This document shows positions 1 through 64,000 of a stretch of DNA of 64,000 nucleotides, one piece after another (position 1 is the first letter of the stretch; the number at the start of each line of letters is the position of its first letter). The stretch covers positions 46,186-110,185 of the forward strand of contig JANQRG010000020.1 in NCBI GenBank assembly GCA_028284665.1, read 5' to 3'. A program made the position numbers and the translations under genes. The notes under the pieces are model-generated. The model made no database searches, was not told the origin of the DNA, and saw nothing but the letters and a program-made list of their open reading frames with translations. The stretch comes from Croceivirga sp. (lineage in GTDB: Bacteria > Bacteroidota > Bacteroidia > Flavobacteriales > Flavobacteriaceae).

Positions 1-1
1 C

Positions 2-235
2 GATGGGCAGATCGACTTTAAAACCATTTTTTCGAAACTAACGCAATACGGTTGCGATGTTTGGGCCGTAATGGAGTGGGAGTGCTGTATCAAAAGCCCG
101 GAACAAGGGGCAAGAGAGGGAGCGAAGTTTATTGCCAGTCATATTATAGAAGCTACAGAGAAGACCTTCGATGATTTTGCAGGAGCAGAGATTGATCAGA
201 AAGAGTTGAAAAAAATACTTGGATTATCAAAATAA
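2..235 (+). CDS. Sugar phosphate isomerase/epimerase (xylose-isomerase-like TIM barrel), C-terminal fragment entering from the left edge
   Basis: Frame 2 is open from nt 2 to a TAA stop at 233-235. It translates as DGQIDFKTIFSKLTQYGCDVWAVMEWECCIKSPEQGAREGAKFIASHI..., which resembles the last strands of AP-endonuclease-2/xylose-isomerase-like TIM barrels. It is absent from the ORF track because there is no start codon in the window. Confidence 0.55.
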   Translation, partial: DGQIDFKTIFSKLTQYGCDVWAVMEWECCIKSPEQGAREGAKFIASHIIEATEKTFDDFAGAEIDQKELKKILGLSK

Positions 236-258
236 TCGGAACTATTGCTATACTCCTG

Positions 259-978
259 TTGCTTTTAACGGTAACTGCTGGTAAGACCGGTAAAGAGAAA
301 TTGAAAATTACCCAACCTATGGTGCAAAATGACATTAATGATCAGCAGGAGGATTGGGAAGTCCTTTTCGATGGAACTTCTTTTGAAGGATGGCATTTTT
401 ACAATGCAGGTGAAATAAAAGACCTCTGGAAATTAGAAGACGGAGCAATGGTATTCTATCCTCCGAAACGAAGGAAAAAAGGAACGAGCTTCAATATTGT
501 TACAGATAAGAAATATGAGAACTTTGTCCTTTCCCTGGAATGGAAAGTGTCAAAAGGCGGTAATAGTGGTATTTTCTGGGGTGTTTTTGAGGATGAAAGA
601 TTTGAACAACCTTACGAAACCGGCCCCGAAATTCAAGTGTTGGATGATGAGCGGCATCCGGATGCAAAGAATGGTACTACCCACCAGGCGGGAGCCTTAT
701 ATGACATGGTAGCGCCGTCAAAGCAAGTAGTGAAACCGGCAGGAGAATGGAATACCGTGGTTTTAACAGTGGATCATACTACCAACAAGGGTCAGGTGGT
801 GTGTAACGGGGAGGAAATTGCAGCGTTTCCTGTACACGGGCCTGAATGGGACAAGATGGTAGCTACTTCTAAGTTTGCGGATTGGGAAGGCTTTGGAAAG
901 TACCCAAAAGGAAAGATCGGATTACAGGACCATGGGGATATTGTGGCATATCGAAATATTAAAATCAAAAAATTATAA
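259..978 (+). CDS. DUF1080 / 3-keto-disaccharide hydrolase family protein
   Basis: The blocks WEVLFDGTSFEGW, NFVLSLEWKVSKGGNSGIFWG, GPEIQVLDD, THQAGALYD, GEWNT and GKIGLQDHGDIVAYRNIKIK are hallmark DUF1080 jelly-roll motifs. The start is uncertain: TTG 259, ATG 319, or a non-canonical codon further upstream. Confidence 0.85.
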   Translation: MLLTVTAGKTGKEKLKITQPMVQNDINDQQEDWEVLFDGTSFEGWHFYNAGEIKDLWKLEDGAMVFYPPKRRKKGTSFNIVTDKKYENFVLSLEWKVSKGGNSGIFWGVFEDERFEQPYETGPEIQVLDDERHPDAKNGTTHQAGALYDMVAPSKQVVKPAGEWNTVVLTVDHTTNKGQVVCNGEEIAAFPVHGPEWDKMVATSKFADWEGFGKYPKGKIGLQDHGDIVAYRNIKIKKL

Positions 979-979
979 G

Positions 980-1774
980 GTGCGTTTGACCATTTGTATT
1001 GTTGTACTATTTGCAATAGCAGTAGGCTGTAAGCCAATCCCTGAAAAGGAGTCAGGGTTAGAAGATAATCGGGTATCAATTCAGGATGAAGGCCCTACAA
1101 AACCTGAAGAAACGGAACTATTTAGTCCTATCCCCCCAAAAGTGGTTATTGACGCTAATGGCGTCCCGGATGATGCAATTGTTCTTTTTGACGGGAAACA
1201 TTTTGATGAATGGATAAGCGCTGCAGATAGTACGGAAGTGAAATGGGTTTTAAACACCGATGGAAGTATGACGGTGAAAGATAAAACAGGGGATATCCAG
1301 ACCCGACGAAATTTTGAAAATGTGCAACTTCACCTGGAATGGCGTTCTCCTTCCAAAATTCAGGGAAAGGGCCAAAGCAGGGGTAATAGTGGGGTGTTTT
1401 TACAGAACCGGTATGAAGTGCAGGTTTTGGACAACAATGACAACAAGACTTACGTAAATGGTCAGGTAGGAGCCATCTACAAACAATCTGTTCCCTATGC
1501 GATGGTTTCAAGACCTTCCGGGGAGTGGAACACCTATGATATTATTTACCATGCTCCGGAATTTGATGATGCAGGTGTAAAAACCAAATCGGCTACTATT
1601 ACCGTTTTACACAATGGCGTCTTGATTCAAGATCATTTCGAAATCCAGGGGACCACGGAATATATAGGATGGCCAAAAAATGAACCCCATGGGAAAGCCC
1701 CTATTCGTTTGCAGGATCATCGGGATAACAGCAGGGTAAGTTACCGTAATATTTGGATTAGGGAATTGGATTAG
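980..1774 (+). CDS. DUF1080 / 3-keto-disaccharide hydrolase family lipoprotein (tandem paralog)
   Basis: It shows the same block pattern: VLFDGKHFDEW, NVQLHLEWRSP..GNSGVFLQNRYEVQVLD, GAIYKQ, GEWNTYDI and IRLQDHRD..VSYRNIWIREL. I chose GTG 980 as the start because it gives a lipoprotein signal (VRLTICIVVLFAIAVGC) and avoids a 100-nt overlap with the upstream gene. The ORF track opens at 875. Confidence 0.8.
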   Translation: MRLTICIVVLFAIAVGCKPIPEKESGLEDNRVSIQDEGPTKPEETELFSPIPPKVVIDANGVPDDAIVLFDGKHFDEWISAADSTEVKWVLNTDGSMTVKDKTGDIQTRRNFENVQLHLEWRSPSKIQGKGQSRGNSGVFLQNRYEVQVLDNNDNKTYVNGQVGAIYKQSVPYAMVSRPSGEWNTYDIIYHAPEFDDAGVKTKSATITVLHNGVLIQDHFEIQGTTEYIGWPKNEPHGKAPIRLQDHRDNSRVSYRNIWIRELD

Positions 1775-1829
1775 TTGCCGTACCAACCGTTGAAATACCT
1801 AGTCTGATGAGTTGGAACTTCGATTTCCC

Positions 1830-1837
1830 TACCTTTG
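1830..1837 (+). promoter_or_regulatory. Bacteroidota-type -7 box (TACCTTTG) for yicC-gmk-nadD
   Basis: It matches TAnnTTTG, 19 nt upstream of ATG 1857, in the only gap ahead of three overlapping genes. Confidence 0.4.
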
Positions 1838-1856
1838 CCTAAAGTAGAGATACCCT

Positions 1857-2714
1857 ATGATTTTATCCATGACCGGCTATGGTAAGCAAAGTATACAGCT
1901 TCCCACAAAAAAAATTACCATAGAACTAAAGTCACTTAATAGCAAAAACCTGGATATCAATGCCCGGATTCCTCAGGGCTATCGCGAAAAAGAAATCGAA
2001 TTTCGAAAACTTTTGGCGGAACGATTGGTACGTGGGAAGGTGGATTTTGGATTATACGTGGAAATTACCGGAGAAGAGACCACAGCCGAGATCAATGAAG
2101 GTGTCGTGAAAAGATATATGGAGCAGCTGGGGAAAATTGCAAACGGGGATGCCATAAAGCTACTGGAGCTGGCACTTCGTATGCCGGATACTTTAAAAAC
2201 CGATAAGGATGCGCTTGATGAAGCGGAGTATTCAGCAATCAAAACCGGACTGCAACAGGCACTGGAGGCCTTGTTATCATTTCGGGAGGAGGAAGGAAAG
2301 GTATTGGATCGGGAGTTTAAATTGCGTTTGAAATTACTTAGGGAGTTGTTGCAACGGGTGATTGAAATGGACCCGGAGCGGTTGGAAAATGTCCGGGAAA
2401 AGCTGGAAAAGGCAGTGAAGGATCTACAAGCTGAGGTGGATACCAATAGGTTTGAACAAGAATTGATCTACTACCTGGAAAAGTATGATATCACGGAGGA
2501 GAAAGTGCGTCTAAAAAACCATTTGGATTATTTTGAAACCACCCTTGATACTAAGGAGTCTAATGGGAAAAAGCTGGCGTTCATAAGTCAGGAAATAGGA
2601 AGGGAAATTAACACAATTGGTTCGAAAGCAAATTTTGCACCCATGCAGCAGTTGGTAGTGCAAATGAAAGATGAGTTGGAAAAAATTAAGGAGCAACTAT
2701 TGAACGTTCTATGA
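1857..2714 (+). CDS. yicC: YicC/YloC family stress-induced protein
   Basis: The N-terminus reads MTGYG...TIELKSLNSKNLDI and the C-terminus reads EIGREINTIGSKA. The protein is 285 aa and lies directly upstream of gmk, which is the conserved yicC-gmk arrangement. Confidence 0.9.
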   Translation: MILSMTGYGKQSIQLPTKKITIELKSLNSKNLDINARIPQGYREKEIEFRKLLAERLVRGKVDFGLYVEITGEETTAEINEGVVKRYMEQLGKIANGDAIKLLELALRMPDTLKTDKDALDEAEYSAIKTGLQQALEALLSFREEEGKVLDREFKLRLKLLRELLQRVIEMDPERLENVREKLEKAVKDLQAEVDTNRFEQELIYYLEKYDITEEKVRLKNHLDYFETTLDTKESNGKKLAFISQEIGREINTIGSKANFAPMQQLVVQMKDELEKIKEQLLNVL

Positions 2715-3304
2715 GCAAAGGAGGGAAACTCATCCTGTTTTCAGCCCCCTCAGGCAGTGGTAAAACGACTATTGTCCGCTATCTTTTGGAACAACCGGAG
2801 TTGAATCTGGCCTTTTCCATCTCTGCCACCTCTCGCCCCAGAAGAACTAAGGAAAAGGATGGTGTTCACTACTATTTTATGACCACTTCAGAATTTAAAC
2901 AGCACATTAAAAAAGGCGATTTCCTGGAGTGGGAAGAAGTCTATCGCGATAGCTTTTATGGCACCTTAAAAAGTGAGGTAGAACGCCTTTGGGCCGCTGG
3001 TAAAAATGTAATTTTTGACATTGATGTGGCAGGTGGACTACGAATTAAGCGAAAATTCCCAAAAGAGACCCTTGCCGTTTTTGTGAAACCTCCTAGTGTA
3101 GATGAGCTGAAAATTCGGTTAAAAAAGCGAAGTACTGAAAGTGACGATAAAATCAATATGCGCATTGCCAAAGCCTCTGTTGAGCTAGCCACGGCACCAC
3201 AATTTGACAAGGTGATAAAAAATTACGATTTGGATATCGCTCTAAAAGAGGCGCATCAATTAGTGGCGGATTTTGTAGGGGTTACGAGAAAAGAAGAGGA
3301 ATGA
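2711..3304 (+). CDS. gmk: Guanylate kinase
   Basis: It has the P-loop SAPSGSGKTT, the TSRPRR..E.DGV.Y.F block, and a length of 197 aa. There is a 4-nt overlap with yicC. Confidence 0.95.
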   Translation: MSKGGKLILFSAPSGSGKTTIVRYLLEQPELNLAFSISATSRPRRTKEKDGVHYYFMTTSEFKQHIKKGDFLEWEEVYRDSFYGTLKSEVERLWAAGKNVIFDIDVAGGLRIKRKFPKETLAVFVKPPSVDELKIRLKKRSTESDDKINMRIAKASVELATAPQFDKVIKNYDLDIALKEAHQLVADFVGVTRKEEE

Positions 3305-3885
3305 AAAAAGTAGGCTTGTTTTTTGGCACTTTTAATCCTATCCACATTGGTCATTTGGTGATTGCCAATCACATGGTGGAGTTTTCCGATTTGGATGAAG
3401 TGTGGTTGGTAATTACGCCCAGAAGCCCCTTTAAACAAAAGCAATCCCTCCTGGATAATAACCATCGGTATCAAATGGTATATGAGGCGATAAAGGACTA
3501 TCCAAAATTAAAAGCAAGTAAAATTGAGTTTGACCTCCCACAACCCAACTATACGATAAATACCCTCTTGCATCTGGAAGAACACTATGGATCTGACTTC
3601 CAGTTTGCATTGCTTATGGGAGAGGATAACCTGAAGAGTTTTCACAAGTGGAAAAATTACGAAGCAATTCTAAAGAACTATGCTATTTACAGTTATCCTA
3701 GAGTTTCCCCGGGAGTGATCCCGGAAGCGCTGGAAGACCATCCAAAAATCCAGCATGTTAAGGCTCCAATTATGGAAATATCTTCCACTTTTATCCGGAA
3801 ACATCACAAGGCAGGAAAAAACATTCGGGCAATGCTACCCGACATGGTTTGGGAATATATGGATGAGATGAACTTTTACCGGTAG
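3301..3885 (+). CDS. nadD: Nicotinate-nucleotide adenylyltransferase
   Basis: It carries the GTFNPIHIGHL nucleotidyltransferase motif and ISST.IR near the C-terminus. The protein is 194 aa and overlaps gmk by 4 nt. Confidence 0.9.
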   Translation: MKKVGLFFGTFNPIHIGHLVIANHMVEFSDLDEVWLVITPRSPFKQKQSLLDNNHRYQMVYEAIKDYPKLKASKIEFDLPQPNYTINTLLHLEEHYGSDFQFALLMGEDNLKSFHKWKNYEAILKNYAIYSYPRVSPGVIPEALEDHPKIQHVKAPIMEISSTFIRKHHKAGKNIRAMLPDMVWEYMDEMNFYR

Positions 3886-3891
3886 GGAAAA

Positions 3892-5007
3892 TCACCTTTG
3901 TTTGGTGGAAACCATTCCCACCCTGCTGTCCGCAGTGCCGTAGTACAAATACCAGTGGTTCCTAAAGTACACTAATCCTTCAATGAAGGTAGTTCCATCG
4001 CTGTATTGCCCGGATTTTTCGAAAGGAAGTTCCGGCTGAATGAACGGTTGTGAGGAGCGATCCAGTAATTTCCAGGGTACTTTGGGATCGAAAAGGGCCT
4101 GCCCTCCGGTATATACTCTATTTCCCAAATCTTGAACACCCATGGGTTGACTGTTCCCCGCATTATAGAGCACTACAATACCATTTTTGGTGAGTATAGG
4201 CGGAGGCCCGGCTTCTACTAACCAGGAGTCAAAATAACCTGGCCTGGGGCTTAATACAGGAGCGAGGTTTCCTTCGTGGGTTTCTAATGGAATCCAATGG
4301 ATCAGGTCTTCAGAATGGGCCAACCAGATATGAGGAACTCCAAAATACATCCAATATTTACCATCTATTTTCGTGGCAATCAGTTTGTTTTCTTCAAGTC
4401 GGGTGAGGATTGCACCGGACTTTGTTTCCTGATTATGGTATTTCCCATTCTTATACTCTTCAAATATGGGGCCGTGCTTTGTCCAGTCCTTTAAGTTAGT
4501 AGAAGTGGCTACGGCCAATCTGGGAAATTTTCGGTTCCACTGCGTATAGGTCAGCACATAAAGACCTTCTTCCGTCTCCACCAGTCTGGGATCTTCCACG
4601 CCGCCAGGCCATTCATAGGGTTGCTGGTCATCCTGGGACGGATATAGGACCGGAGTTTGTTTTTTCATGAGGTTTATACCGTCCGTGGAATAGGCCATTC
4701 CAATTCTGGAACGGTGCCCACCAATTTCTTTGTCTCCCAATTTTTCTTCTGCTCTGTAGAGTACGAAAATCGTATCGGAGCGGACAATGGCGGCAGGGTT
4801 AAAGGTAGCCATAGACTCCCAGGAAACGGTTTGCTCCAGGAGCGGATCAAAAAAAGTGCTTAAGGTGTCTTTGGTAAGTATTGGGGATGCATTTGGTGGT
4901 CTGTGGAAAGGCCCTAACATCCATTCTTTTTCCATGTTTTGGCCAAATAACCCGATAAGGGAGCTTAAGAATAGCACTAATAGTAAATGATCTTTTACGA
5001 CCCCCAT
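3892..5007 (-). CDS. Glycoside hydrolase family 130 protein (exported)
   Basis: The motifs ATFNPAAIV, SRIGMAYSTDGI, GGVEDPRLV, LAVATS.NL.DW, GQALFD and LYYGTADSRV fit the GH130/DUF377 five-bladed propeller. A hydrophobic N-terminal signal (LLLVLFLSSLIGLFGQ) is present. Confidence 0.8.
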   Translation of the reverse strand: MGVVKDHLLLVLFLSSLIGLFGQNMEKEWMLGPFHRPPNASPILTKDTLSTFFDPLLEQTVSWESMATFNPAAIVRSDTIFVLYRAEEKLGDKEIGGHRSRIGMAYSTDGINLMKKQTPVLYPSQDDQQPYEWPGGVEDPRLVETEEGLYVLTYTQWNRKFPRLAVATSTNLKDWTKHGPIFEEYKNGKYHNQETKSGAILTRLEENKLIATKIDGKYWMYFGVPHIWLAHSEDLIHWIPLETHEGNLAPVLSPRPGYFDSWLVEAGPPPILTKNGIVVLYNAGNSQPMGVQDLGNRVYTGGQALFDPKVPWKLLDRSSQPFIQPELPFEKSGQYSDGTTFIEGLVYFRNHWYLYYGTADSRVGMVSTKQR

Positions 5008-5717
5008 GGATGTAAGATATCGGTGCCTAAATGCTCGTCATTTTTGTTGTAGTACCATTCACGGATTTTAGGCATCTTAATCCCATTGATCTCTTCTATC
5101 TCTTTCAATACAATGTATTCCCCGTCATTCTTGGATTCATCATGGAAAAACTGGTAAACTTCCATAGCGTAGGTTTTCGGATCGAAGTAGAAATACCATG
5201 TATCATCTCCCACCTTTTGATCGTATGTTACCTTAAGTACCAGGTACTCCTTTCCCTTAAAGGTTTTGGTTACTACGTTATCGTGAAGGATAGTGCCGCT
5301 ATCCTTCAATTTCATGGGTAACCCATAGAGGTAGGTATAATAATCACGATACATTTTTCCCCTTTCGCAACTTAGCCGGAACTTTTCTAAATCTTCCTTG
5401 GAAATTGTGGATGACCCATTCAACGAAATTTCGCAATGCTCCTTTCCAATTTTGTAAGCATAAGAATCCCCATCTTTGCGCACATCCAGATTAAAAACCT
5501 GTTTCGGCAAATCGATCGTGATCCTACTGGTCCTATCGCTGGTTTTGGGAGATTGCATGGTCACTTCAAGATTTCCTTGAAAGTTGTTCCAGTTTCCATC
5601 CGGGTCATGAAAATCAATCGCTTTTTGAAGTAATTCTGATCCTGAAATTTGCGCTAGGGATAATCCCGAGAAAAGGGCAAAAACAATAATGCAGCCAATG
5701 GTATGGGAACGTATCAT
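4995..5717 (-). CDS. Hypothetical exported protein
   Basis: This is a 240-aa ORF with an N-terminal signal peptide (IGCIIVFALFSGLSLAQ). I recognise no family motif. Its 3' end overlaps the GH130 start by 13 nt. Confidence 0.6.
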   Translation of the reverse strand: MIRSHTIGCIIVFALFSGLSLAQISGSELLQKAIDFHDPDGNWNNFQGNLEVTMQSPKTSDRTSRITIDLPKQVFNLDVRKDGDSYAYKIGKEHCEISLNGSSTISKEDLEKFRLSCERGKMYRDYYTYLYGLPMKLKDSGTILHDNVVTKTFKGKEYLVLKVTYDQKVGDDTWYFYFDPKTYAMEVYQFFHDESKNDGEYIVLKEIEEINGIKMPKIREWYYNKNDEHLGTDILHPWGS

Positions 5718-5728
5718 ATGAAAAAGAA

Positions 5729-8011
5729 TTACAGTTCTTTCTTCGCTACTCGGGCGGGTTCAATAGAACTATCATGTTCAATATAATACAATTCCAACAA
5801 TTTCATGATGGTCTTTATGATATCCTTTGTCTCTGTTAAAATAGAAAAATAGAGTGTGGTGTTTTTTGGACTCGATTCCTCGGTACGGGTCCTTGCTACC
5901 TGTTTTTCCATTTTTTGTGAAATCAGGTCTAAGTAATGATCTTTAGTGTTAAGCATACCCACAATACGGCCAAACGAGCGGTCCTCGAAAGTGGTTGAAG
6001 TATTCCCAAGCAGTTCTTCCAATTCCTGATCCAAGTGTTTTAGTTCTTTGATCTGATTGTATTTTAACTTCTTGTGATTATTGATCACGTGCGTATGGCT
6101 CAGTTTTGAGATGTATTCCAAAGACTGCGCAAGATCTTGTAATACACTTAAAAGGGTAATATAGAAGTTACTTGCTCCTCCTACACTAGCATCATCCAGG
6201 TTCTTAATAAAGTAAAAAACATTGTCTTTTAAATTATCGATCTCTTTGGAAAGTTTAACTACCCCCTTATTGTTTTTCTTCAGGTTGTCCAGATTGTGCT
6301 TGGCCAACCCATTGATCGCTCCGGTATATATGGTGTTACTTCTATTTACCACATTAGCGATCGTAGTGGCGCTTTCTTCAATAACTCCCTGTATCGAACT
6401 GCTTTCTGCCTTTCTCAAAATGTCTTCCACCTTGTATTCCCGGTTTTTTCGATTGTGCGACAGGTAGTTTCTGAGTAATAAAACCGCAGCAAAAACCAAA
6501 AGCAAGATAATCGCTACCAAACCAAACTGATGGATCAAATAGGCGATTGTTGCGGCGGAGACAAAGGCACAAATTGCTGTGAAAAACCATCCTCCAATAA
6601 CATTCAACACCCCGGCCACTCTATATACCGCGCTCTCTGCTCCCCAGGCCCTATCCGCAAGTGAGGTGCCCATTGCTACCATGAAGGTAACATAGGTGGT
6701 AGAAAGTGGCAATCGCATGGAAGTGGCAATGGAGATGAGGACACTGGCTACCATAAGGTTTACAGAAGCACGTACCATGTCAAAAGCAGGTTGTTCATGT
6801 TGTTTACCTTTCGGGATATACACCATGGGTTTTTCCAAACGCTTATTAACTTTGGATTTAAAGGAATTCGGGAATACTTCTCCCAAACTATCGAAGGCAC
6901 GTATAGAAAACTTCACAATCTGTCTGGACAGGAAATTGGGTTGAAAACGTTCTTCGCCTTCGCCTTCCCTTGCCAGGTTTATTTCGGTTTCGGTTACGTA
7001 CCGTGCTTTGGTCGAAAACCATAGTGTAAGGATCATAATAATCCCTGAGGCCAATAAAAGATATGTCGGTGTTTGAACAGCTGCGGATAAACCTTGCATG
7101 GAATACATCTCTGCCGCTATGCCTGATTCCTGCCAGGCCTGAAACGACTGTAAAGCTGCTATGGGGACCCCGATAAAGTTTACCAGATCGTTCCCGGCAA
7201 AAGCCATGGCCAAGGCAAAGGTTCCCAAGGTGATGATGATGCGGTAAATATTAATTTTGAAGTAGGAAGTAAGGATCAAAGACACCAGACTCCAAAGGAA
7301 AAAATTAATTACGATAAAGAGTTCAGGTTGCAGCGCAACAAACTCCAAAAGGGCACCGCTAAAAATGGCAGCACTCTTTAGTCCTTTAACAAGGATGAAG
7401 TAAATGATAGCGGTAATGGCAAGTCCGCCAAATACCGATCCCACCCATTTGGGCTGTGTCTTAAAATTGAAAGAGATCAAAATTCGAGAAAGGAACTGCA
7501 CTATAGCTCCTATGGTAAAGGCGATGGCAACCGAAAGCAGTATCCCCAAGATTATTTCCGTTGCTTTTTCAGTATTGATGTATCCTCCCAGGGCTTCCAT
7601 ACCTCCTCCATCGGCGGCTACTTTGATCAAAGCAATGGCTACCGCTGCCCCTAACAATTCAAAAACAATAGAAACCGTGGTAGAGGTGGGCATGCCCAGG
7701 GTATTAAAGAAATCTAACAAGAGCACATCCGTAATCATCACCGCCATGAATATGATTATAATTTCGGCAAAGACAAATTCCGAAGGATTAAATATGCCCT
7801 TCCTCGCAACCTCCATCATACCGCTGGAGGACATGGCACCAAAAGCAATGCCGATACTGGCAACGATCATTATGGTCCTGAAAGAAATAGCTTTGGAGCC
7901 CAAGGCGGAATTGAGGAAGTTAACAGCATCATTACTAACCCCAACTACTAAGTCCGTCACCGCGAGGATTCCCAAAGCAATGACCATAAAAATGTAAATG
8001 TTCTCGCCCAT
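5729..8011 (-). CDS. Inorganic phosphate transporter (PiT/PHO4 family) with long C-terminal helical domain
   Basis: The N-terminal roughly 520 aa are polytopic, with the PiT-type repeats GVSNDAVNFL and GNDLVNFIGVP. The C-terminal roughly 240 aa are hydrophilic and helical. Confidence 0.85.
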   Translation of the reverse strand: MGENIYIFMVIALGILAVTDLVVGVSNDAVNFLNSALGSKAISFRTIMIVASIGIAFGAMSSSGMMEVARKGIFNPSEFVFAEIIIIFMAVMITDVLLLDFFNTLGMPTSTTVSIVFELLGAAVAIALIKVAADGGGMEALGGYINTEKATEIILGILLSVAIAFTIGAIVQFLSRILISFNFKTQPKWVGSVFGGLAITAIIYFILVKGLKSAAIFSGALLEFVALQPELFIVINFFLWSLVSLILTSYFKINIYRIIITLGTFALAMAFAGNDLVNFIGVPIAALQSFQAWQESGIAAEMYSMQGLSAAVQTPTYLLLASGIIMILTLWFSTKARYVTETEINLAREGEGEERFQPNFLSRQIVKFSIRAFDSLGEVFPNSFKSKVNKRLEKPMVYIPKGKQHEQPAFDMVRASVNLMVASVLISIATSMRLPLSTTYVTFMVAMGTSLADRAWGAESAVYRVAGVLNVIGGWFFTAICAFVSAATIAYLIHQFGLVAIILLLVFAAVLLLRNYLSHNRKNREYKVEDILRKAESSSIQGVIEESATTIANVVNRSNTIYTGAINGLAKHNLDNLKKNNKGVVKLSKEIDNLKDNVFYFIKNLDDASVGGASNFYITLLSVLQDLAQSLEYISKLSHTHVINNHKKLKYNQIKELKHLDQELEELLGNTSTTFEDRSFGRIVGMLNTKDHYLDLISQKMEKQVARTRTEESSPKNTTLYFSILTETKDIIKTIMKLLELYYIEHDSSIEPARVAKKEL

Positions 8012-8142
8012 ATCAGCATTTCAAAGTAAGCAAAAATGCTACTATAATTCCTTTGAGATGTTAAAATAAAGTTATGAAAAGGGATGTGTTTTTCAATGAA
8101 AGGTACGGAACCAATGAATTCTTAACTAAAAGAAGGCCTTTC

Positions 8143-8532
8143 TCAGTCTTTTGCCGTTTTATCGGCTACTTTGATTTCTGTAGCATTGGCCTCCGATAAT
8201 AACAGACTTTCAGTTTGTAGTGACATCACTTGCAATGCCTCTTCAACAAGGGCAACCTCGCCTGATTTCACCTCAACGGCTACTTTCTTGGGTTCATAAC
8301 CCAAATAATTGATCTCAAGATGATATGAACCGGGTTGTACACCGGTGATCTCAAAATTGCCATAAAGATCGGTCTGCACTGTGATTCTGGCATCCTTAAC
8401 ACTAACATTGGCGAATAGCAACGGTTCTCCGGTGGCATTACCATCGGTAATCCGTCCATAGATGGATCCCGTCGACTGGCTAAACGCCAATTGACCTAAA
8501 ATGAGAGCAAAAACGAGAACAACTCTAAACAT
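8143..8532 (-). CDS. Carboxypeptidase-regulatory-like domain protein (exported)
   Basis: A signal peptide is followed by GSIYGRITDG..GEPL.FANV.......TDLYGNFEI..V.PG.Y.L, which is typical of the CarboxypepD_reg fold. The protein is 129 aa. Confidence 0.7.
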   Translation of the reverse strand: MFRVVLVFALILGQLAFSQSTGSIYGRITDGNATGEPLLFANVSVKDARITVQTDLYGNFEITGVQPGSYHLEINYLGYEPKKVAVEVKSGEVALVEEALQVMSLQTESLLLSEANATEIKVADKTAKD

Positions 8533-8681
8533 CCTTTTATGAAAACTGCAAAGAAAAGAAAGTAAGGTTAAGTAATGGTTATGTTGATGTTAATTCCATA
8601 GTTTACTAATAGTGATATACGAACTTTAATTCAATCGTATTGCTTCCTTAAAAATGTATCTTGCGGTGATAAATCATTTCA

Positions 8682-10037
8682 ATGGATTGGCAGCAATTAT
8701 TGTCCTTAAAACGTTATGGAGATACCAAAAAACGATTACGTTCAGCCCAAGATGAGACACGACTTGGATTTGAAGTAGATTACGACCGGATCATTTTTTC
8801 TTCATCCTTTAGAAGCTTGCAAGATAAAACACAGGTGATGCCGCTCCCAATTTTTGCCGGGACTAAGCCCACCTTTGTACATACCCGTTTGACCCACAGC
8901 CTGGAGGTGTCCGTAGTGGGTAGAAGTTTAGGGAGAATTGTGGGGCAGCAGTTACTGAAAAAATACCCGGAGCTCTCTACCGATCTTGGGTATCGCTTTA
9001 ACGATTTCGGGGCTATTGTTGCCGCTGCTGCTTTGGCGCACGATATCGGGAATCCTCCGTTTGGTCATAGTGGAGAAAAGGCTATCGGGCATTTTTTTAA
9101 GGAGGGAAATGGGGCAGAATACATTTCTCATTTGACAGCAGAGGAGCGTCAGGATTTGTGGGATTTTGAAGGTAATGCCAACGGGTTTAGATTGCTTACA
9201 GAATCGCGGGAAGGGGCGCAGGGAGGACTTCGGTTGAGTTACGCCACTCTAGGGGCGTTTACAAAGTATCCTAAAGCCTCACTCCCAAAACGACCCTCGA
9301 AACATATATCCGATAAGAAGTACGGCTTTTTTCAATCGGAACAGGAGTTCTTTTTGGAAGTAGCTCAGGAACTCGGGCTACAGCAAAAAGAAGGTCGTGA
9401 AATACGTTTTCATCGACATCCTTTAACGTATCTGGTGGAAGCAGCAGATGATATTTGCTACACTATAATTGATTTTGAAGATGGTATCAATCTGGGATTG
9501 ATCCCTGAGGATTTTGCTTTGGAGTATTTGATCAAATTGGTTAAAGATCGCATAGACACCGGAAAATACCATGCTTTAGCACAGACCAGTGATCGTCTGG
9601 CGTATTTACGCGCTTTATCCATAAACGTTTTGGTAACAGAAGCCGCCCAGATATTTATGGAGCATGAAGAAGGGATACGTAGTGGCCAGTTAGCCGTTCC
9701 GCTTTTGGAAAAAAGTGCATTCAAGCCCCAGATAGAGGATATTATCAAAATAAGCGTGGAAAAAGTGTACCGCTCACATGAGGTGATAGAAAGAGAACTC
9801 GCTGGTTATAAGGTTATCGCTACCATCCTTGGGAGTTACACTAAAGCGCTGGTACATCAGAATAGAGGTGTAGAAAATAGCTACGATCGACTTTTATTGC
9901 GGACACTCCCTGAGCCGTTTGGGACTTCGGAAGAATCCCTTTATCAACGGTTGTTAAGGATCTCCAGTTTTGTTGCCGGGTTGTCTGATAGTAATGCCGT
10001 GCAATTGAGTAACAAAATATTAGGAAGGCAATTTTAA
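8682..10037 (+). CDS. dgt: dGTP triphosphohydrolase (HD domain)
   Basis: It has the motifs DYDRIIFSSSFRSLQDKTQV, TRLTHSLEV and AALAHDIGNPPFGHSGE. The length of 451 aa is typical for Dgt-like enzymes. Confidence 0.9.
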   Translation: MDWQQLLSLKRYGDTKKRLRSAQDETRLGFEVDYDRIIFSSSFRSLQDKTQVMPLPIFAGTKPTFVHTRLTHSLEVSVVGRSLGRIVGQQLLKKYPELSTDLGYRFNDFGAIVAAAALAHDIGNPPFGHSGEKAIGHFFKEGNGAEYISHLTAEERQDLWDFEGNANGFRLLTESREGAQGGLRLSYATLGAFTKYPKASLPKRPSKHISDKKYGFFQSEQEFFLEVAQELGLQQKEGREIRFHRHPLTYLVEAADDICYTIIDFEDGINLGLIPEDFALEYLIKLVKDRIDTGKYHALAQTSDRLAYLRALSINVLVTEAAQIFMEHEEGIRSGQLAVPLLEKSAFKPQIEDIIKISVEKVYRSHEVIERELAGYKVIATILGSYTKALVHQNRGVENSYDRLLLRTLPEPFGTSEESLYQRLLRISSFVAGLSDSNAVQLSNKILGRQF

Positions 10038-11101
10038 AACTTATAGTCTATACCTATCCCAAGTACCTGTTTGAATTGGATTCTTGGAATGCCTGGATCA
10101 ATGACCGTACCCGTTGCATCTAAAACTTCATCAAATTTAATATCGTCATCGTAGATAATATGGGTGCCAATGTTGGCGCTAATAAAGTTATTGACCTTAA
10201 GCAAAAAGTTAAGTTCCCAATCTAAATCGATATTTCCAAAGCTACGGATGTAATCCGTGTATAGATTTAGCCGATGGTTGATCGTAATATTCCGAAACAC
10301 TTCTTTATTCCATTCCTGGGTAATCAGAAATCCAAGTTCCGTAAATGCATTTTTACCCGGAGCTACTCCGAAAGCACCTCTATTGGATAAGTCCTCGTCC
10401 AAAACATATGTGGCCTTTAAGGTTAAGGGAGAAATATAGGTGTTAAAAGAATTGTCCGGGAGGATATAAGAAGTTCCCGCCCCAAAGAACAAATACCCGG
10501 GAGCCATAAACCTGGAGATGGGAGTATCCCTGTCCGGGTAATTGAATCCATTAGAGAACTGGGTGTTAAACTTGAATTTGGCGGAATAAAACCAGTTGGT
10601 TAGGGTATCTTTTCTGAAGCCGAAGGTGGAGGACAAGCGAATCAGGTCTTCTGTTTTTCTAAGCGCTCTACCTTCCTGAGCATTAATACCATAGCGCAAA
10701 CGCAATTCGTTCTCCCAGGAAAGATAGCGGAACTTATAGTTTCTTACGAATACCAGGTTGGCTAACGCGGATATGGAATTATCTCCTCCGGCATTCCAAT
10801 TGACAAATGCAACTTCATTGATATTAAGACCAAAAGTGTTTTCACGGGTCCAAAAGAGCTGGGGGGTATATCCGCGAGGCTTTTGTGTAAACGGCTTTAC
10901 TTTATTCAAGGTGCTTTTTGGAACTATTCTACGCACCCCCCTTGGGATAATTTTAATTTTTTCTTGTGTCCAGCGTATTACCAAAGTGTCAACCACAAGC
11001 GAATCCTGAGGTGTTTCGTTAGGGTCAGGAACAACCTGACCCGTAGCTAAAAAGCTGTGAAAAACGGCGAGTAGTACGCTAAGATTACCGAATAGTTTCA
11101 A
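10034..11101 (-). CDS. DUF3078-like outer-membrane beta-barrel protein
   Basis: It has a signal peptide, a NWNAGGDNSIS block, alternating-hydrophobicity strands, and a terminal ...GIGIDYKF aromatic C-terminus. The family name is recalled from memory, not searched. Confidence 0.55.
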   Translation of the reverse strand: MKLFGNLSVLLAVFHSFLATGQVVPDPNETPQDSLVVDTLVIRWTQEKIKIIPRGVRRIVPKSTLNKVKPFTQKPRGYTPQLFWTRENTFGLNINEVAFVNWNAGGDNSISALANLVFVRNYKFRYLSWENELRLRYGINAQEGRALRKTEDLIRLSSTFGFRKDTLTNWFYSAKFKFNTQFSNGFNYPDRDTPISRFMAPGYLFFGAGTSYILPDNSFNTYISPLTLKATYVLDEDLSNRGAFGVAPGKNAFTELGFLITQEWNKEVFRNITINHRLNLYTDYIRSFGNIDLDWELNFLLKVNNFISANIGTHIIYDDDIKFDEVLDATGTVIDPGIPRIQFKQVLGIGIDYKF

Positions 11102-12851
11102 TGTAGCGCTTTAGGTGATTGCTTGTAAGTCCACAGCGTTCATGCAATTCCTGTACAGTCCCGTGAGGGATAAAAGTATCAGGAACTGCAAACGGTTTTA
11201 TGGGTGTAGGATAGTTGTGTTGGTTTGCGAACTCCAGGATGGCCGCACCAAATCCACCTATTTCACAACCGTCTTCCAGGGTGATGATATGATCGTACTT
11301 ACGAAAGATTCGGTGAAGCAGGTCATTGTCCAGGGGTTTCAGGAAAAGCATATTGTAATGGCCTATCTCGGAAAGGTTTTCCCAATCGTTTAATAGTGCC
11401 GTTACCTCATTTCCCAAAGGACCCAGGGAAAGTATAGCGATCCTTGTCCCTTCCTTTAAGACCATCCCTTTACCAACAGCTAACTCCGAGAAGGGTTGCT
11501 CCCAATTCAGGGTGACTCCTCTTCCACGGGGATAGCGGATTGCAATAGGGCCATCCAATCCTTTTTGAGCGGTGAACATAAGATGACGAAGCTCAACCTC
11601 GTTCATAGGGGCACATACGATCAGGTTGGGAATACATCGTAGATAGGCCAGGTCAAAAACCCCATGATGGGTTGGGCCATCCTGTCCCACAAGGCCGGCA
11701 CGATCCAGGCAAAAGACAACAGGTAATTTTTGAAGCGCCACATCGTGAATGACCTGGTCATAGGCCCGTTGTAGGAAAGTAGAATATATGGCGCAGAAAG
11801 GAACCATTCCCTGTGCTGCCATTCCCGCGGCCAGGGTAACCGCGTGCTGCTCGGCGATACCTACATCAAAAGCGCGATCGGGGAGGACTTGCATCATATA
11901 TTTTAAGGAACTCCCTGTAGGCATTGCCGGGGTAATACCAACAATTCTTTCGTTTTCCTTTGCCAGGGCCACCAAAGTATGTCCAAACACATCCTGGAAC
12001 TTTGGGGGTTGGTGTTGGGTCATTTTGCCCAGGCGTTCTCCGGTTTCGGCATTAAATCTTCCCGGGGCGTGATATACTACCTGGTTTTCTTCAGCTTTTT
12101 GCAATCCCTTACCCTTTGTGGTAATGACATGCAAAAGCCTGGGGCCACTTTCTTTTTTTAAGCGTTGGAGCGCTGCTATAAGTTCGTTAAGGTCATGCCC
12201 GTCAACCGGGCCGGAATAGGCTAAGTTCAAACATTCAAAAATATTTTCTTCTTTGGCTTTTCCATGCTTCACGTTCGTGAGATACTTTTTCAAGGCCCCT
12301 ACACTGGGGTCAATACCAATGGCATTGTCGTTGAGAATGATCAGCACATTTGCATCCGTAACCCCAAGATGATTCAAGCCTTCAAAAGCCATTCCGCTGG
12401 CAATGGAGGCATCCCCAATAACAGCAATATGTTCCAAATTCTTTTCCCCCTTTAATTTGGAAGCGATAGCCATTCCTAAAATGGCTGAAATGGAGGTAGA
12501 ACTATGCCCTGTGCCGAAATGATCATACTCACTTTCTTCCCGTTTAGGGAATCCACTTATACCATCCAATTGGCGATTGGTGTCAAAAATATCTTTTCTA
12601 CCGGTCAGTATTTTGTGGCCGTACGCCTGATGTCCTACATCCCAGATCAGCCTATCCTTTGAGAAATCAAAGGTGTAATGTAATGCTATCGTGAGTTCAA
12701 CAACCCCTAAACTGGCCCCTAAATGCCCTTCTTTGACGGCCACAACATTGATTATGAATTCCCTGAGTTCCTCCGCAAGTTGGGGAAGTTTTTCCCGGGG
12801 AAGTTTTTTCAAGTCTTTAGGAAGCGTTATGTCTTGTAATACTCTATCCAT
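11085..12851 (-). CDS. dxs: 1-deoxy-D-xylulose-5-phosphate synthase
   Basis: The motifs GHLG.SLGVVELT, DVGHQAY.HKILTGR, GHSSTSIS, IGDAS...GMAFE and GPTHHG identify it. I chose ATG 12851 as the start because a TAGTTTTG -7 box sits at 12873-12880, on top of the alternative TTG start at 12875. Confidence 0.95.
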   Translation of the reverse strand: MDRVLQDITLPKDLKKLPREKLPQLAEELREFIINVVAVKEGHLGASLGVVELTIALHYTFDFSKDRLIWDVGHQAYGHKILTGRKDIFDTNRQLDGISGFPKREESEYDHFGTGHSSTSISAILGMAIASKLKGEKNLEHIAVIGDASIASGMAFEGLNHLGVTDANVLIILNDNAIGIDPSVGALKKYLTNVKHGKAKEENIFECLNLAYSGPVDGHDLNELIAALQRLKKESGPRLLHVITTKGKGLQKAEENQVVYHAPGRFNAETGERLGKMTQHQPPKFQDVFGHTLVALAKENERIVGITPAMPTGSSLKYMMQVLPDRAFDVGIAEQHAVTLAAGMAAQGMVPFCAIYSTFLQRAYDQVIHDVALQKLPVVFCLDRAGLVGQDGPTHHGVFDLAYLRCIPNLIVCAPMNEVELRHLMFTAQKGLDGPIAIRYPRGRGVTLNWEQPFSELAVGKGMVLKEGTRIAILSLGPLGNEVTALLNDWENLSEIGHYNMLFLKPLDNDLLHRIFRKYDHIITLEDGCEIGGFGAAILEFANQHNYPTPIKPFAVPDTFIPHGTVQELHERCGLTSNHLKRYIETIR

Positions 12852-12872
12852 TACCAAATAGGGAACACCTGG

Positions 12873-12880
12873 CAAAACTA
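12873..12880 (-). promoter_or_regulatory. Bacteroidota-type -7 box (TAGTTTTG) for dxs
   Basis: It matches TAnnTTTG on the minus strand, 21 nt upstream of ATG 12851. Confidence 0.45.
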
Positions 12881-13033
12881 CATTATTCCATTTTGATAAT
12901 TACAAGTAGCAAGCTAACGATTACGTGCAGAGTGTGACTGTAATACTCGTTTTAAAAGGTGTTCCAGTTTTTAACGGGCTTTATTGTTTTCAATGGTATT
13001 AATCCCTAGTATTGTGCCCTAAGTTGTTCCCCA

Positions 13034-13483
13034 ATGGTAAATCCCTATGACGATAATTATTTTATGAAAAAAGCGCTTCAAGAAGCGCAAGCCGCTTTTG
13101 AGATCGGTGAGGTGCCGGTAGGTGCGGTAGTTGTGGTAAAGAACAGGATCATTGGGCGTGCACATAACCTCACCGAAAAATTGAATGATGTTACCGCACA
13201 TGCCGAAATGCAGGCAATTACTGCTGCAGCTAATTTTCTGGGCGGGAAGTACCTGCATGGCTGTACCCTTTATGTGACGCTTGAACCTTGTCAAATGTGT
13301 GCCGGGGCATTGTACTGGAGTCAAATCTCTAAAATTGTATACGGTGCTTCGGATTTGGAGAGAGGATTTATGGTGATGGGCACTACCTTGCATCCTAAAA
13401 CAGAGGTGGTAGGGGGGATTTTGGAAGGAGAATCCGCAGAACTTCTCAAGCGCTTTTTTATCCAAAAACGCAATCTAAACTAA
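13034..13483 (+). CDS. tadA: tRNA adenosine(34) deaminase
   Basis: It carries the HAEMQAI and PCQMCAGAL zinc-binding CDA motifs and is 149 aa. Confidence 0.9.
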   Translation: MVNPYDDNYFMKKALQEAQAAFEIGEVPVGAVVVVKNRIIGRAHNLTEKLNDVTAHAEMQAITAAANFLGGKYLHGCTLYVTLEPCQMCAGALYWSQISKIVYGASDLERGFMVMGTTLHPKTEVVGGILEGESAELLKRFFIQKRNLN

Positions 13484-13508
13484 AAACCCCGGCTCTAGCC
13501 AGGGTTTT
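13483..13508. terminator. Candidate bidirectional hairpin between convergent tadA and csp
   Basis: AAAACCCcGG-ctctag-CCaGGGTTTT forms a 7+2 bp stem with one mismatch, flanked by an A-tract and a T-tract. It begins at the tadA stop codon. Confidence 0.45.
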
Positions 13509-13532
13509 CAAAACTCTCAAAATAAAATATGG

Positions 13533-13730
13533 TTAGTCGATCAACCGTACTTGTGCGGCGACCTTTCCTTTTCTTCCTTCTTCTTCAAGATATTCTACTT
13601 TGTTCCCTTCTCTTAATTCCATTCCGTTCAATGAAGTGACATGAACAAAAATGTCTTTCCCGGTTTCGTCGTTGGTGATGAAGCCATAACCTTTGGATTC
13701 ATTGAAAAATTTTACTGTACCAGTCATCAA
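13533..13730 (-). CDS. Cold-shock protein (CspA family)
   Basis: The sequence TGTVKFFNESKGYGFI...DIFVH contains the RNP1 and RNP2 motifs. The protein is 65 aa, and the start may be the second ATG. Confidence 0.9.
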   Translation of the reverse strand: MMTGTVKFFNESKGYGFITNDETGKDIFVHVTSLNGMELREGNKVEYLEEEGRKGKVAAQVRLID

Positions 13731-13809
13731 AAAAAAATAAGTGTTAAAATGCGAAAATACTTCTTTTTAAATCCGAATAGGTTAGCGGGGCTTTATTTTT
13801 TGTCAAAAA

Positions 13810-14067
13810 TTATTGATTTCCAGCCTTTTTTCGCTCTTTCTCTTGCATTTTCTTAATGTTTTCTTTAGTCAACATATAATCCTTCATTTTTTTTCCTTTG
13901 CTCTCCTTAATAAGGAACAAGGGCATCGCTACCAAAAAAAGGCCTACTGTCCCTAATCCAATGTATTTGTGGGCTATAGCTTCTTGATCTTTTTTTATGC
14001 TAAACCCATAAATGATAGCGGCAAAAGACCCAAGTACAATCAGCAGGATAAAGTGTTTGAATTTCAT
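13810..14067 (-). CDS. Small two-TM membrane protein with lysine-rich tail
   Basis: This is an 85-aa ORF with two hydrophobic helices. It lies 2 nt downstream of the ClC gene, so it is probably co-transcribed. Confidence 0.5.
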   Translation of the reverse strand: MKFKHFILLIVLGSFAAIIYGFSIKKDQEAIAHKYIGLGTVGLFLVAMPLFLIKESKGKKMKDYMLTKENIKKMQEKERKKAGNQ

Positions 14068-14069
14068 GG

Positions 14070-15851
14070 TTAAGGGGAATAATCAATTAGCTTTCTTCTA
14101 TAGGCGGTAAGTAATTTGGATTTAGAAATAAACCCGGCATATTTTCCGTCTTTGATAACGGGAAGATTCCAGGCACCACTATCCTGAAATTTTTGCATTA
14201 CCCGCTGCATGGAATCCGATTCCTGGAAAATGTGCTCCGGAGGGGCATGCATAAAGTCGCGAACAAACATAGTGTTATAACGGGTAGCATCAAACATAAA
14301 CTCCCGTATGTCATCCAAAACAATAATACCGACCATTTTTTTCTCTTCATCAAGCACAGGGAACAGATTACGGGTTGATTTTGAAACCGATTGGTATAAT
14401 AGCTCGCCAAGTGTCATATCAGGGGATACGGGGCTAAAATCCGTTTCAATGATCTTATCCATTTGCATCAAAGTAAGCACCGCCTGGTCCTTATTGTGCG
14501 TTAAAAGGGCACCCTGTTCCGCCAGCTTTTTGGTATAGATGGTGTAATCCAATACGTTCTTAGTGATGAGGTAGGAGATAGAGGCGGTGATCATTAAGGG
14601 AACAAAAAGTTGGTAACCTCCTGTAATTTCAGCAATAAGAAAAATAGCGGTTAGGGGGGCGTGGATAACCCCGGCAATTAGCCCTGCCATACCAATAAGG
14701 GTAAAGTTACTCTCATTCACCTCAAATCCGAACCCAAGATTATTTATAAGTTTAGCCACAACATTTCCGAGTGCACTGCCCATAACCATTGTGGGAATAA
14801 AAACACCTCCCGCACCCCCTGCGGCAAAAGTAGTTGTCATAGCAATGGCTTTAAAAAGCGTAATGCCAAACAATAAAGCAATGATCACCCATACATTGTC
14901 CATGTATCGATCAAATGGGGTTGTCCCCAGAGCTGCAGCGGTATTGCCGTCCAATAAATTGTTGATGAAGCCAAAACCCTCCCCGTAAAGAGGTGGAATA
15001 AAATAGAGCATAATGCCTATAGCGATTCCGCCTACAAGCAGTTTGTATTTGGGGCTTTTGAAAGGCTTAAAAAGGCGTTGTATAGCAAAATACATTTTGG
15101 TAAAATACACGGACGCCATACCCGTTCCCAGACCTAGCAGTACATAAAACAGGGTGTCTTTTAAAAGAAATCCTTCCGACAACGAAAAACTGAACAAATT
15201 CTCGTTGCCCAGAAAAAAATAGGAGGTAAGCACTCCTGAGATCGAGGCCAGGAGCAAAGGCAGCACAGAGAGCATGGTGAGATCCAGACTGAACACCTCA
15301 ACGGCAAAAACGATAGCGGCTATGGGCGATTGGAAAATGGAAGCGATAGCCCCTGCAGAAGCGCAGGCAATCAGTAAAGACCGGGTTTTGGAATCGATGT
15401 GAAACAACTTACTGAGGTTGGAACTCACAGCAGCTCCGGACTCTACCGCCGGACCCAGGAGCCCCACGGAACCTCCAAATCCAACGGTTAATGGAGCTGC
15501 AATAAGTGGTGTATATATCTTTTTGATGTCCAACATCCCCTTGTTTTTGGATAAAGAGAACATTATGGAGGAAATACCATGCCCCAGTGGATGTTTGTGG
15601 ATATACTTTACGTAGAGGTAGACCAAAGTCAGTCCAATTACGGGCAAAATAAAATACAATTGGTTTTCAGAAAAAACAATTCCTGCTTCCAGTAGGGCTT
15701 CAATGAAATAGGTCGTATTTTTTAAGGTTACCGCGACAAGACCCGCTAAAAAACCGATCAGTATACTCATTAGGTGCACAAAAGTCTTGTTGGAGATATT
15801 TTTATATCGCCATTTCAGGAATCTTTTAAGCAGGATTTTGGTTTTAGACAC
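14070..15851 (-). CDS. Voltage-gated chloride channel (ClC) protein with C-terminal CBS pair
   Basis: The motifs GFGGSVGLLGP, GAGGVFIP (GxFxP) and GVIHAPLTA are ClC signatures. They are followed by two CBS-like repeats, for a total of 593 aa. Confidence 0.9.
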   Translation of the reverse strand: MSKTKILLKRFLKWRYKNISNKTFVHLMSILIGFLAGLVAVTLKNTTYFIEALLEAGIVFSENQLYFILPVIGLTLVYLYVKYIHKHPLGHGISSIMFSLSKNKGMLDIKKIYTPLIAAPLTVGFGGSVGLLGPAVESGAAVSSNLSKLFHIDSKTRSLLIACASAGAIASIFQSPIAAIVFAVEVFSLDLTMLSVLPLLLASISGVLTSYFFLGNENLFSFSLSEGFLLKDTLFYVLLGLGTGMASVYFTKMYFAIQRLFKPFKSPKYKLLVGGIAIGIMLYFIPPLYGEGFGFINNLLDGNTAAALGTTPFDRYMDNVWVIIALLFGITLFKAIAMTTTFAAGGAGGVFIPTMVMGSALGNVVAKLINNLGFGFEVNESNFTLIGMAGLIAGVIHAPLTAIFLIAEITGGYQLFVPLMITASISYLITKNVLDYTIYTKKLAEQGALLTHNKDQAVLTLMQMDKIIETDFSPVSPDMTLGELLYQSVSKSTRNLFPVLDEEKKMVGIIVLDDIREFMFDATRYNTMFVRDFMHAPPEHIFQESDSMQRVMQKFQDSGAWNLPVIKDGKYAGFISKSKLLTAYRRKLIDYSP

Positions 15852-15877
15852 TCCTCAGCTGAGTTTAAAACTCAAAA

Positions 15878-16699
15878 TTAAGGCAATAGCAAAGATTTTA
15901 ATGCTGTGATATCCGATAAATAGATTTGATAGGGCATTTCCACATAATTGTGAGAAAGTCGTAGTTGGTTTTTATAATCAGTTTCCGCTTCCTCTATTAA
16001 TTTCAGCGCTTCATTCCTTTTACCATTGGCGAGCAAACACTTAGCCCAGTAGTAGTTGGCTTCTGCGGAATATTTAAAATGCTCCTTTATTTTTTCAAAG
16101 TCAGCAATGGCTTTTTGAAACTCACCCTGTTCATAAAAAGCGATTCCTCTATATAAAAAAGCTTCAAGCTCCACCCAGTCTTCACCGGTTTCCTTGGTTT
16201 CGTGTTGAATGTGTTTATCCCAATAGTAAATGGAGGTCTCATATTCTTTTAGCCCTAAATAAGCAATACCCCTCCAATAGTCCACGCTATGCCCTTGTGG
16301 ATGATCGATGTAAGACGTAAGCGTATCAGAAGCATTAAAATCTGCAATGGCTTTTTTATAATCGCGATAGAAGAGAAGATAGAGGTAGCCGCGAATAGGG
16401 ACCCATGTCTGTGGGTCATATTTTACAGCTTTATCAAACTTTGGTTTCCACTCGTGAGGCATCCCACGCTTTAGAAAGGGGATAGAGATTTCCCTTAAGG
16501 CATCGTCATGTGTTGAATCGACAAAAATGACTTTTTTAAGGAGTGCTTGACTCTCTTTTGATCCTTGGAGTAGTTTTTTGTCGAGATTGAAAATGGAATC
16601 TGCAGCTTTTGTGCGATTTGCTATTTCCGTAGCTTCTTGCGCATTGCAGGAAGCAACTAAAACCACCAGGCTAAGGAAGTATATCCACCACTTTTCCAT
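15878..16699 (-). CDS. TPR-repeat lipoprotein
   Basis: It has a lipoprotein signal (LVVLVASC). Repeated W/Y...G.A......A...F blocks such as YWRGIAYLGLKEYETSI and LYRGIAFYEQGEFQKAIADF are TPR-like. Confidence 0.7.
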   Translation of the reverse strand: MEKWWIYFLSLVVLVASCNAQEATEIANRTKAADSIFNLDKKLLQGSKESQALLKKVIFVDSTHDDALREISIPFLKRGMPHEWKPKFDKAVKYDPQTWVPIRGYLYLLFYRDYKKAIADFNASDTLTSYIDHPQGHSVDYWRGIAYLGLKEYETSIYYWDKHIQHETKETGEDWVELEAFLYRGIAFYEQGEFQKAIADFEKIKEHFKYSAEANYYWAKCLLANGKRNEALKLIEEAETDYKNQLRLSHNYVEMPYQIYLSDITALKSLLLP

Positions 16700-17189
16700 T
16701 TTCTATCCTAAAAATTAGATACATATAATAGTCCAATGGCTTTTCAATGAGATTGAAATTCCAATTGTCTTTTCGGAACGAGAGTGCTTTCAATTGATCA
16801 ACCAGGAGATCATTCAAATCAATTTTTTCGAAATCACGATTTAATTCATTCACTTCCACATCTCCAATTTCCCCATTGCAATTAATGATGAAACGTAAGT
16901 TGAGCATCCCGTTATCATCAAAATTGTTCTCATTGAAATTCGCATAAATGAATTTTCGGAATTTTCCTTTGTTTTCCTTGTAGATAGCAGGGGTTGAACT
17001 GCTGTAAAAACCAAAAGGAAGACCAGGGCTACAGCGCTTAAAACCTTTGGAATAGTCCGGGTTGCTTGGTGAAAGAAAGCCTACTTGATCTTCATAGTTA
17101 TAATCACTTAGTTTCTGTTGTGCTTCTGCAGGGAACAAACTCCCTATGGACAAAAAATAGCTAAGAAAGATGTTAACGTTCATTTGCAT
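16671..17189 (-). CDS. Hypothetical exported protein
   Basis: The start is moved to ATG 17189 (MQMNVNIFLSYFLSIGSLFPAEAQ), which gives a signal peptide. The C-terminal part (NLRFIINCNGEIGDVEV) faintly resembles a TonB-C-like fold. I cannot make a firm family call. Confidence 0.5.
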   Translation of the reverse strand: MQMNVNIFLSYFLSIGSLFPAEAQQKLSDYNYEDQVGFLSPSNPDYSKGFKRCSPGLPFGFYSSSTPAIYKENKGKFRKFIYANFNENNFDDNGMLNLRFIINCNGEIGDVEVNELNRDFEKIDLNDLLVDQLKALSFRKDNWNFNLIEKPLDYYMYLIFRIENGKVVDILP

Positions 17190-17529
17190 TGATAGAGCAG
17201 TATCACAGTTAATCGACAGATTTAGTTTCCGGAATTCTTTGAACAAGGGCGCTTAATCCCCTACTATACCCGCCAACGGTAAAAGTATCTAAAAATTCGC
17301 TTTTCGAAGGGAGTCCTTCAGAAAAGGATGACGTGAAAATCCTGGAGATTTTAAGGTTTCCCGTAGTTAATGTTCCGTAGAATACCCTACTTTGAACGCG
17401 TCTTTAAACCAAAGGCATCTCCCCCTTTTTTGTAGTACAATTCTTGTGAAATACACATCAATGGGTATAGCGCGATGCTGCCTGTTTGTAGAATTTGAAA
17501 AATAGAATAACTAACCCAATTCATCAATT

Positions 17530-18465
17530 ATGAAGAAGAGTATTCTCTTAGTAATGGTAAAGATAATGGTCGCATGCTCCAACGATAATGGTCAGGGTCT
17601 GACTGAAGGTATTGGCAGTATTCCACTTGAACTACGAGACACCACTAATTTTAGCTATTTTTTACCAGGTACCGGCACCTTTGAGTTTCAGCAGAATTCA
17701 GTTAGGTCTACACAGGTGAATACCATTGAAACTAAGGTTCGAATTAAGAATAAGGAATCCGACTCCGAACCAGTCAGCTTCGAATTGTTTTTGTTTAAGA
17801 ATGCCAACTTTTCTGGGGCCAATTTGGACTTTGCGGCGGAAGCTAGCATTCCCAAGCAAGAAGAAGGTTATGTACTTCTATTTTCTAATGGTACGATCAA
17901 AATGGCCAACCACAATTTTCATCTTGCTCGATTTTCAGAAGAAGAAACCAGTACAAGTGGTAAATACTCGGGTACAGTTCGGGTTTTCTCTATTGATGGG
18001 GCCGAAAATGGAGATGGACAAGATGACTCAACAGATGGTAATGATGATGGGTCCGGTGAAGGTGGTTCTGAAGAGACTGATGATGAAACCGGGGACAACC
18101 CTCAGGATGGGGAAGAAGAAAATGGAGAAGAAAACACCGACGAATCCTTGGATGAAGATGAGGAAGGGCAGGAAGAACAAACCGCCTCTGAAACTACGCT
18201 TGACATTTTTAATGTTATTGGAAATATTGACGTAGACAACAACCTTTTTCTGCTTAGTACGAAAGAGGGCGCTGAATTTAATACGCTTTCAGGGGTGTTA
18301 CTAACCACGTCTAATCCTGAGTTTGCAGGAAACTTTGATAAAGATTCTTCAAAAAGCCTAACGGGTACCTTTCAAACATCAGCAGAAGAAGTTGTAATAC
18401 AACTATCCGTTGACGAAAATGGCGAAAGCAAAAACCTAACTATTGAACTAAATAAAAATAACTAG
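17530..18465 (+). CDS. Hypothetical lipoprotein with central polyacidic linker
   Basis: The lipobox-type N-terminus is MKKSILLVMVKIMVAC. Two beta-rich halves are separated by a roughly 65-aa D/E/G/N tract (residues about 157-221). I recognise no family. Confidence 0.7.
   Translation: MKKSILLVMVKIMVACSNDNGQGLTEGIGSIPLELRDTTNFSYFLPGTGTFEFQQNSVRSTQVNTIETKVRIKNKESDSEPVSFELFLFKNANFSGANLDFAAEASIPKQEEGYVLLFSNGTIKMANHNFHLARFSEEETSTSGKYSGTVRVFSIDGAENGDGQDDSTDGNDDGSGEGGSEETDDETGDNPQDGEEENGEENTDESLDEDEEGQEEQTASETTLDIFNVIGNIDVDNNLFLLSTKEGAEFNTLSGVLLTTSNPEFAGNFDKDSSKSLTGTFQTSAEEVVIQLSVDENGESKNLTIELNKNN
17998..18192 (+). repeat. Purine-rich imperfect GAN/GGN coding repeat encoding a polyacidic tract
   Basis: This DNA stretch is almost entirely GAW/GGW/GAR codons and translates as GAENGDGQDDSTDGNDDGSGEGGSEETDDETGDNPQDGEEENGEENTDESLDEDEEGQEEQ. 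Confidence 0.8.
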
Positions 18466-18467
18466 TC

Positions 18468-21400
18468 ATGAAAAATTTAGTTTTCAGTTATATCCTATTA
18501 TTCTTAGGGATCCACATTTTCTACGGTCAAAAAAAGGAAATAAAGGCTGTAGAAATCAATAAAGAATCTAAGCTCACTATCAAGGCAGATGCTTATTCCG
18601 TAAATAATGTCACCATTACGGTTACCCCTACGTCAAGCAGTGAAGGAAAAAACACGCAGTTAGAAGTCCCTTTTGAGTTTAAAGTCGCCCCGTTTAATGA
18701 AAAAATGTTCAGTGATAAGTTGTTGGAGGTATTGACCACTATAGAAAAGTATCAAACCGATAACAAACGATTGGATTCACTGTTAAAGGAGATCAAGGGT
18801 ACTTCCAAGACAGATAAAAAAGTGAAAGAGCTTGCAGAACTCTATGAAAGCATTAACAAAGTATTTTCTGAAGATCAGAAAAATCAGGTTTTTGCAAGCA
18901 AAGAACCATCAATTGAAAATATCAAAGAGAAATTGCCTATCGTAGAGAAGAAGGATGAGAACGGTAATGTGAAAAAAGATGACAATGACAACATAATTGA
19001 GATCATTGATGTAAAAAAAATAGAGCCTGAACTAAAAAAGAATTTAATCATAATACTTGAAGAAATCGCCAAAAACAGATTTCAAGAATTACTCGACCCA
19101 AACCTTCATAATGCCCTATACTTAACAAGAACTGGCAAGGGCGAAAAATACTACACGAATAAAACCAAGGTCAATGAACGTTTAGATGCACTTTTTAGAT
19201 ATTTTGATAGTCAGATCATTTTGATTTTTGCTTATGATACCGAGCCTGTTGCTGGTACTTTGTACTACAATAAAAAAGTAGAGGGGATACAGTATTTTAC
19301 GGATAGGAGTTATGAACTCTATTTTAATAATAAAGTACGTAACTACCACAAACTAATAAAAAGGCTACACACGGAACGCAGAGATTTTTTTTACAACAGA
19401 AAACTAAAGGATAAAGGAAATGAAGAAGGTCAAGCCATCGATAATCAAAACGGCACAAACAAAAAATCGGATAAAGCTTCAGTAAAGAAAAAAAACCTTA
19501 ATTATATAATTGAAAATCATAGGAAGGAACTTACAAATTATTATGCTCGAAAAGATTCCATTGCCAAAGTGGTAAATGCCAAAATAGAGGAGATTCGATA
19601 CAATCTTTCAACGGAGAGATACTTTGAGAAGGTCGAAAGGGTTTTGGAGAATTATTTAGAAGCCGAAGATGATGCGTTAGTCCCAGATTATCATAAGGGG
19701 ATTACAGTAAATGAAGCAGAAAAACTTTTGGAGAATACCAATTGGATAAACAATAGTAAAATGGATTTGGAGGGGAGGCTTAAATCGGAAAGTGATACTT
19801 CTAAGATGGACAGTTTGAAAAGACAACTGAAATTTAAAAATAATATTTTGACGGTTTTTTCACAATCTCAGACCGAAGCTGAAAAATGTAAAAACCTAAT
19901 AATTGACGGTATATTAAAACGTCAGACCGATAAACTCGAAGATGGTTTGAGAAGTGATACCTTAAGAACACTTCAATATTTTGAAATACTAAATTTCTTC
20001 ACCAAAAATCGTAAGGAATACAAGTCCAAATACATTTATAATCCAAAAGCATTTTATGATCGTTTTAAAGATCTTTCTTACCAATTTCGTGCTTTGAATA
20101 GGAACAAACGGAAGCAATTTATTTATGATAAAGTACTGAGACATCGAAACAAGCAAGTTTATGATAGTATCGGTAAATACTTGCCAGATTATGATAAAAG
20201 CAGAAAAAAGGTTAAAGAAATAACACTTTTAAGGGAGTATTTAGGGATAAAACGCAATCTATTTGAAAAAATAGATGAGTACACCCAACTACATTGGACG
20301 AATTATTTTTACAACCAAAAGAAGGAATGGAGGGATGCTAATAATAAGCGTAATTTTTGGGATAAAGCTGAATATATTAGAGATAATTATGATAGTATTT
20401 TTCCTTTGATGGATTGGGATCTAGACAAAAAAAAGAATTATAGACGAAGCGATAAATTGATTAGTGAAATCTCAAGTCTTGAAAACGAAATACTTGAATT
20501 GAATAGAAAGTACCGTACTCAGATTATCACGGATACTTATGATGAAGAGTTAGTTGCTAATATTGAGAATTTGGATGAAAGAGCACTCGCCGGAGTTTAC
20601 AACTTTATTTCAGATTCCCAATATAATTTTTTTGAAGGTGAAGAAAAAAAGCTTCAAAAAAGTAGGGATTCTCTTGGTAACAGAATAAACCAAATTGAGG
20701 ATAAAATGCAAAAGCATCTTAAAAATGGTCCCTTATGGAATGCTGAGGCCAATCTAATTGAACTAGACTTTAACGAAGGGTTTGCCGAACGTATTTTGAT
20801 GTATGCCAAGATTACGGAATTAGCCCCAGTGGATGAGGAAAGTCGACGTATTAATAAACGACTAAAAACAATACTGGATGAAAAAAATAATGGGAGTAAA
20901 GGGAATGAATGGGAAACCAATATTGGAAAAAATTTGACACTTAAAAGCCTTTTTCCATATGGATTTAGTTCTTCTAAGGATTATGATGATTTTAAAGAGT
21001 ATAAATTGGCTGTATACAAAGGGAGGCATCGAGAATTCGAAGTTAGGCTAGATTCAATATTTCCCAATTACGTGCAAAAATTGGAGAATAACCGCTTTGA
21101 TTTTAGCCCCAAAAATGAAGCGATTACTATGGGTCCTGAAAATATGGAGAAGGAAAAGAACAATTCTCGGGAGCTTAAAAAAGATACCAGTTCCAAACTC
21201 TTTAACCTTAGTGTTTATACGGATTTTAAGGGTTTTGAAGATAACCCGAATGGGTTGATGCAATTTGAATTCTCGAAGCTTATCCCCTTATACACCAAAA
21301 GAAAACCGAGTCTGTTTGGGCAACGTTATATAGACCGAGGGTTTAACTTCGGAAGGTTCAATTACATCATTCCTCAATTGCGTTGGGCACGTTTAGATGC

Positions 21401-22007
21401 TGGTGATGATGATGAGAATTTGGTGCTATCTTTTCAAACCGTTTTTGAAGGAGGTGAAGAATCCCAGCTGCCATTCGTAACTATCCTCGATTTGTTGCGT
21501 TTTGAGAATGTCTCTGTCGGAGCAGATTTAAACCTGTTAATGTTCGATTTGCCCACTAGCAAATTACGTTTTGAACTTAATGTAGGGGGGCGTTTTGGAA
21601 GAACAAAGGTATTGCAGGGAAATCAGCAAAATACAGATACTACAGATAATGTGACCATACCATCATTTGACACCAACAATTGGCGGTTTTACCCTGAATT
21701 TTTAACTCGATTAAGACCAGAAGAGCGTTATGGTGCCAGTCTTAGTCTAAGGCCTGTACGTTTTGATGCCAATACTACAGATTTTTCCGTTGTAAGTTCG
21801 GAAACCGAGTTTAGGGAAAATCTTCAAGATGATCCAAAATGGTTGCACCAAATAGAGTTTAATGCTTTTTTCTCACCTACTGGTCGAAGGGAAAATAGAT
21901 TCTTTTTTAGATATCGCTACACTAATACATCAGATTGGGCAACCAATGGCTTTAGCGAATGGCAGTTAGGGTATGCACTTACTTTTAGGGTACAGAACAA
22001 GGAGTAA
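18468..22007 (+). CDS. Hypothetical 1179-aa exported protein (K/E/N-rich helical centre, beta-barrel-like C-terminus)
   Basis: It is one uninterrupted 3.5-kb ORF that starts 2 nt after the lipoprotein gene. It has a signal peptide (MKNLVFSYILLFLGIHIFYGQ). The last roughly 250 aa show alternating-hydrophobic strand patterns. I found no catalytic motif. Confidence 0.75.
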   Translation: MKNLVFSYILLFLGIHIFYGQKKEIKAVEINKESKLTIKADAYSVNNVTITVTPTSSSEGKNTQLEVPFEFKVAPFNEKMFSDKLLEVLTTIEKYQTDNKRLDSLLKEIKGTSKTDKKVKELAELYESINKVFSEDQKNQVFASKEPSIENIKEKLPIVEKKDENGNVKKDDNDNIIEIIDVKKIEPELKKNLIIILEEIAKNRFQELLDPNLHNALYLTRTGKGEKYYTNKTKVNERLDALFRYFDSQIILIFAYDTEPVAGTLYYNKKVEGIQYFTDRSYELYFNNKVRNYHKLIKRLHTERRDFFYNRKLKDKGNEEGQAIDNQNGTNKKSDKASVKKKNLNYIIENHRKELTNYYARKDSIAKVVNAKIEEIRYNLSTERYFEKVERVLENYLEAEDDALVPDYHKGITVNEAEKLLENTNWINNSKMDLEGRLKSESDTSKMDSLKRQLKFKNNILTVFSQSQTEAEKCKNLIIDGILKRQTDKLEDGLRSDTLRTLQYFEILNFFTKNRKEYKSKYIYNPKAFYDRFKDLSYQFRALNRNKRKQFIYDKVLRHRNKQVYDSIGKYLPDYDKSRKKVKEITLLREYLGIKRNLFEKIDEYTQLHWTNYFYNQKKEWRDANNKRNFWDKAEYIRDNYDSIFPLMDWDLDKKKNYRRSDKLISEISSLENEILELNRKYRTQIITDTYDEELVANIENLDERALAGVYNFISDSQYNFFEGEEKKLQKSRDSLGNRINQIEDKMQKHLKNGPLWNAEANLIELDFNEGFAERILMYAKITELAPVDEESRRINKRLKTILDEKNNGSKGNEWETNIGKNLTLKSLFPYGFSSSKDYDDFKEYKLAVYKGRHREFEVRLDSIFPNYVQKLENNRFDFSPKNEAITMGPENMEKEKNNSRELKKDTSSKLFNLSVYTDFKGFEDNPNGLMQFEFSKLIPLYTKRKPSLFGQRYIDRGFNFGRFNYIIPQLRWARLDAGDDDENLVLSFQTVFEGGEESQLPFVTILDLLRFENVSVGADLNLLMFDLPTSKLRFELNVGGRFGRTKVLQGNQQNTDTTDNVTIPSFDTNNWRFYPEFLTRLRPEERYGASLSLRPVRFDANTTDFSVVSSETEFRENLQDDPKWLHQIEFNAFFSPTGRRENRFFFRYRYTNTSDWATNGFSEWQLGYALTFRVQNKE

Positions 22008-22010
22008 TAG

Positions 22011-23756
22011 TTATCTAACTTTAAGCCCCAACTCATCCAGTTGATCTTGGTCAATGGTTGCCGGAGCATCAATCATCACATCCCTACCGCTATTGTTTTT
22101 AGGGAAGGCGATAAAATCCCGAATGGTTTCCTGCCCGCCCAAAATAGCGACTAGTCGATCCAAACCAAAGGCTATCCCACCATGGGGAGGGGCTCCGTAT
22201 TGGAAGGCCTCCATCAAAAAGCCAAATTGTGCCTTTGCTTCCTCTGCGGTAAAACCAAGATGCTTGAACATAATGGCCTGGATTTCTTTGTCATGGATAC
22301 GAATAGAGCCCCCGCCAATTTCGTTCCCGTTTAGCACTAAATCATAGGCATTGGCACGCACCGCTCCCGGATCGGAATCCAGGAGGTCCAATTGCCCGGG
22401 CTTGGGAGAAGTAAACGGATGGTGCATCGCATGGTAATGGCCGGTTTCCTCATCCAATTCCAACAACGGAAAATCGACCACCCATAGGGGGGCAAATTCA
22501 TCAGGTTTTCGTAATCCGAGACGTTCCCCTAGTTCCATCCGCAGGGCACTGAGTTGGGCGCGTGTTTTGTTCGTTTCTCCTGAAAGCACGAGAATCAAGT
22601 CTCCCGCTTCTGCCCGGGTCAATTCGGCCCATTTGGCCAAATCTTCCTGCTCATAAAATTTATCTACCGAGGATTTAAAGGAACCATCTTCGTTACATTT
22701 TACATAGACCATTCCTTTGGCACCTACCTGCGGGCGTTTTACCCAGTCGGTTAAAGCATCTATCTCTTTACGGGTAAACGTAGCCGCTCCGGGAACGGCG
22801 ATACCCACTACCAATTCGGCCGAATTGAACACATTGAACTCCCGATGTTGGGCTACCGCATTTAGCTCCCCAAACTCCATTTTGAAACGGATATCCGGCT
22901 TATCGTTGCCATAGCGTTGCATGGCCTCGTCATAGGTCATTCGAGGGAAATCCGTTGGCTCTACCCCTTTGATCTCCTTAAGCAGATGTTTCGTCAACCC
23001 TTCAAAAGTTGTTAAAACATCTTCCTGTTCTACAAAGGCCATTTCACAGTCGATCTGGGTGAACTCCGGCTGCCTGTCCGCTCTGAGATCTTCATCCCGA
23101 AAACACTTCACGATTTGGAAATATTTGTCCAATCCTCCAACCATCAATAATTGTTTAAAGGTCTGGGGAGATTGGGGAAGTGCATAGAACTGCCCTTCAT
23201 TCATTCGGCTAGGTACCAAAAAGTCACGGGCGCCTTCCGGAGTGGATTTGATCAGATATGGTGTTTCAACTTCAATGAACCCCTGCCCTGAAAGATACTT
23301 TCGTACTTCCATGGTTACCTTGTGCCTAAAGACAAGGTTGTTTTTGATCGGTGTCCTTCTGATATCCAGATACCGGTATTTCATACGGAGGTCATCACCA
23401 CCGTCAGTTTCATCTTCAATGGTGAACGGAGGGAGCATTGCTTCGTTTAAGATGACAAGCTTTTGTACCAATACTTCTATGTCTCCGGTGGCCATATTTG
23501 GGTTTTTCGAGGCCCGTTCGATTACGGTTCCCGAAACCTGGATAACGGTCTCCCTTCCTATTCCTCTGGCTTGCTCCAATACTTGTTTCGGAGTACGCTC
23601 TTCGTCAAAAACCAGTTGTGTAATTCCATATCTGTCTCGTAAGTCTATCCAGACAACAAAGCCTTTATCCCGAATTTTGGCTACCCAGCCAGATAAAACA
23701 ACATTTTTTTCTGTATAAGAAGCATTTAATTCGCCACAGGTATTGGTTCTGTACAT
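22011..23756 (-). CDS. aspS: Aspartate--tRNA ligase
   Basis: It has an OB-fold N-terminus (V.LSGWV...R..G...F..LRD..G) and the class II motifs [16 protein letters not shown] and [13 protein letters not shown]. The protein is 581 aa. Confidence 0.95.
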
Positions 23757-23775
23757 GGAAATGTATTTTGAACGG

Positions 23776-23783
23776 CAAATTTA
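23776..23783 (-). promoter_or_regulatory. Bacteroidota-type -7 box (TAAATTTG) for aspS
   Basis: It matches TAnnTTTG on the minus strand, 19 nt upstream of ATG 23756. Confidence 0.45.
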
Positions 23784-23991
23784 ATGAGTTCCCTAATGGT
23801 TATGGCAACTATTTTCTGTCCTGATAAAAATTCCTTCTGTACAATATATCCTACCGTTTGTACATTTTGACGTATTTCCTGAGAATATGACAAAAGTCAT
23901 AAATAGTTCAAAATCAATTTTTTACATTAGTAATGTAAATTTAATGTAAACTAATTGTAAAAATAAAGCATACAATTCACTCAATAAATTG

Positions 23992-23999
23992 TATATTTG
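23992..23999 (+). promoter_or_regulatory. Bacteroidota-type -7 box (TATATTTG) for the MORN-repeat gene
   Basis: It matches TAnnTTTG, 41 nt upstream of ATG 24041. Confidence 0.35.
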
Positions 24000-24040
24000 T
24001 ATCGTTAATGTTAAGTGTTTAATTGACAAACCCACGTATT

Positions 24041-24391
24041 ATGAAGAGCGCAGTATTACTTTTAGCGATGATGTTTTCGGTTTATATGTTTTCACAAGAT
24101 ATTAAACCGACGTTTGAACAAGTTGGAAAAATGGTCCAGGCGACCTATTTCCACGACAATGGGGAAATAGCACAAACGGGCTATTTGCTCAAGGGAAAAT
24201 TACATGGGCAATGGTTTATGTATGATACTAAAGGAAAAAAGATCGCTTCCGGGAAATACATCAATGGTGTACGCGAAGGGAAATGGTTTTTCTGGGAAGA
24301 AGCGATTCTAAAGGAGGTCGATTTTAAGAACAACAAAATAGTTTCGGTTAAAAACTGGAACCAATCGGAAGCCGTTAGCGTGAATTTTTAG
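24041..24391 (+). CDS. MORN-variant repeat protein (YwqK-like), exported
   Basis: ATG 24041 gives the signal MKSAVLLLAMMFSVYMFSQ. The repeats G.LHGQWFMYD.KGK and G.Y.NGVREGKWFFW match the MORN_2 type. Confidence 0.7.
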   Translation: MKSAVLLLAMMFSVYMFSQDIKPTFEQVGKMVQATYFHDNGEIAQTGYLLKGKLHGQWFMYDTKGKKIASGKYINGVREGKWFFWEEAILKEVDFKNNKIVSVKNWNQSEAVSVNF

Positions 24392-24407
24392 CACCTTCGA
24401 AAACAAA

Positions 24408-24446
24408 GAAAAAGCCCTGGCATGAACATGCCAGGGCTTTTTTTAT
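24408..24446. terminator. Bidirectional intrinsic terminator
   Basis: GAAAAAGCCCTGGCATGaaCATGCCAGGGCTTTTTTT forms a stem of about 12 bp, flanked by an A-run and a T-run. It lies between the convergent MORN gene and the RND operon. Confidence 0.85.
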
Positions 24447-24461
24447 GCAGTCTTTATGTAG

Positions 24462-27400
24462 TTAAGCTGCAAGGTCCATTTTGGCTTCATCCCGTTCTTT
24501 CTTGCGATGACTGCCTTTGATCCTGATCTTTATTCGATAGACGATATTGAACAATACCGGTACAATAATCAACGTAAGGAAAGTAGCCACAATTAGACCA
24601 AAGATGACCGTCCAGGCCAGGGGCCCCCAGAAAATAACATTATCACCCCCTACATAGACCTGGGGATCAAATCGTCCGAACAGGGTTACAAAGTTGATGT
24701 TGAGTCCCGTAGCCAGGGGAATTAATCCCAACACTGTAGTGATGGCTGTTAAGATCACTGGGCGCAGTCTTGCTTTACCCCCTTTAATTATAGTCTCCGT
24801 TACTTCCTTCATTGTTAACAATTCATCATCCCCAATATCCAATTCTACTTTTTTTCGATCAATCAGTATTTGGGTATAATCCAGGAGCACCACCCCATTA
24901 TTTACTACAATTCCTGCCAGCGCTATGATCCCCATCATGGTCATCATGATGACAAAAGGCCAGCCTGTGGCAACCAGTCCTCCAAAGACACCAATAAAAC
25001 TCAAGAAAATGGCCATCATGATAATTGTTGGTTTGGATACTCCTCCAAATTGAAACACCAAAATAAGCATGATCAATCCCAGGCCAGACATAAATGCCCC
25101 ACCGAGAAACGCTTGCTGTTTGTCTTGCTCTTCGATCTCGCCGGTGTAATCTATTTTTACCCCGGGGGATAGCCCTTTAAAGCCTTCCATTTCCTTTTGT
25201 ATCTGATCTACTATAATTTTAGCATTACCTCCTGGTTTTAAGGCAGAATACACGGTTACGACCCTTTCTCCGTCGATGTGTTTTATGGCATTGAACGAAG
25301 AGGTGTTTTTTCGGGTAGCCACAGCAGAAATTGGGATTTCTTTGATCTTACCGGTGGCCTGATCCCTAAAGATGATGTTTTGATCGAATAGTGCACTGGT
25401 GTTATACCTGAGGTCCTCATTGAATCGGACATTGATGTCATAGTCTTCCCCATCTTTCTTGTACACCCCGGCTTTGTCGCCAAACAAGGATCTTCTAAGT
25501 TGCTGCCCTACCTGCCCGACAGAGACACCAAGCTCTCCGGCCTTTTGCCGATCTACGATTACCTGCATCCCGGGATTACCCTTGTTCACATCAACTTTTA
25601 GTCCTTCCATCCCGTCAATGCTTTTTGAATTGATATAATTCCGCATCCGTTCTGCAACATTGATCAGAGTATCGTAATTCTTTCCTACCAGCTCAATGTT
25701 TACGGGATAGCCAGCGGGCGGTCCTACAGCGTCTTTTTCCACCGAGATGGTTACCCCGGGATAGACCTCCGCCAATGAATTTTGAATACGAAACCGTAAT
25801 TGTTCGCTATCCTGTCCTTTCCTGAACTTGAATTCCTGCATGGATAGGGTTATCTTTCCCCGGTGCGGCATCTCTGCTGCTGAACCTCCTTCGGTAAAGG
25901 GGTTTTCCGCCCCTTTACCTACCTGGGAAACCCCGGTATCCAACAATAGGTTCTCACCATTCTCAAAATACTGTTCCTCTTCAACAATGGCATATATTCT
26001 TTCTTCAATGTCTTTGGTAATGATATTGGTTTTCTCAATATCGGTTCCTTGCGGATATTCGATATAAACATAAATCTCTTTTGGAGTATTATCTGGAAAA
26101 AACTCCATTTTAGTTCGTTGGCTTTCGACAGATGCCCCAAAGGTGGCAAATGCCGCAATCAGCAAAAAAACGGTGCCTCCAAAATACCAGTACACATTGT
26201 TCCCTTTTAAAGCTCCCTTAAGTTGCTTTTCATAAAGGTCTTCAAATCGGGTGAGAACGTTCTTTTGGAAATACAAGGCCCATTTCTTTAAGAAGTACTT
26301 ATAGATCCAGAACAAGCCTGCGACAACGATCATTAAAGTTCCCAAACCACGAATCGGGCCTCCAAACAAAAAGATAAAGAGACCAAAACCGCCCAAGATG
26401 ATTGTCAAACGTATTAATTGTTTACGGGTGAGTTCCTTCTCTCCGATCTCCATAAATTGTGAGACTAACATGGAGTTCATAAAGATGGCTACAAAGAGCG
26501 AGGAACCCAATACCACCGAAAGTGTAATAGGGAAGTAAATCATAAATTCCCCCATTATACCCGGCCACATACCTAATGGTACAAAAGCAGCTACTGTAGT
26601 AGCGGTAGAAATAATAATAGGAATTGCAATTTCACCAATCCCTTTTTTAGCTGCTTCTTTTCGGGACATACCTTCCTTATCCATCAAGCGGTAAACGTTC
26701 TCTACCACTACAACCCCGTTATCTACCAACATTCCTAGTCCCATGATCAATCCGAAGAGGATCATGGTATTTAAGGTATACCCCAATGCCGAAAGGATCA
26801 TAAAGGACATGAACATAGACATGGGAATAGCAAACCCTACGAAAAGAGCGTTTCGGAACCCTAAAAAGAACATCAGAACGGTGACCACGAGAATGATCCC
26901 GAAAATGATATTGTTCACCAGATCGTCTACCTGGTTCAGCGTGCTACTACTACTATCATTGGCAAAACTGATCTCAAGATTTTCCGGGAGATAGTCTTCC
27001 TGCGCTTCGGCTACAATAGCCTTGATCTTTTCGGTGGCTTGTACCTCATTTTTACCGGAACGCTTCTTAATGTCCAGCATCACTACACTTTCTCCCATTT
27101 CACGGGCGTAGGTAGTCTTATCTTCTTCGGTAAATGAAACCACGGCAAGATCTTTAAGATACACAGGGCCGTCCTCGGACTTGACCACAAAATCATAAAG
27201 TTCCCTGGGTTCATCAATTTCACCGGTTATACGTATGGTCCTACGTTGCCCGCTGGTAATCAAATTGCCTGCAGACATGGTCATGTTGCCATTAGCGATA
27301 GCTTGTATTACATCATCAAAGTTTACTTTGGCGGCCATCATTTTATTGATGTCCACAGCTACTTCCACTTCTTTTTCCTGGGCGCCCCGAATATCAACCT

Positions 27401-27962
27401 GTTTTATTTCATCCAGGTTTTCGATCTCATCCTCCAGGTATTCGGCGTATTCCTTAAGCTTTTCCACCGGATAGTCCCCCGTAATGTTAACATTTAAGAT
27501 AGGAAATGATTCAGCCAAATTGAGATCAAAAACATTGGGTTCTACCTTAGCACCATTAAATACCGGCCAGTCCTCACTTGCCTTTTCGGTATCCACCTCA
27601 TCTTTTACATTTTGTTTGGCCGCCTCTACCGTGATGTTTTCATCAAATTCCACCACCACCATGGAGTAATCTTCCTGCGAGGTAGAGGTCATTTCCACAA
27701 AGTTGCTAACGTTCTTCAGGCTTTCCTCCAAAGGGTCTGTGATCAGTCGTTCCATATCCTCGGCGGTGTTCCCAGGGTATATGGTACTCACATAGATCTT
27801 TGTTTCTACTGCTTCCGGGAATTCTTCGCGGGGCATTGAAAAGTATGAGGAAATCCCAATGAACAGGAAAATCCCGATCATTACATAAATGACCGAGGGA
27901 TTATCGATCGCCCAGGAGGAGAGCCTAAATTCTTTGTTGGCGTTCTTTTTAGCTTTTTCCAT
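24462..27962 (-). CDS. Efflux RND transporter permease subunit
   Basis: The 1166-aa protein has a 12-TM, two-large-loop AcrB/CzcA-like layout. Recognisable blocks include LDIKKRSG.N, VDNGVVVVENV and VVNNGVVLLD. Confidence 0.9.
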   Translation of the reverse strand: MEKAKKNANKEFRLSSWAIDNPSVIYVMIGIFLFIGISSYFSMPREEFPEAVETKIYVSTIYPGNTAEDMERLITDPLEESLKNVSNFVEMTSTSQEDYSMVVVEFDENITVEAAKQNVKDEVDTEKASEDWPVFNGAKVEPNVFDLNLAESFPILNVNITGDYPVEKLKEYAEYLEDEIENLDEIKQVDIRGAQEKEVEVAVDINKMMAAKVNFDDVIQAIANGNMTMSAGNLITSGQRRTIRITGEIDEPRELYDFVVKSEDGPVYLKDLAVVSFTEEDKTTYAREMGESVVMLDIKKRSGKNEVQATEKIKAIVAEAQEDYLPENLEISFANDSSSSTLNQVDDLVNNIIFGIILVVTVLMFFLGFRNALFVGFAIPMSMFMSFMILSALGYTLNTMILFGLIMGLGMLVDNGVVVVENVYRLMDKEGMSRKEAAKKGIGEIAIPIIISTATTVAAFVPLGMWPGIMGEFMIYFPITLSVVLGSSLFVAIFMNSMLVSQFMEIGEKELTRKQLIRLTIILGGFGLFIFLFGGPIRGLGTLMIVVAGLFWIYKYFLKKWALYFQKNVLTRFEDLYEKQLKGALKGNNVYWYFGGTVFLLIAAFATFGASVESQRTKMEFFPDNTPKEIYVYIEYPQGTDIEKTNIITKDIEERIYAIVEEEQYFENGENLLLDTGVSQVGKGAENPFTEGGSAAEMPHRGKITLSMQEFKFRKGQDSEQLRFRIQNSLAEVYPGVTISVEKDAVGPPAGYPVNIELVGKNYDTLINVAERMRNYINSKSIDGMEGLKVDVNKGNPGMQVIVDRQKAGELGVSVGQVGQQLRRSLFGDKAGVYKKDGEDYDINVRFNEDLRYNTSALFDQNIIFRDQATGKIKEIPISAVATRKNTSSFNAIKHIDGERVVTVYSALKPGGNAKIIVDQIQKEMEGFKGLSPGVKIDYTGEIEEQDKQQAFLGGAFMSGLGLIMLILVFQFGGVSKPTIIMMAIFLSFIGVFGGLVATGWPFVIMMTMMGIIALAGIVVNNGVVLLDYTQILIDRKKVELDIGDDELLTMKEVTETIIKGGKARLRPVILTAITTVLGLIPLATGLNINFVTLFGRFDPQVYVGGDNVIFWGPLAWTVIFGLIVATFLTLIIVPVLFNIVYRIKIRIKGSHRKKERDEAKMDLAA

Positions 27963-27965
27963 AAT

Positions 27966-29156
27966 TTAGTTTTTGGCGGTGTTTTCACCATTCAACACCT
28001 TTACCTGTTGGTTGTCTCGAACACTTCTTGCCCCTTCCACAATAATGTTATCACCTTCGGAAAGGCCAGAAAGGACCTCAACATAATCCCCTTGTGTTTT
28101 CCCCAATTCTATGATGGTCTTTTTGGAAATGACTTCGGTTTCCGGACCGTTTTCCTTGATCAGATAGACATACTGTTGCCCAGTAGCATTTTCAGAGATG
28201 ACACTTTGAGGGATAAGGATCGCCTCATCATTGCTATAATCATTGATCTTGGCAATGGCAGTAAGATTAGGTTTTATAGCCCCATCTTTGTTGGGAACAG
28301 GGATTTCCACACTAAATGACCGGTTGCCAGGATTGATAAAATGCCCCGTTTGTCTGATTTTTGTCTGCACGCTGGTGCCCAGGACAGGAAAATATACTTC
28401 TACGAGTTTACCTGGTGTTACATTGGCCAGATGCGCTTCCGGAACTTCCACTTGTACATACATGTTGGAAAGATTTACGATCCGGAATACTTCAGATCCT
28501 GGGCCAGGACTTACTACAGTACCCTGATCCTTGATTACATCATCGATAAACCCGGAAAAAGGCGCGCGAATACTGGACTTGGCCACCTGACTTTCCAATT
28601 GATTTACGGCATTTTCCTGAGCTTCATATTGGGCTTTGGCCTGTAAATATTGAATTTCTGAACCAATGCTTTGATCCCAAAGTCGCTTTTGCCGTTCAAA
28701 TGTTGTTTTTGCCAGTGCCGCCTGAGTTTTTAATTGCGCTAACTGACTGGATAGCCCTCCATCATCAATAGAGGCTAGCAATTGCCCTTTAGCTACTCGT
28801 TGTCCCTCCTTGACATATACGCGATATAGTGTCCCGGAGATCTCCGGATAGATCAGTACATTCTGGTCCGTCATAACATCGCCTTGCAATTCCAGATAAT
28901 GCAGAAATTTTTCAGATTTCGCCTGCATCGTGGTAACCAGCGGAAGCTTGGCTGACTTATCCAGGGAAGCAATTGCAGCGTCCAAAAGTGCCACTTCGGC
29001 CTCGACAGCCTTCAGTTCTCCTGTTATTTCCGCGCGTTTGGCACGTATCTTTTCAAGATCATTACTCTCAATAACGGCTTCCACAGAATTTGAGCCCCCG
29101 CCGCCACAGGAGATGATTAGTAATGTGAACAAAAGCAGTGATACTATTTTTTTCAT
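27966..29156 (-). CDS. Efflux RND periplasmic adaptor subunit
   Basis: It has a lipoprotein signal (LLIISC), a coiled-coil hairpin and lipoyl/barrel motifs (G.L..+.V.EG..V.KGQLLA..D). It lies 3 nt upstream of the RND gene. Confidence 0.9.
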   Translation of the reverse strand: MKKIVSLLLFTLLIISCGGGGSNSVEAVIESNDLEKIRAKRAEITGELKAVEAEVALLDAAIASLDKSAKLPLVTTMQAKSEKFLHYLELQGDVMTDQNVLIYPEISGTLYRVYVKEGQRVAKGQLLASIDDGGLSSQLAQLKTQAALAKTTFERQKRLWDQSIGSEIQYLQAKAQYEAQENAVNQLESQVAKSSIRAPFSGFIDDVIKDQGTVVSPGPGSEVFRIVNLSNMYVQVEVPEAHLANVTPGKLVEVYFPVLGTSVQTKIRQTGHFINPGNRSFSVEIPVPNKDGAIKPNLTAIAKINDYSNDEAILIPQSVISENATGQQYVYLIKENGPETEVISKKTIIELGKTQGDYVEVLSGLSEGDNIIVEGARSVRDNQQVKVLNGENTAKN

Positions 29157-29177
29157 TTTTTGATTTGTTTCTTTTGA

Positions 29178-30512
29178 TTACTGATTTAATATGTTTTCCA
29201 ATTCGGTCTTACGGTTAATAACATCCACCATGGATTCCAAATAGATACGTTGTGCATCATAAAGTTGCACCTGGGCTTGCCTTAATTCAAAACTGGTAGC
29301 TAAGCCTTCAAAATATTTTACCTGGTTTTTTCCCTCAATGCTTTCCGCCAGTTTCAAATTGTCTTTTGAGGTCTGATATTCTTCAATAGCAAAAATGTAA
29401 TCGCTTTTAGCATTTTCCAGTTGTAAGCGGATTTGCTCTTCCGCTTCTGTCAATTGGGTTTTTGCCTTTTCATAGGCAATCTTCGCCCTTTGGGTACTGG
29501 CTGATCTGCCCAAAGAACTAAAAATGGGAATATTGAGGTCCACGCCAAAGGTGGAAAACTCAAACCACTGTTGCCCTTGATCTAAAAAATTGAAACGATC
29601 ACTAAAGGAGTTCCCGCCGTAGTTGATAAAAGCATTTAGTGTAGGTAGCGCCCGGCTTTTGGCTAATTTGAGCTCATAGTACCGCTGCTCATTTAGGTTA
29701 TAGACCAGCTTATAGTCTACATTGTTCTCCATATTCAATTCGTATTCCAACAAAGCATAATCAATTTTCCGCTGGGTAAGATCATCCAGGTTTTCTGTGA
29801 GCTCTGTAGGATTTTCCAGGGATATTCCCATCATCAGATTGAGCATTTGCAGGGTGATTTTTTCCAGTCGTTTTGCATTTTTTAACTGGTTCTCTGTGGA
29901 AGACAATGTAATCTGTAACTGATCCACACTTTCCTCATCGCCCAAACCATTTTCATAGATCTTTTTGGTTTCGTAGAGGTTTTTTTCCAAAGTAGCCTTG
30001 TTATTTTCTAATATGGACACACTTTCCTCCGCCAATAACACATTGCCATAAGCTTCTACCACCGATTTGCGCACATCCTGATCCGTTTTTTCCTTGTTGT
30101 TCTTACTATAATCTAAAAAGGCCCTGGTTGCCTGTACTCCTACGATATAGGAGCCATCAAAGATCTGTTGGGTAAGGGTTGCTGATGCGATAGCGGTTTG
30201 AGGTTGACCGAAGGCTACTTCTACAAAGCCACCTGGTTCAGCACCTGGAATAAAATCACTTGGAATTTGCGCCAATTGCTGAATGATCTGATTTTGATAG
30301 GTTACCGCACCACTTATTTGAGGAAGTCCGGTAGCTATGGTTTCCCATTTTTGTTTCTGAGCATCCACCATATCCCTGCTGGCGTTTATAGCCTGATAGT
30401 TATGTTCTAAGGCATAAGCAATCGCCTCTTCTAAACTAAAAAGGGTTTTTTGTTCCTGGGATACCAGCACTATAGGGATTGTAAAAAAGAGTGCTAAAAT
30501 GAAAGTTCGCAT
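29178..30512 (-). CDS. TolC family outer-membrane efflux protein
   Basis: The 444-aa protein has a signal peptide and the duplicated OEP helical-repeat pattern (LSLEEAIAYALEHN, LP.+.....Y). Confidence 0.9.
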   Translation of the reverse strand: MRTFILALFFTIPIVLVSQEQKTLFSLEEAIAYALEHNYQAINASRDMVDAQKQKWETIATGLPQISGAVTYQNQIIQQLAQIPSDFIPGAEPGGFVEVAFGQPQTAIASATLTQQIFDGSYIVGVQATRAFLDYSKNNKEKTDQDVRKSVVEAYGNVLLAEESVSILENNKATLEKNLYETKKIYENGLGDEESVDQLQITLSSTENQLKNAKRLEKITLQMLNLMMGISLENPTELTENLDDLTQRKIDYALLEYELNMENNVDYKLVYNLNEQRYYELKLAKSRALPTLNAFINYGGNSFSDRFNFLDQGQQWFEFSTFGVDLNIPIFSSLGRSASTQRAKIAYEKAKTQLTEAEEQIRLQLENAKSDYIFAIEEYQTSKDNLKLAESIEGKNQVKYFEGLATSFELRQAQVQLYDAQRIYLESMVDVINRKTELENILNQ

Positions 30513-31118
30513 TTATTCTTGATTTGAATTGATGATTTCGTTTAATATTTTTCGTCCTTTTGGCGTTACAATGCCTCTCAGATGATATTCCAGATAGTAA
30601 TCCTGTAATTCGGGTTTTGTAAACATATCTACAGGAAAAAGATCATGATCGCCAAGGCTAACGGCACAGGTAAAATAAATCCGGGCCACAAATTGTACAT
30701 TCAGATTTTCCCTGTAAATGCCCAAGGCCATCCCGCGTTCTATGTTTTCCACAACGCAGTCGTGCATCATTTCAAATTCCTTGTTTTTTAAGGTTTCACA
30801 AATCCGAGGATAATATTTTTGTAACTGGTATTGCGGAGACGTCTTTTCATCCTTTAGATAGACCATTGCAAACTTTTTAATTTCGTACAGCTCTTCTATG
30901 GGATTCTTCTTTAGCGCAATAATGGCATCGATACCTCTGGAGATATGTTTAATAACATAAGATGTGGTTTCTTCTACCAATTTTGCTTTGTTTGGAAAGT
31001 GCGTGTAGATGGTCTTTTTGGATATGCCCATTTCCTGCGCCAGGTCGTCCATGGTGACACTTTTAAAACCAAGCTCTAAAAACATATCCGTTGCCTTATG
31101 GAGAATACTTTCTTTCAT
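30513..31118 (-). CDS. TetR/AcrR family transcriptional regulator
   Basis: The N-terminal HTH is F.ELGFKSVTMDDLAQEMGISKKTIY.HF.NK. It abuts the TolC gene with no gap. I preferred ATG 31118 to the TTG at 31130. Confidence 0.85.
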   Translation of the reverse strand: MKESILHKATDMFLELGFKSVTMDDLAQEMGISKKTIYTHFPNKAKLVEETTSYVIKHISRGIDAIIALKKNPIEELYEIKKFAMVYLKDEKTSPQYQLQKYYPRICETLKNKEFEMMHDCVVENIERGMALGIYRENLNVQFVARIYFTCAVSLGDHDLFPVDMFTKPELQDYYLEYHLRGIVTPKGRKILNEIINSNQE

Positions 31119-31137
31119 AACGAGCGGCAAATGTAAA

Positions 31138-31169
31138 CTGGAAACTTAAAAAACAAAAAAAGTTTCCAG
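31138..31169. promoter_or_regulatory. Perfect 9-bp inverted repeat upstream of the tetR-led efflux operon (operator or upstream-gene terminator)
   Basis: CTGGAAACT-N14(A-rich)-AGTTTCCAG. The outer imperfect arms ATGTAAA / TTTACAT extend it to 31131-31179. A TACATTTG -7-like box on the minus strand at 31128-31135 abuts it. Confidence 0.45.
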
Positions 31170-31315
31170 AGTTTTACATTTTTTTAACCTACTCCTGATC
31201 TTTCACCAAACTTGCCCTGAAAAGACGAAAGAAAAGAATGTGATTGGACCGAGTTGTGGATTTTTTTCCTGAAACGCTGAAAAAACCCTTGAATTGTTCG
31301 CCACGTTCATCAGTA

Positions 31316-31747
31316 TCAGGAGGTCTTTTCTTCTGCTTCATCACCTTTTATTTTGTCTACATAGTTCTTAAATGCCTGTTCCCCTTCTGTTTTCCAGAAC
31401 TGGTCATACAGTTTCCAATCCTCAAAATCCCTGCGGAGGCCACCACATTTTTCTTTGGAAAAACGTTGCTTAAAATGCCGCTTTTTACCGCCTTTGCTGG
31501 GACCGCCATTCCCAAAACCAAAAAATAGTTTAGCCAGGAAAAGTAGTCCTACTGCTTGCCAGTAGCTTAGGAAGGGTAATCCAAATACCTCAGGCATCAG
31601 CCAATTCCACAACCACATCACCACATAGCCTACCAGGAGGGAGACCAAAATGATAAATACAATGAAAAAGAGAATCTTGAATCCGGATTTGATATAGTGT
31701 TCGACGGTTTTCTCCATTTTTCTCCTGGGATTTATATCCTGTTCCAT
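31316..31747 (-). CDS. Small two-TM membrane protein with basic cytoplasmic tail (possible anti-sigma partner)
   Basis: This 143-aa ORF lies 12 nt downstream of the ECF sigma gene. It has two hydrophobic helices followed by GGPSKGGKKRHFKQRF... I recognise no known anti-sigma motif. Confidence 0.55.
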   Translation of the reverse strand: MEQDINPRRKMEKTVEHYIKSGFKILFFIVFIILVSLLVGYVVMWLWNWLMPEVFGLPFLSYWQAVGLLFLAKLFFGFGNGGPSKGGKKRHFKQRFSKEKCGGLRRDFEDWKLYDQFWKTEGEQAFKNYVDKIKGDEAEEKTS

Positions 31748-31759
31748 ACTTCTTATATT

Positions 31760-32287
31760 TTATATGTTATTCAATTCCAATTTTTTTGCTAATACGGATA
31801 GCGCCCGATGTCTTCTCGACATTAAAGTACCTATGGAAATACCAGTTTGCTCAGAGATTTCCCGGTAGGTATAGCCTTCAAAATCTATCGCCACAACGAT
31901 ATCACGATATACCGGCTTAAGTCCTGCTATTGCTCCTTTTAGCCTACTTATGAGTTGATCCGGATAATCATACCCTGAGGTGCCATAGAAATTTTCTGCA
32001 AATTCTGACCAAAGATCTTCAACCTCCTCTGTTTCATAGTTCACTTTTCTTGTTCGCATTACGTCTATTATTTTGTTCCTTAAGGAACGATATACAAAAG
32101 CGGCTATGTTATCAATGGGGGAAGGACTTTTCCTGGAAAACAGCTTTAAAGCTACCTCCTGAACAATGTCTTCGGCATCACCTTCAATGGTTCCCCCAAT
32201 CCTGGACCGCACATATCCATTCAGGTTCTGGTATTCCTGGGTAAAAAAATCTGTAAGTTGTTTATTGTTTTCCTTTTCTGCCGCCAT
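31760..32287 (-). CDS. RNA polymerase ECF-type sigma-70 family factor
   Basis: Region 2 reads DAEDIVQEVALKLF and the region 4 HTH reads YREISEQTGISIGTLMSRRHRA. The protein is 175 aa. Confidence 0.85.
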   Translation of the reverse strand: MAAEKENNKQLTDFFTQEYQNLNGYVRSRIGGTIEGDAEDIVQEVALKLFSRKSPSPIDNIAAFVYRSLRNKIIDVMRTRKVNYETEEVEDLWSEFAENFYGTSGYDYPDQLISRLKGAIAGLKPVYRDIVVAIDFEGYTYREISEQTGISIGTLMSRRHRALSVLAKKLELNNI

Positions 32288-32424
32288 TTCATCGCTTTAC
32301 GCCAGGTTGCATTTACAAAGACGAAAGCTTTTCAACCTATTGCATTTTTTTAAAAAAAAGTACTCATTTGACGTAGGATCCTGCCATTTGTAACAATGGA
32401 TGTATTTTTAACCAAAATTGAGCT

Positions 32425-33399
32425 ATGCAATCCCTGGAATTTTATCGTAACGAGTTCTTGAAGTACCTGGAAACGAATATCAGGCAGAGAGAACCCCGGA
32501 ACTTGTATGATCCCATTTCCTATATTTTGCACCTGGGAGGGAAACGACTGCGGCCGATACTGGTCTTGATCAGTGCCGAGCTTTTTGGCGCCGATTATAA
32601 AAAAGCACTGGATGCGGCTATGGCTATTGAGGTATTCCATAATTTCTCCCTGGTGCATGACGATATTATGGACGAAGCACCTTTACGCAGGGGAAAACCG
32701 TCTGTACATAAAAAATGGGATGTGAATACCGGGATTCTTTCCGGAGATGCCATGCTCATAGCTTCCTACCAATTTTTGGAGTCTTACGATGGGATGCTGT
32801 TACCACAACTGTTTGAGTTGTTCAACACAACGGCTATTGGCGTTTGCGAAGGACAGCAATTTGACATTGATTTTGAAACCCGCAAGGACGTCCAGGTGGC
32901 GGAGTACTTACGGATGATAGAATTGAAGACTTCCATTTTAATTGCAGCGGCGCTAAAAATGGGAGGTATCATTGCCCAAACCACTGCTGAAAACCAAAAA
33001 TTGATCTACGAATTTGGACGAAACCTGGGGATCGCCTTTCAACTTCAAGATGATTATTTGGATGCTTTTGGGGACCCGGAAACCTTTGGGAAGCAGGTAG
33101 GAGGGGACATTCTTGAAAATAAAAAGACATTTCTCTACCTGAAGGCGTTGGAATTGACTTCGGTAAAAGATCGCGAAACCTTATGGACGCTATACCATAC
33201 TAAAAATAAAGCACCTGAGGACAAAGTAAATACAGTAAAAGCAATTTTTACCGCCAGCGGGGCTAAGGAACTCATCTTGCAAGAGGTAAAAAAATATACG
33301 GATTTGGCTTTTGGATGTCTTAAGAACATTGAAGCCCCCGAGGAAAAAAAGCAAATACTTTATGATTTTGGAAGGTCGCTATTACACCGGTCGCGTTAA
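32425..33399 (+). CDS. Polyprenyl (geranylgeranyl/longer) diphosphate synthase
   Basis: The first aspartate-rich motif is LVHDDIMDE and the second is LQDDYLDAFG, with GKRLRP also present. The protein is 324 aa. Confidence 0.9.
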   Translation: MQSLEFYRNEFLKYLETNIRQREPRNLYDPISYILHLGGKRLRPILVLISAELFGADYKKALDAAMAIEVFHNFSLVHDDIMDEAPLRRGKPSVHKKWDVNTGILSGDAMLIASYQFLESYDGMLLPQLFELFNTTAIGVCEGQQFDIDFETRKDVQVAEYLRMIELKTSILIAAALKMGGIIAQTTAENQKLIYEFGRNLGIAFQLQDDYLDAFGDPETFGKQVGGDILENKKTFLYLKALELTSVKDRETLWTLYHTKNKAPEDKVNTVKAIFTASGAKELILQEVKKYTDLAFGCLKNIEAPEEKKQILYDFGRSLLHRSR

Positions 33400-34538
33400 A
33401 CAAGCCGCCCCGTCAGCGCTTTTATAAAAGGCCAGGGTTTGGGGGCTGCCATGATATACAAATCTTCCAAAAGTGTAGTTTCCTCATCCAAAAATTTGAA
33501 GATAAGTTGCGGTTTTCTACGTTTAAATAGGGATTCGAAAATTCCGCTACCAAGCTGATTGTGCTTGTGCAGGATGTCTAACAGTAACAAGTCGTAAAAC
33601 CAAAACCGGGTCTTCGGGTTAAATGTTTTCAAGGGTCTTCCTTTTTTTATATGTGCTACCAATTGTGGCACCTTTTTCACCGAATTGTAAAAGGTGTAGC
33701 CCGTACTGGCTTTGGCCCACCCTCCGGCAATACCGATACGGAGCAGTTGATCCGTATTATCTTTTGAAAAATCGTGGCAGGTCATTGGAATATTGCCGTG
33801 TTCGGTCTCCGTTATGGCATACTCCGTAACTCCAAGTTTGGTGGAGAGGTACTCACGGATGGCCGTCTCATACTCCGATTTTTCCAAAGGCATTTCTGAA
33901 AAAAGGGTGTATTCCACCAATGCTTCCGTAGCTGAAAAGGGCAACACATACATAAAACGGGTATTCCCTTGCTGAGCAATTGAAAAGTCCATGAAAGTAG
34001 CTACATCTGGACTAAAAACAGACTGGTCTGTCTTAACAAACCATCCCAAAAAATGTTGTTGTAGTACGGGGTATTGGGATTGTTCTTTAATTCTTTTGTA
34101 GTCAAATCTGCTATCAAATAGCTGTCGGCCATTATAGGTGTTTTTTTCACCGACTACCACGATTTGTTGCCCCGAATCTTGAATGGTAGCTATGCTGTCA
34201 TTGACAAAATCGACATTAGGATAACGATCTATTTGGGTTAAATAGTATTCATAAAAATCAATACCCCGCAACATTTTATAGCGATACGGTTCGATTTCCG
34301 GGGTGATGTCTATTGCTTCTCCAGCGAAATGAATTTTGGGCCAAGTTTTATAAAGAATATGGTCAAATGGTCCTTCGCCTTTTTCCCAAAAGCACCAGGT
34401 ACGGTCATTTTGTTGTTTCGTACTCTTATCAAGTAATAGGATGCTTTTGTTTTTGAAAAAAGGATCAGTACCTAAATGATATCCCAAAAGTAATCCTGAT
34501 GCTCCGGCACCAATTATGATGTAATCGTAATTGGACAT
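33396..34538 (-). CDS. crtY: Lycopene cyclase family protein (CrtY-type)
   Basis: It has the N-terminal FAD fold YDYIIIGAGASGL, a length of 380 aa, and FLGW / IG.AGG..K.STGY blocks typical of bacterial lycopene beta-cyclases. Confidence 0.7.
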   Translation of the reverse strand: MSNYDYIIIGAGASGLLLGYHLGTDPFFKNKSILLLDKSTKQQNDRTWCFWEKGEGPFDHILYKTWPKIHFAGEAIDITPEIEPYRYKMLRGIDFYEYYLTQIDRYPNVDFVNDSIATIQDSGQQIVVVGEKNTYNGRQLFDSRFDYKRIKEQSQYPVLQQHFLGWFVKTDQSVFSPDVATFMDFSIAQQGNTRFMYVLPFSATEALVEYTLFSEMPLEKSEYETAIREYLSTKLGVTEYAITETEHGNIPMTCHDFSKDNTDQLLRIGIAGGWAKASTGYTFYNSVKKVPQLVAHIKKGRPLKTFNPKTRFWFYDLLLLDILHKHNQLGSGIFESLFKRRKPQLIFKFLDEETTLLEDLYIMAAPKPWPFIKALTGRLV

Positions 34539-34693
34539 TGCTCAAAGATAATCATTTCGTAAGGGGTATGGCCACTACTAGAGGGCATTGTTTGGACGGC
34601 CAATGCAACGGGTTTTGGTTTTCAGAATGTTCAGTATTAGGGTGTAAACAAAATAATCCTTATTTTATTTATTGTCTCCAAAACACAGTTGTT

Positions 34694-36244
34694 ATGTCCA
34701 AGAAAAACTACTGGCTCTTTTCCCTGGTATTGGTAGGATTCTACGCCTGTTCCGATGATGAAACCCCGGAAACTCCGGGACCCTTCCAGGAATCTGAAGT
34801 AGTAGCCGCTATCGGAGTGCAGCTCAACCCGACAGGTTACGCCCCATTGACCGCACAAGTAAGTTTGCAAACCAATCAGGAGGTGACCGTGGAGGTGGTT
34901 GTTGTGGGCAAAAACGGGAATGCCTCCAATGTAGTACAGCGGTTTGAAGAGCCGGGCAACGATTTTGAACTGGGCATAGTAGGCCTGTATCCAGACTATG
35001 AGAATGAGTTGGCCTTTACTTTTTTTGATACCTCAGGCCAGGTTTTGGAAACGGAATCCATTCCTGTTCAAACGGCACGGGCAATTAATGATATGCCCAG
35101 GATTACTATAGATCAACCTTCCAACACTTCAGAACCACAGCTTAATTTGGTAAACTATTTTGGGTTTAATCGAAATTTCAGGCCACAACGCCCCTTTATT
35201 TTTGACCAGTTTGGCGATATCCGTTGGTATCTCGATTTCTCATTGCATCCCATGCTTTTCGACTTGTTTTATGACAATGGCATGACCCAGTTGCAAAACG
35301 GGAACCTCTTATTCGGAGATGGTCGCACACAAAGTATTTACGAAGTCGATTTTTTCGGAAGGATTATCAATTCCTGGGACTTACAAGGCAATGGTTTCCA
35401 TCATCACGTTATTGAGAAGCCAGACGGAAATCTGTTAGTGACCATCAACGACGCTACAAAACCCACGGTGGAAGATGTAATAATTGAAATTGACCGAAGT
35501 TCCGGGCAGTTCACGACTGTTTGGGATTTAAATGAATCTCTTGATAACTCCAGACGGGCATGGCCTACCGATTTGGCCGATCTTGATGTCGACTGGTTTC
35601 ATGCCAACTCCATAGAATACAGTGCCCAGGACGATGAAATCATTGTTTCAGGAAGAACCCAGGGGATTGTAAAATTGAATAGGGAGAACGAAGTTAGCTA
35701 CATTCTGGCGCCCCACAGAGCATGGGGGACAGCCGGGAACGGCGCCGACCTTTCCCAATTCTTACTGACACCACTTGATGCCCAGGGACAGGAGATCACC
35801 GACCCCGATGTCCTGGATGGTAGGGTGAATCATCCAGATTTTGAATGGTCCTGGTACCAACATTCCCCCATATTGATGCCCAATGGTAATTTAATGGTTT
35901 TTGACAACGGGGACAATCGGAATTACATCAATTTTGGCCCCTATAGTCGTGCAGTAGAATACAAGATTGATGAAGAAAACAAGACCATACAACAGGTGTG
36001 GTCCTATGGAAAGGAAAGGGGAGAGGAGACCTATTCCAGGATTGTTTCAAAAGTGAGTTATGTACCGGACAATAATTCGGTTTTGTTCACTCCGGGATCC
36101 TCTGTAAGCTCCGGCTTCCCTTCCGGAAAAGTAGTTGAGGTGGATTATGACACCGAACAGGTAATTTTTGAGGCAACGATTATTCCGCCAAATACTGTTT
36201 TCAATATTAGTTTTCATAACGTATTGCGAATTTCCTCTTTTTAA
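34694..36244 (+). CDS. Arylsulfotransferase (ASST) family lipoprotein
   Basis: ATG 34694 gives MSKKNYWLFSLVLVGFYAC. The downstream blocks HHH.IEKPDGNLLV, DWFHANSIEY and W.QHSP..MPNGNLMVFDNGDNR fit the ASST beta-propeller family. The 34538 ORF-track start adds 52 non-signal residues. Confidence 0.7.
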   Translation: MSKKNYWLFSLVLVGFYACSDDETPETPGPFQESEVVAAIGVQLNPTGYAPLTAQVSLQTNQEVTVEVVVVGKNGNASNVVQRFEEPGNDFELGIVGLYPDYENELAFTFFDTSGQVLETESIPVQTARAINDMPRITIDQPSNTSEPQLNLVNYFGFNRNFRPQRPFIFDQFGDIRWYLDFSLHPMLFDLFYDNGMTQLQNGNLLFGDGRTQSIYEVDFFGRIINSWDLQGNGFHHHVIEKPDGNLLVTINDATKPTVEDVIIEIDRSSGQFTTVWDLNESLDNSRRAWPTDLADLDVDWFHANSIEYSAQDDEIIVSGRTQGIVKLNRENEVSYILAPHRAWGTAGNGADLSQFLLTPLDAQGQEITDPDVLDGRVNHPDFEWSWYQHSPILMPNGNLMVFDNGDNRNYINFGPYSRAVEYKIDEENKTIQQVWSYGKERGEETYSRIVSKVSYVPDNNSVLFTPGSSVSSGFPSGKVVEVDYDTEQVIFEATIIPPNTVFNISFHNVLRISSF

Positions 36245-36262
36245 ACTGAAAGGGAAAGGCTA

Positions 36263-36745
36263 CTACTCTTCTAATGCCTTATAAAGCTGTTTTGGGGAGA
36301 GGTATTCAAAATACCGGTTGATGACCTCAAATTTTTCATTGAGAACGACCATAGCCGGCAGGGAAAAAGGATAGTTCTCTCTTGAGGCCAGCAAAAGTGG
36401 GATCTCATGAGTTGGATTGCGTTTCTTTCCTTTTTGCTTGTTAAAAAAAGTTTCCCCGCCAAACCGAATCGTGTCCGTAGTTTCCGCATTCATCTTCACT
36501 GCATAGTACTCGCTGTTTAATCTGGAAATCACTTTTGAATCCTTGAACGCCGCCTTATCCATTTTTTTACAGTAGGCGCACCAGTCTGCATAAAAGTCGA
36601 CAAAAACTTTCTTAGGTTTTAGGGAAAGGGAGTCTTCCAACTGTTCAAAACTAAGCCAACGAATATTGTTTTCTTGAGCTTTACCCCTATAAAAGGAAAA
36701 TAGGGTTACGAAACAAAGCAAAACAACGGCGCTTTTGGAGTTCAT
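36263..36745 (-). CDS. Thioredoxin-fold protein (exported)
   Basis: It has a signal peptide and VFVDFYADWCAYCKKM, which contains a CxxC motif. It lies 45 nt downstream of the TonB-dependent receptor on the same strand. Confidence 0.75.
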   Translation of the reverse strand: MNSKSAVVLLCFVTLFSFYRGKAQENNIRWLSFEQLEDSLSLKPKKVFVDFYADWCAYCKKMDKAAFKDSKVISRLNSEYYAVKMNAETTDTIRFGGETFFNKQKGKKRNPTHEIPLLLASRENYPFSLPAMVVLNEKFEVINRYFEYLSPKQLYKALEE

Positions 36746-36790
36746 TTCTTTTAAAAGCAATGCCGGGTGCTTTTCATCCGGCTAATCCAA

Positions 36791-39151
36791 CTAATGCAAT
36801 TTACCAAACTTTAATCCAAAAAAGAAGGCTCTTGGCGCATCCGGGCCATAGATGTAGTCGGAATCCCTTGTGGGACCCACTTCAAAATCGTTCTGGAAAC
36901 TATTAAAGAGATTGGTCACTCCTCCGAAAACCGTAACCATAAAGGAGTCACTAAAGTCGAAATGTGTTTCTAACTTAATGTTGAGGTCAAAAAAGGGGTC
37001 TACTTCATTCAATTCTAGAAAGCCCGTATCACTTATCACTCTTGGTACGGTCATGCTTCCCGTGTATGTACCCGTTATGTCTACATTAAAGGTGTCACTT
37101 GGGATCCAGGTGGTGTTCAAATACCCGTAGAAATTAGGAACACGCACAAATTCATCGATCACAATATCACTTTCCCCGGGTGTCCCATCGCTTTCAAAAA
37201 GAAGTTGTGGTTCATCCCATTCAGTGCGTTGCAGGGTTCCACCTAATTGAAAACGCCATTCTGGATTTGGGGAAACCCCAAACTCAAAATTGGAGCCAAA
37301 CACCCGCGCACCTACCCCGTTTCGTACCTCTTCCAGGATGGAGCCGTTTTCCAAAACAGCGCCTGTACTTACCAGTGTAAAAGGATCTTCCAAAGTGGTG
37401 TAGAAGCCTTCTAACAGAAAATCCATCTGTATAAGATCTACCGTTTTGGAATAGTTTAAAGAAGCTGTGAAGGCGTTTGAGAATTCCGTATCCAGATCAT
37501 CGGACAGGATAACAAACTGGGGTTCACCTCCCACGCTTGAAATGTGGAGGTCTTCATTAAAGGTCTGCGGTGCCCGAAATCCACGGGCATAGCCTCCCCT
37601 TAAACGGAGTTCTTCAGATATTTGATAGGACAAAGTGACTCGTGGGGAAAGCGCCGTTTGGCTCAGATCCAATTCCCTGGCAATACCGCCAATGGTATAC
37701 TCTCCATCTACGTTAACATTATCCAATCGTGTTCCGAGCAATGCGGTAAATCTATCCGAAGGCTTCCATTCATACTGGGCATAGCCCCCTAAGGTAGTAA
37801 TGCTTTGGTCTACAAGTCGGTTATAGCCCGGAATCTGATCTTCTGTGGTGCTAAAGTTGTATTCGGCACCTGCTGTTAACACATCCTTGTTTTTGAATAC
37901 TTTGGTGAACTGTATACCATTAACCCAGGCTAAGTCCTCAGTGGTTCCAAAGGCATTATTGGCCAATAGGCTGTCCTGCCGGGTACGTGCCCCCCCCAGG
38001 CCACCGTAGTAACTATCTCTATTGGTATAGGAAGCGGAAGTGTATACTTGAAGTTTTTGGGAGTTGTCTTTGCTGTCCAGTTCATAATCCGCTCCGCCAA
38101 TAAAAGTATCGTGGTCCAACTCCTCGGTAATATCGGTAAACTGGGGCGCCAGATCGAGGCGGTCGCCCCCACGGCGGTATTCACGGATAGCATTCAGATT
38201 AACGGAAACCCGACTCCTTTCGGTGGGCCTAACAAAGGCTTTTGCCCCAACAGTGGTGTTCCGCAGTTCCACCAATTCCGTAAAGCCATCATCATTAGCA
38301 TCATAGGCTTCCCGGTTACGATACGTACCAAAAAGTGTAACCCCACTTTTAAGGTCATCCGCTACAATCGAACTGTTGAAATTAACAATGCGGTCCAAAG
38401 CGTCTCCATCTATCACAGCCAGGTTACTTCCAATTTCCCAGGTGTTCAACACGGGGTCTTTGGTGATAATGTTGACGGTGCCGGCAATAGCATTGGAGCC
38501 ATAAAGTGCTGATCCCCCGCTGCGCACCACCTCCACGCGCTCAATAATGTTGGTTGGGATCTGTTCCAATCCATACACCCCCAGCAGGGAAGTAAATATG
38601 GGACGACTATTAAGGAGTATTTGGGTATACGCCCCATCGAGGCCATTTAACCTAACCTGGGTAAACCCACAGTTCTGGCAGTTGGTTTCTACGCGTACCC
38701 CAGGTGCAAAGTTCAGCCCTTCCGCTACCGTAATGGATTGTGTGGCTGTTAATAATCTGGGCTTTAGCGAAGATACCACTACTGGAGCGCTCCTTCGTTC
38801 TACCCGGTTTCGGGTAGCACTAACCACCACTTCTTCCAGGCCTAATATATCTTCAACAAGAGAAAAATCGATGTTTTGTCTCGTGTTATTGGTAACAATG
38901 AGTTCTTTAGTTTGGGTACGGTAGCCCTGCGCCTGCGCAACTAAGATAATGGTGCCTGTTGGTATTTCCAGTTGATAGTTTCCATTACTGTCGGTATTGG
39001 TGCCCACAGATCCACCTTGGATATACACACTGGCAAAAGGTACCGGGTTTTCGTTGCTGGTAATAGTACCCGAAATAGAAACTGTTTGTGAAAAAAGGAA
39101 ATGGCTAAAACCTACAGAGAGGAAAAAAAGGAGGGAAATTATATTTCTCAT
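36791..39151 (-). CDS. TonB-dependent receptor with N-terminal CarboxypepD_reg domain
   Basis: The signal peptide starts at ATG 39151. The sequence runs from VSISGTI....PVPFASVYI (the CarboxypepD_reg domain) through the plug (VVVSATR, ERVEVVRSGGSALYGSNAIAGTVNIIT) to the barrel, and ends ...FGLKFGKLH. Confidence 0.9.
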   Translation of the reverse strand: MRNIISLLFFLSVGFSHFLFSQTVSISGTITSNENPVPFASVYIQGGSVGTNTDSNGNYQLEIPTGTIILVAQAQGYRTQTKELIVTNNTRQNIDFSLVEDILGLEEVVVSATRNRVERRSAPVVVSSLKPRLLTATQSITVAEGLNFAPGVRVETNCQNCGFTQVRLNGLDGAYTQILLNSRPIFTSLLGVYGLEQIPTNIIERVEVVRSGGSALYGSNAIAGTVNIITKDPVLNTWEIGSNLAVIDGDALDRIVNFNSSIVADDLKSGVTLFGTYRNREAYDANDDGFTELVELRNTTVGAKAFVRPTERSRVSVNLNAIREYRRGGDRLDLAPQFTDITEELDHDTFIGGADYELDSKDNSQKLQVYTSASYTNRDSYYGGLGGARTRQDSLLANNAFGTTEDLAWVNGIQFTKVFKNKDVLTAGAEYNFSTTEDQIPGYNRLVDQSITTLGGYAQYEWKPSDRFTALLGTRLDNVNVDGEYTIGGIARELDLSQTALSPRVTLSYQISEELRLRGGYARGFRAPQTFNEDLHISSVGGEPQFVILSDDLDTEFSNAFTASLNYSKTVDLIQMDFLLEGFYTTLEDPFTLVSTGAVLENGSILEEVRNGVGARVFGSNFEFGVSPNPEWRFQLGGTLQRTEWDEPQLLFESDGTPGESDIVIDEFVRVPNFYGYLNTTWIPSDTFNVDITGTYTGSMTVPRVISDTGFLELNEVDPFFDLNIKLETHFDFSDSFMVTVFGGVTNLFNSFQNDFEVGPTRDSDYIYGPDAPRAFFFGLKFGKLH

Positions 39152-39158
39152 CGAATAC

Positions 39159-39175
39159 TTTAGATTAAGTCTAAA
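39159..39175. promoter_or_regulatory. Palindrome TTTAGA-N5-TCTAAA between the -7 box and ATG of the TonB-dependent receptor (candidate DtxR/MntR operator)
   Basis: TTTAGAttaagTCTAAA has perfect 6-bp arms. It lies immediately downstream, in the minus sense, of a TAATTTTG -7 box at 39176-39183, and 8 nt upstream of ATG 39151. Confidence 0.5.
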
Positions 39176-39183
39176 CAAAATTA
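39176..39183 (-). promoter_or_regulatory. Bacteroidota-type -7 box (TAATTTTG) for the TonB-dependent receptor
   Basis: It matches TAnnTTTG on the minus strand, 24 nt upstream of ATG 39151. Confidence 0.45.
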
Positions 39184-39240
39184 AGGCGAATAAACAGAAA
39201 CAGTACTATGAATTCAAATTTTGTTGAATAAAATTTATAA

Positions 39241-39256
39241 TTTAGACAAATCTAAA
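39241..39256. promoter_or_regulatory. Second copy of the palindrome, TTTAGA-N4-TCTAAA, upstream of the DtxR/MntR-ZIP operon
   Basis: TTTAGAcaaaTCTAAA has perfect 6-bp arms. It lies 24 nt upstream of a TATTTTTG -7 box at 39280-39287. Confidence 0.5.
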
Positions 39257-39279
39257 AATACTTTTTGGTAAATAAAATG

Positions 39280-39287
39280 TATTTTTG
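39280..39287 (+). promoter_or_regulatory. Bacteroidota-type -7 box (TATTTTTG) for the DtxR/MntR-ZIP operon
   Basis: It matches TAnnTTTG, 17 nt upstream of the TTG start at 39305. Confidence 0.45.
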
Positions 39288-39304
39288 AAAAAAAATGAAT
39301 TCTT

Positions 39305-39958
39305 TTGACGCGGGCTGAAGAAAACTATATCAAGACGATTTTTCATCTAGGGGGTGCATCTTCCCAGCTCATCTCTACGAATGCCATTGCTGAAGAAATG
39401 GAGACCAAACCTTCTTCTGTGACCGATATGGCCAAAAAATTAGCGGGTAAGGAATTGGTAATCTATGTGAAGTACCAGGGGGTTTCCCTGACGGAAAAGG
39501 GGGTTAAAACGGCACTTACGATCATTCGTAAACATCGACTGTGGGAGGTGTTTTTGGTAAAAAAACTAGATTTTACCTGGGATGAGGTACATGAGGTAGC
39601 CGAACAACTGGAGCATATTAAAAGTGAAAAGCTCATTGACCAGTTGGACGCTTTATTAGAATATCCCAAATATGATCCTCACGGGGATCCTATTCCGTCT
39701 AAGACCGGGGAGTTCAAAGAACGAGACAAGCAGTTATTAAGCGAATTGCCCATACATGCCAAAGGGGTATGTGTTGGGGTAAAGGATACCTCTTCTGCCT
39801 TTTTACGATTTTTAGATAAAAATAGGATTGCCTTAGGGCATACCATCACCATATTGGACAAAGAAGATTTTGATGATTCGCTTCGTATTCAAATCGACGG
39901 TCGCGAATTGCAGATTTCCAACCAGATTGCTACCAACCTTTACGTAAAAAAAGAATAG
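39305..39958 (+). CDS. DtxR/MntR family metal-dependent transcriptional regulator
   Basis: The sequence EENYIKTIFHL...IAEEM..KPSSVTDM.KKL, RKHRLWE.FL and HE.AEQLEH matches the DtxR HTH, dimerisation domain and metal ligands. A FeoA/SH3-like tail follows. TTG is the only in-frame start. Confidence 0.85.
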   Translation: MTRAEENYIKTIFHLGGASSQLISTNAIAEEMETKPSSVTDMAKKLAGKELVIYVKYQGVSLTEKGVKTALTIIRKHRLWEVFLVKKLDFTWDEVHEVAEQLEHIKSEKLIDQLDALLEYPKYDPHGDPIPSKTGEFKERDKQLLSELPIHAKGVCVGVKDTSSAFLRFLDKNRIALGHTITILDKEDFDDSLRIQIDGRELQISNQIATNLYVKKE

Positions 39959-39961
39959 ACC

Positions 39962-40783
39962 ATGCAACAGGTTATTGATTACTTCGAAAGTATCGATCCC
40001 ATTTTAGCAGCTTTGTACGCCACCTTATTTACCTGGGGACTTACCGCTGCGGGTGCAGGCTTGGTTTTTTTATTTAAAAACCCTAAACGCTCTTTAATGG
40101 ACGGTATGCTGGGATTTACCGGGGGAGTGATGGTCGCTGCCAGTTTTTGGAGCTTATTGGCACCTGGCATTGCGATGAGCGAGGGGGAAGGCTTTGTTAA
40201 AGTAATTCCTGCGGCGGTCGGCTTTTTGCTTGGGGCCTTATTTATTTACGGCCTGGATAAGGTGTTACCCCATGTACATATCAATTTTAAAACCAGTGAA
40301 GCAGAAGGCGTAAAGACGCCATGGCACCGTACCACCTTACTGGTGTTGGCCATTACCTTACACAACATTCCGGAAGGCTTGGCGGTAGGGGTGCTTTTTG
40401 GAGGCGTTGCTTCCGGATTCGATGGGGCCACTATTGGCGGTGCTGTTGCGCTGGCTCTGGGGATTGGCTTACAAAACTTCCCGGAAGGATTTGCTGTCGC
40501 CGTCCCGATGCGAAGACAGGGGCTAAGCCGGCGAAAAAGCTGGATGTATGGGCAGGCTTCTGCCATTGTGGAACCTATTGCCGGAGTTCTGGGCGCCTGG
40601 GCGGTATTGACCTTTGAACCTATCTTGCCCTATGCGCTGGCATTTGCCGCTGGCGCCATGATCTTTGTGGTAGTAGAGGAAGTGATCCCCGAGACCCAAC
40701 GTGATAAATACACCGATATCGCTACCATGGGCTTTATCGGAGGGTTTATTATCATGATGACGCTGGATGTGGGGTTGGGGTAA
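39962..40783 (+). CDS. ZIP family divalent-metal transporter (ZupT-like)
   Basis: The 273-aa polytopic protein has the motifs HNIPEGLAVG and LQNFPEGFAV. It lies 3 nt downstream of the regulator gene. Confidence 0.9.
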   Translation: MQQVIDYFESIDPILAALYATLFTWGLTAAGAGLVFLFKNPKRSLMDGMLGFTGGVMVAASFWSLLAPGIAMSEGEGFVKVIPAAVGFLLGALFIYGLDKVLPHVHINFKTSEAEGVKTPWHRTTLLVLAITLHNIPEGLAVGVLFGGVASGFDGATIGGAVALALGIGLQNFPEGFAVAVPMRRQGLSRRKSWMYGQASAIVEPIAGVLGAWAVLTFEPILPYALAFAAGAMIFVVVEEVIPETQRDKYTDIATMGFIGGFIIMMTLDVGLG

Positions 40784-40831
40784 GGAATAAACAATTGGAT
40801 GGAAAATCCGTTTCCTGGTTAGCAGGAATTA

Positions 40832-41917
40832 TTATTTCACCAGGTTGCTACTCAAAACGATGTCTCGGATCTTTGTTTCAAAATAGTAGACCACCTCAGG
40901 GTCTTCATGGTCGTGATACACATTTTCCAGTATAATGACATCTACTTTTTTATCGGGAACATAGAATTTAAAGTTTACAAACCCCATTCCTCTTCCGCGG
41001 TGCCCTATGTATGTAATGGGTTCGTTTTCATTGATATTCACACCGTAACCGTACTTTAAATTTTTGTCGATCTCGGTAGTATCTACGACATCAGAAGTAA
41101 TCATTAGCGAATAGGTTGCTGCCTTCAGAATACCTCCATTATGCAATTTCTGGTCCCAAAGATTCAAATCATAGGCATTTGAGATTATTCCGCCTCCCGG
41201 AAGGAATTCTGCCCAGGATGTTTTGGTGAAGTTGTATTCCTCAAAAGTTGCTACTCTAAATTCATCATCCAAAATCCAATGGCCCGGTATCAAACCAGCA
41301 TCAGGCATGCCAAATTCATAGGCATAGGTGTTTTTCATTCCCAATTCAACAAAGAGTGCATTGGCAACGTCTGCGTATGTTGCGCCGCTTACTTTTTCTA
41401 GGATCTTTCCCAACAGACCGTAAGCGGGGTTACTGTAAAGAAAACCTGTTCCGGGATCAAAAGCCAAAGGTTCCTCAATAGTTGTAACTCCGGATGACAT
41501 GTTCAGTAGCTGATGGACGGTCACTGAGTCCTTCCACGTTGATTTGAAATCTGACAGATACTCCCTAATAGGTTGTTGTAAAGCAATAGTGCCATTTTCA
41601 ACCTCCTTTAGAATTAGCACAGCAGTAATTTGCTTACTGTTCGAGAATATCCTGAATTTATCCTCCAAACTAATGGACTTTTTAGTATCAAAATCGGAGT
41701 ACCCGTATTCTTGCTTATATACTACGTCATGATCTTTGGTAATCAGGATAACACCATTAAAAGAGTGTGGGTGTGTAGTTCGAATTAAGCTGTCAATGCT
41801 TTCCGAAAAGTCATCAACTAACACTTTTTCTTTACTGCTTTTATTGGTGGTAGTAAGGTTACAGCTGATCGTAGCGATAGCAACTAATACTACGTAAGTT
41901 TTAAAAAAATACTTCAT
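40832..41917 (-). CDS. Serine hydrolase (beta-lactamase/transpeptidase-like) lipoprotein
   Basis: ATG 41917 gives MKYFFKTYVVLVAIATISC. It has the SxxK motif FSNSKQ and a class C / DD-peptidase-like length. The ORF-track start at 42031 would overlap the upstream gene. Confidence 0.8.
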   Translation of the reverse strand: MKYFFKTYVVLVAIATISCNLTTTNKSSKEKVLVDDFSESIDSLIRTTHPHSFNGVILITKDHDVVYKQEYGYSDFDTKKSISLEDKFRIFSNSKQITAVLILKEVENGTIALQQPIREYLSDFKSTWKDSVTVHQLLNMSSGVTTIEEPLAFDPGTGFLYSNPAYGLLGKILEKVSGATYADVANALFVELGMKNTYAYEFGMPDAGLIPGHWILDDEFRVATFEEYNFTKTSWAEFLPGGGIISNAYDLNLWDQKLHNGGILKAATYSLMITSDVVDTTEIDKNLKYGYGVNINENEPITYIGHRGRGMGFVNFKFYVPDKKVDVIILENVYHDHEDPEVVYYFETKIRDIVLSSNLVK

Positions 41918-41978
41918 TAGGAAATACGAATCGTTTAAATGAGCAACATCTTTTTGGAGCGTATAGCTGCTGGCAGAT

Positions 41979-42407
41979 TCATTGTACTCGTTTCGTAAAC
42001 ATTTTGTGAATGATGGTCCAGCGACCCTCAATCTTCATCAACATAAAATAATCCACATAGGAAGTTTCTGAATTGGGGTTTGCGATTTGAACTTTAGCAA
42101 CTCCTATAGTGTTCTCAAAATCAATTGCGATAATCTTTCCCAGCTCTCCAGTGGGTTGCCCTTCTTTGGTATCCTTAATATAATCCTCACCGCTCCATAC
42201 TTGTAAGGTTTCGTCTTTTACGTAATACAGGTTGAGGTTAGGATGAAAGGCTGTTTTGAGTCGTTCCGGTTGTCCGTTCGTTGAACCTTCAATATAGTCC
42301 GTAAGGGTTTCCGAAATTTCGGTGATTTCGGTAGCATCCGTCCTGGATTGGGCGAGCAGGCAATTCGCAAAACAGCATAGCATTGCCGCAAAAAGGTATG
42401 TTTTCAT
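41979..42407 (-). CDS. NTF2-like (SnoaL/lumazine-binding type) exported protein
   Basis: The 142-aa protein has a signal peptide. The blocks YIEGS.NG....L...FHP and DYF.LMK.EG.W.I fit the NTF2-like fold family. Confidence 0.6.
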   Translation of the reverse strand: MKTYLFAAMLCCFANCLLAQSRTDATEITEISETLTDYIEGSTNGQPERLKTAFHPNLNLYYVKDETLQVWSGEDYIKDTKEGQPTGELGKIIAIDFENTIGVAKVQIANPNSETSYVDYFMLMKIEGRWTIIHKMFTKRVQ

Positions 42408-42512
42408 TGCTTCTTTTTAGGATTTCCCATAAAGCTCTTAAAAACGATTATCAAACAGGATGCAGCTGGCTTGTAGAATTGTACAGAATTATAATATCGG
42501 ATAAGAATCTAC

Positions 42513-43568
42513 TTAGGAAGATGATCTTTTAAACTGCGCAGGCGTCTTACCCGTTATTTTTCTGAAAGCTGCATAAAATGTCGATCTTGAACTGAACCCG
42601 GCTTCCTGGCCTATGGCCTCAAGGGTGAATTGAGTATTTCGTCGAATAAGCTTTTTTGCTTCTTCGGTTCGCAATCCATTTATGTATGCGGTAAATGATT
42701 TGCCAAGATTATCATTGAGCAGCTGTGACAGGCGATGTGCGGAAATGTCCAATTCAGCAGCCAGATCTTTGAGCTTTATATTGGGGTCTTTGAACGGTGC
42801 TTTAGTTATCATGATTTCATTCAAACGATACAATAGCGTTTCAGCTTCCTCATTATCTATTGTTTTGTTACTATATTTTTGAGGAGGTTCAAAGAAGAGA
42901 TGTGCTTTTCTTCGCCGCAATACCCATAGGAATAGCGATACATAGAGTACAAAGGAGAAGGAGAGTGCCCCAACGATATAGGAGGTATAGGTAGCAGTAA
43001 AATAAGCCAGCCAAATCAGAAAAATTCCGCTAACTATGGTGATAAGCCAGATTTCTTTATCACTCAAGGTTACTCTTTTGGAAAACAATTTGCCAATCGG
43101 TTTTTTTAGCAGTAGTAAGGATAGCAGGATATATAGTAACCATTGCCCAAACAATACCCAACACAAATACCCATTACTCGAACGTTGCCATAAATAGCGG
43201 TGTTCTTTATAGGGGAAATAATAACCTATGACAGTCATCCCTAAAATAACCGGAAGGATATGGACTAACCATGTCCAACGGCGCTGCTTTTTTTTCCCTG
43301 TGGTTTCAGCAATATAGAGGTATAGAAAAGGACCGATAAGGAGGCAGGCAGACAGTCCTATCTGTATGAAGGTATTGGAAATATCTTCGTAAAAGGTTAA
43401 AAAAACAGATTTGGTCACTCTGACGCTTACCATCAGTAATAACGCCGATAAGAAATAGGTAGCCCTGTTTTTTGTTTTAATAAAAAACGCAAAATAGGCG
43501 CTTAAAAAAAGTCCGTTGAATGCCCCAAGAGCACTAAAAAAGAATAAAACCTGCGTTTCAAAACTCAT
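42513..43568 (-). CDS. AraC family transcriptional regulator with N-terminal multi-TM domain
   Basis: Roughly 220 aa of TM helices are followed by an AraC HTH pair (LKDLAAELDISAHRLSQLLN ... IGQEAGFSSRSTFYAAFRK). Confidence 0.8.
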   Translation of the reverse strand: MSFETQVLFFFSALGAFNGLFLSAYFAFFIKTKNRATYFLSALLLMVSVRVTKSVFLTFYEDISNTFIQIGLSACLLIGPFLYLYIAETTGKKKQRRWTWLVHILPVILGMTVIGYYFPYKEHRYLWQRSSNGYLCWVLFGQWLLYILLSLLLLKKPIGKLFSKRVTLSDKEIWLITIVSGIFLIWLAYFTATYTSYIVGALSFSFVLYVSLFLWVLRRRKAHLFFEPPQKYSNKTIDNEEAETLLYRLNEIMITKAPFKDPNIKLKDLAAELDISAHRLSQLLNDNLGKSFTAYINGLRTEEAKKLIRRNTQFTLEAIGQEAGFSSRSTFYAAFRKITGKTPAQFKRSSS

Positions 43569-43696
43569 AGGCTGCCTGAGGTTAAAAACATAAATACCTT
43601 CAGCCTACAAGAAACAAAAAATTAAAAGATAGCTGTGGTTTTACTTTGAACATGATGCAGCCCTGAGGCTTTTTTAGTACTCAAAAATTTAGACTG

Positions 43697-44701
43697 TCAA
43701 TGTTCTAATTCTTCAATGAGTTTTAGGATCTCACTACAGATTATATCCGCATTTTCCTTTAGGGAGAAAATAGTGACATGACCTCCATCGAGGAAAAACA
43801 CTTTTCCATTGGTTGAAAGGCTAGCCATTTCGCGTTGCATTTTTTCCCTTTCGGTTTTTATCTTGTTTGGATCCAGGCCCATTTTTCGCAGGGCTGGTTT
43901 ATTTAGATGGGTTCCTGAGAACACCCTGACGGGTAAGGAATCAAGTTTGCTCTCCTTTCTGGACAGCGCCACCAGATCAGCATATCCTTTTTCTTCCTTC
44001 AAATACCCCCAAATATACTTTCCGCTTAAGGTGTAATCCTGATTGCGATCGATAACCTTTTCCGGTAAACCTGGAGCCCAAAGTATGTGACGTTTGGCCA
44101 TTCGGAAATATAAATCCAGGACACCCAAATCCCCTAAAACGCCCAGCGCTTTGTACATGGCGTTCATGTAGCTTGGGGGCTTCGGCATGTTAAGCCTTTC
44201 ATCTATATCCGGATGGGGGGCATCCAAAAACACCAAACCAGCTACCTCATCCGGATAGCGTTGTTTAAATACGCGTATGTAATGTCCCCCGTAAGAATGG
44301 CCGGCTAAAATATAAGGGGGTGATTCCCCAACTCTTTCCAATACTGTGTGCAGTTCATCTGCTACGGTTTCTGGATCTCTAGGATTATTGCTAAACTCAC
44401 TGTAGCCTATCCCGGCACGATCGTAGCGGACGACCCGTATGCTGTCTTTTAGTAGTTCTCCCAGCCAATAATAATATTCGCTGGGTGCTCCTGCCCCGGA
44501 TTCGATGACCAAAGTGGGTTTGTGGTTTCTTTCGCCCACGGCATTAATATGAAGTTTAAAACCCCCAACATCCACAAGCTTCCCAGGAGGTTGAGGTTTG
44601 GAGGCAAACAGTCGCAGGCATAGGCCGGCAAGAATAATGAGCAACAATAGGCCACCGATGGATAGGCCAATCCATTTTAATACTTTCTTTAAACGTTTCA
44701 T
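43697..44701 (-). CDS. Alpha/beta hydrolase (membrane-anchored)
   Basis: It has an N-terminal TM anchor, the nucleophile elbow LAGHSYGG, and a late GGH motif. The protein is 334 aa. Confidence 0.8.
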   Translation of the reverse strand: MKRLKKVLKWIGLSIGGLLLLIILAGLCLRLFASKPQPPGKLVDVGGFKLHINAVGERNHKPTLVIESGAGAPSEYYYWLGELLKDSIRVVRYDRAGIGYSEFSNNPRDPETVADELHTVLERVGESPPYILAGHSYGGHYIRVFKQRYPDEVAGLVFLDAPHPDIDERLNMPKPPSYMNAMYKALGVLGDLGVLDLYFRMAKRHILWAPGLPEKVIDRNQDYTLSGKYIWGYLKEEKGYADLVALSRKESKLDSLPVRVFSGTHLNKPALRKMGLDPNKIKTEREKMQREMASLSTNGKVFFLDGGHVTIFSLKENADIICSEILKLIEELEH

Positions 44702-44912
44702 GTTTTTGATTTTTTGAAGAAATTGGATTCAAACATAGTTTTCGTTACTAGACCCGGCTATTAATTTTGATGAACCCAAGGAAAAACAAAACATAGCGAT
44801 GCGTGAAATAAACCAATGACATTCAACACAAAAATTGTAGGGTTTGACGCCAAAACCCTGGGGTTGATCAAAAAAGATGGTGCATGGCTATGGGGATTCC
44901 TATTTTTGAATC

Positions 44913-45875
44913 ATGAATAGTCTTTTTCAAAAAAATCAAACGACTTTAATAAAAGGGGGGATTATTGCCATTTTTCTGCTTGTAATGCTGGTTATTCCAC
45001 ATTATACCGGTATTTGGGATAGTCCTATTACTATTCCACTTTTGATTCTGTTCTGGTTGGGAGTGGGGTATCTGGTTTTACCAGAATTTTTCAAAAAGTA
45101 TAGGGTAGCCATTTTTTCTGTGTACGGATTCGTTATAGCCTATAATTTTTTCCTTTTTAATATAGCATCTAATCCCGGAGAAAATCATCGTCTGTATCTG
45201 GCAAATTTCATGTTTATTCCTATTCCGGTTTTTGCTGCTTTGTGGGTTTACGAACAATGGCGTTGGTTAAGGACATTGCAGGCAGATAAAGGAAAAGCGG
45301 AATTAGCATTACTAAAGAGTCAGATTAATCCGCATTTTTTCTTTAATACCTTGAACAATCTATATGGTCTGGTGGTGGAAAAATCAGAGAAAGCTCCTGA
45401 AGTAGTGCTAAAATTGTCGGATATGATGCGATATACCATCTACGAGGGTAAAGAAGATGTAGTGACTGTAAAGGATGAAATCAACTATCTCGAAAACTAC
45501 ATCGAACTGCATAAAATCCGCTATCAGAAAAAAGTGGATATCCAATTTAAGCATGAAGTAGATAAAGCGGTTCAGGTAGCCCCTCTACTTTTTATTATTT
45601 TATTGGAAAATGCTTTTAAACATGGTGTTGAGCCATTAACAGAAAACGCTTATATCCATTTGGATTTAAAAACGGAAGGAAACCAGGTTTTTTTTACTAT
45701 CGAGAATAATCATAATTCCAAAATTCTACGTCAAGATAAAGGCATAGGACTGGATAATTTGAAGAAACGCTTAGCGCATAGCTATCCCGACCGACATCAA
45801 CTCAAGATTGAAAAAACGGATATGATATATAAAGTACATTTAAACCTATTGTTGAATTCATCTACCCATAAATGA
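44913..45875 (+). CDS. Sensor histidine kinase (LytS/YehU-type, His_kinase domain)
   Basis: A membrane N-terminus is followed by the QINPHFFFNTLNNLYGL H-box and the LLENAFKHG N-box. Confidence 0.85.
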   Translation: MNSLFQKNQTTLIKGGIIAIFLLVMLVIPHYTGIWDSPITIPLLILFWLGVGYLVLPEFFKKYRVAIFSVYGFVIAYNFFLFNIASNPGENHRLYLANFMFIPIPVFAALWVYEQWRWLRTLQADKGKAELALLKSQINPHFFFNTLNNLYGLVVEKSEKAPEVVLKLSDMMRYTIYEGKEDVVTVKDEINYLENYIELHKIRYQKKVDIQFKHEVDKAVQVAPLLFIILLENAFKHGVEPLTENAYIHLDLKTEGNQVFFTIENNHNSKILRQDKGIGLDNLKKRLAHSYPDRHQLKIEKTDMIYKVHLNLLLNSSTHK

Positions 45876-46573
45876 TTACGTACGCCATTGTTGATGACGA
45901 GCCTATTGCACATCGTATCATTGAGGGCTATTGCGCGGAATTACCTCATTTAAAGAAGGTGGGCAACGCCTACAATGCTTTTGAAGCTTCTAAAATCATC
46001 TCTCAAAAAAAAGTAGATTTAGTATTCCTGGATATCAACATGCCCAAAATGACAGGTTTTGAATGGTTAAAGACCCTACCAAAACTTCCCGATATAATCG
46101 TTACCTCGGCGTATAAGGAATACGCCCTGGAGGGTTACGAACTGGATGTACTTGATTATTTGCTTAAGCCTTTTTCTCTATCACGGTTTTTACAAGCGGT
46201 CAATAAAGTAAGTAATGCAAAAGAAGAAGCCACAACCAAATCTGCTAAAGTCAGTGATGAACGCAATTATTTTTTTCTAAAGGGCGACAAACAGCGTCAT
46301 CAAGTTCACCTAAAGGATATTCATTACGTTGAGGCTTACGGAAATTACGTGAAGGTATTTTTTACCCATGAAATGATAATTACCCATGAAAAAATATCAA
46401 CCCTGGAAAACCTACTCCCAAAAGAGCATTTTTTGCGGGTACATAAGTCCTTTATTGTGTCGCTAGATAAGATACAGCGCATCCGTGGTAATCAAATCTT
46501 CCTGGAAAACCACAAGATTCCTATTGGTCAGACGTATAGGGCGGGAATTAACCGTTTGTTGGGTGGAAATTGA
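45872..46573 (+). CDS. LytTR family response regulator
   Basis: The receiver domain has DDE...DLVFLDINMP and the C-terminal LytTR domain has I.YVEAYGNYVK.....RVHKSFIV. It overlaps the kinase gene by 4 nt. Confidence 0.9.
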   Translation: MITYAIVDDEPIAHRIIEGYCAELPHLKKVGNAYNAFEASKIISQKKVDLVFLDINMPKMTGFEWLKTLPKLPDIIVTSAYKEYALEGYELDVLDYLLKPFSLSRFLQAVNKVSNAKEEATTKSAKVSDERNYFFLKGDKQRHQVHLKDIHYVEAYGNYVKVFFTHEMIITHEKISTLENLLPKEHFLRVHKSFIVSLDKIQRIRGNQIFLENHKIPIGQTYRAGINRLLGGN

Positions 46574-46642
46574 TCCAATAATGGATTAACCTCATAAGAA
46601 GATTTTAGTATGATTGCAATTGATGTTATTAGGCTAATCGAA

Positions 46643-48559
46643 TTATAACCGCTCTATATAAATATCTTTCTTGGTATAGGTATAGATGATATTTTCCACT
46701 TGGTCAATCACAAATTTCTTTTCTTCCCCTAACTGTTTTATTACTTCTTCCTTGCCTGTCGGAATGTGCAAACGAATGACCTCCTTGGTCTTGTTTTCCT
46801 TTGGGGCTACTATCAGTATAGAATGTTCCCCTTGTTTACCTTTTTTAATTCGGTTAAATACGGTTTGCAGCCCGGAACTAAAGCCGAGTTCCTCCAGGTT
46901 GGAAACCACTTTTTTAGGATCCTGATACAATTGGTACGAACCATATACGCTTGATCCCAAATTCGTCAAAATACCAAGGTTGCCGGAAGCCATCGTACTG
47001 GTAAAACTTTCGATGGTCTGATTGTAAATAAAGGAAGTTGCCGCTCTATAAGTACCCAGGCCGCGCTTTATATAGTATAGGGATTCCCTGAAAATTGATG
47101 ACCCCTCATTGGAAGCATACTTTTTCTGATACATCAAATCACCCGATACATTAAATAGAAAGTACTGATTGTCATGGCTTAGAAAATAGCCATATGCTCC
47201 CATTTGGAGACGGGGAAGGGATTTTCCAAAATTGAAAGTGTGAATAGATTGAGGTGTTTGTTTTGCACTTCCATTCAGCAGATAGAGTTGCTTGTCGCTG
47301 TATACCGGATACTGCTTGGCAATACTATCGTACCAGATACGATGGGTAGGGAGTTTGAGCTTAAGGTTTCTCGAAATGAAATCAGCATCATTTAGGATAA
47401 GATCATCCCAAAACTTTTCGCCATTGGAAATGGCTATTTTATTGGCTCTGGAAGGAGTGATATAAATAGCAGTGGTATCCGACTCAAACAGGTATACCGG
47501 TCGTTCATCGTTGGAAAGTGAGATTTTCAAGGGTGATTCCCATGCTTTTTTCCCATTCTTCCCGATGCGCGATAAAAACTTTTCTTGCACTACCAAAAAC
47601 CCTCGTTCGATAGGGACGATCTTTTTTATAAGGGGAAGGGACTCCATAACCTCCCACTGTTTATTCCCTTTGCTGTCAATGATGTTAAATCCGTTGGAGG
47701 TAATGGTGATCATTTTATCTCCGTCAAAGGCGGTTTCCCGTATAGCTCCTTTCATTTTCGCCGTGCTATTCCATACCGGTTGCATTCTTTGAACGGAATG
47801 GGCCATTATTGCTGTTTCGCGCTTGAGTTTTTCCGTCTCACTGGTATTGGAAAATATGTAGATCACATCTTTTGAGGTGTTGATCGCGACGTTCTCGACC
47901 TTCTCTTGCTGATAGGATATTTCCCCGGAAACGGCGTTGATCTGTAGCAAGTAGTTGTTTCGCAACCAAAAAACGTTCTGATCCTTGTCCAGGAGGATTT
48001 TTTCCTGTTCAAAAAGGGTGCCCTTTAGGTTGTTGAAAAAGGAAGAATGGGTAAGATCAATTTGCCACACCATTTTCTGGTCATCAGTACTATATAGGGC
48101 CACCGCTAATTCCTTATCCTTAATGCCGTCTACAAGTACGGCCTTATGTTCAGGGATCAGCAGGGTACGGTTAACCGATTTGAATCCAACCGCTTCAGAA
48201 TCAAAGAGCACTTTGCCAGTACTACTATTTACTATCCTACGGGAAGTACCCTTAGCATTAACCGTGTTAGAGAGGAACTTGGAGTTGACCACGGGTTTGC
48301 TTTCGAAAACGACTAAGGGAGTAAAAGGGATCTCACGATAGGATGTAAAATCGACCTTACCTAAGGCATTATTTTCCCATGCTATTGATTGGCTATTGGG
48401 ACTGATACCATAGAGTCCGTCTCCGGTTCTCGCTAGGAGTACCCCAGTGTTGGCATTGATAACAATATCTTTGATCGTATTAGGGAGCTCAATTTTCTTT
48501 TGGGGATACCCGCTATGTAATCCCGAAAAGATCAGGATGCTCAAAACTATGTGTCTCAT
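46643..48559 (-). CDS. Hypothetical exported protein, 638 aa (repeat/propeller-like)
   Basis: It has a signal peptide (ILIFSGLHSGYPQ). Recurrent short beta-strand repeats with W (K.VW...L, KQWE, KAWE) hint at a beta-propeller. I cannot make a family call. Confidence 0.6.
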   Translation of the reverse strand: MRHIVLSILIFSGLHSGYPQKKIELPNTIKDIVINANTGVLLARTGDGLYGISPNSQSIAWENNALGKVDFTSYREIPFTPLVVFESKPVVNSKFLSNTVNAKGTSRRIVNSSTGKVLFDSEAVGFKSVNRTLLIPEHKAVLVDGIKDKELAVALYSTDDQKMVWQIDLTHSSFFNNLKGTLFEQEKILLDKDQNVFWLRNNYLLQINAVSGEISYQQEKVENVAINTSKDVIYIFSNTSETEKLKRETAIMAHSVQRMQPVWNSTAKMKGAIRETAFDGDKMITITSNGFNIIDSKGNKQWEVMESLPLIKKIVPIERGFLVVQEKFLSRIGKNGKKAWESPLKISLSNDERPVYLFESDTTAIYITPSRANKIAISNGEKFWDDLILNDADFISRNLKLKLPTHRIWYDSIAKQYPVYSDKQLYLLNGSAKQTPQSIHTFNFGKSLPRLQMGAYGYFLSHDNQYFLFNVSGDLMYQKKYASNEGSSIFRESLYYIKRGLGTYRAATSFIYNQTIESFTSTMASGNLGILTNLGSSVYGSYQLYQDPKKVVSNLEELGFSSGLQTVFNRIKKGKQGEHSILIVAPKENKTKEVIRLHIPTGKEEVIKQLGEEKKFVIDQVENIIYTYTKKDIYIERL

Positions 48560-48793
48560 AGGTTTTGCATTTTACGTTGCCAATCAGCATAGTATAAGTA
48601 ATGCCACGACTTAAAATTAACAAACAATCAAGTATACCGAACAAAGCATTGGATTATAAGGATTTGATAATTCTGTTTGGGCTTCGTTTCGTAGTGCCGA
48701 GATAATTTGTGGTATCCTTCTTAGGAATCTCTTGCAACAACTCCGGGAATTCTTGCAGCAGTTTTCATGATCATGCCGGGTTGATTCCTGAGC

Positions 48794-48826
48794 AAAAAGG
48801 CGCCGCTAATTTAGCGGCGCTTTTTT
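48794..48826. terminator. Bidirectional intrinsic terminator downstream of the blaI-blaR1-like operon
   Basis: AAAAAG-GCGCCGCTA-att-TAGCGGCGC-TTTTTT is a perfect 9-bp GC-rich stem with a 3-nt loop. An A5 run precedes it and a T6 run follows. Confidence 0.8.
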
Positions 48827-48933
48827 ACCCTATAATGATATTAAAAGGGTAAGATCTATAAGATATCTATTACGAATTTCTCTTTTTGTTACAACTTCCC
48901 CTGCTAAGACCCTGCCCTGGTTATTAGCGATTA

Positions 48934-50529
48934 CTAATCGCTTTCGTATTGCTTCAATAGCGCTATCATGCGTTTATCTTTTGCCATACGTGCATGGTAC
49001 ATGGGATATTCATCCCCTGGAGAGGCAAGGTAGGGATCTGCATTGTTCTCCAATAGTAGTTTTGCGACTTCGTAATGTCCTCTTTTGGCTGCACAAATAA
49101 GGGGTGTGCCATCACCGCTTACCTGCCCGTTGACGTCCGCATTTTTGGAGATCAGGTATTTTGCAATTTCCAGATGCCCCTCTCTTGATGCAACTAAAAG
49201 TGCTGTGCCATCTCCACTCACCTTTCTATTAACATCGGCGCCTTGCTCCATTAAATACGTCACAAATTCAATATGTCCATTTTCTGAAGCCGCCATTAGT
49301 GGAGATTCATCGGAATCATGGTGGTATTCTATATCGGCATTTGCTTCTACTAATAGCTTTCCGATCTGAAGATCGCCACTTCTTGCGGCGGCCACAAGGG
49401 GAGTTCGGGGTTCACCATTCTTGTTGTACATACAGTCAGGATCTACAGTTTCCAGCAATTGTTTCACCAGAGATACATTTTGGTCCTTAACTGCCCTGAG
49501 CAGTTCACGACAGTCTTTCGTGCCAACGGCTTTGTTTCCGTTCTCTTCATGCTGAGGAACAGCTACCGGGTTATACTTTGAAGGGATAGCTTCCAGTGGG
49601 GTGTTCATGGAAAGTAGCATGACCAATACGATTGGTGCAATAAAAGCATACTTCCAATAATTGTGCGGATTTGATTTTTTTGTACTCATTTTTAAAATTC
49701 TTTTTTTGATTAATGACTGATTGTAATTTGTTGTGATTGCAAGGGGTTTTTGTAAAGCGGCTATCTTTAAAAGATTCATTTGATAGCTTTTCTTTTTGAC
49801 GGATTCCCTTTCTACCAAAAGGTTATCGGTTTCATATTCTATGTTTTTCTCCACTTCCTTTCTAAAAAACCAGATAAAAGGATTAAACCACAGTAGTATT
49901 ATTGCGATTTCGGAAAGGAGTAAGTCAATGGAGTGCCATTTTCGAACATGAATTCTTTCATGAGCAATGATTTGCTCATAGGTGTCATAATCATAGTTTT
50001 CCGGGTTGATGAAAACATACTTAAAAAAAGAACAGGGCTCTTTAATACGGGAACTGCTTACAATAACATATCCGGTATCTTTTATTTTTTCAGTTGCTCT
50101 GAATACCAGAATAAGTAAGCTGACTATTTGAATGAAAAGCGTTAAGGATAAAATAATAACCCCGAAGAAATAGATCAACGTGATCCAGTAATAAAGTCCT
50201 CTTTCCGAATGGACAACATATTGATCCGTGTTGGGGGAACTATTTTGAGGAGGATTAACCGTTGTAGCACTGCTTTGTTGCGCTGAACCCGTTTCCTGTG
50301 TTAAGGATATTGTTGGCCGATCATCAACTTGTACTAGTGTCTTTGCTATAAACCCTTGATCCTGCACAAGTTTAGGAAGCGATATGAACGGCAAAATAAA
50401 AGTTAATGCAAGGCATGCCAAAAGATAGATCCGGTTAGCTGTAAAAAAGCTCTCCCTTTCCAAAAGGGTTTTGTAGAAAACAAAAAGAACAGCAATAATC
50501 AACGAGGACTTTATTAAAAACACAAGCAT
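48934..50529 (-). CDS. BlaR1-type M56 peptidase signal transducer with C-terminal ankyrin repeats
   Basis: TM helices are followed by the HExxH-type motif AHERIHVRKWHS and a further TM helix. After that come at least 4 ankyrin repeats (TPLVAAARSGDLQIGKLLVEANAD, SPLMAASENGHIEFVTYLMEQGADVN, TALLVASREGHLEIAKYLISKNADVN, TPLICAAKRGHYEVAKLLLENNADP). Confidence 0.8.
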   Translation of the reverse strand: MLVFLIKSSLIIAVLFVFYKTLLERESFFTANRIYLLACLALTFILPFISLPKLVQDQGFIAKTLVQVDDRPTISLTQETGSAQQSSATTVNPPQNSSPNTDQYVVHSERGLYYWITLIYFFGVIILSLTLFIQIVSLLILVFRATEKIKDTGYVIVSSSRIKEPCSFFKYVFINPENYDYDTYEQIIAHERIHVRKWHSIDLLLSEIAIILLWFNPFIWFFRKEVEKNIEYETDNLLVERESVKKKSYQMNLLKIAALQKPLAITTNYNQSLIKKRILKMSTKKSNPHNYWKYAFIAPIVLVMLLSMNTPLEAIPSKYNPVAVPQHEENGNKAVGTKDCRELLRAVKDQNVSLVKQLLETVDPDCMYNKNGEPRTPLVAAARSGDLQIGKLLVEANADIEYHHDSDESPLMAASENGHIEFVTYLMEQGADVNRKVSGDGTALLVASREGHLEIAKYLISKNADVNGQVSGDGTPLICAAKRGHYEVAKLLLENNADPYLASPGDEYPMYHARMAKDKRMIALLKQYESD

Positions 50530-50532
50530 GAT

Positions 50533-50895
50533 CTACGGTTTTTGGGATTTAATGATTTTCATTAACTCTTCTATTTCCGCATCGCTTAGCTTTTCCTTTT
50601 TCGCAAAGTGGGCGATCATTTTTGGAAAGGAATTCCCAAAATAGTGCTTCTTTATATTCAGGAGATGCTCGTCGCGGTATTGCTCAAAATCAACTGCGGG
50701 GCGGTATTGATGCGTATTTCCCAACATTTCAGAAGTAAGAAATCCTTTTTTAACCAGTATTTTGACAATGGTAGCTACGGTATTGTAATGCGGTTTGGGT
50801 TCCGGAAGCGCTTTAATTATGTCGCGAATAAAAACAGTTTCCAGCCGCCAGACGATCTGCATAATTTCCTCCTCTCTTTTTGCAAGTCGATTCAT
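50533..50895 (-). CDS. BlaI/MecI/CopY family transcriptional repressor
   Basis: It has the winged-helix N-terminus EEEIMQIVW......RDI.......KPHYNTV.T....L..KGF. It lies 3 nt upstream of the M56 gene. I preferred ATG 50895 to the TTG at 50916. Confidence 0.85.
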   Translation of the reverse strand: MNRLAKREEEIMQIVWRLETVFIRDIIKALPEPKPHYNTVATIVKILVKKGFLTSEMLGNTHQYRPAVDFEQYRDEHLLNIKKHYFGNSFPKMIAHFAKKEKLSDAEIEELMKIIKSQKP

Positions 50896-50916
50896 ATCGA
50901 TATGTTTGAAAAGCAA

Positions 50917-50955
50917 AACTACTAATTATTTAGTAGTTATACTAATTTGTTAGTA
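50917..50955. promoter_or_regulatory. Tandem palindromes upstream of the blaI-like gene (candidate BlaI operators)
   Basis: AACTACTAattattTAGTAGTT (8-bp arms, 50917-50938) is followed by TACTAAtttgTTAGTA (6-bp arms, 50940-55). The first overlaps a TAGTTTTG -7 box at 50914-50921 on the minus strand, 18 nt upstream of ATG 50895. Confidence 0.6.
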
Positions 50956-51088
50956 GTTTTTACTTTTTTTAGTATGGGGAGCAGATTTGACCAGAAAGTT
51001 TTATTGGCTAAATCACCCTTATGATGATACTTTCCCTATAGCTATCGGGTAGGGGTTGAAGTCGGAAATAAAGACCTATGTGCGCTGT

Positions 51089-52807
51089 TTACTTCAAAAA
51101 CACTTCCATTCCTGAAACCAGAAAGACCACTGGGGCATTCCAGTTGATTGCCGTTTCATTGGTGGAGTAACTGCATTCCGTATCCGTATAGGAGGCCGCC
51201 GGGAAGGTACTGCGTACGACGTTTTCGGACTCACAATCATTTAAAACAATAGTATTGGGCCCTCCCACGATATAACCCGGGATGGGTTCTTTTATACCAT
51301 CAGCAGATATGATCCTGTTATGGGGATACTGTGGCGTTTTGGCACCGAATCCGGTTACAAACGAATACCCGGTTGCGTTTCTCCCCATGAGGTAATCCAG
51401 ATCGTTTTGTGCAGATACGGCATACTTTTGATCTCCCGTTAGGGAATACGCCACTAACTTGAGCATTCCGTCGTTGGCCACATCAGAATTACTGCCCCAG
51501 GCGTAGGCATCCATACTGATCAGATAGGGGGAGGCCTGCTCTTTTTCCAGCATCTCATCAGTATACGAAATAAAGTCGTTCTCCATTTGTTCAAATTCCG
51601 GGCGTTTATCCGATGTCAATACGGAGATTACTCCGAGGGGATGGACCACATCCCATTTGGGGGTAGTAGGCTTTTGATAATTTACCAGCATCGCTTCTTT
51701 GTATTTGCCCTTGCCTGTGAGGAGATACAGTTCCGAAGCCGCCCAAAAACGCTCGTCTACATAGGTGGTGTCCGGGTAAGCCCCTGTTGAGATATCCGCG
51801 GGCTGCTCATAAAACGAATTCGGATGTTGAACCGCCCAATCCCAGGCCCTGGTTGCACTTTGCTCCATTTCATCAGCAAGCTCAGTTAACTGATATTCCC
51901 GAACGATACGAGAGGCGGTAGCTATGGTAGCCGCGTAATCAAGAGCAGCAGAAGTACTTTTTTGCACCACATACCGTTGCTTGTTCGTTTTGTGCGGCAT
52001 GATGAAGTCATCAAAATTTTTGGTAGTGAGTTTATGATATACCCCGCCATCCCCCGGGTCCTGCATGGTCATCATCCAGGAGAGGTTAACCAGGGTTTCA
52101 TCAAGGATATCCGGTACCGCATTGGACGATTCCGGGATATTGAGGCTCTGGCTTTTATGATATTCTAAATTCAATTTAAGACTCTGGAGCAATGTCCATG
52201 TGGTGATACTACTGTTTACAATGTATTTGCCGTAATCCCCGGCATCATACCAACCGCCTGGTGAAGAGAGGGTGCTGCCGGCAGGCCGGGATGTATCCGA
52301 TGCCGATTTATGAACCATAACCAGCGTATCCGGATGTCCTGCAGGTCTTTGCCATTGTCCTCCAAATGCGCTATCAATAGCTACGCCACATCGTGCATAG
52401 TAATATGATTTTAAAGCGGCATCGGCCAGTTCGGCATATAAATCAGTTCCTATTGTAAAGGGATAGGAACAGAGCGTATCATTGACACATAACTTGTACT
52501 CTCCGGGTTTTGAGAAAGCGGTGAAATCGGCTACCCGGACCGAATCACCGGAAAGATGCCAATACTTCGGTTGTGGGGTGTTGCCATTAAAAACAGTTTC
52601 TCCCTTAAGGTCTAGTATTTTAAAAGTAGCTGCAGGCAATCGTATCAGGGCCTTTTTTGGAGCATCGACAGGATATCCGATCTGGTTGATAAGAATATCT
52701 TCCGAAGTCGTGGATCTTTTTTCCGAGGTGCCGCTTGAGCATCCAAGGTTGAATGCCAGAGCTGCAGATAACAACAAAAAGCTTACTCTTACGTCTATCA
52801 TGTTCAA
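51089..52807 (-). CDS. Glycoside hydrolase family 9 endoglucanase-like lipoprotein
   Basis: It has the lipobox LAFNLGC, an Ig-like N-terminal domain, the GH9 signatures GGWYDAGDYGKY and DERFWAASELY, and GYIVGGPN. Confidence 0.85.
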   Translation of the reverse strand: MNMIDVRVSFLLLSAALAFNLGCSSGTSEKRSTTSEDILINQIGYPVDAPKKALIRLPAATFKILDLKGETVFNGNTPQPKYWHLSGDSVRVADFTAFSKPGEYKLCVNDTLCSYPFTIGTDLYAELADAALKSYYYARCGVAIDSAFGGQWQRPAGHPDTLVMVHKSASDTSRPAGSTLSSPGGWYDAGDYGKYIVNSSITTWTLLQSLKLNLEYHKSQSLNIPESSNAVPDILDETLVNLSWMMTMQDPGDGGVYHKLTTKNFDDFIMPHKTNKQRYVVQKSTSAALDYAATIATASRIVREYQLTELADEMEQSATRAWDWAVQHPNSFYEQPADISTGAYPDTTYVDERFWAASELYLLTGKGKYKEAMLVNYQKPTTPKWDVVHPLGVISVLTSDKRPEFEQMENDFISYTDEMLEKEQASPYLISMDAYAWGSNSDVANDGMLKLVAYSLTGDQKYAVSAQNDLDYLMGRNATGYSFVTGFGAKTPQYPHNRIISADGIKEPIPGYIVGGPNTIVLNDCESENVVRSTFPAASYTDTECSYSTNETAINWNAPVVFLVSGMEVFLK

Positions 52808-52811
52808 TTTT

Positions 52812-55250
52812 TTATCCTAGTTCAACTTCTATTTTGTAATGGCCATGGGGGAGAACAGGGAGTATATTCTTTCCCATTTGCTCTTTTCCGTCAATTCGTA
52901 GCGCTTTAACACCTTTATTCACATGATTCGGATTTTTCACAGTAATAGCATAGGTAGCACCACGGAATTTTCGTGTTACCTCAAAGGATCCCCAATCTGC
53001 TGGAATACAGGGATCAATTTCCAGTCCTTCATAGGTTGGGCGAATGCCGAGAATGTACTGACTTATGGTATAGAAGTTCCAGGCGGCTGTACCTGTTAAC
53101 CATGAATTCTTTGCCTCACCGGGTTTGAAAGCATCTTTTCCGGCGATCATTTGCGAATACACATAGGGTTCAGTTTTGTGTAGCTCGCTGATCTCTTCCA
53201 GATAAGCGGGGCATATTTTTTTGAAATATTCCCAGGCCTGGTCCCCACGTCCTAAAACGGTCTCCCCAATGATAATCCAGGGATTGTTGTGGCAGAATAT
53301 CCCGGCATTTTCCTTATACCCTTCAGGGTAGGTGGAAATCTCACCATATTCAATATAGTACTTCGTATACGCCGGATTGTTCAGCACAATACCGTATTCG
53401 CAATCCAATTTTTCCTTTACCGAGTCGAGTGCTTTTTCCACCAGGCCCTCTTTAAGGCCAATACCCGCCATGCTACACCAGCCATTTGATTCGATAAAGA
53501 TCTGTCCCTCTTCGTTTTCCTGACTTCCGATCTTATCGCCGAAGAAATCATAGGCTCTTAAAAACCACGCTCCATCCCAGCCGTGTTCTTTTATGGCCTC
53601 AACCATGCGATCCACATGCTGTTGGGCTCTTTCCGCTTCCCGGGCTTTCTTTAAAACCTTACATAATTCAACATATTCCCGGCCATAGACTGCAAAAAGC
53701 CCGGCGATCATCAGCGACTCTGCCTTGCTGCCTGTTGTCTGGTTTTCCGTGGTTTGGAAGGACTCATTAGGATCATTGGAAAAACAATTCAGGTTAAGGC
53801 AGTCGTTCCAATCCGCTCTGCCGATTGAGGGCAGTCCGTGCGGCCCTAAATTGTTCACCACATGATCAAAGGAAACCGTCAGATGGTGAAATAAGGGTTG
53901 TGCCAGGCTGTCATCGTTATCATAGGGTACCTGTTCATCCAGGATGGCCCAATCCCCGGTCTCTTTAATGTATGCAGTGGTTCCTAAAATCAGCCATAAT
54001 GGATCGTCGTTAAATCCACTCCCGATATCGTTATTCCCCTTCTTGGTAAGGGGTTGGTATTGATGATAGCAACTGCCGTCCGGAAACTGCGTGGAGGCAA
54101 TATCAATGATCCGTTCCCGGGCTCGTTCCGGTATTTGGTGTACAAAGCCAATCAAATCCTGATTGGAATCACGGAATCCCATACCGCGCCCAATACCACT
54201 TTCGAAGAAGGAAGCCGATCTTGAGAAACAGAAAGTGATCATACACTGGTACTGATTCCAGATATTTACCATACGATCCAGCTTCTCATCTCCCGTAGTT
54301 ACGGTATACACACTGAGCAGTTCGTTCCAGTAGGCTTTGAGTTCCGCCAGCGCCGCATCCACTTTCTCAACAGTATTGAATTTTTCAATAAGGAGATGGG
54401 CTTTCTTCTTGTTGATGACGCCTTTTGACGCCCACTTTTCTTGTTCTTCGTTTTCCACATATCCCAGGATAAACACCAGGTCCCTGGAGGCTCCGGGTTG
54501 AAGCTCCAGCTCGATGTAGTGAGAGGCAATGGGCGACCAACCATGGGCTTCACTCATCCTGGGTTGGCCATCAATAACCGCCTGGGGCTCATGAAAACCG
54601 TTATACAGCCCCATAAATGATTCACGGTCGGTGTCATAGCCATCAATAGGGGTGTTGACCGAATAAAACGCATAATGATTTCTGCGTTCCCGGTATTCCG
54701 TTTTGTGATACAATGTGGAGCCCTCAATTTCTACCTCGCCGGTTGAAAAGTTACGCTGGAAGTTTTCCATGTCCGAAACGGCATTCCAAAGCGCCCATTC
54801 CGTAAAAGAAAACAGTTTCAGGCTTTTGGGTGATTTTGTGGTATTGGTCAGTGTTAACTTCTGAACTTCCGCATGGGTGTTAAGGGGAACAAAAAACAAA
54901 GCCTCCGCCGAAATGCCGTCTTTTTCACCCCGGATTCGGGTATAGTTCATTCCATGTCGGCATTCATAGGCATCAAGGGCTGTCTTACAGGGTTTCCAGC
55001 CCGGTGACCAAAAAGTATCCCCGTCCTTGATATAGAAATACCGACCTCCCGAATCCATGGGGACGTTATTGTAGCGGTATCGTGTTAACCTTCGGAATTT
55101 GGTATCCATATAAAAGGAATACCCGCCTGCGGTATTTGAAATAAGCGAAAAAAAGTCTTTATTACCCAGGTAATTGATCCAGGGCCATGGGGTTGCGGGA
55201 TCGGTGATTACGTATTCCCGGTTATCGTCGTCAAAATATCCAAATTTCAT
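52812..55250 (-). CDS. GH94 glycoside phosphorylase (cellobiose/cellodextrin phosphorylase-like)
   Basis: The N-terminus [29 protein letters not shown] closely resembles characterised cellobiose phosphorylases. The 812-aa protein has no signal peptide and carries RADWNDCLN and GWCSMAG blocks. Confidence 0.9.
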
Positions 55251-55298
55251 ATCGCGTGCTATAGGTTTTAAACTTTATTTGGGGGTTTCAATACGTTA

Positions 55299-56912
55299 TT
55301 AGACACCCAGCTCCTTTTGGCGTCGTTGGTTCAGTGCTATGGTGATCTCATCCATTTTACTTTGATTAAGCGGATAGAGCACCATGACTATGGCGGCAAT
55401 TCCGGCTACGATAGCGGGCACCCAACTCATCAACATGATAATTCCGGGAATAGCCCCCTGGATCGCTACCTGATCCAGCCCGTCATAATGATACGCCGCC
55501 AGTATGGCGCCTATGACTACGCCAGCCAGGCCACCGCCAAACTTAGTGGCAAAAGAACCTGCAGAATACACCAAGCCTGTTGCTCGTCGGCCATTTTTAA
55601 ATTCCGAATAATCTGCGGCATCGCCAAGCATGGCAAAGAATAGCGTGGGGAAGACCGCGGCTGCAAATTCCGAGACCGTTCCAATGGTGAATATCCAAAA
55701 AACGTTGTTCGGTCCGCAAAAGAGGAGTAAAGCATTGACGGCCCCGGAAAAAAGTAAGGCATAAATGAACAATTCCTTCTTGCCCAGTTTTCGTCCTAAC
55801 CAGCCCGTAGCCATGGCCCCGATTATGGAGGCTACCATAAGCGCTACCAGGTAAGAAGCGGACAATAATTGATCTTGTAAATAATGGGTAAAATAAATAA
55901 CGGTAATACCTTGTTTTATGGAATTATATACATTAAACAGCAGACCGATAAACAGGAGTACCAACCAGGGCTTGTTACGGACCAGGTCATAAAAGTCCCT
56001 TTTTAAGTTGGACTTTTGCTCCTTTGGGGGTTTTACCCTTTCGCGGGTGCTGATAAAGGTTAAGATTAGGAACAAGGCCAGAAATACGGACATCAGGTAA
56101 ATGGCATTGCTATATCCTTTCTTCTGATCTATGATGGAGATATCCGTTGTTGTGATGCCGGGTTCTCCGCTAACGAGAAAAGCATATTCCCGTTCTGCTT
56201 CCATAGAGAAGCTAATACTATGCGTTGCCTCCTGGGCTTGCGTTTCACCATTTGCCCATGCAAAGGTGGCTATTCCGTTTTCAGTTTTAATGTTGGCATT
56301 GGCTACATCCCTGGGGGCACTAACCCTAACATCGTAGATATCTTCATTTACCGGCGAAACTGTCACGGTTGGATTAACATTGCCATAAAAGGCCACAAGG
56401 AACAGCAAGGCGCCCTGTACCAGCATACCCCCTGCAAAAGCACCAACCATACGATAGGAACCAAGGACGGTACGTTCCTTGTCATCCCCCGTGATCACTC
56501 CCATTAATGCCCCGTAAGGAACATTGTTGGCCGTATACAGCAAGGTGAAAATAATGTAAGTGCTATAGGCATACACAATTTTACCGGTAGGGCCCAGATC
56601 AGGGGTGGTAAACAACAGTGACAGTGTGGCGGCGAGGGGAAGGGCCGTCCATAGGATCCAGGGTCGGAATTTCCCGTATTTGGTGTTTGTTCTATCCCCT
56701 ACAATTCCCATCAGGACATCGCTGATACCATCACTGGACCTGGCGATCAGCAATAATAACCCAACGGATGCCGGGCTTAGTCCGTAAACATCAGTATAAA
56801 AAATAAACAGGAAGGTAGCTACCCCCCGCCAGGCGATGTTGGCCGCTCCGTCCCCAAGGGCATAACCGGCTTTTTCGAGAAATGACAGTTTGTGTTTTTT
56901 TGAAGGTTCCAT
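55299..56912 (-). CDS. Glycoside-pentoside-hexuronide (GPH) family MFS symporter with about 90-aa loop insertion
   Basis: The blocks YALGD...N, DG..D...G...DRT.TK.GKFRPW and YSAGSFA.K fit GPH/MelB-like transporters. At 537 aa it is about 70-90 aa longer than is typical. Confidence 0.85.
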   Translation of the reverse strand: MEPSKKHKLSFLEKAGYALGDGAANIAWRGVATFLFIFYTDVYGLSPASVGLLLLIARSSDGISDVLMGIVGDRTNTKYGKFRPWILWTALPLAATLSLLFTTPDLGPTGKIVYAYSTYIIFTLLYTANNVPYGALMGVITGDDKERTVLGSYRMVGAFAGGMLVQGALLFLVAFYGNVNPTVTVSPVNEDIYDVRVSAPRDVANANIKTENGIATFAWANGETQAQEATHSISFSMEAEREYAFLVSGEPGITTTDISIIDQKKGYSNAIYLMSVFLALFLILTFISTRERVKPPKEQKSNLKRDFYDLVRNKPWLVLLFIGLLFNVYNSIKQGITVIYFTHYLQDQLLSASYLVALMVASIIGAMATGWLGRKLGKKELFIYALLFSGAVNALLLFCGPNNVFWIFTIGTVSEFAAAVFPTLFFAMLGDAADYSEFKNGRRATGLVYSAGSFATKFGGGLAGVVIGAILAAYHYDGLDQVAIQGAIPGIIMLMSWVPAIVAGIAAIVMVLYPLNQSKMDEITIALNQRRQKELGV

Positions 56913-56929
56913 AGATTAGGTTGGTTGGG

Positions 56930-57676
56930 TTAGATCACAAAATCGAACAGCTCTTTTTTCGTTTTCTCAAATACCTCCCTGCTGAACATGTAGAGCTGGG
57001 CAGGTTTATGGGGTACCCCCTTTTGTTTTTCATTTAAGGGGATCACATATTTCATGCGGTTTACTTTCTTTCTAAAATTCCGCTTGTCAAAATGGGTATC
57101 AAAAATCTGTTCATACACGGTTTGCAGTTGCGTGAGGGTGAATTTTTCCGGTAACAACCCGAAACCAATGGGCTCATGCTTCATTTTGTTGCGCAGGGCT
57201 TCCATGGCTTGCTCTAATATTTCATTATGATCAAAACCCAGTTGGCCCACTGTCTTCACGGGGACCCATTTCACCCTTCTTCCCATCCATTTGAGAGAGA
57301 CATCCTGTGTTGCCAATAATGCGAAGTAACCAATAGAGACCACCCGTTCTTCCGGATTCTTTCCGATACTCCTAAGCCATTTTTGATCCTTTGGCTTTAG
57401 CAGTCGTCCGGGATCTGCAAAGGTTTTGAACTGTTCCAAATAGATATCGGATATGCCGGTAAGATTAAAAACGACCCTGGTGGCTGCCTCTTTAATGGTC
57501 TCTCCTTCGTACACGTGATTTCCGGTCAGGGTCCAGTCCGGTTGAAAATCTGACACCGATTCATCTTCACTTAGTGTTCTTTCTACAAGTAATACATTTA
57601 GTTTTTCAGCATCATAACCAAAAACCACACAATCTACAGATATATAAGGATTTAATTGTGATACTGTTTCTAACAT
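56930..57676 (-). CDS. Nudix-domain transcriptional regulator (NrtR/AraR-like)
   Basis: A Nudix-fold N-terminus (VDCVVFGY.....VLLV......W.L.G..V..GE....AA.R) is followed by a C-terminal winged-helix-like part (FTL.QLQ.VYE.I......KRNFRKK). I chose ATG 57676 as the start; the ORF track gives TTG 57682. Confidence 0.7.
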   Translation of the reverse strand: MLETVSQLNPYISVDCVVFGYDAEKLNVLLVERTLSEDESVSDFQPDWTLTGNHVYEGETIKEAATRVVFNLTGISDIYLEQFKTFADPGRLLKPKDQKWLRSIGKNPEERVVSIGYFALLATQDVSLKWMGRRVKWVPVKTVGQLGFDHNEILEQAMEALRNKMKHEPIGFGLLPEKFTLTQLQTVYEQIFDTHFDKRNFRKKVNRMKYVIPLNEKQKGVPHKPAQLYMFSREVFEKTKKELFDFVI

Positions 57677-57704
57677 GACCAATACTAATTGCGGTGATGT
57701 TTGA

Positions 57705-57712
57705 CAAATATA
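57705..57712 (-). promoter_or_regulatory. Bacteroidota-type -7 box (TATATTTG) for the cellodextrin locus
   Basis: It matches TAnnTTTG on the minus strand, 28 nt upstream of ATG 57676. Confidence 0.45.
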
Positions 57713-57713
57713 A

Positions 57714-57742
57714 TTACTTAGTGTATATAATACAATAAGTAA
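57714..57742. promoter_or_regulatory. Inverted repeat TTACTTA-N15-TAAGTAA upstream of the Nudix-regulator/GPH/GH94/GH9 operon
   Basis: The 7-bp perfect arms lie just upstream, in the minus sense, of a TATATTTG -7 box at 57705-57712. They are in the only sizeable non-coding gap ahead of the four co-directional genes. Confidence 0.4.
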
Positions 57743-57875
57743 ATCAAAAAAATTATTTTGTGCAGTACATGAGGTTTTGAGGTCTCAGGGTGCGGTCTTG
57801 AATTTCCCCTCGAAAAACCTTCGATTCATGAGTTTGTGGGAAAGGAAGTATATGGTATGGAACTGTGCGATAGAG

Positions 57876-58436
57876 TTACGGCATAGCTTGGATCATTCTG
57901 TTCAGACTTCGTACTGTAATGCCCAAATAGTTAGCAATATCCTTTTTGGAGATCTTTTGTAACATATCGGGGAATTCCTGCAATAGTTTTTTCAGGTTGG
58001 CTTCTAACGGGTGGGATTGATGGTAGGAATGTCTAAGTGCCGTATATCGGATTTTGTTTCCCATTAACTTTAGCACCTGTCGATTGAACACCTTGTCGGA
58101 TTGCAGTAAAGCCAGAAAGGTTTCCTTTGGAATTTTAAAGTAGGACATCGGTGTCAGGGCTTCTATCGTACAAAAACTAAAGGCGTTGGTAATTGCTTCG
58201 ATCTCCCCAAACACTTCACCTTCACCAAAGAACTCCTGTATAAAATCGTTTCCGGTATCCTCTGTAAGGTAACACTTGGCCATCCCTGCTTCCATCACGT
58301 AAACCGCAAAGACGGAGGTCCGTTGCCTAATGATCTGTTCTCCAACGCCGGCATGTTGCATTTCAAGGGTAGGGTGTTCCCCTAACGCATGAAGTTTGCT
58401 GATATATTCCAAAAACGCCTTGTTTCTCCTGATCAT
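57876..58436 (-). CDS. Crp/Fnr family transcriptional regulator
   Basis: A cNMP-binding-like barrel (FGEGEVFGEIEA) is followed by the C-terminal HTH (SKKDIANYLGITVRSLNR). Confidence 0.85.
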   Translation of the reverse strand: MIRRNKAFLEYISKLHALGEHPTLEMQHAGVGEQIIRQRTSVFAVYVMEAGMAKCYLTEDTGNDFIQEFFGEGEVFGEIEAITNAFSFCTIEALTPMSYFKIPKETFLALLQSDKVFNRQVLKLMGNKIRYTALRHSYHQSHPLEANLKKLLQEFPDMLQKISKKDIANYLGITVRSLNRMIQAMP

Positions 58437-58522
58437 TTCCTCTGGGACAAATGTCCTTTTTTAACTGGCAGATCGCCTATTTCTTTGCTGAGACTTTTAC
58501 CTGCAACAAGATACCACTTGGG

Positions 58523-59698
58523 ATGCAAAAAACACCTAGCATTTACAGTCTTCGTTTTGGAGTATTATGTTTCAGTTCCTTGTTCTTTTCGGCAAGTTAT
58601 AACATGCTCATCCCTGAACTTCCGGCCTATTTATCCGGTCTGGGAGGAGCAGAATATATAGGCCTGATCATAGCCTTATTCACACTAACAGCAGGATTAT
58701 CCCGTCCTTTTAGTGGTGTGCTAACCGACAAAATGGGAAGAAAGCCGGTTATGGTGGTTGGCGCTTTGGTGTGTGTGATCTGTGGAGTCCTATATCCCAT
58801 TTTAGGTACGGTAGCCGGATTTCTCTTTTTGCGACTTTTCCATGGTTTTTCTACCGGATTTAGTCCTACCGCAATTGCAGCCTATGTCTCTGATATCATT
58901 CCTGCTAAACGGTGGGGAGAGGCATTTGGTGTCCAAAGTCTTTTTTTTAGTACCGGTTTGGCCCTGGGGCCGGCCCTGGGAAGCTGGATAAAGATGTACT
59001 TTTCCTTTGCAGTTTTGTTCCATAGCTCTTCGTGCATGGCCTTATTGTCTCTCATTTTTATTTTGCGACTAAAAGAAACGCTAACACAAAAAGAGCCGTT
59101 TCGTTGGCGTTTATTGCGAATTTCAAGGAACGATATTATTGCCCTGGAAGTTTTGGTCCCTGCGATAATTACTTTTTTAGCCTATGTTGCGTTTGGAATG
59201 ATGCTTACTTTAATTCCGGATTGGAGTGAACACCTGGGGATAACCAACAAAGGAAGTTTTTTTATCGTTTTTACAGTGACTTCACTTGCCATACGTTTTG
59301 TCGCTGGGAAAGCTTCAGATCGCCTTGGAAGGAAAGTGATAACTATTATCGGGTTATTGGTGTTATTGATCTCATTAGTGCTAATGGCTACTTTACAATT
59401 TTCGAACGGACTGCTTTTAGCTGCAGGAATTTATGGCCTTTCCATGGGGATACTTTCACCGGCCTTAAGCGCCTGGACATTTGATTTAAGTCCTGAGGGG
59501 CAGAAAGGAAAGGGTGTGGCCACAATGTTTATTGCGCTGGAAGCAGGGATAGGGCTAGGGGCCTTGTTTTCCGGATGGTACTATCAAAGCACCTATGAAA
59601 ACATACCCGGGGCTATGTTGGGCTGTTCGTTTTTAGCGTTTCTGGGGCTACTCTTTTTGGTAATGAACAAAAACAAATCCATCAATCATCCGAATTGA
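58523..59698 (+). CDS. MFS transporter
   Basis: It is a 12-TM protein with the MFS motif LTDKMGRKPV and the duplicate ASDRLGRKV. I chose ATG 58523 as the start; the ORF track opens at 58451. Confidence 0.85.
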   Translation: MQKTPSIYSLRFGVLCFSSLFFSASYNMLIPELPAYLSGLGGAEYIGLIIALFTLTAGLSRPFSGVLTDKMGRKPVMVVGALVCVICGVLYPILGTVAGFLFLRLFHGFSTGFSPTAIAAYVSDIIPAKRWGEAFGVQSLFFSTGLALGPALGSWIKMYFSFAVLFHSSSCMALLSLIFILRLKETLTQKEPFRWRLLRISRNDIIALEVLVPAIITFLAYVAFGMMLTLIPDWSEHLGITNKGSFFIVFTVTSLAIRFVAGKASDRLGRKVITIIGLLVLLISLVLMATLQFSNGLLLAAGIYGLSMGILSPALSAWTFDLSPEGQKGKGVATMFIALEAGIGLGALFSGWYYQSTYENIPGAMLGCSFLAFLGLLFLVMNKNKSINHPN

Positions 59699-59705
59699 TG
59701 GATTT
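59675..59705. terminator. Hairpin overlapping the MFS stop codon between convergent genes
   Basis: AAATCCATCAAT-catccga-ATTGATGGATTT is a 12-bp perfect stem. The T-run is only 3 nt, so termination efficiency is uncertain. Confidence 0.45.
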
Positions 59706-59727
59706 ATAGCTCAGGTTGTACCGTTTG

Positions 59728-60573
59728 TTAACTCTCAAAAGCAGTATTTTCAGCGACTTCCCGCCATGTCTCCAGGTCGGCCAGCAACTGCTCTCCATGT
59801 GCTTTAACGGCATCTACCGCATCTTTGCCTAGTTGTAAACGTAGCGGGGTATGCTCTGAAAGCAGGGCTTTTTCAATGGCTTCGGCTGCTTTTTTTGGGT
59901 CACCTTCCTGAGTGTTGTGCATTTCCTTCGCAAAATCACGGGTACCGCCTACAATAGTATCATACGCATCAATTTTCGGCATGTGTTTTAAAGCATTTCC
60001 GGCAAATTCAGTACGGAAGGCTCCGGGTTCAACGATCATGGTTTTTATGCCAAACGGGGCAACTTCCTGTGCCAGGGCTTCGGAAGCCCCTTCCAGGGCA
60101 AATTTTGAAGCAGAATAGGCACCAAATCCTCCAAATGACATATTACCGCCCATACTGCTCATATTTACGATGGCCCCACTTTCGGCTTTTCGCATATGAG
60201 GTAAAGCCTCCTGGGTAACAGCAACTGCACCGAAGAAATTGGTTTCCATTTGTTTTCTTAATTCTTCCTCGGGGGTTTCCTCCAATGCACCCACAATGCC
60301 GTAGCCTGCGTTATTAATAAGCACATCAATCTTACCCCATTGTTTTATAGCCTCGGCCACACCTTGTTTTACTTCTTCCCGTTGGGTCACATCCATTTGG
60401 ATGGGCAGGACTTGTTCAGGGGCCATGGACAGCAATTCTTCCAGTTTTTCTTTTCTTCTTGCGGTTGCCACCACGTTGTAGCCGTTGCTTATGGCATGTT
60501 CTGCCAGGGATCTGCCGAAGCCTGAAGAGGCTCCGGTTATAAACCAAACGGTATTTTCGTTATTATTTTCCAT
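59728..60573 (-). CDS. SDR family oxidoreductase
   Basis: It has TGASSGFG, NNAG and the YxxxK motif YSASK. The protein is 281 aa. Confidence 0.9.
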   Translation of the reverse strand: MENNNENTVWFITGASSGFGRSLAEHAISNGYNVVATARRKEKLEELLSMAPEQVLPIQMDVTQREEVKQGVAEAIKQWGKIDVLINNAGYGIVGALEETPEEELRKQMETNFFGAVAVTQEALPHMRKAESGAIVNMSSMGGNMSFGGFGAYSASKFALEGASEALAQEVAPFGIKTMIVEPGAFRTEFAGNALKHMPKIDAYDTIVGGTRDFAKEMHNTQEGDPKKAAEAIEKALLSEHTPLRLQLGKDAVDAVKAHGEQLLADLETWREVAENTAFES

Positions 60574-60608
60574 AGTATTTCTTTTTTTGTCTTTTACAAT
60601 TTACCAAA

Positions 60609-62510
60609 CTATTTCAAGTAATTTACCACGGCTCCCATTGCAGCCGTTACGGCATCTGCTTCAAAATATAACTGCTGCTGATTGAATTGATTCAACCATT
60701 TAATGTCTTTTTCCCCTTTCAATAATTCGTAGAATTGTTTTGCTCCTTGTGGAACAGCACCACTTTCGCTATGTACGATAAAAACAGGTTGTGAAATATC
60801 CGCTCCCACCGAGATACCGTCAAAGGTTAACCAGGGTTCCCAGCTACTTACAGCAAAGCGATTGTCATAATACGAACCTGCAGCTTTAGCAGGATTCAAA
60901 TAGTAATCAAAGATGTTGTTGGGCACATACATTGCACTTAGTGGGTCCAATTCACTGGCCGCCAATACATAGTCCATTTGCCCTGTTTCGGCATATTGTA
61001 TTTTAGCAGCTCGTGCGGCCTTAAGCAAGCCCTCTGTTCCCCCGGGGCGCATATCATATATGGCTTTTGCGATTTCAGGATTGTGTAACCATGGGGCCAC
61101 CAGTATCAAGTTTTTTATACGATCATCCTGGGCCGTGGCATGCGCCATATAGCCAGAGCTGGCACAGACTCCTAATCCGGAGAGTTTTTCACTATCCACG
61201 TTCTTATGAGCCACCAAAAAATCAACGGCAGCTTTGATGTCCTCGATCTTCAATTGATAGTCCTCAACCTGTCGGGGTTGGCCTTCGCTTTCCCCGAATC
61301 CGGTAAAGTCAAAAGTTAGCGTAATAAAACCGTCCCTGGCTAAAACACTGGCATATTCGTCCGGCATTTGTTCCTTAACACTGGTCCAACTACCAGTAAC
61401 TATAGCAGCAGGGTAGGTACTGTTTGTATTAAACTCCGGTGGGAGGAACAAATGTCCTTTTAATAAGGCTCCATTGCTGTTGAAACTTACCTCCTCCAGT
61501 AGTATACCGCTGTTGGTGGGTGCACCTGCCTGATGAACGGAATAGGTCTCTGGTTGTAGTCCGGGCCATCCGTTTAAAAGGATGTTCGGATTGAACTGCT
61601 CTACAAATTTTTCGATTTTTCCACTTTCATTAAGGGTGTAAATTCCAACATAGGCATTGTTGTACGGTTTTCCTTCTCCCGTGGTAATGGTACCCTTGAA
61701 TTTGGCAAGGATAACATTGGGATTGGAAGTGCCAAAGTATTCCCGTTCGTATTTTTGGGTGTAGTCCATTACCCCCGTATATTGATTTTTCATGGCGGCC
61801 AGACCGTTTAGGGTTTTTGGGAAATCCTTTGGGGCAAAGGGCATTTCCTGTACAACACTATCATCCAGGGATGATAATACCGTATTAAGATCGCGTTCCT
61901 CCAAACCGGAGAAAAAGGTTTCTATAGCAGCGACGTTTTCGGCTGTTACCAGGGGAGGAATATTTCCATTTTTTACATTTTCCATGGCGGTAAGCGGGAG
62001 TTGCCCATTTCCGGTTTGGTCATAAAGGCTCAAATCGATCCGTGCTAACTTCCATTCGCCGTTTTCCCGGATAAACTCAGTATCATACCCCACGAAGGCC
62101 GTCCAAAAATCATCCGTCAAAAAATGGGTGGCTATGGCGTCCATAGTGGCTGTTGCTCTATCGCCGGCTACCCAAATGGCTTCGTTATGCACCTGATGTA
62201 TTGTGCGTTCAAATCCGGGAAGCAAGGCTTCCCATCCTTCAAGTATTTCTGATGGGGTTTTAAAGCCGGAATCCCCACCTAAGGCCGTGTAATCGGTATA
62301 AACGGAATCTGCCATCGTTTGCCTGACGGCCTCCCAATTCCGTTGATCTACACTATGAAATAGCGTGTGGATAACGCTCTCGATCTGCTTTTCTGCACTT
62401 TCGGTAGTTGTTGCTACTGTAGTCATGTCTGTTTCGTTTTTAGTTGCTGTTTCATTTATACAGGCTATCAGGAAGGAGGCGATAGAAACTGTTACAATTA
62501 TGTTTTTCAT
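60609..62510 (-). CDS. Lipoprotein fusing two NTF2/SnoaL-like domains to a C-terminal alpha/beta hydrolase
   Basis: ATG 62510 gives MKNIIVTVSIASFLIAC. Two roughly 130-aa NTF2-like segments come first (W...R..MADSVYTDY; LDDSVVQEMPF..). An alpha/beta fold follows, with FDFTGFGES and the elbow GLGVCASSGY. Confidence 0.65.
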   Translation of the reverse strand: MKNIIVTVSIASFLIACINETATKNETDMTTVATTTESAEKQIESVIHTLFHSVDQRNWEAVRQTMADSVYTDYTALGGDSGFKTPSEILEGWEALLPGFERTIHQVHNEAIWVAGDRATATMDAIATHFLTDDFWTAFVGYDTEFIRENGEWKLARIDLSLYDQTGNGQLPLTAMENVKNGNIPPLVTAENVAAIETFFSGLEERDLNTVLSSLDDSVVQEMPFAPKDFPKTLNGLAAMKNQYTGVMDYTQKYEREYFGTSNPNVILAKFKGTITTGEGKPYNNAYVGIYTLNESGKIEKFVEQFNPNILLNGWPGLQPETYSVHQAGAPTNSGILLEEVSFNSNGALLKGHLFLPPEFNTNSTYPAAIVTGSWTSVKEQMPDEYASVLARDGFITLTFDFTGFGESEGQPRQVEDYQLKIEDIKAAVDFLVAHKNVDSEKLSGLGVCASSGYMAHATAQDDRIKNLILVAPWLHNPEIAKAIYDMRPGGTEGLLKAARAAKIQYAETGQMDYVLAASELDPLSAMYVPNNIFDYYLNPAKAAGSYYDNRFAVSSWEPWLTFDGISVGADISQPVFIVHSESGAVPQGAKQFYELLKGEKDIKWLNQFNQQQLYFEADAVTAAMGAVVNYLK

Positions 62511-62626
62511 GGCGTTTAAAATGATTTTTTTGTTATCAATTATTGCTGATGTAAAGCTAATAGCAACGGTAGTCCTGGGGCCTACGGAATTCAAAGGAGC
62601 AACTACAGAATTCAACGAAAAGGCAT

Positions 62627-62654
62627 AAAAAAAGCCCCTTTTGGAGCTTTTTTA
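62627..62654 (-). terminator. Candidate intrinsic terminator after the SDR gene 62673-63377
   Basis: On the minus strand it reads AGCTCC-aaaa-GGGGCT followed by TTTTTT. The stem has one mismatch. Confidence 0.45.
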
Positions 62655-62672
62655 ACTTAGCAGAAACCTGCG

Positions 62673-63377
62673 CTACCAGGCTATCTCAGATTTGTCCCTA
62701 AAGAATTTGGCTGTTGGCCCGTTATCCGGCAATAAAGCCGCCCAAATAATTGTAGCGGCACCTTCTTCCGGACTTTTTGGGGCTCCAGCTCCTCCCATAT
62801 CAGTGCGTACCCAGCCCGGGCAAACCGCATTTACCAGAATATTTTTGTTTTGAAGATGCCTTGCCAGGCTAATGGTTAAAGCATTTAACGCCACTTTGGA
62901 AATACTATATCCCGGGGTTTCCCCGCTTAAGGCCGCTAATTCACCCGAGCTACTACTTACGTTTACAATACGGCCAAAATGGTTTCTTTGCATTAAGGAT
63001 AAAAAGGCCTGACTCATACGCCAGGGCCCCAATACGTTAGTATTCAGCGTTTCCTGGACGTTTTCAAGATCGGCGTCACTTACATTCTGCCAGGTGTCGT
63101 AATTGATACCGGCGTTATTGATCAAAATATCCAATCGGCCAAATGTTTTGGTGACGTATTCCACCAGCTTTTGGACACTTTCTGTCGAGGTTACATCAAG
63201 CGGATGATAGTACACATTTGAGTCATCTAACTGATCCAATGCTGCTCTTCCGTCTTTTTCGTTTCTACTGGTAAGCACTACGGTGATCCCTTGTTCCGCA
63301 AGTCCCTTCACCACGGCAAAACCGATCCCTCTGTTGGAACCGGTTACCAAAGCTACTTTGTTTGCTATTGTTTTCAT
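62673..63377 (-). CDS. SDR family oxidoreductase (carbonyl-reductase-like)
   Basis: It has TGSNRGIG, NNAG and the motif YSISK. The protein is 234 aa. Confidence 0.9.
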   Translation of the reverse strand: MKTIANKVALVTGSNRGIGFAVVKGLAEQGITVVLTSRNEKDGRAALDQLDDSNVYYHPLDVTSTESVQKLVEYVTKTFGRLDILINNAGINYDTWQNVSDADLENVQETLNTNVLGPWRMSQAFLSLMQRNHFGRIVNVSSSSGELAALSGETPGYSISKVALNALTISLARHLQNKNILVNAVCPGWVRTDMGGAGAPKSPEEGAATIIWAALLPDNGPTAKFFRDKSEIAW

Positions 63378-63395
63378 CTGAGCAGGGTTAACGGA

Positions 63396-64000
63396 TTAGG
63401 GCATAAAAGGCCGGGTATGCACGATGTTTTCAAATTGCCCGCCATAAGTTACCGCTTGCGTACTTTTCAGAAAATCATGGGGGAACCCAAGTTCAATAGC
63501 GCTGATTTCATCTAAAATAGCAACATCTTCTTTTGGCAATTCAAAATGAATACTCTCAAGGTTCGACGCGATGTGACTCACTTTAGTTCCTCCCAGGATC
63601 GGGATGATTTCTTTTTGTTTCACATAGGCAATGGCCACCGCTGTAGGCGCTACTTCATTTTTTGCTGCTATTTCCACTACCTTATCCCCAATGGCTAAAT
63701 TGCGATCGCTTAGGGCAACAAATGCCGCGGTATCTAATCTGCGATTCCCCTGCTTAGATCCGTTTGCATTCTTTTTGCTGTACTTACCGGTAAGAATTCC
63801 GGAAGCCAATGGAGACCATCCTAAGGTGGTCATCCCCTCACTTTTTGCCATGGGCAATAAATCACGTTCCCCGGTTCGTTGCACGAGGCTGTATTCAATT
63901 TGGGATGCCTGAAAGGAAGTCAACCCGTTCATTTTGGCATACATATTTGCTTTGGAGATTATCCAGGCGGGGGCATCTGAGATCCCAAGATAGAGGACCT
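63396..64000 (-). CDS. Aldo/keto reductase, N-terminus beyond right edge
   Basis: The frame stays open upstream of the listed ATG all the way to nt 64000 (...VLYLGISDAPAWIISKANMYAK...). The blocks QIEYSL..R, LGWSPLASG.LTGKY and IPILG are AKR-type. Confidence 0.85.
   Translation of the reverse strand, partial: VLYLGISDAPAWIISKANMYAKMNGLTSFQASQIEYSLVQRTGERDLLPMAKSEGMTTLGWSPLASGILTGKYSKKNANGSKQGNRRLDTAAFVALSDRNLAIGDKVVEIAAKNEVAPTAVAIAYVKQKEIIPILGGTKVSHIASNLESIHFELPKEDVAILDEISAIELGFPHDFLKSTQAVTYGGQFENIVHTRPFMP

Follow-up and report, generated by a model that had tools for sequence, protein, structure and literature searches.

SusC/SusD and BtuB/BtuG form complexes of an outer-membrane barrel with a surface lipoprotein, and Bacteroidota have a general export route for lipoproteins that carry the lipoprotein export signal (LES). 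In PgaA/PgaB, BcsC, PelB/PelC and AlgK/AlgE, a helical periplasmic scaffold is fused to a barrel and a lipoprotein acts as helper. Slam proteins have an N-terminal helical periplasmic domain and a C-terminal barrel, and approximately 52% of Slam homologues adjoin the lipoprotein gene they export (PMC5449769). In OmpM, a coiled-coil stalk joins an SLH tip to a barrel of 16 strands (PMC10628300). Experimentally defined forms of the LES are K-(D/E)2, SDDDD and SDDFE (PMC5080379).

We analyzed a two-gene cassette in a 64,000-nt stretch of Croceivirga sp. DNA (the window). The gene for the partner lipoprotein (311 aa; 17530..18465, forward strand; homologues P0005-P0007 and the 14-member alignment A7) has the N-terminus MKKSILLVMVKIMVAC|S. 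It is followed on the same strand by the gene for a stalked outer-membrane barrel, the giant (1179 aa; 18468..22007), which has the N-terminus MKNLVFSYILLFLGIHIFYGQ and full-length homologues that include P0002, P0003, the L004 giant and P0008-P0022. The junction reads TAG-TC-ATG, and this 2-nt gap between stop and start suggests that translation of the giant is probably coupled to the lipoprotein gene. The giant's stop codon lies 3 nt from the convergent aspS gene (22011..23756, reverse strand), identified by Pfam tRNA-synt_2, GAD and anticodon matches. The two ORFs with their lipobox and signal peptide, their coordinates and both spacings are as given in a previous sequence-only reading of this DNA. 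Its figure of about 340 nt of non-coding DNA upstream depends on the start of the adjacent 191-aa ORF: the gap is 340 nt if that ORF starts at an internal signal-peptide Met (MQMNV...), which its 159-aa L004 homologue makes the likelier choice, and 283 nt if the mechanical TTG start is used. Chance ORFs are ruled out, since many contigs carry homologues of both genes with order and spacing conserved. The two genes are genuine and function together, one encoding a lipid-anchored acidic protein and the other an extremely long protein with a barrel at its C-terminal end.

The divergent intergenic region 5' of the cassette (17270..17529) is also conserved. It aligns with its equivalents in L004, L008, L002 and L009, and partly with that in L001, at 63% mean column identity, and within this set its conservation is independent of the identity of the minus-strand neighbor. 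The region presumably supplies promoters in both directions, one (together with the 5' leader) for the cassette and one for the minus-strand 191aa-TPR-ClC operon. Alignments A8 and A9 reveal a small conserved, putative hairpin or palindrome (17400..17416, forward strand; GTCTTT-AAACC-AAAGGC, then CATCTCCCCC(T)n), the L001 version of which (GTTCTC-ATTTC-GAGAGC) keeps the pairing by three compensatory pair changes. A search of the whole region against Rfam gave no match, and its folding energy showed no excess (z = 0.17).

The partner lipoprotein begins with a lipoprotein signal peptide and lipobox (17530..17577, forward strand; MVAC, Cys16), and the lipobox Cys is invariant in all 14 partner lipoproteins of A7. 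The mature product is acidic (pI 4.05, net charge -45). When the insert described below is excluded, the lipoprotein is about 250 aa long, and its alternating sequence pattern gives it an all-beta look; the 14-member profile found no match in Pfam or the PDB. Between the two halves lies a polyacidic D/E/G-rich insert (aa 157-222; 17998..18195, forward strand) with 45.5% D+E, no K or R, and a net charge of -30. The sequence-only reading had treated this linker as a defining feature of the lipoprotein and had offered a cation-binding complex as one of three possible roles for the pair, beside a surface scaffold and an adhesin. The linker is indeed present, but it is restricted to the proteins of the window and L004 (2 of 14 partners), the other 12 having a short loop in its place, and neither the linker as a defining feature nor cation binding as the core function is supported. 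We interpret the insert as a lineage-specific insertion. The residues that follow the Cys in the window protein (S-N-D-N-G) match the LES in part and, with only one acidic residue at positions +2 to +6, make a weak LES; other partners carry CKDDF, CKDNF, CKDPFNDDF and CTDFFKDDF, so that by motif the residues after the Cys often resemble the Bacteroidota surface-export signal. In a charge survey, the partner lipoproteins were acidic in 11 of 11 cases and the giant N-terminal regions neutral to basic in 10 of 11. Exported acidic proteins are common, so such charge complementarity is weak evidence.

The giant opens with a Sec signal peptide and continues with a conserved N-terminal module, a variable region, a neck of approximately 160 aa and a C-terminal barrel. 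The signal peptide (aa 1-21, ...FYG|Q; 18468..18530, forward strand) ends in [AGS]Q, as it does in 106 of the 117 complete members of the giant family. The N-terminal module (18537..19298, forward strand), defined by invariant columns in alignments A1 and A10 and by the family consensus, consists of beta-rich segments at aa 24-76 plus the motif YFDSQIILIFAYDTEPVAGTLYY...GIQYF at aa 245-277, the two segments being split by a helical insertion in the window clade. Of the 117 complete proteins, 93 contain the motif P.AG.[LIVMF], compared to 0 of 117 shuffled controls; it lies at a median position of 137 in the family and at 260 in the window protein. The variable, basic, low-GC region that follows (the stalk, aa 278-749; 19299..20714, forward strand) is the least conserved part of the giant in the alignments. 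The stalk is probably alpha-helical, the low-confidence AlphaFold2 (AF2) model of it being almost all helix. Across aa 22-749 the giant has 1.6% Pro, 2.7% Gly and a pI of 9.06; no internal repeats were found there, and heptad stretches are few. Family-wide, the part preceding the barrel module is 140-819 aa long (752 in the window giant).

The sequence-only reading had missed the C-terminal beta-barrel of the giant. AF2 analysis of the last 430 aa with a 112-sequence input (model m86f049fcc3a2; pLDDT 90.2, pTM 0.86) yielded the neck followed by an outer-membrane beta-barrel. The neck (aa 750-910; 20715..21197, forward strand; pLDDT mostly 86-96) is modeled as three elements, a long beta-hairpin with the ELDFNEGF motif, a helix of 20 residues, and a small alpha/beta unit with the FPYGFSSSKDYDDF and RxDFSPKN motifs; no other columns of the family are as well conserved. 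Before the first barrel strand comes a coil of 24 residues (aa 889-912). The barrel (aa 911-1179; 21198..22004, forward strand) has about 12 long antiparallel strands by DSSP, or 14 with the neck hairpin counted into the wall, with a variable loop at aa 1050-1065 and a final strand ...WQLGYALTFRV; many relatives end in a terminal F. Foldseek matches in the PDB were exclusively outer-membrane barrels: DcaP (E = 4e-5), OmpT/Pla, FapF, NanC, BrkA and invasin beta-domains. Among the matches listed, target-normalized TM-scores were at most 0.44 and r.m.s.d. at least 10.9 Å, with values of 13-15.5 Å for the 12-strand barrels BrkA, FapF and invasin.

The sequence-only reading had recognized no signature in either protein, and our searches bear this out, with zero matches for both proteins in Pfam, NCBIfam, PHROGs, PADLOC and PDB sequences and no characterized family hit. 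Its description of the genes as ORFans was half right. Only 2-3 relatives emerged from word-indexed searches, but exhaustive profile searching with the last 430 aa of the giant gave 597 clusters at 50% identity (482 at E<=1e-10), a lower bound on the size of the giant family, and distant lipoprotein relatives occupy the same position; the orphan impression thus reflects low search sensitivity. All 597 clusters are nameless and without a match in Pfam, NCBIfam or the PDB. Judged from these comparisons, the cassette belongs to a sizeable, completely unannotated Bacteroidota family and is a member of no known one. The giant family is sporadic and accessory, and the patterns of the close clade match one of 185,579 species representatives.

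A same-strand lipoprotein gene lies upstream of the giant in 16 of 21 informative loci, as the immediate neighbor in 15, and with few exceptions the two genes are spaced by -4 to +10 nt. The lipoprotein profile scored partners outside its training set at 80, 119.5 and 37.7 bits (n = 3). Independent occurrence of the two genes, when checked, was not seen in the main family; five divergent, shorter giant-family members have no lipoprotein gene beside them, indicating that the barrel can exist without the partner. The two genes travel together between unrelated neighborhoods, of which at least eight were seen: ClC/aspS; ECF-sigma/FecR/TonB receptor; queuosine synthase/EPSP synthase; aminotransferase; holin/amidase; GerE regulator; ABC-F/TonB receptor; and a locus (L015) where a PG_binding_1 gene sits between the lipoprotein and giant genes. 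At the L014 locus an Amidase_2/SH3 gene adjoins the module. The suggestion that the cassette is an insertion wedged between housekeeping genes is compatible with its GC3, the lowest within the window, and with the occurrence of the pair at other loci in other genomes, but no insertion scar is visible. The proposal of a dedicated cell-envelope module stands, given the invariant lipobox Cys, the confidently modeled outer-membrane barrel, and the tight co-occurrence of the genes across deep divergence and different neighborhoods.

It is likely that the outer-membrane barrel and the lipoprotein form a physical complex. Our best reading, to which we give somewhat less than an even chance, is a mobile two-gene module for an outer-membrane complex whose stalked barrel would dock or export its own surface lipoprotein, as in type 11 secretion (Slam). 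In its favor are the family size, the pairing, the barrel model, the invariant Cys, the LES-like residues, the mobility, the charge and the Slam precedent. One transcript would yield both proteins, and the barrel would be inserted into the outer membrane by BAM. The lipoprotein would be acylated, moved to the outer membrane and then flipped to the cell surface, a step suggested by the LES-like residues after the Cys, and would remain there, bound to the giant at the barrel or neck. The giant would be a dedicated dock, possibly a translocon, for its single lipoprotein; a specific mechanism of this kind with a periplasmic stalk is possible, if rather doubtful. The helical N-terminal region would stay in the periplasm as a scaffold, with its conserved tip touching a conserved envelope component; the presence of the N-terminal module throughout the family is easier to square with a conserved contact in the periplasm than with the variable tip of an adhesin. 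The polyacidic insert would be a lineage-specific surface decoration outside the core function. Given the general LES route of Bacteroidota, there is no obvious need for a private translocon, which argues against the dock. Also counted against a dock or translocon were the absence of a DUF560 or TPR match, the approximately 12-strand barrel, the weak SNDNG LES, and the five partnerless members.

The order of the parts (signal peptide, conserved tip, helical region, barrel) is also that expected of an envelope tether or stalked porin, with the barrel in the outer membrane, the stalk across the periplasm, the N-terminal module bound to peptidoglycan or to an inner-membrane or periplasmic structure, and the lipoprotein capping or stabilizing the barrel. 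DcaP gives the best Foldseek E-value, OmpM shares the layout (PMC10628300), the tip module is kept across the family, and peptidoglycan-related genes interrupt or adjoin the module at the L015 and L014 loci. We nevertheless consider a tether unlikely. SLH, OmpA_C, LysM, PG_binding and other wall-binding domains were not detected in the giant, its stalk varies six-fold in length (140-819 aa) against a fixed periplasmic width, heptad-patterned stretches are few, and a sporadic accessory family with the lowest GC3 is unlike a core envelope tether; the lipoprotein with its surface signal would also be left without a specific role.

Export of the N-terminal 750 aa as a charged helical fiber through the approximately 12-strand barrel, aided by an autochaperone-like neck, is a slimmer prospect; the fiber would be an adhesin, a spacer or a shield against phage or grazers, and the lipoprotein a surface accessory subunit. 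Such an autotransporter-like protein would account for the big N-terminal region before a barrel of autotransporter size (~270 aa), for the rapid evolution and length variation of the passenger-like region, and for the surface-export-like residues on the lipoprotein, and the coil at aa 889-912 could thread the pore. Twelve-strand polypeptide-transport barrels are among the better target-normalized TM-scores (BrkA beta-domain 0.42, FapF 0.42, invasin 0.39), but every score is below 0.45, with r.m.s.d. at least 10.9 Å among the matches listed. Moreover, Autotransporter beta-domain and passenger families were unmatched, the AF2 model lacks an alpha-helical linker directly before the barrel, the distal N-terminal module is conserved family-wide, the opposite of usual adhesin heads, and known type V systems require no cognate lipoprotein. 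An export pore for a polymer or other substrate, like PgaA/PgaB, BcsC, PelB/PelC or AlgK/AlgE and with the rest of the pathway encoded elsewhere, agrees in its long helical N-terminal region, C-terminal barrel and lipoprotein partner. AlgE is among the weak Foldseek matches, but at a TM-score of 0.16-0.21 and low probability; TPR or other repeats were not detected, no glycosyltransferase or synthase gene lies beside the pair in the contexts examined, and 12-14 strands are few for a polymer pore. We regard this explanation as highly improbable.

Among known systems, the proposed dock and its lipoprotein resemble Slam (type 11, DUF560, Proteobacteria) and its adjacent cargo in genetic and architectural logic. 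Both are two-gene modules with a sporadic, accessory distribution and a lipobox protein encoded alongside (approximately 52% of Slam homologues, PMC5449769, against 16 of 21 loci here). The giant differs in having no DUF560 or TPR profile match, in its occurrence in Bacteroidota, in a much longer, non-TPR N-terminal region, and in a barrel of probably about 12 strands rather than the 14 predicted for Slam. With OmpM (Negativicutes), SlpA (Deinococcus) and DcaP (Acinetobacter) it shares a signal peptide, N-terminal tip, helical stalk and C-terminal outer-membrane barrel (PMC10628300), but those proteins are abundant core envelope components with no cognate lipoprotein gene, whereas the giant has no SLH or other wall-binding domain and a stalk of 140-819 aa that is mostly not heptad-patterned; DcaP, a coiled-coil-bearing porin, reaches a TM-score of only 0.18-0.22 to the barrel despite its E-value. 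Like type Va/Ve autotransporters and FapF, the giant places an approximately 12-strand, ~270-aa barrel after a large N-terminal region, with a conserved segment just before it. Unlike them, it lacks an Autotransporter match and a helical linker before strand 1, its "passenger" is predicted to be helical and basic with no beta-helix, it has a lipoprotein partner, and TM-scores fall below the same-fold-family level. SusC/SusD and BtuB/BtuG differ in their TonB box, plug and TonB-dependent-receptor domain, none of which was detected in the giant, in gene order (the lipoprotein comes first in the cassette), in having a barrel of 22 strands, far above that of the giant, and in lacking its long N-terminal extension. 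In common with the cassette, they are Bacteroidota systems in which an outer-membrane barrel gene lies beside that of a lipoprotein with LES-like residues (LES: PMC5080379), and a stable surface complex of the kind they form is presumed for the cassette.

The two open reading frames of the cassette were found as the sequence-only reading had described them. The smaller (17530..18465, plus strand) encodes 311 aa and the larger, here called the giant (18468..22007, plus strand), encodes 1179 aa, the junction between them being TAG-TC-ATG. The small protein begins with a lipoprotein signal peptide (MKKSILLVMVKIMVAC/S), and the giant with a Sec-type signal peptide ending at FYG/Q. Convergent with the giant lies aspS (22011..23756), identified by Pfam as the aspartyl-tRNA synthetase gene, with a stop-to-stop distance of 3 nt. 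Approximately 340 nt of non-coding DNA had been reported upstream of the cassette; the gap is 340 nt when measured from the internal signal-peptide Met of the neighboring 191-aa ORF and 283 nt from its mechanical TTG start. The internal Met (MQMNVNIF..., window 17189) is the probable start, as suggested by the homologue on L004, one of the contigs bearing a relative of the cassette. The lack of a recognizable signature also held up, as neither protein matched Pfam, NCBIfam, PHROGs, PADLOC or PDB sequences.

The description of the two genes as ORFans, on the other hand, was not borne out. A word-indexed search of 5.8 billion clusters returned only two relatives of the giant (from Flagellimonas nanhaiensis at 46% identity and from a marine metagenome at 36%) and three of the small protein, and a third word-indexed search with a 22-sequence profile found four proteins only. 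Identity by BLASTP is 36–46% over the whole giant as compared to 58–67% over its last ~430 aa. A profile of this C-terminal region was used for an exhaustive HMMER search of 1.84 billion representatives, and matched 597 clusters at E≤1e-3, of which 482 reached E≤1e-10 and 163 reached E≤1e-30. Family clusters, defined at 50% identity, total roughly 600, and in nearly all matches the domain forms the extreme C-terminus of a protein of 800–1000 aa. The named members are all annotated as 'hypothetical protein' and all come from Bacteroidota (Flagellimonas, Zunongwangia, Sungkyunkwania and metagenome-assembled genomes). The orphan impression arose because the word-indexed search lacked sensitivity; it missed nearly the whole family, including the 1215-aa giant of L004 that adjoins a small-protein match it had itself returned. 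ORFan calls made from a word-indexed index alone are unreliable for compositionally biased proteins. A scan of genome representatives matched F. nanhaiensis only, and is no reliable gauge of phyletic spread since its patterns are specific to the close clade, the nearest relatives of the window cassette.

No annotated family accounts for these proteins. Nine diverse giants had no Pfam or NCBIfam match beyond noise, and for 14 partner lipoproteins Pfam likewise gave noise only; the noise across these runs consisted of Spectrin at 18.5 bits, an SMC-related match at 19 bits and single weak viral matches. Searches of PDB by sequence, with the single protein and with the alignment profiles A4, A7 (the 14 partner lipoproteins) and A10, yielded no real match, the noise here being ribosomal L3 at an E of about 0.08 and a designed coiled coil. 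The large set of profile matches, with no counterpart in Pfam, NCBIfam or PDB, indicates that the family is real, sizeable and unannotated.

We modeled the C-terminal 430 aa of the giant with AlphaFold2 from a 112-sequence alignment, obtaining a pLDDT of 90.2 and a pTM of 0.86. In this model a neck (aa 750–910) consists of a long beta-hairpin with the ELDFNEGF motif, a helix of 20 residues, and a small alpha/beta unit in which FPYGFSSSKDYDDF and RxDFSPKN are found. The neck leads into a predicted barrel (aa 913–1172) of about twelve long antiparallel strands, four of them 15–17 residues in length; DSSP gives approximately 12 strands, a number that would rise to 14 with the neck hairpin counted as part of the wall. 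Strand 1 is preceded by 24 residues modeled as coil, not helix. When the model was compared with PDB by Foldseek, all 50 matches listed were outer-membrane barrels, among them DcaP (E = 4e-5), OmpT/Pla, FapF, NanC, and the beta-domains of BrkA and invasin. TM-scores were at most 0.44 when normalized to the target (0.42 for BrkA) and 0.15–0.28 when normalized to the query. Because Foldseek returned outer-membrane barrels only, the fold class predicted for the C-terminus, an outer-membrane beta-barrel, is clear, and the model matches no known barrel family. The giant thus combines the general features of an outer-membrane beta-barrel protein, a Sec signal peptide and a modeled C-terminal barrel with at least 12 long strands.

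The stretch ahead of the barrel module is far more variable, ranging from 140 to 819 aa (median 465) in 117 complete family members, with the 752 aa of the window giant at the long extreme. It opens with a conserved module, marked by the motif P.AG.[LIVMF], which is present in 93 of the 117 proteins but absent from all 117 shuffled controls. This motif (EPVAGTL in the window) usually lies near residue 137 and is found near residue 260 in the window clade, where a helical insertion is present. A full-length AlphaFold2 model of the giant from three sequences had a pLDDT of 32.5 and, at this low confidence, predicted residues ~78–750 to be almost wholly helical. Outside the conserved module, the N-terminal region is poor in Pro and Gly and carries a basic charge (pI 9.06, net +16.5). 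Self-comparison of the giant revealed no internal repeats. A crude heptad scan identified four overlapping windows, which combine into three stretches (aa 77–116, 555–588 and 655–687), heptad-patterned windows making up 4.1% as compared to 1.0% in shuffles.

The lipobox of the small protein reads MVAC/S, as expected of a bacterial lipoprotein. Its Cys is invariant in all 14 partners of alignment A7, where the sole other invariant column is a single Gly. The acidic linker of the small protein was confirmed (aa 157–222; 45.5% Asp plus Glu, no Lys or Arg, net charge −30), and a cation-binding complex had been among the functions proposed. This polyacidic insert is confined to the window and L004 proteins, 2 of the 14 partners, and we therefore reject cation binding as the core function. 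Lipoprotein export signals (LES) have been described as K-(D/E)2 (optimally C-X-K-(D/E)2-X) in Capnocytophaga, SDDDD in B. fragilis and SDDFE in F. johnsoniae (PMC5080379). From the same work we took as criterion a polar or positive residue followed by at least two acidic residues at positions +2 to +6 after the Cys (PMC5080379). The window protein, C-SNDNG, has a single acidic residue and is a partial match; other lipoproteins of the family (CKDDF, CKDNF, CKDPFNDDF, CTDFFKDDF and CQNDNDLE) fit the signal better. All 11 partners examined for charge are acidic (pI 4.05–5.2), and their cognate N-terminal regions are neutral to basic in 10 of the 11 cases. For the two partners with a polyacidic insert, the cognate N-terminal regions are the two longest and rank among the most basic as well. 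Such charge pairing between the partner and the N-terminal region is suggestive only as a clue to topology.

Linkage of the two genes was examined in the contigs that carry relatives of the cassette. In every close-clade contig with visible neighboring DNA, a homologue of the small protein is encoded directly upstream of the giant homologue (F. nanhaiensis, L002, L004 with three near-identical contigs, L008, L009, and the Zunongwangia atlantica contig L012 at E = 2e-22). In distant members of the family the upstream gene is again that of a lipoprotein, of 248–274 aa, and the partner profile recovered three partners on which it had not been trained (80 bits for L015, 119.5 bits for L028 and 37.7 bits for L029). 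Overall, 21 distinct loci were informative, and 16 of them have a lipoprotein gene upstream in the same orientation. It is directly adjacent in 15, where the gap is −4 to +10 nt with a single exception. The barrel proteins of the five loci with no partner are the shortest and most divergent (565–818 aa). The surroundings differ from genus to genus: the Zunongwangia pair adjoins an ECF sigma/FecR/TonB-receptor set and defense-like genes, that of Sungkyunkwania multivorans lies between queuosine-synthesis and EPSP-synthase genes, and distant members adjoin an aminotransferase, a GerE regulator, a holin/amidase pair or an ABC-F/TonB-receptor pair. The pair is thus not tied to aspS.

Several of these loci have features of their own. 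In L015/L016 (1115–6239) the lipoprotein and barrel genes are separated by a gene whose 389-aa product carries a PG_binding_1 domain (E = 5.6e-9), which makes this the sole interrupted pair. In the distant locus L014 (3877–8985) a GTA-type holin gene and an endolysin-like gene with Amidase_2/SH3 domains lie directly upstream on the same strand with tight spacing, and the pair is followed by the gene for a DUF1353 protein; this arrangement, seen once, resembles a lysis cassette. A spanin-like reading of the order holin, amidase, lipoprotein, giant was rejected, as it rests on one locus and the protein sizes and the barrel are unlike those of spanins. In L012 (3705–7910) the barrel protein is spread over two ORFs, of 460 and 635 aa, the second labeled 'partial' by NCBI; this split could stem from a frameshift or an assembly problem, or mark a pseudogene. 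L012 also adjoins WYL, PDDEXK_4 and type I restriction-like genes.

Upstream of the window cassette, the divergent intergenic region (17270–17529) has a mean column identity of 63% across the close clade and is kept there whichever gene is the minus-strand neighbor. It contains a small hairpin, GTCTTT-AAACC-AAAGGC (17400–17416), followed by CATCTCCCCC(T)n. The F. nanhaiensis counterpart is GTTCTC-ATTTC-GAGAGC, with pairing preserved by three compensatory changes. A structured RNA was rejected as a reading of the 5′ region, which had no Rfam match and a folding-energy z of 0.17, with no excess over the whole region; the small covarying hairpin remains. Between the ClC gene and the cassette, the minus strand carries a TPR gene (273 aa) and the unannotated gene for the 191-aa secreted protein (15878–17246). 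In L004 this pair lies between the giant and aspS (12898–14173), and it is absent from L001 (F. nanhaiensis) and L002, indicating a second small unit that has moved around the same spot. The start of the ClC/CBS channel gene is 26 nt downstream of the TPR gene stop (14070–16699, minus strand), and because of this short distance ClC is probably co-transcribed in this genome with the 191-aa and TPR genes from a shared divergent promoter region. Beyond aspS, a near-perfect inverted repeat of 21 nt flanked by T-runs at either end (24404–24447), situated between a 122-aa gene and an RND pump gene, looks like a bidirectional terminator, and it accounts for the sub-threshold Rfam matches at that position (Thr_leader, His_leader, GibS and others).

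Among the 28 long ORFs of the window, whose third-position GC averages 0.436 (s.d. 0.046), the cassette has the lowest values (0.33–0.35), indicating that its low GC does not stem from amino-acid composition only; two other long ORFs of the window are similarly low (0.34 and 0.348). No family member was found in viral contigs or in phage and plasmid records, and together with the negative PHROGs and PADLOC results for both window proteins this led us to reject a phage or plasmid origin. The low third-position GC, the absence of phage or plasmid matches, and the different loci occupied in different genera fit an accessory two-gene unit that moves horizontally. We found no bracketing repeats and no tRNA near the cassette; insertion in the window lineage was not recent enough to leave scars.

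The data establish a conserved operon encoding a lipoprotein and a protein composed of signal peptide, tip (the conserved N-terminal module), variable and probably helical region, conserved neck and outer-membrane barrel. We tentatively propose, giving it somewhat less than an even chance, that the two proteins form an outer-membrane complex. The lipoprotein would be displayed on the cell surface, with the barrel protein as its dedicated dock or translocon, and the helical region would stay in the periplasm as a scaffold. On this model the cassette would share its logic with type 11 secretion. Stalked porins of the OmpM/DcaP type (PMC10628300) offer a different comparison, in which the giant would act as a tether of the envelope or as a stalked porin. 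A tether is consistent with the conserved tip and with the peptidoglycan-related neighbors in L014 and L015, but the stalk varies six-fold in length, the distribution is sporadic, and no SLH or other peptidoglycan-binding domain of the kind expected from OmpM/SlpA was matched in Pfam by the window giant or nine relatives.

The size of the barrel and the variable, passenger-like region before it would also suit an autotransporter-like surface fibril. In type Va autotransporters the barrel has 12 strands, and an alpha-helical linker leads directly into the first of them. Here, however, coil takes the place of that linker in the model, the distal tip is conserved, and neither the giant nor nine relatives match the Autotransporter beta-domain (PF03797) in Pfam. 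A polymer export pore is a further alternative; PgaA, BcsC, PelB and AlgE/AlgK combine a TPR scaffold with a 16–18-strand barrel and are encoded in an operon with a glycosyltransferase or synthase. The giant differs in having no TPR match and a TM-score of 0.16–0.21 to AlgE, and no synthase gene was present in any context examined.

Bacteroidota surfaces are decorated with lipoproteins. The route by which these cross the outer membrane was not known as of 2016 (PMC5080379). The compact mobile pair, a lipoprotein whose residues resemble an export signal and a barrel protein with a large additional domain, would offer a tractable model for barrel-assisted lipoprotein display. In a further reading, which we consider unlikely, the cassette would be a Bacteroidota counterpart of type 11 secretion, a self-contained, horizontally mobile two-gene system whose stalked barrel recognizes its own lipoprotein in the periplasm, through either the conserved N-terminal module or the neck, before translocating it to the surface. 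If true, the family would be new among outer-membrane secretion or assembly systems and unrelated in sequence to DUF560.

In the Slam proteins of type 11 secretion an N-terminal, helical domain in the periplasm is joined to a C-terminal barrel, and for about half of them the exported lipoprotein is encoded by an adjacent gene (PMC5449769). The adjacent lipobox-protein gene is a point of likeness. In contrast to Slam, DUF560 was absent by Pfam (window giant at E≤1, nine diverse relatives at E≤0.01) and by NCBIfam, and the giant has neither a TPR family match nor the internal repeats of an N-terminal TPR domain. The cassette also differs from SusC/SusD pairs, with no Plug, TonB_dep_Rec or SusD match for giant or partner. 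Judged by sequence, it falls outside every class examined, namely the DUF560, TPR, Autotransporter, SLH, TonB-dependent receptor/SusD and exopolysaccharide porin classes. The family has diagnostic motifs (ELDFNEGF, FPYGFSxKxDY, RxDFSPKN, RPEERYG, FFFRYRY and EPxAGxL), which together with the barrel model, domain boundaries and conserved partner suffice to seed a Pfam or NCBIfam entry, so that the label 'hypothetical protein' can be replaced by a structural description. ORFan calls from word-indexed or BLAST-level searches can evidently hide large families, and the cassette is a well-delimited target for structure-function work rather than a startling anomaly. The family is best filed as unannotated Bacteroidota stalked outer-membrane barrels with a cognate lipoprotein, which by analogy may work like the known pairings of a stalked barrel with a lipoprotein.
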